The notes: a model not told the origin generated them from the letters alone. Counted from the stretch's first letter, positions 1 to 55,294 are shown. The stretch: 55,294 nt of DNA from Fonticula alba ATCC 38817 (GCA_000388065.2 KB932203.1); one strand, 5' to 3'. Translations and numbers: made by a program.

Positions 1-2981
1 CCCCCCCCCCCCCTTGCCGGCCCTTCGTCCGGGGCACGTATCTGCACGCGCGCACACGCGCATAGGAACGTCTCCTGGGCCGACGGGGGCTTGGGCGCGC
101 GCGCGCGCGCGTGCCGCGCACCGCGCGAGGACTCGACCACTCCCCGGTATGGGGAAATCTAAGTGCCCAGTTGAGCGGCTGGCGCGAGCGAGCCAAGGGC
201 GGCGACTTTTTTTTCAGGCCGGCCGGCCGCGCAGGGGCAGCCGATGTGGGGGTGCTGACGCCCCTTGGCCGAACGCCGAGGGCGGGTCGGGCGGGGGGGC
301 GGGGGGAAAGGAGGGCAGCGTTGTTATTTTCACCCTGGCGAGTGAGTCGGGTCTCCACCCCCCGTCCCCCCCCCCCCCCCGCAGGCTGGCCCAGGCAACT
401 GGCGCGGGGGGAAGGAACTCCAGCCGAAGGCATGCCGGACGCCGGACCCGGAGCTCGTGTACGCCAACAGGCGGGCCGTGCCGTCGGGCGGACTGGCTCG
501 GCCGGTGGGGGGCGCTCGTTCGCACCCATATCGTGGTCAGTGGAGGGCCCGAGGCCGGCCAGCGACGGATGGGGCCCGACGGGCCGGGCGCCCTGCACAC
601 GGTACCGTCGGAGATCGGCCGCCGTCGCTCCTCTACCCCCCGTTCCGCCGCTTCCCCCCCCCCCCCCGCCGGGCCCATGGGAGGGAGGCGTGTGCTCCTG
701 TGTGCGTGCCTGGCGAGCGCAGTCCCGGCACGATCGGGTCGCTCTTGGCGGGAATGCCGGCGCGCGGGGGAGCAAGCGAATAACAGAAAAAAAGAGCGCA
801 CCGCAGCGGAGGGGAATTTTGCCATGGATTTTGGCCTCGCTCTTCGCAGATCGCCAGCTGCTCGCCTCCCAGGCCGGGCCTGCTGTCGCCGGCTGGCTCG
901 GGTGTGCGGCGTGCGTGCGTGTGTGACGGGGGACTCGCGCTGTGTTGTGCCGGGCATCGCCCGTGCGTTTTTTCGGGGCCTCGCGTCTTTGCAGCTCGCG
1001 TCCCCCGGACCGGGGCAGGGGAGGGGAGAGAGAGAGAGAGAGGGGGAGAGACACCTGGCGGCGGTGTGGGCACAGCCGGCACCGAAGGGCTCCGGCATTT
1101 TTTCCGGCCCCCGCCGGGGGGGGGGGGGGGGGGGGGCCAGGCCGCGCGGCTTCCCCTGAGCGCGGGAGGCCGGNNNNNNNNNNGGCCGCGCGGCTTCCCC
1201 TGAGCGCGGGAGGCCGGTCGCGACGCCGGCCAGCCAGTCTGCTCACCGGCCGGACGGGGGAGGCCAAGGTCGTCGGCCTGGGTGGGCGGCGCGCGCCTGG
1301 GCAGGGGCGCGGACCAGCCTGGGACCCGGGGGGGGGGGGCCTGACAGGCGACCGGGGGGGGGGGCTGCGCGCGCCGGGGACCTTCCCGCGGGGGGGGCCC
1401 GGTGGATTTCCCCCCGCCCGGCCCCCCCCCCCCCCCCCACCCCCGGTCGCCAGATCGGCGGATGCACCAAGGGGGTGTCCGGGGGAGCCGGAAGGTCGCG
1501 ATAAATTCCTCCCCCCCTCCCCCCCCCCCCGCCCTCAGCACTGAGGCGCCAGGGACAATGAGACACCGAGCAAGGGCGGCCGCGGACGGAACAGCGAAAG
1601 CTGGTGTGGAACGAAGCACGCATGGGGCTCGTGGGGGCCGGAACAGAGTATCACTGGCCTCGGTTGCGGGCGTGTGCCAGTTCTCGGAAAAACGACCGGC
1701 CCGTCTCGAGGCCGGTCTTAAGCCGGCTCACCAGGCCCAGCACACCCCTCACCCTCCCCCCCCCCCCCGGCAGGAGCACAGGGGGACCGGGGGCATCTGG
1801 CTCCGGGGCTCGTACTCACCGGGCACGGAAATGAGCCATGCAGCCGCGGTGCTTGGGCGTGGGGCGCTGTACCCGCCCCTCCCCCCCTCCCCGTCGCCCC
1901 GCACCCCGGAGGACGGCAGGGGCGCGGGGTGCGAGGACAGGTTCCCCGGCAGGTCGTCGTGCGCCCCTGGGTCGGCAAACCACTCTCCCCCTGGGCCCCG
2001 CGGCCTGGGGCCCGGCGAACGGGGGTACCACACACGCACACACACACACACACACACACACGGACCCCGGCGCAGACCACGACGGGTGATCGGACCCCCT
2101 CTTCCGGGCCCCGGGCCGGGGGCGCGGACGCCAGGGCCAAAGGGGGAGCAAGGCGTGGCCCCGCCTGCCAACCGCGTTCGGCCTGCCATCAGCCGGCCTG
2201 CCAGGGCGCCCCCGCGCCGCCGCGGGCAGGAGGGGGGGGGGACATTCACGGCGGCATCCGAGCGCGCGCACACCAATGCATGCGCATACACACCCACACA
2301 CCCAACCCCGGCGGACTGTCGAGAGTGAGGGGTCCAATATCCCCCAAGGGGCGCCTGCTGGCGCCCCGGGCCGCGAAGGCGACCGGACGCATACAACCGC
2401 GCGGGGCCCGGGGGCCGCGCGCACTCGCAAACACTGCGGCCCAGCACACAGGCGCACAGGCGCACAGGCGCACGCACATGCATGCCGGCGTCCTGGCGAA
2501 CAGGGAAGCCATGAAAACAATGGGACGGGGGGGCCTCCCAAGCGAGCGCAACAATTCGCCCCCCCCCTCCCGCCGCCCCGCGCCGGGTGCAGGGGCGCAG
2601 GCGCGAGGGAGGCCGGGGGACAAGATAGCTGGTCCTCGGCCCCCTTGCGCCCCCGGCTGTCCCTCCTGTCGCCCTGTACGCACACGGTGGCCAGCAAACA
2701 TGCCGCGGGCCTCCACGCGTCCTCTGGAGCCGGTGTTTCAGGGATCCTTGTCGATGTGAAGATCGTTGGCCTCCTGGCGCCCGGGGCGGCCGGGAACGGG
2801 AGCGGGGGGGGGGGGCAAGGAGCGGGAACTGCCGGCTTTTAGCATGCGCCGGATGCCGATGGACACGGCCAAGTGGAATGCGCAAAGTAGTAGAATGAGC
2901 TCACCAGTTGCCCGGGCCCCGCGGAGGCGCCCTTCGGCTGGGGAACAGGCCAGCGGCATGCGGGGCATGTAAACACCCGGC

Positions 2982-2985
<4 letters not shown>

Positions 2986-3028
<43 letters not shown>
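2986..3028. repeat. (GT)n microsatellite
   Basis: Read directly from the sequence. Confidence 0.95.
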
Positions 3029-3031
<3 letters not shown>

Positions 3032-5411
3032 ACGCCGGCCAGGGAGACGGGCATCAGCCGCGCCCGGGAGGACACAGCCAGGCGAGGGGGCGTGCGGCGA
3101 AAATCCGGGCGAAAATAATAGCCACCACATAAAAAACCCCTCAGAAGGGAGCGAGACGGCTCGGGATGCGAACCCGCGCGGCACCTGGTGTTTGTGCCCG
3201 ACGACCACGGAGCAACGCCCCAGGCCAATCCGCCCCCCCCCCCCCCCCGGCCGTCTTGCCGGGTATTCCCACGAGCCGCCAAGGGGCCGGCACCCTTCGC
3301 CCCCCTCTTCCCCGCTGGTGGGGCAAGAGAGAGGGGCCCGGAGGCCACCCTTAAAGTCGCCGACCACACACGCAGGGGGCGGGGGGGGGGGGGGGCATTG
3401 GCTGACGGCCTTGCCCCGCCCCCCCGCGCGTTCGGGCCCCGAGCGCGAGGGCTGGCCCTCTGCCGTGAGCGCGCCCCGTTTGCGTGTGCCGGGGTGTCTG
3501 GCGACCGGTTCGCGCGCGCCAGGGAAGAAGGCCCCCGCGCTGCTCCGGCCCGGGAGCCGGAGCGGACCCGGGGGAGGGCGTCTGCCCGCCAGCATTCGTT
3601 AAATGTGGCGAACTCCCCTGGCCCGCCTTGGCGGCGGGGGCTGCCGGCAAGCGCCCCCCCCCCCTTCCCGCCGCCCCCCAGCATCCTGTCCCTCACCAGC
3701 TGGTGGTCGCCGGCCAACGGGCGGGCCTCGGCCTGGGGAGAAACACCTGGGCCGAGGTTTTGGCCGCCCCGCTGGCGCCTCGTCCGCTCGCCCCCCGAAC
3801 ACAAGACGAGGAGCGGGGGGGGGGGGCCGGAAGGCCGAGGGAAGGGACAACGTCTGACGCCCGTTGTGAGGCAGAGGGGCGCGGTACTACACTCGGCTCG
3901 CGTTGCCAGCCTCTGATCGGGGATGCGCGCCCGCTCAGGGGCGAGCTCTCGCCCCGGGGCCACCAGGCCTGGAGTCATCCATTGTCGCCTGTTGACCGGA
4001 ATCCGGCGAACAGCGGGCGACGGGCTCTCCCCGCCTCGGGCCTCAGGGTGCGAACTCCGACGAGGGCGGCGCCCGGGCGGGACGGGCCGGCCCCGGGCAC
4101 TGCCGAGAGGCAGTTGTCAAGCCGCCCCCCCGCCCCCCCCCGTCTCCCTCATGTTGATGCAGCACCCCCGCCTGCAGGTGTGCGCGTGCGTGCGTGTGTA
4201 AGAATGGGAGACGATGCGCGGCGATCGGCCGCCACAGGGGGCAGGGCATTAATTCCCCCCCCCCCCCCGTGCCCGCCAAGAAGGGCGCCCCGGGGCCGCG
4301 GGACGCCAGCAGCCGCCACGCCGAGGGGGGGCTGCACCGCCGGGAGCCGCTCGCGACTTCACCACCCACAGACGGGGGAACATCCCCCTGAGGCCGGAGG
4401 GGGCCGGGCCACTGGCGTGTGCTCGCAGCGCATTCCTCCGCGCCCGGTCCCTCTCCCCCGCTTGGGGGCCGAGAATGTCCCTGCCGACCGCGGGGCCCGG
4501 ACGGGGGGAGGCCGGGGCCGGGGCTAGAGGCGCGAGGCCACCCGCTCCCACTTGCTTCGCGGGCGGATTGTCTCGCAGGGGACGCATGCTGGCGAACAAA
4601 CACGCACACCCGCACTCTCTGGCACACGCATCCCTGGCGCGGGCGGGGGCGGCATCCTCCCGGATGGGCCCACATCGGGCCCAGCGCCCCCTCTTCCTGC
4701 CCGCCAGACAGTGGGGGGTTGGCGGCGCCAAGCGGCCGGGAGATGCTAATGTGCCCCTGCCCCCGGCAGCGGCACCGACCCCCCGCTCCCCCCCCCCCCC
4801 CCCCCCCCCCCCCCCGAGCGTCCCGCCACGCCCTCGCCGCTCCCCGAGCGGTGGCACGGATGACGAGGATGTCACCGGGCCGGTCCGAGCCGACCTGGGT
4901 TGGTCCGGACCGCGGGCCGGCGCTCGGCCCTGCGGGGACATCCTCCCCCCGCCCCTCCTCGGGCGACCATGTATCGGCCTGGCGCGTGTGATGCAATTCC
5001 CGGCGCGGTGCTTCTCGCGCTTGCACGCCAAAGCCCCAGCGCCCCCCAGCCCGGGCGGGTGGCCTCCCGGCGGCCCGCAATACACAAACACAAACACATC
5101 CCAGACACACACACACACACACACCCACCCACCCAGGCGCACACCTACACCCGCCCGGGTAGACATGCCCGCCCCGCCCCGCAGCCGGCCTCCGGCAAGT
5201 ATGCGTTCCGCCCCCTGTCCGGCCCCCCTGGCCGCGCGAGTCTCCGTGTCCAGGGGCGCATTGCCCCCTCCCCCCTCCATGCTGAGGGTGAGGGAAAGAG
5301 GCCAGAGGAGCCCCAAGCCCCCAGCTGTGGCCCCCAGCACCCAAGGAGCTAGCGCCCGGGGAGGGGGGGAGGGCGGCTGGTCGCGCCCCTGAGGAGCGGT
5401 GCCGGCGCTCT

Positions 5412-5419
<8 letters not shown>

Positions 5420-5456
<37 letters not shown>
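5420..5456. repeat. (CT)n microsatellite upstream of PKA-R
   Basis: Read directly from the sequence. Confidence 0.95.
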
Positions 5457-5459
<3 letters not shown>

Positions 5460-5799
5460 CGCTGAAGAGCGGCCCCCTCTAGTTGCACGTGTCGCCAGGC
5501 CCAACACAAAGAACTCTCTCCCCCACCACCCTCCTCCCATCCTTCCCATCTCTCCCTTACCCATCCAGTGTCCGCGCCCTCATCGCCCCCCCTCCCCCCG
5601 TCCACCCTTCCCCCCCCCCCGTCCACCCCTCTCGTCTCTGGCCCACTGTTCGTGTGCTGCCCGTTTCGCCCTCTCCTCCGCTCCCCCTCGCGGCCAATCG
5701 CCCCCTGACACCCTTCTCGCCCTCTTTTCCGCGGTCCCCCTCCCCTGCGCGCGCGCGCGCGCACACACACGCACATACAGTGGAGTCTGTTCTATCACC

Positions 5800-8638
5800 A
5801 TGTCCGGCCCCACCAACGCCTCTCAGCCGACCGCCGTCGGCGCGGCTGAGGACAACAACCTCCAGTCGCTTAAGGACTACCTCTCGATGCACCAGCTTGA
5901 GCCCCTGCTGAACGTGCGCCCCGGGCCCTGCCTCCTGCCCACTTTGCCGCTGCCTGCCACTGGCCCCCGCCCCCCCCCCCGGGTCCTCGCCGCTGCTTTC
6001 CCCTAACTGCTTTGAGCTGCCTCTGCATGTCACTCCGGCGCGCAGCACCTCATGACCGTGGTCCTGTTCCACCGTCCGGAGGACCCGCTGCTCTTCATGA
6101 GCCATGCCCTCAAGGAGGCCTACGATGTCCTGGCTGCTTCCGGCAAGAAGACCCTTGAGCCGGCTGCCGCGGTACGCACGCACGCACGCGCGCGCTTTCT
6201 CGTCTTTCTCTCTCCCCCCCAATGCGCACTTGTGCTTCGCCATGCCCTTTGTCGCCCCTTCCCCCCCCCCTCTCCCCGGGCCATGTCTCATCCCTCCCCA
6301 CCCCCCGCCCCTCATCCAGGCCGCCCTCTTCAACGAGTCCATCTCTCGCTACATGAACAAGTCTGCCANNNNNNNNNNNNNNNNNNNNNNNNNNNNNNNN
6401 NNNNNNNCCCCCCCTCTCCGGGCCCCCCTCCCCAGCCACTCCCACCTCCCGTGATAGCGCCTCCGTCGACCCGAGCGCCTCGGCCTCCACCCAGTCCACC
6501 GTCCAGTCGGCCATCGACCCGTCGGTCACTCCGGACGCCCTGCGCGAGCGCCTCCAGAGCCAGCTCGGTGTCAACTACCACATGCGCCGGCGTGGGTCCG
6601 TCAGTGCCGAATCCATGAACCCCACTGACCTGGACAATGTCGAGCGTGTGGTCATTGCCAAGAGGTGTGTTGCTCCTCCTCCTCCCTCGGCACCTTTTCT
6701 GTGCCTCCCTTTTCCCTTCTCCCCTCCTCCGCCCCTCTATGTCTCCCTCTCTCCCTGTCCCTCTCCCTCCCCTTCCCCTGGCTCGCTCTCTCGCTCGCTC
6801 GCAAGCGCACTCCACCGAGAATCTAATCCTCCCTCCCCTCCCACAGCCAAGAGGCCCGCATCCAGATCGCCATCGCCATCTCCGGCAACTTGCTTTTCCG
6901 GAACCTGGATCGCCTCCCTTTTCCCTTCTCCCCTCCTCCGCCCCTCTATGTCTCCCTCTCTCCCTGTCCCTCTCCCTCCCCTTCCCCTGGCTCGCTCTCT
7001 CGCTCGCTCGCAAGCGCACTCCACCGAGAATCTAATCCTCCCTCCCCTCCCACAGCCAAGAGGCCCGCATCCAGATCGCCATCGCCATCTCCGGCAACTT
7101 GCTTTTCCGGAACCTGGATCGCGACCAGAAGCAGGAGGTCGTGGACGCCATGTTCGAGCGCCGCGTCACCGCCGGCGAGGAGGTCATCCGCCAGGGCGAC
7201 GAGGGTGACAACTTCTACGTCGTGTCCGAGGGCACCTTCGCCGTGCTGATTGACGGCCGCCAGGTGGTGGAGATCGGCAAGTCCGGCAGCTTCGGCGAGC
7301 TGGCCCTCATGTACAACACCCCGCGCGCGGCCACCATTCGGGCCCAGACCGATGGTGTCCTGTGGGCCGTCGATCGTGTGACCTTCCGCCGGATCATCAT
7401 GAACAACACCTTCCGCAAGCGCAAGATGTATGAGACCTTCATCGCCAGTGTGCCGATCCTCCAGTCGCTGGAGACCAGCGAGCGCATCAAGATCGCCGAC
7501 GCCCTGGAGCCTGTGCATTTCGAGGATGGCGAGGAGATCAGTGCGTGCCTGGCTTCTTCGCTGCTTCACGTCGCTTCTCCCGTGTCGCGCCTGGCCCCGT
7601 GTGCCCCTTCCCTCTTCTCTGCCTCTCTCTCTCTCTGCCTCTCTCTCCCCCTCCGGTGACAGCTGGGTGCCACCGGGCAGGGCCCTTCTCCCTCGCTCTT
7701 TCCCCTCCCCTCTCACATTGCGCGGGCCTCCTCCTTCCGAACCCCTAACCCCTCCGTGCCTGCCTGGTGCCTTGCCCCCTCCCCGCGCTCTCGCTCCTGC
7801 TCCTCAGTCGGCGAGGGCACCTTCGGTGACACTTTCTACATCATCGTCGAGGGCGAGGCCGTCGTCACCAAGACCGTTCAGCCGGGCCAGGCCGCCGCCA
7901 CCAGCAGCGAGGAGGGCCAGGAGGGCTCCAGCGCGTCTGGGTCTGCTACCTCTTCCAGCGCCGGCAACAAGTCCTCGGCCGATGGCGGCGCGGAGGACGG
8001 TGCCAGTGACTCGGACTGCTCGGACTCCTCCGACGCCGATGATGACTCCAACACCGTCATCGTCAACCACCTGGCCAAGGGCGACTACTTCGGCGAGCTG
8101 GCCCTCCTGACTGATCAGCCGCGCGCGGCCACCGTCACCGCCCAGGGGTCGGTGGAGTGTGTGTGCCTGGACCGCCGTGGTGCGTTGACCATTTCCCCCC
8201 TGGTGTTTCTCGCGCACATGCATCCGCCTGATGGCCATCCATCCATCCATCCATCCATCCATCCATCTATCTGCCTATCTACCCACTCGCTCGCCCACTC
8301 ACCCATTCGTTGACCGTCGCTCCCCTCGCTCCGGAACCCCAGCTTTCATCCGTCTCCTTGGCCCCCTCACCAGCATCCTCAAGCGCAATGCCGAGACCTA
8401 CCAGCGCTACACCAAGAACCTCGAGAGCCACCACGTCATCACCGACGAGCATGACGATCACTCGGTCATCGATGACATCTCGGCCAGCTCCTCGGTTCCC
8501 TCCTCGCCGGCTCTGGCCCATGCCCCGGCTCCCACCTACAACGTCACCGAGGAGCAGGAGATGGATGATGATGACGATGATGATGACGACGACGACGACG
8601 ACACCAGCAGCAAGGACAATGGGGACGCCAGCTCCTAA
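5800..8638 (+). CDS. PKAR: cAMP-dependent protein kinase regulatory subunit (D/D domain, inhibitor site, CNB-A, CNB-B), 7 exons
   Basis: Exons 5800-5913, 6046-6171, 6320-~6368 (donor lost in N gap), ~6437-6664, 7056-7540, 7808-8179 and 8343-8638 join in phase through GT-AG introns. The D/D-like segment is [31 protein letters not shown] and the inhibitor site is RRGSVSAES. Both phosphate-binding cassettes are intact: [18 protein letters not shown] and [18 protein letters not shown]. Stop TAA at 8636-8638. Confidence 0.95.
6704..7121. repeat. Exact 209-bp tandem duplication spanning a PKA-R intron 3' end and the first 66 nt of the next exon
   Basis: 6704-6912 appears identical to 6913-7121; the CCACAG acceptor occurs at both 6841-6846 and 7050-7055. 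Confidence 0.9.
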
Positions 8639-9574
8639 GGACGCATCGCGCTCGATCCGCGCGTGCGCCCCCCCCCCCCCCCCCCCCCCCNNNNNNNNNN
8701 NNNNNNNNNNNNNNNNNNNNNNNNNNNNNNNNNNNNNNNNNNNNNNNNNNNNNNNNNNNNNNNNNNNNNNNNNNNNNNNNNNNNNNNNNNNNNNNNNNNN
8801 NNNNNNNNNNNNNNNNNNNNNNNNNNNNNNNNNNNNNNNNNNNNNNNNNNNNNNNNNNNNNNNNNNNNNNNNNNNNNNNNNNNNNNNNNNNNNNNNNNNN
8901 NNNNNNNNNNNNNNNNNNNNNNNNNNNNNNNNNNNNNNNNNNNNNNNNNNNNNNNNNNNNNNNNNNNNNNNNNNNNNNNNCCCCCCTCTCTCTCTCTCTC
9001 TCTCTCGCTCTCCCCTTCCCGCTGGCCGCCTGCAGAGGGTGACCCCGTCCTTGTTTTTGCGGTGCTCCCCCATATGCGCGTGCCCCTCGCGCCTTGTGCC
9101 TACCCCCCTCCCGTCACCTCGGAGAGCATACACAAAGCTCCGCATATACATATACAGCCAAGTCAGTGTGCCCTCCTCCCCTGTCACCGTTACCGCCGCC
9201 ACCGCCGCCACCGCCACATATGCAGTGCTTTCTCTCTGTGAAGCGGCGGCTAGGTTCCCCTCCTCCCCCCCCCCCCCCCCAGACAGACGCATGTCCCCTT
9301 CACCCGGCGTGCTCGCGTCTGTTCCTGTGTAATACCAATACATCCAAAATCCCTCTTGCCCCCATCCCCCCCTCTCCCTCTCTTCCTCCCTCTCATTTTT
9401 GTCCCAACACATCGCGTGCGACTGGCCCCAAAGATCAGAGAGACACGGCGAGAGACCGGGGAAGCAAAGGCAGGCCCCTCCCCCCCCCCCCCCCCCCCCC
9501 CCGAATGTGTGTCGCCTATGTATTGGTGCGTGGGACGACCAGCAAAGCAGCCCCCCCCCCCACAGCTCCGACTT

Positions 9575-11866
9575 TCAACCAACGCCACCGACATAGCGAT
9601 CTTTGCCATGGGATTGGGTCGGCGTGTCCACATACCCCGGGATTTTGGCGTTGTTCGGCTGGCCGAATCTGCTGTAGGGGAACTTCGTTTCAAAGAGGCC
9701 GTTCACCTCGTAGCTCTGCTCGACGCCCTCCAAGTGGAAGGTGTTCCAATTCGGGTTGAAGTAGTCCAGATAGGTGATGCGGGCCGTCTGACCGAGGATT
9801 CCGTGCGGCTCGGTCTCCGGCTTCAGCAGCAGCGTCACATGGATGTTGATGTATGCCGGCCGGACCGGCACCCCGGGAGCGCCCCACGCCGGGGCCGCCT
9901 CGGCCACCCCCCTCGGCCCGTCTGCCCCTTCGCCGTCTGCCCCTTCGGCGGTCTCTTCCTCCTCTCGGTCACCGGCCGGGGGCGGTGGTGCCGGTGTGAG
10001 CATGAACCCGGGCAGCCGGTCCAGCGGCGGATCACCGAAGTCCTGGTCCTCCTCGAAGGGGTCCGAGTGGAGGATATCCTCCGGCAGGTCGCTATAGGGG
10101 GGCGGTTGCTGGAAGCCGCCGTCGCCGCCGCCGCCGTCGCCGCCGCGACCGTCCGGCCCTCGGCCCGGCTCCTCGAGCCATGTCAGGTCCATGCGCTCGC
10201 CGAAGGGGTCATCGTCGGTGTCCGCTTGGGAGGGCAGCGGGTGCAGTTGCTCCGACAGCAGGGGGGCATGTTGCTGGCTGCCGGCGGGGTCTTGGCGGCT
10301 GCTGGTGTCAGGTGGCAGCTCGGCCGCCATCGGGCCGAGGCCATAGTTCCGCGTGGATGCGGCCACCAGGTCGGCCCACTCGGCCTCGGTGAAGCCCTGG
10401 TCCCGGCGCTCGGGCTGGTCCTGGGCAACCGACCGACTGAGCCAAGTGATGGGGTTCTGCGGGATGACCCGGGCCACGACATTCCAGCTGTAGGCACGCA
10501 GCTTCACCTGCAGGGTCCCGGGTCCCGGGCCCACCAGCTGGTAGGCCAGGGTGATGAAGATGCTAAAGGTGTGGCGGCGCTCCTTGCGCGTGGCGATGAA
10601 CACCTGCTGCTCCACCATGATGGCCCCCTCGGGCAGGATGTCGAAGCCAATGAGGATGGGCGGGCGCCCGGGCGAGGGGTTCGGAATGACGGCCCCCAGC
10701 CGGCCGATGTAGGTCCCCCGCGAGCCGGGCAGCGAGATGAACCGGGCATTCAGGCTGAACAGGGAGTCGGTGATGATGTTGTACACCCCGCCGGGCCTGC
10801 CCAGGAAGTAGTATGTCCCGGTGCGGCCGAAGCCCCGGACCTCCGGGTCGTGGGCTACCGTCCCGGAGTAGGGCTCTCGCTGGGCATGGCACTCGTTGGA
10901 GCTTCGGCAGAGGAACCGAACCACGGCGGCCAGCTCGGAGTCGGTCAGCTGGCCGGCTGCATGGGCCAGCTCCGGCTCGTGTTGGCTGTGCTGGGAATCC
11001 CTGCCGTGGCCTGGGAGATGGACCGAATGCCGGTCATGGGCGGCCCGCGCCCGGCCGGCCAGCGCTAGCACATCCCCGAGGCAGGCAAACAGCGGATACC
11101 CGGAGGCATAGCAGACCGATGCCCGGGGGGCCAGCGAAAAGGTCGGTGCCTCGGGATTCGTCACGTCCCGCTGGAGGAGCTCCCCGACCAGGCCACGCCG
11201 GGCCATGGTCCGGCAGTAGCGCAGCCGCGCGAAGCACATTACTCGCGTATCGGGCCCGGGGCATTGGCAGGCCGCCCGCGAGGTGGTCCCCATGGCTGAC
11301 AGGGCTTCGAACACCGGGGGCGCGACCGGCCGAGCGGGCTGCACCGGCGCTCCGGCCGTGGCCGGCGTCCAGGCCCACACGGCAAGAAGCACCGCCAGGA
11401 AGAGGATCCACCTGGGCGGCGAGCTGTCAGCAGCACGACCAGGCCTCTCGAGCCCGGGCGGCGATCGTCCGGCAGCAGGGCCACCGGGGGCCGGGCTCGG
11501 GCGCCGGGGCCATGGGCCCTTCGGATCGCCTGGGGCCCCGGCGGCCAGCGTCACCAGCACCGGCACCTCGGGCGGCCGCGTGGCAGCCCCAGTCCCGGCA
11601 TGGCGGCCGGCGGGCAGCCCGGCGGGGGGCGGTGGCCCCGGTGCCGGCGATGGGAGCCGCCCTGGCAGCCCGACCAGCCGACAGTCGGAGGTCGGGTCGT
11701 CACGCCGCGCGGCCGGATCCGTGACAGTGCGCTGCAGGTGGGCCGGCCGGTGGATTTCCAGATCCGGCAAGCCCACGCCAAGCTGACGGTGCATGGTTAC
11801 CAGTGGGCCGGAGTGCACCGCTACCAGGGGGGGGGCAGGAGCGCGGCGACTTGCAGCCCGGTGCAA
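9575..11866 (-). CDS. Single-exon membrane-anchored or secreted protein with a root-cap / ITIH C-terminal / VWD-like domain
   Basis: The 763-aa ORF has a hydrophobic segment WILFLAVLLAVWAW and a Cys-containing region. It then has HDPEVRGFGRTGTYYFLGRPGGVYNIITDSLFSLNARF and, near the C-terminus, PHGILGQT...LEGVEQSYEVNGLFETKFPYSRF. These recall the DP(H/R)..G.G..F.F.G...+NA.F and HG+LGQT motifs of plant root-cap and ITIH C-terminal domains. The true start codon is uncertain. Confidence 0.6.
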   Translation of the reverse strand: MHRAASRRAPAPPLVAVHSGPLVTMHRQLGVGLPDLEIHRPAHLQRTVTDPAARRDDPTSDCRLVGLPGRLPSPAPGPPPPAGLPAGRHAGTGAATRPPEVPVLVTLAAGAPGDPKGPWPRRPSPAPGGPAAGRSPPGLERPGRAADSSPPRWILFLAVLLAVWAWTPATAGAPVQPARPVAPPVFEALSAMGTTSRAACQCPGPDTRVMCFARLRYCRTMARRGLVGELLQRDVTNPEAPTFSLAPRASVCYASGYPLFACLGDVLALAGRARAAHDRHSVHLPGHGRDSQHSQHEPELAHAAGQLTDSELAAVVRFLCRSSNECHAQREPYSGTVAHDPEVRGFGRTGTYYFLGRPGGVYNIITDSLFSLNARFISLPGSRGTYIGRLGAVIPNPSPGRPPILIGFDILPEGAIMVEQQVFIATRKERRHTFSIFITLAYQLVGPGPGTLQVKLRAYSWNVVARVIPQNPITWLSRSVAQDQPERRDQGFTEAEWADLVAASTRNYGLGPMAAELPPDTSSRQDPAGSQQHAPLLSEQLHPLPSQADTDDDPFGERMDLTWLEEPGRGPDGRGGDGGGGDGGFQQPPPYSDLPEDILHSDPFEEDQDFGDPPLDRLPGFMLTPAPPPPAGDREEEETAEGADGEGADGPRGVAEAAPAWGAPGVPVRPAYINIHVTLLLKPETEPHGILGQTARITYLDYFNPNWNTFHLEGVEQSYEVNGLFETKFPYSRFGQPNNAKIPGYVDTPTQSHGKDRYVGGVG

Positions 11867-12679
11867 TGGGACTCACAGGGTGAGAAATTGCCAAGGGGGG
11901 AGGGTTACGGTGCTGGCGCCGGGTCTGGCCACCGAGGGCCAAGGACAGGCCGGAGCGATGTCACAGGGCAGGGCGCTGCCGGCTATGGGGTGTCACAAGC
12001 GGCAGGCATCAAAAGATGGTGCAGGGGAAAGCAAGCGCGAGGTCCCCGAACAAAGCAGGGTCCCGAAAAGGCGGAGCGGCGGCAGGCGGAGAAGGGGCTC
12101 GGGCTCTGGAGGAGGGAGGAGGGGGGGGGGGAGGGGGGCAAACACAGGGAGAGGGTGAGCCCTCGGTGGTCGGGGAGCCGCGGCCTGGGGGCCTCTAATA
12201 AGGCCGCCCGCGGCGTCGGCAATACCCCGCTGCCGCCCCCCTGGTCGGGCCTGATAGGCGTAGCTGGCGCCATCAGCCCCCCTCCCGATCTTGGAGGGGC
12301 CCAGCGGGGGCCAACAGGACCAGGAAATGCCGCCCACCCGACTGTGGGTGTAGAGAGGGAGGGGCCTGGGCAACAACAGCCCGGACCGCGATCCGGTTCC
12401 ACGGGCCAAAGTCCATATGTGCCGGTCCCCCTGCCCCGGCCCAGGGCCCCCGGCCCGGACGGAGACCGTGGTTGCGGTCATGGGCGCGTGGCCAAGTGCC
12501 CACGCTCTGGAGACTGTGGACTATGCGGCGGCTCCGTGCCCACGGACGGGTTTGCCAATCATTTGGCCGGGGGCGGGCGCGGAGCATGTCGCGCTGGCCC
12601 CCCCCCCCCCCCCCCCCCCCCCNNNNNNNNNNCCCCCCCCCCCCCCCCAGCCCCCCGTGCCGCCGCCGCCGGCGTCGCA

Positions 12680-14097
12680 TTAAAAGCCCATCCGGTGCCA
12701 GGACCGAACAAAGCGCCGGCGGCGCCCCTCGGTCGGCGAAGCGGTCGGGTCCTCCGGGGCAAGCATGCCGCCAAGGGCCCCGGGGAAGGGGCACTGGTCG
12801 TCTTCATCCTCATCCTCGTCGTCGTCCTCCTCGCCAAACGCCCCGCCGGCGTCGCCCCCCGCCCCCAGGAGTGATGGGTGATCGAGGGCCGCGGCTTCGG
12901 CCACGGTGGCTGGCCGAAGGAAAGCCAGGTCCCCGGTCAGGGGCGCCTCGGGGTCCGACTCCTCTGCCTCCTCGCTGGGAGTCCGGGGGCGACTGCGTGG
13001 TGGCTGTCCCTCGGGGCCCGGTCCCGGGACCAAGCCCCGGAGGAACATGCCTGGCGGCGACGGTGGCGGCCCGGCCGGGGGGCTATCCTGCCCGGGGGGC
13101 GAGCTTCGGGCCAGCGCACCGCTGGAGGTGGCCCGCCGGACTCGAGCCCCGGGGGCCGCGACTGGGCGTGCGCCGCCCGGGTGCACGGCCAAATCCACCG
13201 AGCGCGAAGTGCGCAGTGGCCGGAGGAGATCCACCTCGCCCGGGGCCGCCGCCTGCATTGGGGACCGCTGCAGGGCCGGGGCCCCGGCATCCACCACCTG
13301 GGCCTTCCAGTTGGGTCGGGCCTCGGTATGCAAGCTGCCCGAGTAGTCCTTCGAGTGGAGGGGGCTCCTGTCAACCAGGGTGCTCATGCGATGGGCCATG
13401 CGCCGGGTCGAGCTCCCGGACCCGGCCAGGCCCGGGCTGGCCGCCGGAGTCGAGGCACAACTCCCCTCCGTCGATGTGGCCCACGCCGAGGTCGAGGCCG
13501 ACGGTGTGTAGCCCGGGCCCCGGGCCCCGGCCTGCGACGGGTGACTGGCCAGGAAGTCGATGCTCGGCCCGCCGATGTATGTCACGCTCGGGTATCGCGG
13601 CGTGCCCCAGTGCAGTGACTGGCAGCCCGGGCAGTCGGCCGCCTCGAAGCCGGTGTGGTAATAGGGCTCGCGTCGGGCCCGGGGCCCGGTCTCGGGCCGG
13701 GGGGAGCTGCGTCCCGGGCGGCGCCCCGCCCGGCCGGCCCGGTGCCGGGGTCCGCCGCCTTCGGCGCGGCACCCGGCGCACACCGGGTCAGGCAGGCTGT
13801 CGCAGTACACGCGGATCATGCGCTCGCGTGTGAGCCACCGCCGCTGGGCCACCGTGGCCGGCTCCAACTCGCCGCCCATTGGCAGGGCCTCCGGCGCGGA
13901 CAGTTCCTCCGCCAGCCCCGCGCCCCCGGTGCTGCTGATGCTGCTGATGCTGCCACTACTGCTGGTGCTCATGGCGGCCAGGTCGCCTTCGGAGGCGAAA
14001 ACCGGGTCCAACGAATGCTCCGGCGGGTAGGGTCGAGTCGACGCTGGCCGGGTGACCGTGTCCAGGCCGCGCGTCCTGCCGGCCACTGGCGGGGCGT

Positions 14098-14131
<34 letters not shown>

Positions 14132-15331
14132 CCGGTCGTTGGGGTGAGACATTGCTCGGGGCACGGCGCGGGCGGCTTGAAGAAAGGCTGCAGCCGTCCC
14201 CGGCGCGAACCGGGGCCAAGCATGCGACGTACCGGTGAACCGTTGGCCGTGCGTACCAAAGAGCACACTGAAAAAGGGCCGCCGTCTGGCGGCCCGGGGA
14301 GCCTGCAAGGCGAACACATTTCGCGGCGCGGGCGCTCGCCCCGGGACAAGTCCCTCCGACTGCGCGGCCCCATTGGCCGGGTGATCGGCACTGCCGCCTG
14401 TGCCTGGCACCGCCGGCAGCAGCAACACATCGGCCGGCTCGGCGGCCGGCGCATGGTCGCGACGCCAGCGGCCGCCCCGGCCCGGCTGCCGGCGCTTGGC
14501 TTTCCCCTCGGTCCCCGGGGCTGTCGGTCCCGTGGCAGGCCCGCCGGCCGGGACGGTGGTCCCCTCGGCCAGGAGCTCCCATGCCAGCTGGTGCTGGCTG
14601 GCCCCGGGCGGGGGCACCGGCGGCGCCGGCAGCGGCGGGCCGTCATCGCTCTCAAGCGCCGGCCCGGCTTCGGCCGAGGCCGACAAAAAGTGTCGCATCA
14701 TGGTGTCGGCCCCGCTGACCAGGCAGCGCTGCTCCGCCGGGTTGAGGGTCGTCAGGAAGATGGGGGCCGAGTGGCCCTGGTATCGGCGCGCAAAGCGCCC
14801 CACCGAGCCGGTGTACGTCCGGATGAGCACCCGCTTCAGGGCGTCCGTCAGCGGGGCCAGCCCATGCCCGGTGCCCTCCTTCAGGTACTGTCGGGCCTCC
14901 ATCTGGAAGAGGTACCTCTGCAGGCGCATCGACAGCCGGTGGCCCCACGTCGAGGAGTGCGGGTCCGTCGTGTGCCACCACATCAGGCTCAAGGTGCTCT
15001 GTGCTTTGGGGGGTCAGGAATCTGCGAGCGGCCTCCCCCCCCCCCCCCCACTTCCCCATGCCTCGGCTTGGAAAGAGGCACCAGCCTCGGCGGCCACCCG
15101 CGCCCCTCCTCCGCCCCCTATGGCACGTACGAGACCCAGTTGCTCCAGCACCGCCTCGATCATCTGGCTGTCCGAGGCGATGATCGGCCGGCAGAGGTAC
15201 CCCGTGGCATCGAGATCCAGCTCGATGCGGAACTCCGTCTCCTCGTCACCCAGCTCGGGCTGCGCCTCCAGCGGCGCAAGTTGCAGATCGCCCAGCTCCC
15301 CAGCGGCGATGGCGGCCGCGCGGTGGGGCAT
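12680..15331 (-). CDS. Protein of unknown function (at least 2 exons)
   Basis: Exon 15331-15131 (MPHRAAA...EAVLEQLGL) joins in phase 0 to exon 14998-12680 through a GTACGT...CACAG intron at 15130-14999. The first ~170 aa look globular; the rest is low-complexity with two Cys clusters. No family was recognised, and an upstream exon is possible. Confidence 0.6.
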
Positions 15332-16069
15332 GCTTTCCAGGAGACAAGCGGTCAGAGGAGAGGGCAAAGGGAGCGCGAGAGGGGGGGGGGGCGGGCGAGA
15401 GAGAGAGAGTGAGAGGGAGAGACACATGTAGAGGGGGGGGGCTGTGCTTCGGCATTTCCTGCTCCGTGCCACGGTGGGCCCTCATTGGGGTTGTCCGCAT
15501 ACCGGCCCGTTTGCTCGGCTCGCCGGCAGGTGCCTGGGGACCATGCGTGCTTTTGCGGGCCCTCCGGCCACCGAGCACATTGTGGTGTAAGATGTGCCGT
15601 GTCAAAAGCCCACAATCTCAAACGTCACGCACGATGACACGTGTTCATTCTCGGATCATGACCGCCCTGCCCGAGACGCAAAGCCCGGACCAGTGTCCGC
15701 GACGAACCACGCCCACCCTTGCCGTTTTGGTGCCGGTGGCGACGGCGGCATTCATGACACACGCGCCTCCATCACATTCTGTCTTCCTCCTTCACAGGCA
15801 GGCGGGCACATGAGGGGAACCAAGCGCAGGGGCATGGCAACTCGTGCAGTTCCATGGTCGGGGAGCCGCTTCCCAGGATACAGCTCCCCTCCCGGGGTCT
15901 CTTCCCCCCCCCCCCCCTCCCCCCTTGGGCCTTCATCTGCCTGGCCCAGTCTCACGGAGGACACGGAAGTAGGTGTATTTCACGGTGCGGCGGCCGCATC
16001 CCGGCGGCGCACAGTCGCGGTCACAGCCTCGGCATCAGGACACCGTGGCAGGTGCGAGAGGCTGTGCTT

Positions 16070-19000
16070 TCAATGCTTGGCGGCCGGCTGGGGGCCGCCA
16101 TATGCGGAGGGGACCTGCGACTGGTGCTGGTGCTGGGTATGCTGTGGCTGGTGCGGATGCGGGTGATGGTGATGGTAGTGGGCCGGCGCGTGTGCCGGAT
16201 ACTGCCCGGCGGCCTGCTGGGCATACGGGTGTGTCTGCATGCCGGCGGCCGATGAGCGGCCCCCGCCGCCGCCACCGCCGGCCAGGGCCGGTGAGGTGAG
16301 CGGCGACCCCGCGGCCGAGCCCGGGCCCGAGGGGGCCGGCACATCGGCAAGCGGAGCCGGGGGGATGTGCGCGGCGCCGGGGTCCGCTCGGGCCGGCCGC
16401 TGAAGGCAGTTGCCCACCGGCGACCCGGACGCACCATACTCCAGGGGAAGATGCCGCGCGCCGAAATACTCCAGGCTGAAGCCGGAATTCGGGAACATCA
16501 GCGGCCGCCATTGGGGCGAGTCGCGCCAGTGCTGGTACCGCTCCAGGGAAATGAGCGCCAGCGAGTCGCCCAGGTCCGCCGGTGACAGAGGGACCTCCGA
16601 GGCACCGGCCCCGCCGACCGAGGCGCCCCGGTGAATGGCACTACTGCTGCCGCTGCTGCCGCTGTTGGCGGCGGTGGTGGTGGTGGCGGCGACGCCAGGG
16701 CTCCCGCCGCGCGAGCCGCCCGCGCTCCGAGGCAGGGAGGAATTCTGCGGGCTCAGGATGTCCGGCGGCAGGGCCCCATTGAGCAGGCGCTCCGATGGCA
16801 GGGCCGCCGATTCGAAGACCGCCTCCGGCATCAGGTAGCACGACACCAGCGACCACCAGGGGGAGAAAGACTCCGGCCCGGCGGTGGTCATCGAGGGGTT
16901 GCCACTGACCGCGGCGAAGTTCGGGTCCGACACAAGCCCCGCGATGAAGGAGGCCAGCTCCGGGAACATGCCTTCCGAAGACCCGGCCAGGCGGTTCATC
17001 ATCACCCGCGGGTCCAGCAGCCANNNNNNNNNNNNNNNNNNNNNNNNNNNNNNNNNCTTGTAATGGCATCAGGTAGCACGACACCAGCGACCACCAGGGG
17101 GAGAAAGACTCCGGCCCGGCGGTGGTCATCGAGGGGTTGCCACTGACCGCGGCGAAGTTCGGGTCCGACACAAGCCCCGCAATGAAGGAGGCCAGCTCCG
17201 GGAACATGCCTTCCGAAGACCCGGCCAGGCGGTTCATCATCACCCGCGGGTCCAGCAGCCGGACAATGGGAGCCCGCCGCGGCTGCCCCGGCGGCACCAC
17301 CACGTCCCCGATGACCATGGATCCCTGGCGAATGCTGCCCCGCAGGCGATCGGCCGCCGGGCTGGGCGGCAGTGAGCCGAGGGCCATGGAAAAGCGCAAG
17401 TAGCGCGAGTAGATCCCGGACCGGGGCCCGGTTGACAGGTGGCTGCCTCCGCGCCGGGCCGATGTCTCGCGCAACCGCGCAAGACGATTCCCCCCGAGCA
17501 GGGGAACCAGGCGCCAGCGGACGGCCGGCGGGCCGGCCGGTGCAGGGGCTCCAGGCCCGGCTGTGGCGGCCGCGGCCGCGGCCGCTTGTGCCGCCGCGCG
17601 ATATGCCGCCAGCATGTGCTCCAGTGGCGTTTGGTTCGCCAGGGCCCGGCAAGTGTCGGCCGACACCGCATGCCCGAAGAGGATGGACGACTGTTCCTGC
17701 AGCGTGAGAGCTGCCGGCCATGGCATACCCCGCGCAGGGGGGGGGGGTCGTAAGAGGGGGTGATGCACGGTGAGGAGGGCGCCATGGTGCGGGGTGCGAG
17801 GTGCGGGCGTTGGCGCGAAGGGCAGGCAGCCAAGCAGGCAAGCAAGCAGCCGGGTCTCTCTCCCTCCACGGGAGGCGGCCGGATTACGCACACACATAAA
17901 CGCTGTTGAATTGCACCAGAGCATCCGAGAAGAGGGGATCAATGGAGGCCGCGCTGGAGGCACAGCTGTCCGCCGTCTGCGACAGAGCCTCAAATGTGTG
18001 GACATTGTAATTGATCGAGTCCATGCAGGACATCGGCATCTAAGAGGGAGGCAGAGCGAGGGGGAGGGGGAGGAAAGGGAGGGAAAGGTCAGGAAGGGAC
18101 CAATGCCGAGGACGCGGCCGCGAGCGGGGACACTGGTGCGGCACGCACAGTCAGGAACCCGAAAAGGGCCCGGCCATATGCCATGATGTGCCGGTTGGAT
18201 GTGAAGCCATCGAGGATATCCTGCGAGGGGAGGCCGGTGTCGGCTGCCGGCGGGATAGTGGCCTTTTGGGGACAGGCAATCACCTTCTGGAAGAGGAGGG
18301 CTGTACTTTTCAGGAGGACCGTCGCGCTGGTGGATCGGAGTCGGGGGGGGGGGGGGGGGCCCCAGAGTTTCCTTCGGTTGCTTGTGTCTCGGGCTTTTGC
18401 CCCTGTCTGCCCGCCCTTTTCGGCCCCTCGCCATGCCCCTTCGAGTGCCCTGCCCCGCCGGAAGGCCGGCATATGGCCACATGCGAGTGGCATGCCCGAC
18501 GCACCATGTCCCGATGGAGTAGATGAACCAAGCGTCCGAGTCGAGGCACCGACAGTGCAGCGGATCCGAGGGGAGCCCCTGACGCAGGCAAACCCGGCAC
18601 GAGGGGCAAAGCGAGCACCGGCAGGGCGGCCGAGCCGGCCCGGTGGCCGGAGGGTCCATCGGCCAGTAGGGCATCACTGCCGGTGCCGAATGTAGACGCT
18701 CCGTCTGCAAGGGTCGGAGCTGCTGCCGGCAAGATGGGCAAAGGGACCAGTGGAATTGCGGTGGCATGGCCCGCGCAGCCACCACGATCATGGGCTCCTG
18801 GATCTGGGGGTATATGGGAGGTAAGTGACTGATTGGGGCAACATGTGCTTGTGCTTGTGTGTGCAGCATCTGCGGGCAGCATGTAACAAGGGCAGACTGG
18901 CACATCACTGAGCACGGGCACGTACTTCCACAAAGAGAACCAACTCCTCCATGACCGTGGATAGCTCGCCAAGCAGGAGCAGCAGGAGCTCCAGGGTGGA

Positions 19001-21830
19001 CTGCGATAGGAATTCGGGCAGGAGTTCCATGGCGAGCTCCAGCAGCGCCAGCAATCCGGCCAGAGAAGGAACCGGCGTCGGGACGCCCGACCCATCGGCG
19101 CCAGACTCGCCGCACGGCCTGGCACCCGGGTCCCCGCCTGGGGCAGTGCTCGATGGAGCGCCCGGTGCGGCCCCCGACGGGGGGGCCGGTCTCTGTGATG
19201 GAACCAGCCGCGAGTGGAAGAGGACTCGACGAACCTCCTGCTGCAACTGGCGAATGACCATGCAAATAAACTGTCCCAGCGAGCAAGGGAGGCGCAGGCG
19301 CAGGGGAGAGCCGGATGAGGAGGGAGGGGGAGAAAGGCGTCAGCAAGGAGCAAAGGCGAGGGGGACCGGAAAGCAGGATGGCCGGCTGCAGCGGGAGAGG
19401 CAGCAAAAGCACACGGAACCAGCACGCACTGCCTCAAGGACCGACATGTAGCCCAAACTCAGACACAGGCTCAGCACGGTCCAGGCCAGCCAGAAGGGAT
19501 CCACCGAGCTGGCCGCCACCAGACCGAGGGGGATCAGCGACACGGGGCGCAGCTGGTCTGCCACCGTGGGGGCCGGTGCACTGTTTCCGGGCCCCGAAGC
19601 CCCGACCTCCGGGGCCGTTGGCCCGGGCGTCGCGGTGGCAGCGGGGGTGGCAGCGGCTGCGGCCGCGGCCGCGGCCGCGGCAGCCGCCGTTGCCGCGATG
19701 ACCGCCGCCGAGCCGGCCGAGTGCCCGGGCGCCGCCAAGCGCGGCAGTCGCCTCAGACCCTGATTGACCAGGCGCCCGATCAGATGCGACAGCAAGACCA
19801 ACGGGCTGGCCCCAGCTGGCGGGACCCCGCCCAGGAAGGGACCGAGAGGGTGATGCACCGCCGGGTCCGGGCTGAGAATGGCTGCCGCTGGCGCCGTGGC
19901 CGCCGACCCCGACTCGGGCCCCGCCTTTTGCAAGAGCACTTGCAGGTCCCCCTCCGGCAGGTGCGCCGGCAGCCGAAGCAACTGCAGCACCGACACCACC
20001 GACCCGAGAATGGCCCACGGGCAGAAGGAGGAGGCCGTTTGCGCCAGGAGCCCATTGACCGGGCGCCCGGGGGCCGGGATGGATCGCTGGGCGTGCAGGG
20101 CCCGGGGGACGCCGGTGCCTCCCAGCGTGGCACCCGATTCAGGGCCCCCGATCGACACGCTCAGCAGCATGTCCGCCAGGGCCAGCACCAGCTGCGCCTC
20201 CTCCGAGGGCCTTCCCTCGGCCAGGGCATGCCCGATCCAGCCCACCACCAGTGCCGGTCCGACCGGTGGCCCGGACGGCCGTGCCAGTGGCGGGAACGCC
20301 AACTGGAAGCACAGGTCCAGCGAATGTCGCAAGGTCCCGGGCGCCGCATCCGCCATCAAGGCCAAGACCTGCCACCGGGAGAGGGTCGGCTGGCCGGGGA
20401 AGTCCACCGGCGAGCGAGGCACGCCGCCGGCTTGGCAGGCCGACTGGTCGTCAGCAGGCCCATCATCGACCATGAGCGCCATCATCGCCTGGCGTGAGGC
20501 CGTGGCGCCGAGCAGGTGACACAGGATGGAGCTGGCCAAATCGCGCAGCTGCAGCATGACCATCAGATGGAGCAGTGCCCGCGTCGAATAAGCCGGCCGG
20601 TGCCGCGGCACCGGCCGGCTCTTATCCTCGGCCTCTTCCGCCTCGGACTCCAGCAGGCCGAAGGGCGCGGCCAAGTCCCGCAGGGAGGACCCGACCACCG
20701 GGTCCATGAAGCCCGACAGTCGCAGGAGCGAAAAGACCGTCTGTGATTGGCCCGACGAAGTGCGACGGGCCGCATCACCGGCAGCGGCAGTGACAGGCGC
20801 AGCAGCATCAGCAGGAGAAGCAGCATCAGGGAGCTTGGTCAGTGTCTTATCCACGAGGACAGCACGGGCGCCGCCAGGAGAAAGGCAAACGGGCATGCTG
20901 ATGCTGAGCGTTGTCGCTCCTCCGCCCCCCCCCCCCCCCTCCCTCCCTACCGCCCCTTTTGTTTTACGCCGCCCGGCTGCCTCACGCACCGCAAGGCACC
21001 GGAGCCAAAGAATGCCCATCAGCCCCGGGGGCTGGGTCTTGTTGGGCCGGAAGGAGGGCCCGCTGCCGGTGTAGCCGGCCAGCTGGAAGAGCGGCGCCAG
21101 GGCCAGCGGGCCCCCGCACAGGCGGACAAGTGACCCGCACAGGCGGAGAAAGTCCACCCCGTGGGACGTATCCCCGGGGCCCGAGACAAAGTGCAGCCCG
21201 GCGTCCGGGGCCGGGTCGCCGCCGAAAGAGTGGGCAGCAGCCGCCCGGCGCCGGGCCCCGGCCGCCCGCTGCATCTCGGCGCAGGCGTCACACTGCCGGC
21301 CGGCCGAGCTGGTCGGGGCATTGCCGGTGACATTTGTCGCCTCCATGACCCGCGACCAGAGGATCGAATTCGGGACCAGAAGACAAGTGACCAGAGCCAG
21401 GGCATCCAGCCGCCGGGCCAGCTCGGCCGGCAGCCCAGTCCAAGCAAGCGGTCCGGGACATGGGCCTCCTGCGCAGGTGCCCAGCCTAGGCGAGGGCATC
21501 CCCTCGGTCTCGGCGCCCCCCGGAGATGGCCACTCAGGCGACTCGGGACCCGGAGAAGGAGCCGCCTGCGGCCAGTGACGGGGAAGCATGCCCGCCACAA
21601 AGCTCACCGGGTCCCCGTCCTCCGGCGCAAGGAGATGCTGGGCCAGGGGCCGGACTGCGCGCAGGGCCAGCGTGGCCAGCCCCTCGGCCGTGAGCAGACG
21701 CCCGGCTGCGCTATTGGCCAGCTGAGTCTGGCAGACAAGCATCACCCCGAGCGCACAGGCGGTCTGGCGAATGGCCGGATCTTTTGTCCCACATCAGCAG
21801 GCAGACCATGGGCAGGACATTGATGCATAC

Positions 21831-21861
<31 letters not shown>

Positions 21862-21875
21862 TGTGCGTGTGAGTA

Positions 21876-21907
<32 letters not shown>

Positions 21908-24900
21908 GCGAGATGCACAGGCAGTCGCTTGCAGGCGCCCATTCCCACTGCAGTTTTAAGGGGCCGGTCACACGCGACAGGCGCACGAGGAGGGACAAAC
22001 AGCGAGACGCACCTTCATCGATGATGAGGTAGGCCAGAGACTGGGTGAGGAGCTCCGGCACTCGGACACTCAGCCCGGTGCTGCTTGTCGAGGTCCCATG
22101 GTGCGGGTTGACCCATACCAGGTCCTCCGACGAGGAGGCCAGCGCATCGGCCAGTCGGGTCAGGATGAACGACAGCTCGGGCGTGGAGAAGAGCCTTTCC
22201 GAAGGGGGAGGCGGGGGGAGGGGGAGACCCAACCGAGAGTCATGTCAACGAATGACCAGCATGAGGCCAATGCCCAACGCCAGGAACAGCACGCTAAAGA
22301 GCCAGACAATAACATACCCAGCAGCCGTGGTTTCCAAGAAGCAGCGCAGGGATTCCATGAAGATGAGTGGGAGCTCCATCGGCGGGCAATACGCCAGCAG
22401 CGTCACCATCGAGGAGACCACCTGGAAAATGTGCTCCCGCCGGTCGCCGGCCGGCAGGAAAGGCATCGGCCCAGACCCACTCGGCGGGAGGGCCGTCGGG
22501 GTGCCGGCAACCCCGCTCCCAGTGCCGCCGCCAGCGCCTTTGCCGAAATCATAGACATGAGCCTCGCCATTGGCGGGCCCGCCAGGCCCCCCGGGGCCGT
22601 GGGCAACAAACGCCCCCTGCGCCGGGGAGGTGGACGCCAACAGACACCGGAAGTCATCCAGGGTCAGAGACACCCGCGGAAGCCCGGCCGGAGGGAGCAG
22701 CCGCCCGGACCCGGTGCGCCGCATGACCGTCACCGCATTGCGGAGCTGCCGGATGCCGGCGGGGTTGCCGCCGCGCAGCCCCTCCGGGGCCAGCACCGCA
22801 CTGGCGGTCTCCGAGCAGATCAGGCAAAACAGCCGACTCAGCAGCGGACAAAGGACCTGCAGGCTGCCCTGGAACTGGTCGCGAAGCTGACGAAAGCCAG
22901 GACACCGGCCCCCGCGAGCGCACGGGAAGTCGCATGTGAGCCACGGGTGAAAGAGGAAAAAATGCAACAAACCCAGCCGTCGGACAGCCGCATGATGGGC
23001 GCACCATTTGAAGGACCGTGCCCCGCACGGAGTGGATGTGCGATGCCGGGAAGAGCCCGGACGCGACCAAGTCCTCGACCATCTGGCAGACGGACCGGCT
23101 GGCCACCAGCGGACAAAAGGGCATCCACTCGGCTGCCGGCGCGGCTCCCGGGTCGACGACCATCTCGCGGAAGGGCTCCGCCTGTGGACAGTAGCCTCGC
23201 AAGAACCCCAGGTCGCAGGCAACCCCCATGGCCGAGGCATGGTCCACGGCTGGGGGTGGCCGTGTGCGAAGCTGCGTGCACACCTTGATGATGGTCAGGC
23301 CGAGCTACATGACCCCGGCGGGGCAGGGAATGGATGCATGTGGCCATAGATGCATGTGGCCATAGATGCATGTCGGTGTGCTTGTGTCAGTGGCCGAGGT
23401 GAGGCCAGTAAGAGGGTGGGGGGGGGGAGAGAGAACTCCGGAAAAAGAGCACACAGCACGCACCTCAATGGCCGACGTCAGTAGCCCCAGGTTCAGGCAG
23501 CTGTGCGTCAGGTCCAGCGCAAGGTGCAGGGCCCCGCAGCCACCGACAAAGGGCCCGGCATGGGGCTCGGCCAGGTGCCACTCCAGGTGGGCCATGGTGT
23601 GCCGCACATACTGATGCAGTGCAACCGGGGTCGACGCCACCAGGGCCGGGGCATGCCGGCAGGGGAACTTCTCCGCGTCAAAGAGAGCGGCCGAATGCCC
23701 GGACCCCAGGGCCGAGTCGGGGCCCGTGCCCCGGGGACACGAGCAAGCCGCCACCAACTGCCCTCGAGCCATGCGCTGCTCCATGAGGGTCACCTGCGTC
23801 TCGGCCGGCTCCACGGGCGTCCCGTCCAGCAGGCAGCCTACCGCCTCGGCCGGCAGGATATTGTCCAGGAAGAAGAGCGCCCAGCAGGGCCGCGGCGGGG
23901 GTGTCAGGTCGGGCCCGAGCCCGGGGGCGGGAGGGGGGGTCGTGGAGGCGGGAGTCCCTGGCGAAGTCTCGCCCGGGGTGCTGGCCATCGCACTGGCCGA
24001 ACCGCCGCCGCCGCCGCCGCCGCCCGGGGCCCGAGTGCGACCGCTGTCATCCGTGGCATCGGGCATTTCGCCCGGGCCGTGGCACTCGGCCGCCCCCCGG
24101 GCGCCTAGACCTCCGGAAATGAGGCTCCGCATGAAGCTGCGCCAGGAGAATATTCCCATACTCGACAGCACCGACACCAAGCATGCCAGACTCAGGGCCG
24201 ATTGGAAGAGTCCGCCCCCGGGGCGCAGGGGGCCGCCAGGCTGGGTCGGCGGCCCGAGCCGGGTAACCGACGTCCCGGAGCCCGGCACCGGCGGCGACAT
24301 GGACCCCGGCGGGAGGATTTCCATCCACCCCCCCTGGAGCAGGCGCTCGAGGAACGCCTGAACCATGGCCGCCCGGCGCTGCCGCCGCCCGGCCAACTGC
24401 CTCGCGCACACCGGACAAAGCTGCCCACCCACCGGGGCAACTGGCACCCGGCCCGGCGATTCCGCCGCCTGGCCCGGCCCAGCCGCCTGGCGAGGCGCCG
24501 CCTGCTCCAAGTAGGCACATCGCTGGCAGGACCCCCCACCAGGGGGCTGTTGCACCTCGCCAGCGTGGGCAATCAGCTCGCGCAGCATCAGCCCGCAAAA
24601 AATGAGGCACCCCGGAGCCCGGGTGGCCAGGGTCGGCGGCTGCACCCTCAGTGTATGCTCCGACGTCAGGGGGCTCACGGACACCGACAGCAGCCCGGAC
24701 CAGACACAAAGCAGCCGCACGGCCACCGGGAACTGGCCCTCCCCGGCATTTCGAGCGATGTCCCGCAGACGCTGGATCAGGTCCACCGGCGTGGAGGATG
24801 TCATGGCTGCCAGCGACAGTTGCGACAGGAAACTGTGCTGCCCGGCACTGACCGGCTCCAGGAGCGCACCACTCGAGGGGGGGCCCGGCACCGCTGTCGA

Positions 24901-27653
24901 TCCGAGGAAGGGCAGGGCAAATTTGACCGGTCAGTGGCCGAGACTCAAAGGCCCGGAGAGAACACATGTACCCCCCCCCCCCCCCCCCCCCCCCCCGCGA
25001 ACCCCCCACCCCCCCCCACCCCCCCCCCCCCCCCAGAAGAACGAACTCCTCGCACCTCGAGAACTGGGCGGCGCCCGTGGGGCATCGGCACCCGCCGGTC
25101 CGGGGGAGTTCGAGCACCGGGGGGCTGCGTCGCCTGGCCCGGCCCCGGCTGCCCGGGCGACCCCGGCCCCGGGCTGCGTCAGTCCGGCCATGTCGAACAG
25201 GCGTCGAACGCCCGCCGGCTCCGGCGGATACCGCATACTGAGGATGGCGCTCAGCTTGTCGTTGGCCAGTTCCGGCCAACGGAACCCCTGGGCCAGGGAC
25301 CTGGTCACCGACGAAACAACAGCTATCCACGCGGCCGATGGCGGGTCAGTGGCATCAGGACACATGGCAGGGACGAAGGGACAATGCCCGATGTTTGACG
25401 CACCAGTCGTCGAGGAGGTGATCACATTCAGCAAGTGGGGCCCGGTCTCGGCCAAGACCAACTGCAGGCCCAGCTGGCCGAGCCCCTGCCAGAGACGCTC
25501 CCAGGTGAGTGCGTGGCTGAGGGCCCGCGTTCGCTGAACGCCCGGCAGGGTTGCTCGTTGGTTTTGGTTGAGCTCCGGCAAGTCCGATGGGTGACCAAAC
25601 TCCAGCGGGGTCACTGACGGGACGTGGGGGAGGGGGGAAGAGGTGCGAAGGTGGGCATGACAGGGAGGGGATCGCGCATGTGCGTGCGTGTGTGCACAAT
25701 TATGTTGGGGGAGGTGAGTGAATAGGCGCGTCCACAGGTGTGCGCGTATGCCGTGGCCGGAGAGGGAAATCAATGACGAAGGACCCCAGGCGCGTAGATG
25801 TGGCGTGTGCGTGCGCGCGTGCGTGCGTGCGTGCGTGCGTGCGTGTGTAGAGAGAGCGGAAGAGTACGTACCGAGACTCAAGTCACATGCGTGTAGGCTC
25901 AAGTAGATGAACCCCCGCGCGATGAGCCCATACCAAGACCCAATGACCGCAAGTAGATCGCAGATCTTCTGGCGCGCCCGGTGCCTGGGGTCAGGCGCCT
26001 GGGGGGGAGTGACGCCGGGGGCGAAGGTCCCCGCATCCGCCGCGGCATGGCCCACCGGCCAGACGCCTTCCGGCGGGTTCGGGCCCTCGCCAGGAACGTC
26101 TGGCGCTAGGCCGGCTGCACTCCCGCACAACGGCGACCCCGGCTCCAGGGAGTCACGTAGCAGCAAGAAAAGCGGGTGATTCAGCAGGTCGATGAAGAGC
26201 GAAAGGATGGCTCTGTTTGAGGCGGCGCCGGGGGGGGGGGACAAGAGGGCGGTCAGGACAAGAGAGCTCAGCGGCAGACAAGGAAAGGAGGTCGGGGAGG
26301 GGCGAGGAGAGAGAGAGAGAGAGAGAAAGAGAAAGAGAAACAGACAGACAGACAAATAGACAGACGCACCGGGTGTGTGTTGAAGATCGCCGGACCCAGG
26401 GCAACAGGCGAAAGACAAATGGCAACACCATGGCCAGGCGCAGGCCCGGTCGACGGACCGCTGTAAAGGCGGGCGACATGTCGTCGTGGGGCCCGGCCGG
26501 CTCGGCCGCCGGCGATTGGAAGGCGCCCCCCGGGGGGGCCTCGGGTGCCGGATGCCCGGGCGATCCGGCGGTCAAATCAATGGTCGGGCCATCCGCCGGG
26601 AGGGTGACCCCATGGTGTGAAGGACCAGGAGAGGGGTGGTGGTGGCCGTGCTGACCGTGCTGGCCGTGCTGGCCGTGCTGGCCATGATGACGATACGGAT
26701 GCTGCTGCGACTTCTGCGACTGTTGCGGCTGCTGTGGCAGCGGCTTCTGAAACTGCGGCGGCGGCGGTGGCGGCGGCTGGTATGACGGCTGATGGTGATG
26801 GAGATGGTGATGCTCGGCCGGTGGAAGGACCTGGACCGGGGAAGACTGCGACTCAGCCAAGCCCGAGGGCAGGGGCGATCCGTAGCCCTCGGACCCGGGC
26901 CGACCACCGACCAGCTCGCCCCCCGGCATGGAGCCCCCGGCGCCAGTGGCACCGAGGTTCAGGCGGTCCGGCACTCCATTCCCCGGGGAAAGGCCGTCCC
27001 CGCCGAAGTTGCTCGGTGGCGAGCGCAGATCCGAGGAGATCCCAAAGGACCGGGCTGCCGAGGGAAAACGCTCATCCTCCAAGGGGGTGGCTGGAGTAGC
27101 AGGCGTGGCCGCGGCGGCGGGGGCGGCGGCGGCTGGCGCTGGCGCCGCCGGCGCATCGTCCGATGCCGAGGCACCACCCGTCACGTCGGCGGTCCCGAGA
27201 TCCGGCGACCAAGCCGCCCGCCACCGGGCATACTCCGGGGTGGGGCTCACATCTGAGAAGAGCTCATTCACGGCAAAGCTGTGCGCGAAGGGCAAAATGC
27301 AAATCAGTGGCCAGTACTCGCGATTGGTGGCTCCAGGCAGGGCACGCAGGGAAAGGGGGGCGAAAAGAAAAAAAAAAGCCAAAGCGGCCACAGCCCCGGA
27401 GGTCTCGAGTGGATTGCACGCACGCGAGCTGGTCCACAAGCCAGGTCAGCAGGAAACGCTCATCGATGAGCCCCGGGCTATGGAGCTGCCAGTAAATCAG
27501 CTTGATCAGGTATGTCCAAAAACTGCACTGCGTCTCACAGAGAGGCTACACGTCGGAGGAGGGGAGAGGCGGAACCGATGGCCGGGGAACATGGCAAATA
27601 CAACCCCGAAGCATGAGTGCCAGAGACAGGGTCCAGGGCGCGGAACAGGAAAG

Positions 27654-27687
<34 letters not shown>

Positions 27688-29070
27688 GAAAGAGAAAGAA
27701 AGGGGGAGGGCAATGCGCCCGCAAGGGAGATCAACGGGCCAAGTGCACGTACCGCGGCCTGATCCGAGAAGAGACTGGCCAGGAACATCGATGCATTGGA
27801 CAGTAACGACACGGTCCAGTCAACCGAAAGGGCCACCGCCTGCTGTGAGGCCGACGATGAGTAGGCCAGGACACCGGTTTTGCGTAGCTGGCCGAAGAAT
27901 CGCCGGCTATCCGACTCCACCAGCACCATGGCGTATTGCATCATGCCGAGATGGTGCCGCGAGAGGGTGCCCCCAGGCCCGGCTGCCAGCCAGGGCGTGG
28001 TAGCCATCGCCTGCAGCAGGTGGTCCACCAGTGCCACGGTATGGCCGCGAAGGAGCGGCGGACCGCCACTCGGGGCCGGCTGATCACCGACCGCCACGCG
28101 GCCACTCGACCCGAAGAAGGAGTACAGCTGGATCATGCGCACCAGCCAGTCCGCCCGGGCGAAGGAAATCTGATAGGAAGACAGGAAAAGCAGCAACCGC
28201 CAGACAGTCGACTCGAAGGCCGCCGCCGACAAATGATGAGCCTCCCGAGGCGAGTGGACCACCGTCCGCAGCAGCCGGGCACTGATGAGCCGACCGCCAG
28301 GGCCGATGTCGGCCGGTGGCCGTTCTTCCGATTCCTCCGGCGGCGGCGCCGCTGCCAGCAGACCCCGGAGAATGAGTGCCCGGGAGCTGGCCGCGCCGGC
28401 CGGCAGCCCGGGAGCCGGCGCCGCGCGCCGGTCCGCCGGCACCAGCGACGGACAACAAAATACCGACGCCAGCGTCGACAGCGGGACATAGCTGGCCAGA
28501 AAGAGCGACAGCCAGCGCATCTCATCCACCGGGGCCGAGGCCCATGGCAGTGGCAGATGGCAGCGCATGGCGGCCACCTGTTCGGCCGAGGGCAATGGCA
28601 GACGCCGGTCCGTGTGTTGCGCCTGGCGCCATGCCCGAGGGGATACCAACAGCGGCGAAGGCTGGATGAATGGCACACCGGGGCCATCTAACTCGGCCCG
28701 AGGGGTGTCCTCGGAAAAGGGGACGACAAAGGAGGAGGAGGAGGAGGAGGAGGAGGAGGAGGAGCAAGAACAGCCCCCCACAGGAGGGGGACAGTCACAG
28801 GGCCCGGAGGAAGACTGGCAGCCGCCGGGGCCGCCCGGTTCCCGGCGAGCCGCGCAGCACGAGCACAGGCCTACGGAGGGGGCGGTGCTTGCATCGGACC
28901 CATGGCGCAGGCGTTTCGTCGGAGCCGACACCATTGGCGATGCATGGCCGGATCCTGAGGTCCGTTTGCGCGAACGTAGCTCCGGCGACGCGGAGGCATC
29001 TGCTCCTGTGAAAATGGCACCCGGCGTGGCACCAGTCATGTCAATAATGACCGGGAGTGCCTGCTGCTGC

Positions 29071-29108
<38 letters not shown>

Positions 29109-29141
29109 TTGCTGGTGGTGGTGGTAGTGGTTGTGATAGTA

Positions 29142-29177
<36 letters not shown>

Positions 29178-31911
29178 GCCGGAGGGGGGGACCGAGCTGC
29201 CGAGATCCACCGACGTCCCGAGGAAGGATATTCCCTCGGGCGAGGGAGTTAGCAGGACATCCCCCATACTATGGGAGTCCTGCAGTGGTGGCAGTGACCG
29301 AGCGAAAAATTCATCCGCCGGCAGAGGCGGAAAGAAGGATGAGCGCAGGGAGACCACCATCATCTCCTACGCGAGGGGGGATGAATAAAAATGTATGTAT
29401 GTGCGCGTGCGTATGTGTGTGGAAGTGTAAGTGCATGTGCGCGGCAGGGGGCACAGGGTGAGGCAGAAGGGGACGTGGGGCAACAGATGGGCCGGAGAGA
29501 AGAGAGGAGATGGGAAAGTGCCAACCCATGGATGCGCAGAGAAGGGCGCCAGGGCCGACGCCGGCAACGGACCTGATCTCGAGTGGCGTTGATCGCGCGT
29601 GCAAGGATATTCATGTTGTTGACCAGCGTGCCGGCTGGGTCATTGCAAAAAAGCGTGTCCATCTTGACCACGAGGGAGCCATTTTCCTGTGCCAGGGAGG
29701 GCAGGAAAAGAAGGGCAGGAGCAGAGGGAAAGGCGGGAAGGCGGGAAGACGTGGGGAGATGCAGGGAGACGCAAGGGAAGCCAATCGCGTGCATACGTCA
29801 GAACCCGGGCCCAAGCAACATCAACAACCCCATCGGATGAGGCAACACATCCACAGGTGTGAACACGAGGCACGCACATCATTTACTGGCGAGGTGAACA
29901 GGTACCCGGAGGAGATGGCCTGATTGGAGAGGATGTCCTCCGGCTGGCAGGCCAATTGCGGATCGAAGCCCATATACCCAAAGGGCACGTCCGACAGGTT
30001 GAATGACCCATCAGTGGCCGACTGCGACCGGTCGCCGGGCCCGGTAGATCCGCCCAAAGCCGGCAAGTAGGACAGGGCAATGGCCCCGCGTCGAGAGGGA
30101 GTAAAGAGCCGATGATTCCGGGGGACCGGCAAGGAGAAGGGCCGAAGGCGGAACTGCAACGCAAGCCAGGAGGAACTGTCCTCGGGCTGCGACACGCCGA
30201 ACCACACCAGCGACAAGCATCTGGAGTCCTGCCGATCCAAGGCGTCCCACACGTCGCTCAGGTTCAGCCGTGGCATCATCGACCCGAGTGATACCCAAAA
30301 CTGGATTCGCAGCCAGAACGGAGGTGAGGGAACAGAAGGGTGCGGATATGAGGGGGATGTGTGCACGCGCATGTGTGTTTGTGTGTGCGGGGGGGGGGGG
30401 GCAGCTGTGTGCTGTGCGTGCGTGCGTGCGTGCGCGCGCGCATGCGTGTATACACCCACACGGGGGCTCAAGAGAGAGAGAGAGAGGGAGAGGGAGAGAG
30501 ACAAGGAGAAGGAAAATGCCCACGGGAGAGAGGCACAGGGCAAGGCAACATACCGATAGGCGGCCGGTGTCAGCAGGCCCGGACTCCATCGGCCCGGGCA
30601 CCGGAACCATCAGCAGCTGACGCTGCCCCTGGCTGGTGAGGTGGACGACCCCGCGAGGCAGGGATTGTAGAGTGGACACAAGCGCCGCCCGGGGCCGGTC
30701 CTCAGCGACCGGACCCGCTGGGACATTCGGCGGCAGGTGCTTGACACGAGCGAGTGTCCTGTCTGTTGACCGGGGGGCCTCGGCCGAGTCGCTGGCCGAG
30801 GGCTTCGCCATGGCCGCCACCGCCACCATGGTAGCCGGTGGCAAAGGGGACGATGCAGAAGACCCGGCAGTGGTGGTGGCGGTGGCCGACCCGATGGCAG
30901 TGCCCATCGTGGGGGATGGAGTGGGGGGAACCAGCACGCCGGCGGTGCTGGCGATCGGGGCGAGCCCGCCGACTGGCGTCACGGAGATTGTGGGTATCAG
31001 ATCGCATGGCGGGGACTGAGCACGACCCGATGCAACTCGTGAAGATGCCTCCGGGGATGCCATTCCAGGGGTGGACTCGGGCATGACACCGACGAGGCCC
31101 GGTGGCCCTGGGTCGACCGGCTTGACGGCTGGGGCCCCGCCTCCGGTGCTGTTGGCTGCCCGGTGGGTTTGGAGGACACGCTCACGAGAGGTGAGGCTAT
31201 GTCGGCCAGCTTGTGGTGCGCGCGGAGTCAGGGCTGGCCGGCTTGACGACGCGAAGGTATGCACACTCGGGGCATAAACACTGCATAAGGACCGGGAGGG
31301 ATGTACGGCAGGGAGGAAGCACGTCAGCCATCCAGACACAGAGGGGCAGACAGTGGGGAGGAGGGAGGGGGCAGAGGACTAAAAGGGAGGGAGAGAGGGG
31401 AGAACAAAGAAGTGGAGCATAACCATGGCTCGGTCACGACAGCCAGCCTGGGAGAGGGAGGGGGGGAGGGGCGAGCGCACGGGCCAAAGACCCCAATCGG
31501 GGGATTGTGCTCCAACACCGGGGGGAAGGCGTACTCTGCCCCGGGGAGTCGGGCCGAGTAACTGGGGCCCGGGGCTGGGGCATATGCCGCACTGATTGCC
31601 GGGCCGCCGGGCATCGTCAAGTAGCCGGGATAGTGCGACGCTTGATACGACTGCTGGGGATGGGGGTCTGGCCGGGAGGATGGCGGCGCACCGGACGACG
31701 ACCGGTTTGCACTTGACCCGGACCAATCCCCCGGCGGTAGATGGTAGCCAGCCGTGGGGAAGGGCTCGCCGGCGACATTCTGCGGAAAGGGGTGCTCCGG
31801 CGCATGGGGCCCGGAGCCGGTGCTTCCATTCGCCGCCGGGGGTCCACCTCCGCCGGGTGCCCCGGAGGATGTTGAAGAGAGAGTCGAGGAGGAGGGATGC
31901 ATGGAGGACAT
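16070..31911 (-). CDS. MED12: Mediator kinase-module subunit MED12 (Srb8), about 19 exons, roughly 4,000 aa
   Basis: MED12-like blocks occur in the right order: YMGFDPQLACQPEDILSNQAISSGY..VNDENGS (cf. human [30 protein letters not shown]); WLSLFLASYVPLSTLA; LSSYQISFARADWLVRM (cf. LAKYTVPVMRAAWLIKM); WTYLIKL..GLIDERFLLTWL (cf. WDYTEKL..GMLDRHEFLTWV); LPFVFRLLPWVRRSSTHTR; GIFSWRSFMRSLISGG; FSPWWSL; FSLEYFGA. The tail is Q/H-rich and stops at 16072-16070. Most introns were checked for phase continuity, but a few internal boundaries (22.9-25.9 kb) are approximate. Confidence 0.8.
16827..17260. repeat. Duplicated ~195-bp segment on both sides of an N gap (unmerged contig overlap)
   Basis: 16827-17022 matches 17065-17260 with one visible mismatch (G16943 vs A17181, synonymous Ile codon on the minus strand). 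The gap is at 17024-17056. Confidence 0.9.
29060..29176 (-). repeat. CAG/CAA poly-Gln tracts in MED12
   Basis: Two interrupted (CAG/CAA)n tracts, separated by YYHNHYHHH, lie in frame in MED12 exon 5. Confidence 0.9.
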
Positions 31912-32636
31912 GCTGCTATCAAAGAGCCGAGCGCGAGGGGCCAGCCGCAGCGCTCTGTCCGTCCGGCCAGGGGGCCTCTCTCTCAGGGGTGTCTTGCACT
32001 GCGCGTGCGGCCGAGCCCGACAAGAGGATAAAAGGGTTAGCTGACTGTCGTGCGTGAAGAGGCGGCAGGCGGGAGACCCGGGGAGAGGCGAGAAAAGGAC
32101 AAGGGGAAGAAGGAGGGGAGGCGGAGATGCGAGAGGGGGGGGGGGGGCGGACACAGGAGGGTGCAAGGGGGACTGAGAGAAGGGGGGGTCGGTGAGAAGG
32201 AGAAGAGGAGAGTATTGTCACGAGCCGCCACGGCGGCCGCCCATGCTGGCCAGGCCCACTTGGGCCGAGCGACCGTTCCTCCCCCGCCTCTCCTCCCTCC
32301 CGCCGGAGGCTGAGGGAATTTTCAGGAGGTCCGAGACAAGCAGGCTCGATCTCGGGAGGCGAGGGAAATGGGGGGGGCGGGCCACACGCGCCTTCGGCCG
32401 AACCAACGGAGGCCGGTTCCCCGCGGACCGGGGAGAAATGCCGGCCCCGTGCCGGCAGATTTCGGCCCTGCCTGGGCGGGGCGGCCGCGGGGGGNNNNNN
32501 NNNNNNNNNCCCTCCCCCCAGAGGAAAACACACCCAGACACACCCGGAGGCCGACCCCCTTTCGGCCCCCTGCCCCCCCAGCCGCCGGCGCCTCCGCGCG
32601 GGTACGTGCGCGCGCGCGCTTGCCAGAGCTCACGCA

Positions 32637-32638
<2 letters not shown>

Positions 32639-32685
<47 letters not shown>
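32639..32685. repeat. (CA)n microsatellite between the MED12 start and the Exo84 stop
   Basis: Read directly from the sequence. Confidence 0.95.
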
Positions 32686-32687
<2 letters not shown>

Positions 32688-33129
32688 CCGCTGCTAGCGG
32701 AGACCGCTAGCCCGGCCGGGGCTTGGGCACAGGGACCCCTGCGGCCTGAGAAAAGCCCGCCACACACCACGCCCAGGGGCGTGTGGGGGCGCCGGGACGC
32801 GCATACGTTGGCATACTATCCGATGGCACTCGAGTTCGGGGAATTTCTCGCAATGACGACCCGCGAAATGATCGAGCGTTGGGATGCATGGGGTTCGGTG
32901 TGTACGCAGGTGGGGGCGGGCGGAGGCGGCCACGGCGCCGCAGCTCCTGGCCTCGAAACTCCTCCCCCTGGCAACAAGGCAGGGCGCATGTGTGCCTAGA
33001 GCATAAACCAACCCACTCATGGGAAACCTTCGGGGGATGTATATTTGCCCTTGCATCTACTTGAATTCCCCCCTCCCCCGGCCCTGTGGGAAGGGGCGGG
33101 ACGCAGTGTGGGGGGGGGGGGGGGGCGTG

Positions 33130-33318
33130 TTACTTGCCAGCCATGTAGGATGGATGCACGGCAGAGGGAGGAATAATGGCCAGCTCGTCGAGCGAGGCGG
33201 CCGCCTTCCGGACGAACCACCGGTCGCTCTGGATCTGTGCGATGCGTCCGTTGGAGGGGCGGGAGGGGAAGAAACGGATATGTGAGTAGGAGTAGGGGGC
33301 GTGACAAGTATGCACACA

Positions 33319-33359
<41 letters not shown>

Positions 33360-36300
33360 GAAGGGAGGGAGCAAAGGGCAAATAACAGCCAGTGACCAAG
33401 CGGCCCGGCAGAACTGATTGACAGCGGGAACGCGTGTATCCACATACCTTGTGGTGGTCATTGGACCGGAGAATGCTGATGCGCGCGGCCTCGATGCGCG
33501 CGACAAGCTTGCTATGCGCCAGGTACTCCTCACCAAAGTGGCGTCGGAAGGCCTCCTCGAGAACCAAGAGATCCAAGTTCAGGCAATGCACGCCAACGTT
33601 GGTCAGCAGGGGCACATTTGGCGTGCCTGGAGCCGCGAAGGGGAACAGCACACGGGGGAGAAGGGGGGCAGAGAGGTCAGCAAAAAAAAAAAAAGGAAGG
33701 CAGGCAATTCCAGCCTGAAAGGATGTCTGCATGACGGTGATAGGGCGCCATTGGTGGCCACCTCTTTGGCGCACCGATGGACACCAGGCTGGTGATCTGA
33801 GTGGCGACCACTTCGGCCACTGAGCGCCGAAGTGCCAGTGGGAACTGCTCCTGCGTGCTGAAGAACGACTGAAGCAGCTTTGGGCACAAACAAGCCATGG
33901 TCAGCAGGGACAGTCAAAAGGACAGCAACATGGCGGGCCCTGTGGCGGGCTACATTCACGCACTGACTGCATGCCGGGAGAGGGCAGTTCCACGCTCTCG
34001 GCGTCGGGGAATTCCTCAAGCGATGCATATGGCAACCCCCGGGGGTATGCCCAGGCCCGCTCCACCAGGTACACCCCGAGAGGCATGACCCGGTTGGAGG
34101 TGGCCGACGAGGAGGAGGTGACATTATTGAGTGCCAGGGAGGCAGACTTGTTGATGATGTCTGGAAGGGGCAGGGCGGTCAGGCAACAGGGGGAAGAGGG
34201 GGAGCGAGGGCAGCGCCTTGCTCACCCGGAGGCCAACGGCGGAAGACAATCATGGCCACGTTTGTCACAAACAAAGGACCGGGCCGGAGGGGGCAAATAA
34301 CCGGGCGTACCATTGACATGCCGCTTGGCCTGGATGACGGCCGGTGGGGGGCCCTGACTGGAGGGCAGCCCGGCGAAGTCCTGCGACAGCCGATCCAGCA
34401 ACGGGCCTTGGATCAGCACCAGGTCCGACAGGAGGGTCACCACCGAGGGCGGAAGCTCGAAGTGTGCGGCGGCCGGCTTGAGCGCCGAACTGCCGCCGGT
34501 CAAGAACCGCTCGATCAAAGTGCGCAAGTGGTTGGCATACACCAGACACAAGTCCAGGAGTGATTGCAGGGCCGAGTCGGCCACCTGTTGGTGTTGTCAT
34601 TGGGCCGGGGTTTGTGCGGGCACAAGGCAAGGCAGCGATTGGGGAGACGGGTCAGTCGGAGGCCCGGCATATGGCGCCGCATGAGGAGATGACATGCAGA
34701 GGCGGAAATGCAGCCGAGCATGCCCAGAAGAAGGGAATGCGGGGTACAGCGACGAGCGGAGGGGGAGAGGAAAGGGGAGAGAGAGAGAGAGAGAGAAACA
34801 CCGAGGTAGAGAGACCCAGCCAGGAAGCAACGCACATCATTCAGGTCAAGCTGACGGAGGTCTCGCAGGAGGATCTCCAGCCGCGAGCAGAGGACACCCA
34901 GGCCAAGGGAACACACCTTCGGCAGGTCATCCCCGGAGCCGGGCGGGCCGATGCAAAAGTGCCCGATTGACTCGAGGGTGACGCCGAACTTGACAGCAAT
35001 CGCCGGCAGGGACGTCGCCAGGGTGTCGGCCCCAGGGCCAGTGGCCGTACTGGCTCCGGTGTGGATTTGCAGGGCGCCGCCAGGCCGGCGATCGGCCCCG
35101 GACCCCGGGGCGGTGGACACACGTCCGGACCCGGGCCCCGACGGCGCGAGCTCCAGCGACAGCATCGGCAGGGGCTCCACGGCGGACAGCGCCGCGCGCA
35201 GGTGCGACACCGAGCGCGACACATACCGGTCATAGGCCGACGCCAGGCCGGACCGCACCAGTGGCGACGTACGCACCAACGAGGCGAACACCAGCCCGAG
35301 ACGCACCTCGGTGAAGGTGTCCCCCCCGGGTCCGGAGGCCGGCGCGGTGGGGCCCGTGCCCGCTTGCGCCCCTGGGCCCCCGGACGACGCGAAGGCCGCA
35401 TCCGCCGCGTCGCTGCGCGTCGCCCCGGCCGCCTGCTGCAAATCCGTGCGGATGTAAAAGCGCAACTCCTCCAGCGCCTGCAGGCGTGAGGTGGAAATGC
35501 GAATGCACTCGGCCACCGTGCGAATGGCCTCCCGCTCGGAGAAGAGCACCGGCCCGGCTCCCGGGCCGCCGGTTGTCGAAGTGGAGGACCCGGTGCGCGC
35601 CAGGTCGAAGCTGGTCACCGAGCTGTCCGGCGAAAGATCCCCCAGTCCCGGGGATGGCGGCTCATCCAGGAGCGAGCGCCCCCGTGCGGCCGGGCTGTCG
35701 TCCGAGATGCTGATCGCCGCCCGGAAGACATACCGCACGAACAGCACAATATAGGAGTCCAGCATTTGCAAGACCCAGCGAAGGAGACCTAAGGACAAGT
35801 GGCGAGAGGTGTCAGTGCCAGAACCGGGAAGAGACGCGAACAGAGCCGGCATGGCAATCCGGTGGTCCGTGAGGCAGACGAGGAAGCGCGGCTCACGCAC
35901 CAGCCGACTGCGAGGAATCGATCAGACCGGCGGCCGCACGCTGGGCCTGAGGCCCCAACAGCAGGTGCGTCGACGCAGATCCCAGCAGAGCCATCGGGGA
36001 GAAGCGCCCCGGTGGGGCGGCTTTGTCGCCGGCTGCCGCGCGCGGTGACGCCCCAGACCCCCGGCCAGGCGAGGAGAGCCCGCCCACGGCGGGGGAGGCG
36101 CTCGCGGGGCCGGCCACACGCACGGTGGCCCCGGCGGCCGGCGCCGACCGTAGCACTCGGTCCAGCGACACCGGTGGCACGAAGAGCTCAATGAACTGCT
36201 GTACCACGATGGATACTCCGGAGACGAAGATGGTCACCAGGTTGTCCACATAGTCGGTAACATGGCGCTCAAAAACAACCGATCTGGGGCGCACAGAGTC

Positions 36301-37319
36301 AGTGATGCTGCCACTGGCGGGCATGGAGAAGTCAGAGGAGGAGGAGGACAAGCCAACGTACGCCATCTTCTTGTCCAGGACTGATCCGTGTCGTGAGAGG
36401 AAGCGCTCCAGCGCCTGATTCAGGCGGAGACACAGGTCAGCACTCGCGAGAGAGAGAGAGAGAGAGAGGTAGGGAGGGGAGACGCCGGGAGGCAAAAAAA
36501 AAGCACAGGTAAACACCGTACCATATCACTCCGGCCGAGCAGCCGCAAGAGGGCAATGTGGCGGTGGAGCTGCGTTCGAGAAAGATGCGGCCGGTCGATT
36601 GAGTCTGCCAGCGCCAAAACCAGGCGCTCGGAGTAAGACGACAGCGTTGCCAGCAGGCATTTGATGGAGCTCGCTGGCAGGGTCACCCGCTTGGCTATCC
36701 GGGGCTGCGAGCCGTCCAACTCGATGATCATCTGTCGAGCTGCGGGGGCGCATGGGGGGCATTTGTCAGGGAGATTGGGGCAGGGAGATCTCATGAAAGG
36801 AAGGCCGAAAGAGCAGGTCAAGAGGGGGGGGTGGGGGGGAGAGAGAGACAAAGAGAGGAGGAGGCAGACGCATATGGACGGAAAGGCGGGACGCCGTGAC
36901 GCGCACCATTGAGCAGATGGCTGTATGCCTCGACGAAGTCCCGATGGGCAATCGCCACAGCCATGTCGTCCAAGCGGTTTTGCACATCTTGCGTGGCCTG
37001 CTCCATGGGATGGTGGATGCTGGACGTGCTCCCGGCCGGAAGCGCGGCACCGGCCAGCGTCTTTGGGGTCCGCTTGCGCTCCATCATCGCCTGGAAGGAA
37101 CCAACCACATTCGGCAATCGAGGAAGGCCGGTGCGCGGGTCTTCGGCCAGGATGGCCACCGTCCCGCGACCGGTCTTGGACCCGGAGGCCCCGGCACTCC
37201 CGCCACCGGCCGGGCCCGGGCCCGTAGCCCCAACCGGGGAGCTGGTCCCCGGCAGCGGTACCGCGTCCAATGTGGCCGACCGTGCACGGCCACCCGGGGC
37301 CGCGTCCTCGGGCCCGGTA

Positions 37320-37352
<33 letters not shown>

Positions 37353-39055
37353 TTGCCAGCCGACGAGCGCGACAGGGGGTTCTGCCGGAAGCCAAGCTTG
37401 GCCAGCGGATTGGACCCGGACCCGGTGACCGACGAAGCCCGCGGCTTGGTGTCGGCCTCGGCCTCCGGTGTGCCATCGGTGTTGGACACGGTGGCCATGT
37501 AGGAGATGACATCGAAGGTGGGGGCCGCCCGGCCGGCCGGGTCGCCCGGCGTCGCCGAGCCCGACCCCGGCTTTGGAGTGCCTCGGCTGGCGGTCTGCGG
37601 CGTGGTGACCGATCCCGGAGCACTGGTACTGGCCCCGGCGGGCGTCTCCGGCGGCGTGGGCCCCACCGAGGCTGTCAGCCCTGGCGAGCTGAGACTCGAC
37701 GAGGAGATGGCTGTCAGCGTATTTGTCGACACCTGCCGAGCAAGGCGCTGCTGCTGCTGTGTCGACTGGGGCTGCTGGCTGGTGCCGCTCGACGAAGAGG
37801 GCTCCTGCGGGGTAAGCCCCTTGCCCGGGCGCTGGGCACTAGCCAGGGCACTGTCCACAATGGACTTGATCTCCAGCATCAGGGCCCGGGTGGTGAACTG
37901 CAAGTAAAACTTGGCCGAGTCGGCGAAGATGCTGAACATCGACTGGCCACCTACATGCAGTGAAGTGGAAGAAGGGAGGGGCCTGGTCAGTTCGGAGCAG
38001 AGCATGGGCGGGCGGGCGTGTGCAGGCAGCACCAAGTGCTATATGGCAAGGAGCTAGGGACAGAAAGATGGAGGGGGGGGGGGGGGGACAAAGAAAGACC
38101 GACACACCATCGGGATTGTGGACATTGGCCGTGGCCACAGCCGACAAGGGAGCCGAGAAGACCGCCACAAAGGGAGGCCGCGGGGAGAAGGAGGCCGCCG
38201 CTTGCTCCAGCCCGGAGCGCCCGCTCGACAGCGAGTCCACTTGACTTGCCAGGGCCAAGTACCAGCGCCGCGGGTCGGCCACCAGGCCACCAGGCACAAC
38301 ACCAATGCAACCAGGGGCTCCGCACGGCCCGGCCCCGGCGACCATGGCCCCACTCCCATCGGTGGTGGTGCCGGCGCCGGTGCCGGTGCCGGCAATGGCG
38401 CCAGAGGTCATGGTAGACGCCGGCGACAGACTCAGGGCCGCCGACTGCCGGCTCAGCAGTGGCGAGGGCTGGCTCGGGGCGGGGATCCCCCCGAGCGGGG
38501 GGGAGGACTCGCCCGAGCCCGGACGACCGCCAGGCAGGGGACCCTTGTCCCCGGGCTTGGCCCGGCCCTGGGATTGCGCCGCACAGGAGGCACACTGCTG
38601 CACCCCGGAGGAAAAGCGCATCGCCTCGGACATGGCATCAGCCCCGCCACCGCCGACCGCCCCGACCGCCGCGGCCATCGTCGAGTAGCCGCCCGTCACG
38701 CCGCTCATGATGGACGTGGTCACGGTTTCCAGGACCGTCGACCCGAAGGCCAGCGGATTGATCAGAGACCCGCTGCTGAAATGCCCGCTGGTGCCCTGGG
38801 AGTAGGACTGCAGCCCGGGCCCATGCCCGGGGCCAGACCCGGACAGGGGGGATGGACCGTGCCCGGAGCCGGCCGTCCCGGATGGGCCTCCCCGACGTAG
38901 GCCGGCCCCGCCAACCGGACTGTTGGACCGCCGGTGGCCGCTGCCAGGGGGGCCGCCACCACCGTAGTGAGTGCCGCCGGAGGTGGCGGCGGTGGCGGCG
39001 GCAGCGGTCGAGGCGCCGGCGGCCGAGTGCATGCCCCCGCCACTGCCGTTGCTGC

Positions 39056-39095
<40 letters not shown>

Positions 39096-41476
39096 CGGAC
39101 CACCCGGGACGCCCAGCTCCCCGGAAACCCCGGCAGACCCGGGCTCCGCGGACTCGCCGGGGCTCGGGTCTCCGGGACCTCGCACATGCAGGCCCACAGC
39201 CAGAACCAGATGCGAGTCGAAGAGAAGCAATCGCCCGGCCGACTCCACGGCGAAGGTATCCGGCGAAGCCAGCAACAGATTTGTGGCTAGCAGCAGGGTC
39301 GGCACGACATCCGGCAACCGCGGCATGGCCATCCCATCCAGGAGGGCTCCAGCCGCATCGACATCCAAAGGCCCGGACCCCGGGCCGCCGGTCGGGCCGC
39401 CGCTACTGCCACCGGCACCGCCGACCCCGGACAGCCGGGCAAAGGGAGACCGGATCAACGGGAACACCGACCCCGGTGAGGGAGACCCGCCCCAGCCGGA
39501 GGAGGGAGAAGGCGAGGACCCGGCGCCACCTGGCCCACCGATGCTCGACCCCCCGTCCGAGTCACTTCCAGCCGGGTGCCCTGTGGCGCGGGCGCCCGGA
39601 GCCCGGTACCCTGGCGAGCTGACCGTCGGGGATCGGGTGCTCGGCGGCCCGTGCCGATGCGGCCGCGCCGGGATATCCCACAAGTGCCTGCCATCCGGCA
39701 CCACAGTCAGCTCCATCTCCCGGAGAAGGAACTCATGCCCCGGGGTCAGCAGCGAGACATCCAGCTCGCCGCCATACAGCGGGGCATCCGGATCGAAGAA
39801 GGCCCCACTGGCTCCGGGCCAGCCGCTGCCGGCCATGGCTCCGCCGGCTCCGCCGGCGCCCCCACGGCGGGTTTTCGCCCGGCGCAGGGTCCCGCCACGA
39901 GTAGCCAGGGTGTCCGGCCCCCGGGAGGCCTCTGCCGCGCTGGCCGCCGCCGCGCTGGCACCGACCGCCGCCGCCGACGGAGTCTTTGGACTGGAGGCAC
40001 CCAGGCCAAAAAGCCGGCCCAACGACGCCGGGGCATTGGTGATCGGGGAAATGGCCGCCGAAATGACAGCCGAACGCTGGCGGCGGTGAGACCCGGTCGC
40101 GGCACTCGGCAAGTCCGGTGACACTAGCTGCGCCTTGGTCCGGGGACCCACCTCACCTGGCCGGCGCGGCCGGAAGGCCTGGAATTTGGTCGCCTGGATG
40201 GTCAGCGAGATGGCCCGGACAGACCCCTGCAAGGCAAAGAGATCCCGACGCAAGTTGTCAACATCACGCTCGAGCACTATGCCACCATGACAAGGGCGCA
40301 GGGTGAGCAGGGGGATGCGGATGCCCGGGTGTTAGTCGTGTACGCCTCGATGCTGAGCTCCGTGTAGAGGCGGGGAGGAGGGGGGGGGGAGGGACAATTG
40401 GCTGGGGAGGGAAGGAAAGACGCACTGCCCATCTCCTGCGAGGTGTACACGAACTCGCGATAGTGCCCGGAGACGCAGCTTTGGAGGCGGGTCACCGCCA
40501 GGGCCGAACTCGAGGACAGCTCCTTGAAGACACTCTCCACATCGGAGGAGAGGTGGTTGTACAGACGGTCCGAAATGACTGGCGGCCATTGTGCCCAAGG
40601 GGGAGGGCCAGGACAGGCAGGGAGTTAGCGGGATCGAGAAGGCGCGCAATGCCCCCATAACAGGGGGACACAAGAGGGAGCCCCGGCAGCCGTACATTGG
40701 TCCGCGTCGAAATGCGGGTCGCCAAATGTGTCGATGATCTCGCGCGGGAGGGCGAGCTCTGGCGGCTCGTCGCTGGTCGACGGCTCGGAAACCTGCGTGG
40801 CAGTCGTCCCCAGGGGGGGTGGGCGCTGTGCGGTCCCGGGAGCCGGCCGCGCCGGGTCAAGTCCGCTGCCGGGCGGCGTGCCGGCAAGACTCGACAATGA
40901 GGAAGTGGCCGTCGGGCGGATGGGCCTGGCGGCAGAGGCCTCGCCCCGGGGGCCGGCAGCGCCTCCAGCACCGACGGCGCTCATGCTGCCGATCGAGGCC
41001 AACGAAGAGGTGGACCCAGTGGCCGCGGCCGTGGCACCCGGGCGACCAGACGCGGTGGCTCCGGCACCGGGAGCCGGGCTAGAAAGGGAGGGCGATGTCT
41101 CACGCTTGTCGAAGGGATTGACCGCGGCCGGCCCCGGCGTGGAGGCACTGAGCCCTGGCCGGGGGGGAATCCGCGAGGGTGAGTCGAAAGGGTTGGTGTC
41201 ACGCGTGCTGACGCTCGATGGACGCCCTTGAGAGAAGCCCGACTCGACGACGTCGTCGTCATCATCATCGAAGGGGTTGGTGTCGCGCGCTCCCCCGCCA
41301 GTGGGACGGCCTGCCCCGCTGGGTGGCGAGTCGAAGGGATTGGTGTCGCGTGTGGAGCCCGTCCCGGGGCCCGGCCGAGTGGCGCCATCGCCAAAGGGAT
41401 TGGTGTCTCGGACATTGGAGCGCCCGGCTCCGGGCGCGTCCCTCCGATTGACAGTGTCGAAGGGGTTGAGCGACAT
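33130..41476 (-). CDS. EXO84: Exocyst complex subunit Exo84/EXOC8 (Vps51-like N-terminal coil, PH domain, Exo84 helical C-terminal region), about 11 exons
   Basis: The spliced N-terminal coil reads FDADQFISDRL..RLQSCVSGHYREFVYTSQEMGMLERDVDNLRRDL. PH-like strands LLREMEL, LLLFDSHLVLA and FSAPLSAV follow. Exo84-C-type motifs are VQNRLDDMAVAIAHRDFVEAYSHL, LHRHIALLRLLGRSD..ALERFLSRHG, YVDNLVTIF, LLRWVLQMLDSYIVLF and VAECIRI. Phase-consistent GT-AG introns were found at 40.7, 40.4, 34.0 and 33.8 kb. Confidence 0.85.
41105..41476 (-). repeat. Coding repeat array: six NPF motifs, four of them as RDTNPF(D/G)
   Basis: LNPFD, RDTNPFG, RDTNPFD (three times, one followed by DDDDD) and VNPFD are read directly from ORF 40625..41476. 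Confidence 0.95.
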
Positions 41477-42297
41477 CCGGCGGCGGCGGCGGCGGCAGCA
41501 GCAGCGGCAGCAGCGGCGGCGGCGGCGGCAACAGCCGGGGCAAAGGGGAGTAGGGAAGGAAAAAAAAGGCTGGAGGGCGGCGGAAGAGGAGGTAGAAGAG
41601 GGCGGAAGGGAGAGGAGGAGAGAAAGAGGAGAGAAAGGTATTGCCCAAGCACTCCAGCGTTGTGGCGCTCGGGCTGCTTTTCCTGTCGGCTGGCCGGCTT
41701 GCTGCCAAGGCCCGATCTAGCCCCCCTCCCGGTCCTGGGCCACAGACGAGGCCAAACAAGGGCAGGCCCGACCGGACGAGGCAAGGCCTGAGACACTTCC
41801 CGCGATGCCAGGAGCGGGTGCACACAGGCCCCGGCCCCGAGCGACCGGCCCATTGGAATGCCCCAACGGACGGGGCACCAGCGCACAGACACCTGGATGG
41901 GGTGCTTTAACTGGGCCCTTTCAAATTAAGGCCCAGCTCCGCCCATGTCCGCGGGCGCCTGATCGGCCGCGGGGGGGGGGGGCAGGAGAGAGCCGACGTC
42001 GAGCCCGGCTGTCTAGGCCCACGGCGGGGGCCGCCCAGTGCGAATTCGACGCGGGTGCTCCCACCATTGCTAGGGACTAGATTGCCGAGTGGTCCCCCCC
42101 CCCGCCCCCCGGTCCGGTCAATCACCGAGGGGGCCGAGACAGGAGGGGAGTTCCTCTTGTCCCCAGTGAAAACGACGCCCAGCGACAGAGGGCCCCAACG
42201 CGGAGCCGGCACCATCGGCCCCTTTCCCCTCTTTTGCTGTCTTCCTCTCTTCCCCGTCCCCTGCCCCCCCCCCCCCCCGCCCCCTTACCTCCACACC

Positions 42298-45200
42298 ATG
42301 ATGCATCGCCTTCCGCGGGCTTCGCGCGTACTTTCTGGGCCCGCCAGGGCGGCCCGCACCCTCATCGGCCCGGGCGCCGCACAGTGCGCCATTCGCGTAC
42401 GGCACCCTCACTCCCTCTTCTTTTTTTTTGCCTCCCTTGCCCCTGGGCCAGGAACTCGAGCACGCAAATACCCCTTCCTCTGACCTCCAGCTTTGTCGGT
42501 CGCGACATGGGATTCTCTCCTCTGCCGTAGGGGCTGGCCACCACGACCGCCGGGGCGCCAGCCGCGGGGTCCCTGCCCGCGTCGCACTTTGTCCCGGCCG
42601 ACCCGCGGGTCCTCCCTCGCGACGATTTGACCCCTCTCTGGAAGGCCCAGTCGCACCTGCCGCCGCTCCCCCTGCACCGGCTCGAGCAGTCCGTGCGCGG
42701 GGTGCTGAGCAATGTGGACGCCCTTCTCGGCCCGGCCGCCGTGGCCGAGGTCGTTGTGCGTATTCCCGCTTCCGCCCAGGCGCTTGCACCGGACGTGCCC
42801 TACCGACACAAGTACTGATCGAAGATGCAGCCCCTCGCCGAGACCTTCACCGATGAGGATGGCCTGGGGCCGGAGCTCCATGCGCGACTTGAACGCCTGG
42901 CTCAGACCGAGCCCGGGAACAATTGGTTCCTGCGCTTCTGGAACCAGCATGCCTACTTCCAGCCCCGGGCCTCGCTTCCCACCAATGTCAGCTACTTTTA
43001 CTCGTACACGGATGACCAATCCTTCCGGACCCCCCTGGCCCGGGCGGCCAGCCTCGCGCACCGTGCCCTCCAATTCCGCTGGGCTCTGGACCAGTGCGTA
43101 CCCTCGGTGCCCCTGACCCCGGGCCCCCGGGCCCCGCCTTGCTCCTGTGGCAGATTCCCCCCTCCGGAGGAGGGACTGTCCCTGTGCTGACTGGCCTCTG
43201 CCCCTTACCTCCTCGCCCACCGCTGGCACACTCTCCGTCCCCCGGCCCCGGTGTCCGCCATCACAGGAAGCTTTATCCGGCGGAGTATACGCGCGATGGC
43301 AAGCCCCTGTGCATGCTGCAGTTCCACCACCTGCTCAATAGCTGCCGCATTCCGCGCCCCGGAGCTGACACCTTTGTGCAGCGTGACCGCGCGGTGCCAG
43401 GCAACCACCTTGGGCTGGTGGTTTTGCGCGGGGGCCACGTCTTCCACCTGGACCTCATCTGCCCAGATACCGGGGTTATGTTCCCCGAGTCGACCCTGGC
43501 CAAGTATGTCTCAGCCCCGGGCCTTCCGTCTGGGGGAGTAGGGAAAAAAAAAAGAGACACCACCACATCACTGCCATGACTTTGCAAGTGCTGACTCCCC
43601 GGGCCGCACCTCCTCCCCAACCGCAGATCGCTCGAGACCATCACCGAGCGCGCCGGCCAACTGGGCCCGGCCAAGTATCCCATCGGCCTGCTGACGGCCA
43701 TCGACCGGGACCAAAGCGCGAAGGTACACACACGCCCACGAACCACCGTCTCTTCACCGGCCTATGCGCTGTTCTTTTGCTGACATCCCGCCACCGCTGC
43801 CAATCAACCAGGGGCTCGACCTCCTGGAGCAAGCTTCACCCAAAAATGCCGCGCACCTGGCGTGCGTGCGGAATGCCGCATTGGTGCTTTGCCTCGATGA
43901 TACATCTCCCGACACGCCGGACCAGGTGTGTCGGGAAATCTGGCACAGCGACGGCCGGAACCGCTTCTACGATCACAGCGTCCAGATCATCTGCTTCGCC
44001 AATGGCAAGGCCGGCCATATCAACGAGGTGCGCTGGCCTGCTCCCGGCGAGCATCCCCTACAAGGACCCTGTCCCTCTGGCAGTGGCACCCGCCATGGCG
44101 TGCCGCGAGTGCTCCCGCATTCACATACGCACATATATGGGGCCATATACCTAACTGCATGCACCATGGCAAACATATTCACACATACACACGCACACAC
44201 ACGCACGTATACATGCATGCACACTTGCATCCATCCATACACGCACACGCGCCGCCATCCCTCCTGCAGCACTCCCTGGCCGATGGCTCGACCTCTATCC
44301 GCGTGGCCGAAGCCGCCACCGGACGCGGACAGGGCGCCGATCGACTGAATGAGGCCCAGGCGCTGGGCTTCGACCCGACCGGGGCGACATCCGGCACTCT
44401 GGCCACCAGCTCCCTGCGGGCTCCCCGGCATCTGGACTTCGATCTGACCGACGACCTGCGCGCACAAATCACCACCGCGGCGACGGCCGTGCGGGAGGAC
44501 GCCGGGCGCCGGGACATGCGGCAGTTCGACTTCCGGGGCTTCGGCTCGGCGCACATCAGCAAGCGCCTGCACCAGAGTCCGGATGCCTTTGTGCAGATGG
44601 CCATGCAGCTGGCCTACCGGCGTCTGCATGGCATGGCCTGCTCCACATACGAGACCGGCCAAACGCGTCTCTTCGCCGGTGGCCGGACCGAAGCCATCCG
44701 CACGGTCAGCCACGAGTCGGTCATGTGGACGACGGCCATGATGGATGACACCTTCAATGTGCGTGCCACCGCTGCCGCTGCCGCCGCCGCCGCCGCCGCC
44801 GATTTGGCCCCTGACCCTCTTTCCTCTCGCTTGCCCTTTTTCTCCCCTTACCCCACCTTGGCCGAGCCAGCCCGAGGTCCGGGCATACCTCCTGGATAAT
44901 GCCCTCCGTAGGCATGCTACCACCACCCGGGCCGTGGTCGAGGGCTCCGGCTTTGATCGGCACCTTTCGGGTCCGTACTGCGCCACTGGCTCCGGCCATC
45001 TTCACCTGTCTGATCGCCCTTTGCTCGGCCCTACACTAGTCCCCCCTGGCCGATCGTGCCTCGGGGGGGGGGGGGGGGGGCAATGAACAGGAAGGAAAAC
45101 ACATCACGCAGGCTACCCCGACACTAACGTGCAACACACATTGGACATTTACTTTCACACACACACACACACAGCACTCAAGTATGTGCTCGAGCCTGGT

Positions 45201-45482
45201 GAGACGGACCCCTTCCTGGAGAGCGCCATCCTGGATGCCTCGCGGCAGTGGACCCTGTCTACCTCGCAGCTGGTTAGCCCAGCTGTTAATGGCTACGGCT
45301 GGGGCCAGGTTTGCGACCAGGGGTATGGCATCCCGTACCTGGTGCAGGCGGACTCGCTTCGCTTCAGTGTGGCCTGTCTGTCGGGCTACGCCCGTGCGGC
45401 CGACATGAATGAGGCCATCGGCGCCGCGCTCGAGGACATGAACCAGCTCCTGTTGGCACACCCGCCCCCGGCGCGGGTGTGA
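42298..45482 (+). CDS. CAT2: Carnitine O-acetyltransferase (choline/carnitine acyltransferase family, fungal Cat2-like), about 9 exons
   Basis: Family motifs are LPPLPLHRLEQSV, NWFLRFWNQHAY..RASLPTNVS, PLCMLQFHHLLNSCRIP, IGLLTAIDRD, NRFYDHS, catalytic E|HSLADG (His codon at 44270), SPDAFVQMAMQLAY, STYETGQTRLFAGGRTE, GSGFDRHL, WTLSTSQ and GYGWGQV..GYG. Stop TGA at 45480-45482. Confidence 0.93.
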
Positions 45483-45918
45483 GGCCGGGCCCCACCGTTG
45501 GCATCTGCGCCATGAATACACCACAGCGACATCCGGTCCGGTCATTTGTACCTACCTCCCCCTGGCAGGGCCTTTGTTCCCGGTCACAAGCGGGGCGAGA
45601 CGGAGCGGGTTCTTTGCGTGCGGCAACGAATGAGCATGCACTGTGCGTTGGGCGCGATCTGCCAACTGCTCGAGGGTGCAGGGCCTGGGGGGGCCCACCT
45701 CAACGATCGGACACACGCGATCGGCCAGCCGGCGGATATACATTCCTTGCGAAGACTCTTCGGGGGGTGCTTGACAAGGGGCCGAGGCCCGGGCCCGGCC
45801 GCAGTGAGCTCTCCTCTCGCCCTCTCCCGCCCTCCTTCCGCCCCTCCGTCGGTCTTCCGCATTCAGCCCTCGCGCGCGACACCCATACACAATCGGCATC
45901 CCTGCCTCCCTGCCGGCC

Positions 45919-48900
45919 ATGGGCACACCCAAATCGGTTCTGCTCCGCCGCCAGCGAGCCGCCCTGCGGCCGCCCACCGGCAACGCGGATGAAGCGCCAA
46001 CCATCTCTGGCCCGGCACCCCCTGCGACCTCAGCCGCTGTCCCGTGCGGTGCCCCGCTGGTTTCGACTCGGCACCTTCTGGCTGCTGTCCTGCTCCTGCG
46101 CTTGGCGCAGGCTCTTCTCCAACGAACAGCCTTCAGCCCGGACGAGTTCTGGCAGTCCCTCGAGCCGGCCTACTTCCTCGCCTTTGGATATCCTTGCTTG
46201 TGCCACACCTCCCCCCCCCCCCCCGGCAGTTCTTTATCCCGAGCCTCCCCTCGCTCCCTTCCCTCCCCCCCGTTGAATGAGCGCGTGACACGACCGCCCC
46301 GAGCCGATGTCGATACGATGTCTGGGCAGGAGAAGCAGGCAAGGCAAGGCAAGGCAAGGCAACCCCCCATATGGCGGGCCCTGTGGCTTCAGATGCGCGC
46401 AACATTCAGCGCCTCGAAGACTGGCAGAGCTCCCGGAGGCCAGTAGGCAGGATGTCGTCACTCATCCTGCCCACGCCATATGGTGGCTCGCCATTCGCCC
46501 CCCCCCCCCTTCCCTCTTGCTTGACATCGTGCGATGCGAGAGGCGAGCCGACATCCGCTCGCCTCCGCCGCTCGCAGGAAAGAGAGTCCGACCCACCCGA
46601 TGCACCGCTGCCCACTCGCCGCCTCGCCCGCCAGACAAATCCCCGGTTGTTGCCTTGACTCCCCTGCTTGACCCCCCCCCCTCTCCTGGAACCCCACACA
46701 TCGGGCAATTTGACCTGGGAGTGGACAGCCACGCGCCTACGTGGCTGGCTTCACCCGGGCCTCTTCGCCTGCGTGTACTTTCTACTTGGGAAACTCGGCC
46801 TCGAGGGCACGCGCCTTCTGGTACGCTTCTCTCCTTGTGCCCAGAGAAGATGTCGATGTGGTGCTAACCACCGGCGGATGCCCTGCGAGCAGATCCTCGG
46901 CCCCCGGCTCCTGCAGGGTCTCATCGCCTTTGCCACGGACATGGCCACTTGGCGCCTTGGGAGTCGCCTTTTCTCCCGGGCCGCAGGACGTTGGGCGGTG
47001 CGCCGGTTGCCTGACCTGCCTGCTTGCCCCCTCTGCCACCCCCCTCCGCCCCGCCCTCCCCTACTGCACGTCCTGACACGAGCCCGTGCGATGGCGCACA
47101 CCCGGCCAGCTTCTCTTCTCGGTTGGACTCTGGTTCAATGGCTATGCCCTCACCCGGACCCTGGGGAACTCGCTGGAGACGTGTCTGCTCGCGTGGGCCC
47201 TGGCCCTGTGGCCTTGCGCCCAGACTCCGGCCCGTGGGACTCGCTATGTGCCGGGCTTGGCGCTGGCTGCCCTGGCGGCGGCCGTCCGTCCCACGGCCCT
47301 GGTCTACTGCCTGCCGCTGGGGCTGGTGGAGCTGGCTAGTCTCGTGTCCACGGCACGAGGCGGTCTTTCGGCCAAACGACGCCTGGCCGTTGGCTGGGTA
47401 CTGCTGTGTACCCTGGTCGGGTGCGATATATGGCCAGTGCTTGTGCTGTTTCCCCCCCCCCCCCCCCCCCACCTCCCCTCCCTCGGCCCCTCGGGGAGTG
47501 CGCACATGTGAGCCCGCCTGCTGACCATAGCCATTCGCGTCTGCCTCCCCCTGCCGGACCCACACACGCGCACACACCGCTGCCCAGCATGACGGTCTTC
47601 GCGCTGAACGCCCAGCTTGACCGGCGGCTGTATGCCCTGGCGGCCGAGCACTTCCTCGGACCGGGCGAGGCAGCCGCCGGGCTGGCGCAGCTTTGGTCTT
47701 GGAGGCCGACGCTGCTGAACTTCCTGCGCTTCAACTTCACCCTCTCGCTGTCCTCCTTTTACGGGGTCCACGGGTGGCTGTGGTATTGGACTGAGGGCAT
47801 AACCGTGGTGGTGGGCGTGTGGCTGGTGCCCCTTGCGGCCGGTGTCGCCGGTGCCCTGGCCCGCCCTCCGGGAGACCCGTTTGCCCGGCGCATTGGCTGG
47901 CTCCTGACGCCGGCGATTTTCTTTGTGGTCGTACATTCGCTGCTTGCACATAAGGAGCACCGGTGCGTCGGGTGGTGCATGCCGGACCGGTGGCACGCGA
48001 AGGGCGCGGCAAGCGGCCAGGGGAGGGACACGGAGACCGGGAGCGCACGCGCCGCAGATCCAAGATGCTGACCGCTTGCCCAGCTTCATTCTCCCCGTGG
48101 TGCCGGCCTGTCTGGCGGTGGCCGGAGCCGGCATGGAACGCCTGGTCGACGGCCTGGCCCCGGGACCCGTGCTCGCCCACAGCGAGGCAACATCCCCGGC
48201 GCCACGGTCGCGCTTCCTGGCCGGCGGCTTGGTGATGGCCGGCCTCCTGGCCAACCTGCTGGCCTTCCTCTTTTTCGGCTTCATTCACCAGGCCGCCCCG
48301 ATCGGAGCCAGTCTCTTCCTCCGACGCATGGCTCCTGGCAGGTGCGCTCCTCCGGGGTGTGCGCTACAACGAGAGTCCAGAGGAGGGGGGGCGGGGGGGG
48401 CGAGGGACTGAAAGGCCGCCGGGGAGGGCATGCTGCCGCTTGAGTCCTGCGCTCCGGAAACTAACCCACCCATCGGTCGGGCCCCCTTTACACAGTGAGG
48501 GCATCCTCATGCTGACTCCCTGCCATCTGACACCGCTGGCATCGTACCTGGGCGACATGCGCGGCACGCCCGTGCGCTTCACCACCTGCGAGCCGCCCCT
48601 GCCGGAGGAAGCCCTGTCACCGGACTTCGTGGCCTCCCTCCGCCGCCGGGCGGCCATGGATGTCCCCGGCTCGCGGGCGCCCCTGCGCGGCTCCACCTCC
48701 CCATATGCCGATGCCCCGGGGAACATCTTCGTCACCGTGGCCGCAGGGGCCGGGTACCGTCCCGAGACGGATCTCCTCTTCTCGGCCGGCAGTTCGGCCG
48801 AGACCCTGCAGACGGCCACCTCCCTGATGGAGGCCGAAGTTTTCGCCGGTCGCAAGCCCTCCTTCGTTGTCCTGTACGAGGGGCTCCTCCGGCGCCTGGG

Positions 48901-49108
48901 CCAGCTGGACCCGGCCCTACTCGAGGGCTATGAGTTGGTGCGTGTGCTCAACGCGGTGGCGCTGGTCTGCCCTCGGGCCCGCAGCATGGTGGCTTGTGAT
49001 TCTGACACACGTGCCCGCCAGTGTGCTGAATTCTCCGACGGCCCGGTCCGGGTGGATTCGCGCTACGAAGGTCAGCTTCTGATTCTCTGTCGTGATGTGG
49101 CGGAATGA
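45919..49108 (+). CDS. PIGB: GPI alpha-1,2-mannosyltransferase III (PIG-B/Gpi10), 7 exons
   Basis: Conserved motifs are RTAFSPDEFWQSLEP, GNLTWEW..RLRGWLHP, PRLLQG, RTLGNSLET, VRPTA, NFLRFN..FYGVHGWLWYWTEG, HSLLAHKEHRFILPV, GFIHQ and LMLTPCHLTP. Introns 2-6 are GT-AG and intron 1 is AT-AC. Confidence 0.93.
46188..46699 (+). other. U12-type (minor spliceosome) AT-AC intron in PIGB
   Basis: The 5' end is ATATCCTTGC (U12 consensus RTATCCTT). A branch-like CCTTGAC lies at 46653-46659, a second CTTGAC at 46667-46672, and the 3' end is ...CCACAC. Phase-2 splicing gives AFG-S-GNLTWEW, the same length as human VFN-Y-GYLTWEW. I found no GT-AG pair near these boundaries that restores the frame. Confidence 0.88.
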
Positions 49109-51287
49109 CATTCCCTGTTCCGGGGGCCCCGACTTACGAGGGCTCCTTGCCTGCGCCCGGCGAACATGCATTCCTTGGTTGGGCTTGTCGCGCCGCGCCT
49201 TGCCCCTCTCCCTGGCGGGAGTGCCTGGCTGTGCGTTCGTTCCGGATGGAGATGTGTCGGAGCCCATCCCTCGCCTCGGGTTCGTTTGCTCCATGCTCTC
49301 CGGCCGAGCGGGCGCAAAAGTCCCCCCGACGGACAGATGATCTTTTCCCCGCAAAAGAGCTCCCATTATAATATATCATATATCCCACAGACGGGGAAAG
49401 CCCCAGGTGGCGCGGACCATCTCACCACCCTGTGTTGGGCGTCAGATTTGAGGTATGCTGGGGACTTTGGTCCCGCTTGCCCTCGCCCCCCCCCCCCCCC
49501 CCCCTGGGCCTGGCTGCTGCCCTGGGGAGGTGTGCGCGTGTCTCCCGTGCCCTGCACGCGACGACCCTCCGCCCGCGGGCCGAGCCCAGGCTCCGACCGG
49601 GAGCCCAGGCTACCCGGGTCTGGACGTCATTTCCGGGGCTGGCACGCGGGGGCCGCACGCGGGCGCGCACGGGGCCTGGGGGTTGACCTCCGGAATTACG
49701 CTTACGCCCGGGTCGGTTGGGCGGGCCGCCCTTCCCTTCACGGCTCTCCCCCGGGGGGGGGGGGGGGGGCGCCACGCCACCCGGCTCCCCCCCCCCCCGG
49801 GCGGCTGTCGGCCGGTGAAACTGAGGCGACCGGTGTCCGTACCCAAGCGCTGTGGGGGGCTTCCGGACAGCCGGGTCCCTGGTGCCCGGCGGTGCCGTCC
49901 GCTCGGGGCGGCTCCACTCCTGTCGGGCGGGCTGAATTTCCTTATGTGCGGCCGCTGGCCCGGGCGGCTGCGGGCGCGCGAAGTGGGGCGTGCGCGCACC
50001 ACAGCGGGGCCTGGTCACGCCCTGGGCGAATCATTCGCCCGGTTGCCGGCCCCGCAGCCTTGTTCCAGTGCACACGGGCGGGGGGCACGCGCCGGCTTCA
50101 GGCGGCGAGACAAGCGGGGCGGGGCCGGCTGACTTGGGCGCGCACTTTTGCCCCGAGCCGGTCCAATCTCCCGCCCTTTGTCCAGGGCCGCGGGGGGGGN
50201 NNNNNNNNNNNNNNNNNNNNNNNNNNNNNNNNNNNNNNNNNNNNNNNNNNNNNNNNNNNNNNNNNNNNNNNNNNNNNNNNNNNNNNNNNNNNNNNNNNNN
50301 NNNNNNNNNNNNNNNNNNNNNNNNNNNNNNNNNNNNNNNNNNNNNNNNNNNNNNNNNNNNNNNNNNNNNNNNNNNNNNNNNNNNNNNNNNNNNNNNNNNN
50401 NNNNNNNNNNNNNNNNNNNNNNNNNNNNNNNNNNNNNNNNNNNNNNNNNNNNNNNNNNNNNNNNNNNNNNNNNNNNNNNNNNNNNNNNNNNNNNNNNNNN
50501 NNNNNNNNNNNNNNNNNNNNNNNNNNNNNNNNNNNNNNNNNNNNNNNNNNNNNNNNNNNNNNNNNNNNNNNNNNNNNNNNNNNNNNNNNNNNNNNNNNNN
50601 NNNNNNNNNNNNNNNNNNNNNNNNNNNNNNNNNNNNNNNNNNNNNNNNNNNNNNNNNNNNNNNNNNNNNNNNNNNNNNNNNNNNNNNNNNNNNNNNNNNN
50701 NNNNNNNNNNNNNNNNNNNNNNNNNNNNNNNNNNNNNNNNNNNNNNNNNNNNNNNNNNNNNNNNNNNNNNNNNNNNNNNNNNNNNNNNNNNNNNNNNNNN
50801 NNNNNNNNNNNNNNNNNNNNNNNNNNNNNNNNNNNNNNNNNNNNNNNNNNNNNNNNNNNNNNNNNNNNNNNNNNNNNNNNNNNNNNNNNNNNNNNNNNNN
50901 NNNNNNNNNNNNNNNNNNNNNNNNNNNNNNNNNNNNNNNNNNNNNNNNNNNNNNNNNNNNNNNNNNNNNNNNNNNNNNNNNNNNNNNNNNNNNNNNNNNN
51001 NNNNNNNNNNNNNNNNNNNNNNNNNNNNNNNNNNNNNNNNNNNNNNNNNNNNNNNNNNNNNNNNNNNNNNNNNNNNNNNNNNNNNNNNNNNNNNNNNNNN
51101 NNNNNNNNNNNNCCCCCCCTCCCTCCCTCCCTCTTTCTAGATTCTCTTGGTCCCGGGGCCCCCCTGTCTGATGTTCTCCCCTCCCCCTCATCCCGCCCGA
51201 CCTTGCAGCCACCACGCCGCTCAGCCCGGTGCTGTCCAGACCGCCCCGACGTCTTTGCCGTCCCCCACCCCGGCCGCCGGCTCGGCC

Positions 51288-51613
51288 ATGCCGCCGCAGT
51301 CTCCCCTCGGTGCTGAGGCCGCTCCTCCTGCCACCACTGCCGCGACTGCCCCCCCGGCCGCCCCGTCGGTCACCGGTGCGCACACACTCTCCACACCTTC
51401 TTTGCCCGTCTCTACCTATTCCCCCCCTCCCCCCCCCGTCGCCGCCGCCGCCGCCGCCGCCGCCCCTGACCGACTCTCCCCTCCTCTGTTCACGCTGGTG
51501 GCCCTCGCCACATAGCCCCCTCTCCGACCGGTGCCGCGCCCGCTCCTGTCCCGGTTGCCATGAGTCCCTCGGCTGCCATGACTCCCTCGGCTGACACGAT
51601 GTCCGCGGCCACG

Positions 51614-51650
<37 letters not shown>

Positions 51651-52777
51651 TCAACATGTCCCTCCCCCAGGCCCCCGGTACCCCGGTGGCCGGTGGTGCT
51701 CATATGGCGCCGCAGATGGCCGGCCTGATCCCGCCGCAGACTCCGGCCGGGCTGGTTCCCGGTCAGGCCGGGCTCATGCACCCGGGTGTCGGTCTGACCA
51801 CCCCGATGTCCGGTGCCGCGTCGGTGCCGCCCGGCTCCACCCCCGGTGCCCTCATGCAGCAGACCCCCGGGAGCATGATGCAGCAGACCCCCAGCAGTGG
51901 GCTCATTCCCCAGGGCACCCCCGGGTCCATGGTGGCCAACCGCACCCCGGCCGAGGCGGAGTCCTACAACCGTGAGCTGTACCTCCGTCGCCGGCGTGAC
52001 AACCATCGCGATGTGGAGCGCCGCCGGCGCGAGGCCATCAACCACGGCATCAACGAGCTGGGCAAGCTCCTGCCCGGCAACACTCCGGTCCCCGGTCCGG
52101 ATGGCGTGATCATCATGGAGAAGAACAACAAGGGTGCCATCCTCCACAAGGCCGTGGAGTATGTGCGCTATCTGCAGCGCACCACCATCCAGAATGTCGA
52201 GCGCATTCGCACGCTGGAGGCCCGGACGCGCGAGGCCGAGCACCGCGCCGCCGTCTTCGACGACCGGGTCCGCAGCATCCAGGAGGAGGCCAACAGCCAT
52301 GTGCGCTCGGCTGATGAGCGCTCGCGCGCGGCCCAGCAGCGCTCCGATCTGTCGGATGAGGCGGCTGCCGCGCGTGTTCGCGCGGCCGAGGAGCGCATCC
52401 GCAACGCCGAGGAGCGTGTCCGCCTGGCCGAGATGAACACCTCCGAGCGCATCCGCAACATCGAGAAGGAGGCCAATGCGCGGGTTCGCGCGGCCGAGGA
52501 TCGTGCTCGTGTGGCCGAGGAGCAGTCCGAGACCCTGGCTTCGCGCATGACCGATGCCGAGGCCCGCCTGGGCCTGGGTGATGCCCTGCGCTCCGAGAAT
52601 GAGGCCCTGCGCGAGCAGAACGCCCTGCTCCAGGAGCAGCTCCGTGCCACTCAGCGTGCGGCTGGCCTCTCGGTTGACGATGGTCTCAGCTCCTCGTCCT
52701 TGCTTTCGCCGGTTGTCTCGATCAAGGGGGGGCTTGACAGCTCGCCCTCCCTGGCCGGCACCCCGCGCTCTCCTTGA
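51288..52777 (+). CDS. Cbf1/USF/MiT-like bHLH transcription factor with a long C-terminal coiled coil, 2 exons
   Basis: Exon 51288-51375 joins exon 51516-52777 through a phase-1 GTGCGC...CATAG intron. The bHLH reads RRDNHRDVERRRREAINHGINELGKLLP..NNKGAILHKAVEYVRYLQ...QNVER, which is closest to fungal Cbf1 as recalled. It retains the His/Glu/Arg triad that specifies CACGTG binding. Confidence 0.9.
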
Positions 52778-53791
52778 GCGAGGCGACTCGATAGGTGGCC
52801 GTAGGTTGCGGTGTGTTTGTGTTTGTGTTTGTGCGTGTGTGTGTGTTTTTGTGCGTCTCCATGTGTAGCGGCCCTCCCCAAGAGAGCAGCTAGGCATGTG
52901 TGTGGGGCCAGGAGAGCGAGTGGCCGAGTGAGTCAGCATTGACCACAAGGAAAAGCATCTGCCGCGGGGAGGAAGGCAGGCAGCATGCGTATGCGTGCCG
53001 ATTCACACGGAGAAAAGACACAGCAGCCGGGGGTAGATCGGATCCCGTCATCCATGCGTGTGCGTGCGTGCGTGCATATGTACATGTACTCGCGTGCATG
53101 TGTTCGCGTGCGCGCCCCTGCGTTGGCTTTTATCCCTTCCCTCTTCGGCCTCTTCCTCTTCTTCTCTGGCACATGTCTCGCCTTTCTCCTCCCGGCATCT
53201 TTCTTTCTCCCTCTCTCTCTCTCTCTCTCTCTCTTCTTGGTCCCTCTTTCCCTCTGGGCGCACATGCCCCTCCCCTCTCCACTCCCTATACCCTCTGCCT
53301 CCTTCTCCTCCCTTCCACCACAGCTGTATCATATCTTTTCTCTCCTTCCCCCCTCCCCCTTGGCCTTGTCTCTCTTCCTTTTTCCCTCTTCCCCTCCCCT
53401 CCCTTGCGTGTGGACATGTTTGTGCGTCTTTTCCCGAGCTTGTCCCAACACCAATACAAAATGTGCAAAATGAGCTGCCCTTGTTCCTTCCCTCCTCTCC
53501 CGCGCGGGTGTATGTGCCTTGGCGTTGAGGTCAGGCCTCGCGGTTGTTTGAGCGGTTTCGGGCGGTGACCCTTTTTTCGGCGACGGGCGCACGCATGCGC
53601 CTGGGTCTTTCTGTTCTTTTTTCCCCTTGTCTTTGGTTTCTGCCCTGGGAGTGTTTTTTGTTTTCCCCCATTGCCCCCCCTCTTGTCGTTTGCTGGAGGA
53701 CTTGCCTTTGCCTGCCCTTCCGCCTGATTGTCTGGCCTGCCTCCAAGCAAGGGGACATGTTGTCCTTCCGGACTCCGGCCCTTATGTGGAA

Positions 53792-53864
53792 GCTCCTGTG
53801 GCTCAGTAGGTAGAGCGTGGGACTGTTAATCCCAAGGTCCGCGGTTCGATCCCGTGCGGGAGCG
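53792..53864 (+). tRNA. tRNA-Asn (GTT)
   Basis: 73-nt cloverleaf: acceptor stem GCTCCTG/CGGGAGC plus discriminator G, D arm GCTC-AGTAGGTA-GAGC, anticodon arm TGGGA-CT-GTT-AA-TCCCA, T arm CGCGG-TTCGATC-CCGTG. There is no intron and no encoded CCA. Confidence 0.97.
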
Positions 53865-53880
53865 CACCACATAACCCTCC

Positions 53881-53884
53881 TTTT
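53881..53884 (+). terminator. Putative Pol III terminator (T4) of tRNA-Asn
   Basis: This is the first run of four T, 17 nt downstream of the tRNA 3' end. Confidence 0.5.
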
Positions 53885-54446
53885 GCCACCTTAGTTGTCG
53901 CTTCTTTTGTGCGCGCCTGCCCCTTGCCTGAGGGGGGGGNNNNNNNNNNGGGGGGGGGGGGGGGGGGTTTGGGGCCGGGCCGTCTGTCGGCCACATGTTG
54001 CCCGTGTGTCCAGTGTGTGCGGGCTGGGTGGTCCCCGTGCACGGGCGCGCCGGGCGCCCCCACTGCCGCGGGCGCCCCCACGCCTGTCTCCACGCAAGCA
54101 GCCCCCAGGGCGCCTGGGGAAGGTGCGCGCGCTCGCCCAGGGAAAGTGTGATCAGCCCTCGGCGCCTTGTGATGTGGGGGGCCTGGTGTGCGCCGTGCAC
54201 GCGCATCCGGCGCCCCCCTCCAGCCTTGGCGGGGCCGAGGGGGGTGAACGTGCGAGCGGGCCCAGCCTGCGGGCCCGGGCAGGCGGGTGTGCACGGGGGC
54301 GCCGCCGGCAGAATGATCAGCCCGATCAATGGCGCGCGCGCGGGCGCGCGCACGCGCCGTCTCCATTTGCGCGCGCGATCTGCGGTCGAGCTGCTTTTCT
54401 CAAGCGTCTAGGGGCACGGGCTTCGGGGGACGGCGCGCGATCGGCG

Positions 54447-54466
54447 GACGTGTGCTCTTCCGATCT
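54447..54466. other. Illumina adapter remnant GACGTGTGCTCTTCCGATCT
   Basis: It matches the TruSeq adapter end as recalled and separates two copies of a ~188-bp genomic segment (54260-54447 and 54467-54654). Confidence 0.95.
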
Positions 54467-54803
54467 GCCCAGCCTGCGGGCCCGGGCAGGCGGGTGTGCA
54501 CGGGGGCGCCGCCGGCAGAATGATCAGCCCGATCAATGGCGCGCGCGCGGGCGCGCGCACGCGCCGTCTCCATTTGCGCGCGCGATCTGCGGTCGAGCTG
54601 CTTTTCTCAAGCGTCTAGGGGCACGGGCTTCGGGGGACGGCGCGCGATCGGCGGTGGGCGCCAGCGCGGGGCGGTCCTCGCCCCCCGCCCCCCTTTTCCC
54701 GGAGGGCGGGCTTTACGGGCAGAAGTGCGCGCCCATCTTTGGCGGCCCTCCCTCTCTCGCCCTCCCGGGCCGAGCCGGCGACGCGCGGGTCGGTCCGACG
54801 GCC

Positions 54804-54822
54804 AGATCGGAAGAGCACACGT
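54804..54822. other. Illumina adapter remnant AGATCGGAAGAGCACACGT
   Basis: It matches the TruSeq read-through adapter as recalled and separates two copies of a ~109-bp segment (54695-54803 and 54822-54930). Confidence 0.95.
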
Positions 54823-55294
54823 TTCCCGGAGGGCGGGCTTTACGGGCAGAAGTGCGCGCCCATCTTTGGCGGCCCTCCCTCTCTCGCCCTCCCGGGCCGA
54901 GCCGGCGACGCGCGGGTCGGTCCGACGGCCGGGCTTTTTGGATGGGCCTTTTTTCTTTTGCGCGCGCACATTCCCCCCGCAGCCCGCTTATTCCCGCCCC
55001 ATCGCCAGGCGCGCCGGGCCGGGAGATCGGCCCCCCACCGCGCGTAGGGGACCCCTCCTGTCTCCCGCCACTCCGGGCCCCGGGGAACGGGGGGGGTGTC
55101 CTGTGTTTACTCTGCCCGCCCCGGAGCCTGAGCCCCCCGGTTGCGGGAGCGTCATCCCTGCGGCGGACCCTTTCCCCCTCTTTCTCCTGCCGCTGGGTGT
55201 GTGTGTGGGTGTGGGCGTGCGTGTGCGCCCGCGCGCGAGTGGGTAATGTTGCGTGCTGTTCCCTTGTCTTCGACTTGCCCTGCCCCCCCCCCCC

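Follow-up and report, generated by a model that had tools for sequence, protein, structure and literature searches.

In the amoeba Fonticula alba, the first intron of the gene that we assign to PIGB/GPI10, at positions 46188 to 46699, is very probably a genuine U12-type AT-AC intron. It is spliced out of the mRNA precisely, and it interrupts the Gly codon that follows Phe in the ..F-G-x-G-x-LTWEW motif, at the same position and in the same phase as an AT-AC intron of fish and starfish. The intron is conserved and ancient, belongs to a known class, is known in vertebrates and is already part of the public gene model. The window, that is the whole stretch of 55,294 nucleotides of Fonticula alba ATCC 38817 that was analyzed, has a G+C content of 64-74% and is eukaryotic DNA.

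Transcript contigs from four public RNA runs (X1 to X4; one study, two samples) were placed on positions 45000-49500. The gene was resolved into the following features.

45809 to 49387, plus strand: transcribed span of PIGB (GPI mannosyltransferase 3, GT22), taken from the longest transcript contig.
45919 to 49108, plus strand: PIGB coding sequence, eight exons, open frame of 655 aa.
45919 to 46187, plus strand: coding part of exon 1, from the ATG to ..PDEFWQSLEPAYFLAF and GG, the first two bases of a Gly codon.
46188 to 46195, plus strand: 5' splice site ATATCCTT, a perfect U12-type donor consensus, adjoining the exon end defined by RNA.
46188 to 46699, plus strand: AT-AC intron, 512 nt, phase 2, 66% G+C, delimited by a joint in runs X1, X3 and X4 and a loose contig end in X2.
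46700 to 46820, plus strand: exon 2, (G)SGNLTWEWTATRLRGW..., with the conserved FG-x-G-x-LTWEW motif restored and no indel.
46821 to 46892, plus strand: intron 2, GT-AG (GTACGC..CTAAC..CAG), U2-type, at a position common to opisthokonts.
46998 to 47109, plus strand: intron 3, GT-AG (GTGCGC), U2-type.
47421 to 47587, plus strand: intron 4, GT-AG.
47963 to 48083, plus strand: intron 5, GT-AG.
48342 to 48495, plus strand: intron 6, GT-AG.
48938 to 49021, plus strand: intron 7, GT-AG.

The spliced 655-aa model was letter for letter the same as the public protein H696_02501 [Fonticula alba], named 'hypothetical protein' (GCA_000388065.2, KB932203.1), and therefore the public annotation already contains the AT-AC intron, correctly modelled. 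This protein was found by HMMER with exon 5 as the query against 1.8 billion representatives. With the Fonticula protein as the query, a word-based search yielded only five matches, and the orthologues were reached via HMMER with the exon 5 query. The Pfam family PF03901 (Glyco_transf_22, the Alg9-like GT22 domain) was matched by exons 2, 4 and 5 and also on the public protein. The named relatives were 'GPI mannosyltransferase 3' or 'phosphatidylinositol glycan class B', a full-length BLASTP alignment to the starfish PIGB had an E value of 2e-60, and an N-terminal PDE-x-WQS..FG-x-G-x-LTWEW motif was common to the Fonticula protein and its PIGB relatives. Judged by the closest named relatives and this motif, the gene is assigned as an orthologue of PIGB/GPI10 and not of ALG9, ALG12 or PIGZ. 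By orthology, its product would transfer the third mannose to the GPI core. No solved structure related by sequence to Fonticula PIGB was found.

The donor site ATATCCTT displayed the U12-type 5' splice-site pattern /[AG]TATCCTT at the first bases of the intron. The six U2-type donors of PIGB were GTACGC, GTGCGC, GTGCGA, GTGCGT, GTGCGC and GTGCGT, all conforming to GT[AG]CG; therefore, the AT-AC donor lies outside the local U2-type pattern. The octamer ATATCCTT was present three times in the window versus 0.31 times expected from shuffling. The two further copies, at 29224 and 29603 (minus strand), look coding (..N-I-L.. and ..G-I-S-F..). Together with the RTATCCT matches at 23855 and 15875 they were rejected as donors, all four being coding or intergenic-like, as were the RTATCCT matches at about 10071 and about 18213, which are palindromes.

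The PIGB proteins of nine further opisthokonts were threaded exactly onto their gene DNA by a script, and the introns were placed on a MAFFT alignment. At the site of the Fonticula intron the following introns were identified.

Fonticula alba: column 124, phase 2, ATATCCTT..AC, 512 nt.
Asterias rubens (starfish): column 124, phase 2, ATATCCTTTT..CCTTAAC..AC, 527 nt.
Solea solea (fish): column 124, phase 2, CAA/ATATCCTTTG..CCTTAAC..AC, 196 nt.
Capsaspora: column 124, phase 2, GTAGGA..CAG, 139 nt.
Blastocladiella: column 124, phase 2, GTCCCG..CAG, 57 nt.

In the four fungi Gonapodya, Synchytrium, Calcarisporiella and Podila, an intron at column 124 in phase 2 was absent. The introns of Asterias and Solea at this column had, like that of Fonticula, the ATATCCTT donor and an AC end. 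Five of the seven Fonticula introns were located at positions shared among opisthokonts. Another U12-like intron of the starfish gene, GTATCCTT..CCTTGAC..CAG, coincided in position with Fonticula intron 3, where most of the other species compared have U2-type introns.

The first-pass annotation, made from the sequence alone, had taken vertebrate PIGB for a minor-intron gene, possibly with the intron at this same position. Both parts were borne out. Human and mouse PIGB are listed as minor-intron genes in the Minor Intron Database, the human intron being at chr15:55320411-55321272 (ENST00000164305) and the mouse one in Pigb, and the 5' splice-site 12-mer of the human intron is CAAATATCCTTT (Olthof 2019, PMC6717393). 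The donor context of the fish intron, CAA/ATATCCTTTG, matched the first 11 bases of CAAATATCCTTT. A 2026 preprint also names PIGB among the AT-AC minor-intron genes. Thus the vertebrate intron is the same as that of Fonticula in gene, AT-AC subtype and ATATCCTT donor. The column and phase 2 are identical in fish and starfish, while the human position is deduced via the fish orthologue; in Solea the intron follows the Phe of ..VF-N/G-Y-G-x-LTWEW.

A further candidate was detected in the chytrid Phlyctochytrium arcticum. Its annotated protein carries a five-residue insert, PFQIH, exactly at column 124. The underlying DNA reads GG/ATATCCTTTT...AATCCTTAAC, then 23 nt, up to ...TTTAC/G, and an AT-AC splice gives VFGKGYLTWEW with no indel. 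The simplest reading is that a GT-AG predictor mis-modelled a U12-type intron at this site. The expectation that predictors restricted to GT-AG introns would mis-model the gene thus failed for the public Fonticula annotation and seemingly holds for the chytrid orthologue.

The interior and the 3' end of the Fonticula intron contained the following elements.

46335 to 46365, plus strand: (CAAGG)n microsatellite within the intron, an inverted-repeat partner of the CCTTG core of the branch motif.
46653 to 46659, plus strand: CCTTGAC, the best branch candidate, with the branch A at 46658, 41 nt before the intron end.
46666 to 46672, plus strand: GCTTGAC, a second and weaker branch candidate, with the branch A at 46671, 28 nt from the intron end.
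46697 to 46699, plus strand: 3' splice site CAC, the intron ending in ...CCCCACAC, at the contig joint.

The exact octamer TCCTTRAC was absent; GCCTTGAC at 46652-46659 matched it at seven of eight bases. The branch 12-mer GTTGCCTTGACT is one base off the branch-point sequence of the human UFD1 minor intron (Olthof 2019, PMC6717393). The complementarity of the (CAAGG)n repeat to the CCTTG core is probably incidental. Positions 46690-46725 read AACCCCACAC/A TCG GGC AAT TTG ACC TGG GAG TGG.

Functional U12 introns have a distance of about 10-26 nt between the branch site and the 3' splice site. The Fonticula spacing of 41 or 28 nt is outside this usual range, and a C-rich sequence, atypical for U12 introns, separates the branch motif from the 3' site. 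The optimum is 11-13 nt, and the branch scan of the Minor Intron Database pipeline is limited to the last 40 nt (Olthof 2019, PMC6717393). The orthologous introns differ in this respect. In vertebrate and starfish PIGB the CCTTAAC/TCCTTAAT branch lies about 9-11 nt from the 3' end (fish and starfish), and in the chytrid the distance is 23 nt, while in Fonticula the motif and its distance are CCTTGAC and 41 nt, or GCTTGAC and 28 nt, across a C-rich spacer. Downstream of the candidates the AC dinucleotides are GAC ending at 46672 (in frame), AAC at 46692, CAC at 46697 (out of frame) and CAC at 46699 (used). Only two pyrimidine-AC sites are found there, namely the overlapping CACs at 46695-46697 and 46697-46699, and there is no AG between the branch candidates and the 3' site. 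The long spacing may be due to the base before the nearer ACs, which occur as GAC and AAC and not as pyrimidine-AC. Folding of 46600-46720 gave no support for a structure in which the branch is brought nearer to the 3' site, the stability not exceeding that of shuffled sequences (z = +1.25). An Rfam search of 46100-46800 at E<=1 returned only a chance miRNA match, and the whole window at the gathering threshold gave one tRNA and no minor snRNA gene; thus no hidden RNA gene is recognisable within the long intron.

The spacing bears on an explanation in which the major (U2-type) spliceosome splices a former U12 intron, the minor spliceosome having been lost or being lost in this lineage. In each U2-type intron of the gene, a CTRAC motif precedes the CAG acceptor by 12-63 nt, a range that includes 28-41 nt, and TTGAC is compatible with a loose U2 branch pattern. 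However, the donor ATATCCTTGC shares only position 2 with the local pattern GT[AG]CG, and the relatives in which the intron was converted, Capsaspora and Blastocladiella, also switched its termini to GT-AG. We know of no lineage without a minor spliceosome that keeps perfect U12 donors. Splicing of this intron by the major spliceosome during or after such a loss is therefore improbable in our judgement, and U12-type splicing is preferred.

The extent of the intron was defined by the mRNA. About half of the sampled words from the gene region were present in the four runs, as expected for a spliced mRNA. The joint from 46187 to 46700 was found in contigs of X1, X3 and X4, skipping 512 nt with the ends AT..AC, and a contig of X2 begins at 46700, its unaligned end corresponding to the final 17 nt of exon 1. 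The longest contig (X1 record 1, 2359 nt) covered 45809-49387 in eight pieces with zero mismatches. All six other joints of the gene had GT..AG ends. No contig retaining 46188-46699 was seen, contigs being blind to minor isoforms and retention. The low depth of X3 and X4 at 46359-46660 was due to contigs joined at poly-C tracts. Exon 1 ends in ...GCC TTT GG at 46187 and the frame restarts at 46700, so that the intron is in phase 2 after residue 89 of the open spliced frame. As a GT-AG alternative, the sole AG in the last 70 nt before 46699 (46633-46634) was considered; it was rejected, as its use leads to an in-frame TGA.

These results agree with the first-pass annotation in most points. Its coordinates were exact, CCTTGAC was present, with its branch A 41 nt before the last intron base, splicing did restore the LTWEW motif without an indel, and its U12-type reading is backed by the perfect donor, the real AT-AC splice and the orthologous AT-AC introns of fish and starfish. 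It had also held that the acceptor was the only nearby AC in phase, which was incorrect: the AC at 46671-46672, a part of GCTTGAC, is an in-frame potential acceptor as well, which would add 9 aa, though unused by the contigs. The intron was rightly described as longer than its GT-AG neighbours, but these range from 72 to 167 nt and not from 70 to 290 nt.

The AT..AC ends were confirmed in the mRNA contigs with an ambiguity of 2 nt at the joint. Because AT follows both 46187 and 46699, the cuts TA..CA, AT..AT and AT..AC fit the mRNA equally. A cut shifted by 1-2 nt would give an AT-AT intron or a TA-CA intron (46190-46701 or 46189-46700), with which the reads agree just as well, and AT-AT is a known rare subtype of minor introns in animals (Larue and Roy 2023, PMC10639083). 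Against this, only the cut at 46188 puts ATATCC at intron positions 1-6 together with a terminal AC, and with either of the other two cuts the intron would not begin with the U12 donor consensus. In Solea solea the orthologous intron is AT-AC with no alternative cut. A shifted cut is thus very improbable, and the boundaries 46188 and 46699 are retained. That the junction is an artefact, i.e. a template switch of the reverse transcriptase or a jump made by the assembler at the repeated AT of 2 nt, with the real splicing elsewhere or the segment kept, has next to no probability: the 2-nt microhomology at the joint, the use of assembled contigs instead of raw reads and the chance that these RNA runs are the data behind the annotation speak for it, but the same joint is present in three runs and two samples with the exon 1 tail in the fourth run, it re-establishes the 655-aa open frame and the conserved motif free of indels, read-through meets a stop (ORF 45919..46446), and the position is orthologous to AT-AC introns of animals.

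For the U12-type intron, the proposed course of splicing is as follows. U11 would pair with the donor and U12 with the CCTTGAC-type branch site, and catalysis would proceed via U4atac/U6atac.U5. The 3' site would be the first in-frame pyrimidine-AC downstream of the branch, since the nearer ACs follow a purine (GAC and AAC). We infer that Fonticula keeps U11, U12, U4atac and U6atac and the U11/U12 proteins. It is also conceivable, though rather unlikely, that this lineage departs from the usual mode, either with a much looser branch-acceptor spacing (41 or 28 nt) than that of animals and plants and a 3' site chosen through a scan for a pyrimidine-AC instead of by distance, or with the major spliceosome handling a U12-looking intron. 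With the looser spacing, two purine-preceded ACs and one out-of-frame CAC would be skipped. The intron itself was probably inherited from the opisthokont ancestor; several fungi would have lost it, and Capsaspora and Blastocladiella would have turned it into a GT-AG intron.

The Fonticula intron can be compared with known systems. Its donor consensus and AT-AC termini are those of U12-type AT-AC introns in general (Tarn and Steitz 1996; Hall and Padgett 1994, cited in Larue and Roy 2023, PMC10639083). Also as in that class, its phase is other than zero, it is longer than its neighbours, and it is a lone odd intron among the many U2-type introns of an old housekeeping gene. It differs from the class in its branch-to-acceptor spacing, which is beyond the usual range; its dependence on minor snRNAs is predicted here. 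With U2-type AT-AC introns it shares the AT-AC termini, but it has a U12 donor. The U2-type AT-AC introns carry U2-like donor and branch signals. Minor introns have been reported in the early-diverging fungi Rhizophagus irregularis (205), Rhizopus and Phycomyces (Larue and Roy 2023, PMC10639083). These are, like Fonticula, on the Holomycota side, where a few lineages retain the minor system and most fungi lost it; Fonticula differs in that it lies outside Fungi, in a lineage sister to them. Literature searches gave nothing relevant linking Fonticula with U12 or the minor spliceosome, and in the searched text supplements of pan-eukaryotic surveys a mention of Fonticula or PIGB was not found.

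The known picture of minor introns is unchanged by this intron, its long branch-to-acceptor distance being the only mildly unusual point. In the chytrid gene model, a GT-AG-only predictor would have left five spurious residues at the PIGB intron site. The AT-AC intron of PIGB appears to date back at least to the ancestor shared by animals and fungi. It was kept in vertebrates, a starfish, Fonticula and probably the chytrid, converted in two of the lineages compared and lost in four fungi. Fonticula alba, from the sister lineage of Fungi, has a U12-type intron verified by transcripts, and its lineage would thus retain the minor spliceosome that most fungi have lost.

In the chytrid Phlyctochytrium arcticum, the annotated PIGB protein (P0036) has five extra residues, PFQIH, exactly where the conserved phase-2 intron lies, within the F-G-x-G-x-LTWEW motif. 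The corresponding DNA belongs to the following region:

L006:680-762, probable intron region of P. arcticum PIGB (GCA_025602905.1, JAHLKI010000020.1)

At the insert site the DNA reads ATATCCTTTT..AATCCTTAAC..(23 nt)..TTTAC. If this segment is removed as an AT-AC intron, the protein reads VFGKGYLTWEW with no indel. This region is probably a U12-type intron that was mis-modelled as a GT-AG intron.

Within the AT-AC intron of Fonticula PIGB (46188-46699), a second, in-frame AC acceptor is located at 46671-46672, 14 nt downstream of the first branch candidate, and its use would add nine residues to the protein. This acceptor was unused in the RNA contigs, which are unable to exclude minor isoforms. 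The intron also contains a (CAAGG)n microsatellite at 46335-46365. This repeat is complementary to CCTTG, the core of the branch motif that starts at 46653 (17-nt inverted repeat, 82%), probably by chance. The six U2-type introns of the same gene (introns 2-7, 46821-49021) all displayed the donor GT[AG]CG, in which positions +4 and +5 are C and G, respectively.

Two further genes were identified in the window:

45182-45482 (approximate; L001:1-2564), + strand, carnitine/choline acyltransferase gene, the upstream neighbor of PIGB (Pfam PF00755 on the called product)
53792-53864, + strand, tRNA gene (Rfam, the sole match in the window at the gathering threshold)

The acyltransferase gene ends about 330 nt before the PIGB transcript contig begins. 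Among the nine RTATCCT matches, four are explained by a 10-nt palindrome, AGGATATCCT, present in two copies (10071-10080 and 18213-18222). In the RNA contigs, long G or C homopolymer runs at 45062-45081, 46498-46516 and 47447-47470 produced chimeric joins and inflated the depth. An assembly gap (run of N) at about 50200-51130 shows up in the translated ORFs as stretches of X.

In the starfish Asterias rubens, PIGB has a second U12-like intron:

L003:1883-2845, GTATCCTTTT..ACCTTGAC..CAG, phase 0, at ..ARWA^LF..

The same position is occupied by U2-type GT-AG introns in Fonticula (46998-47109), Capsaspora, the fish Solea solea and four fungi. The intron type differs between these species at this one position.
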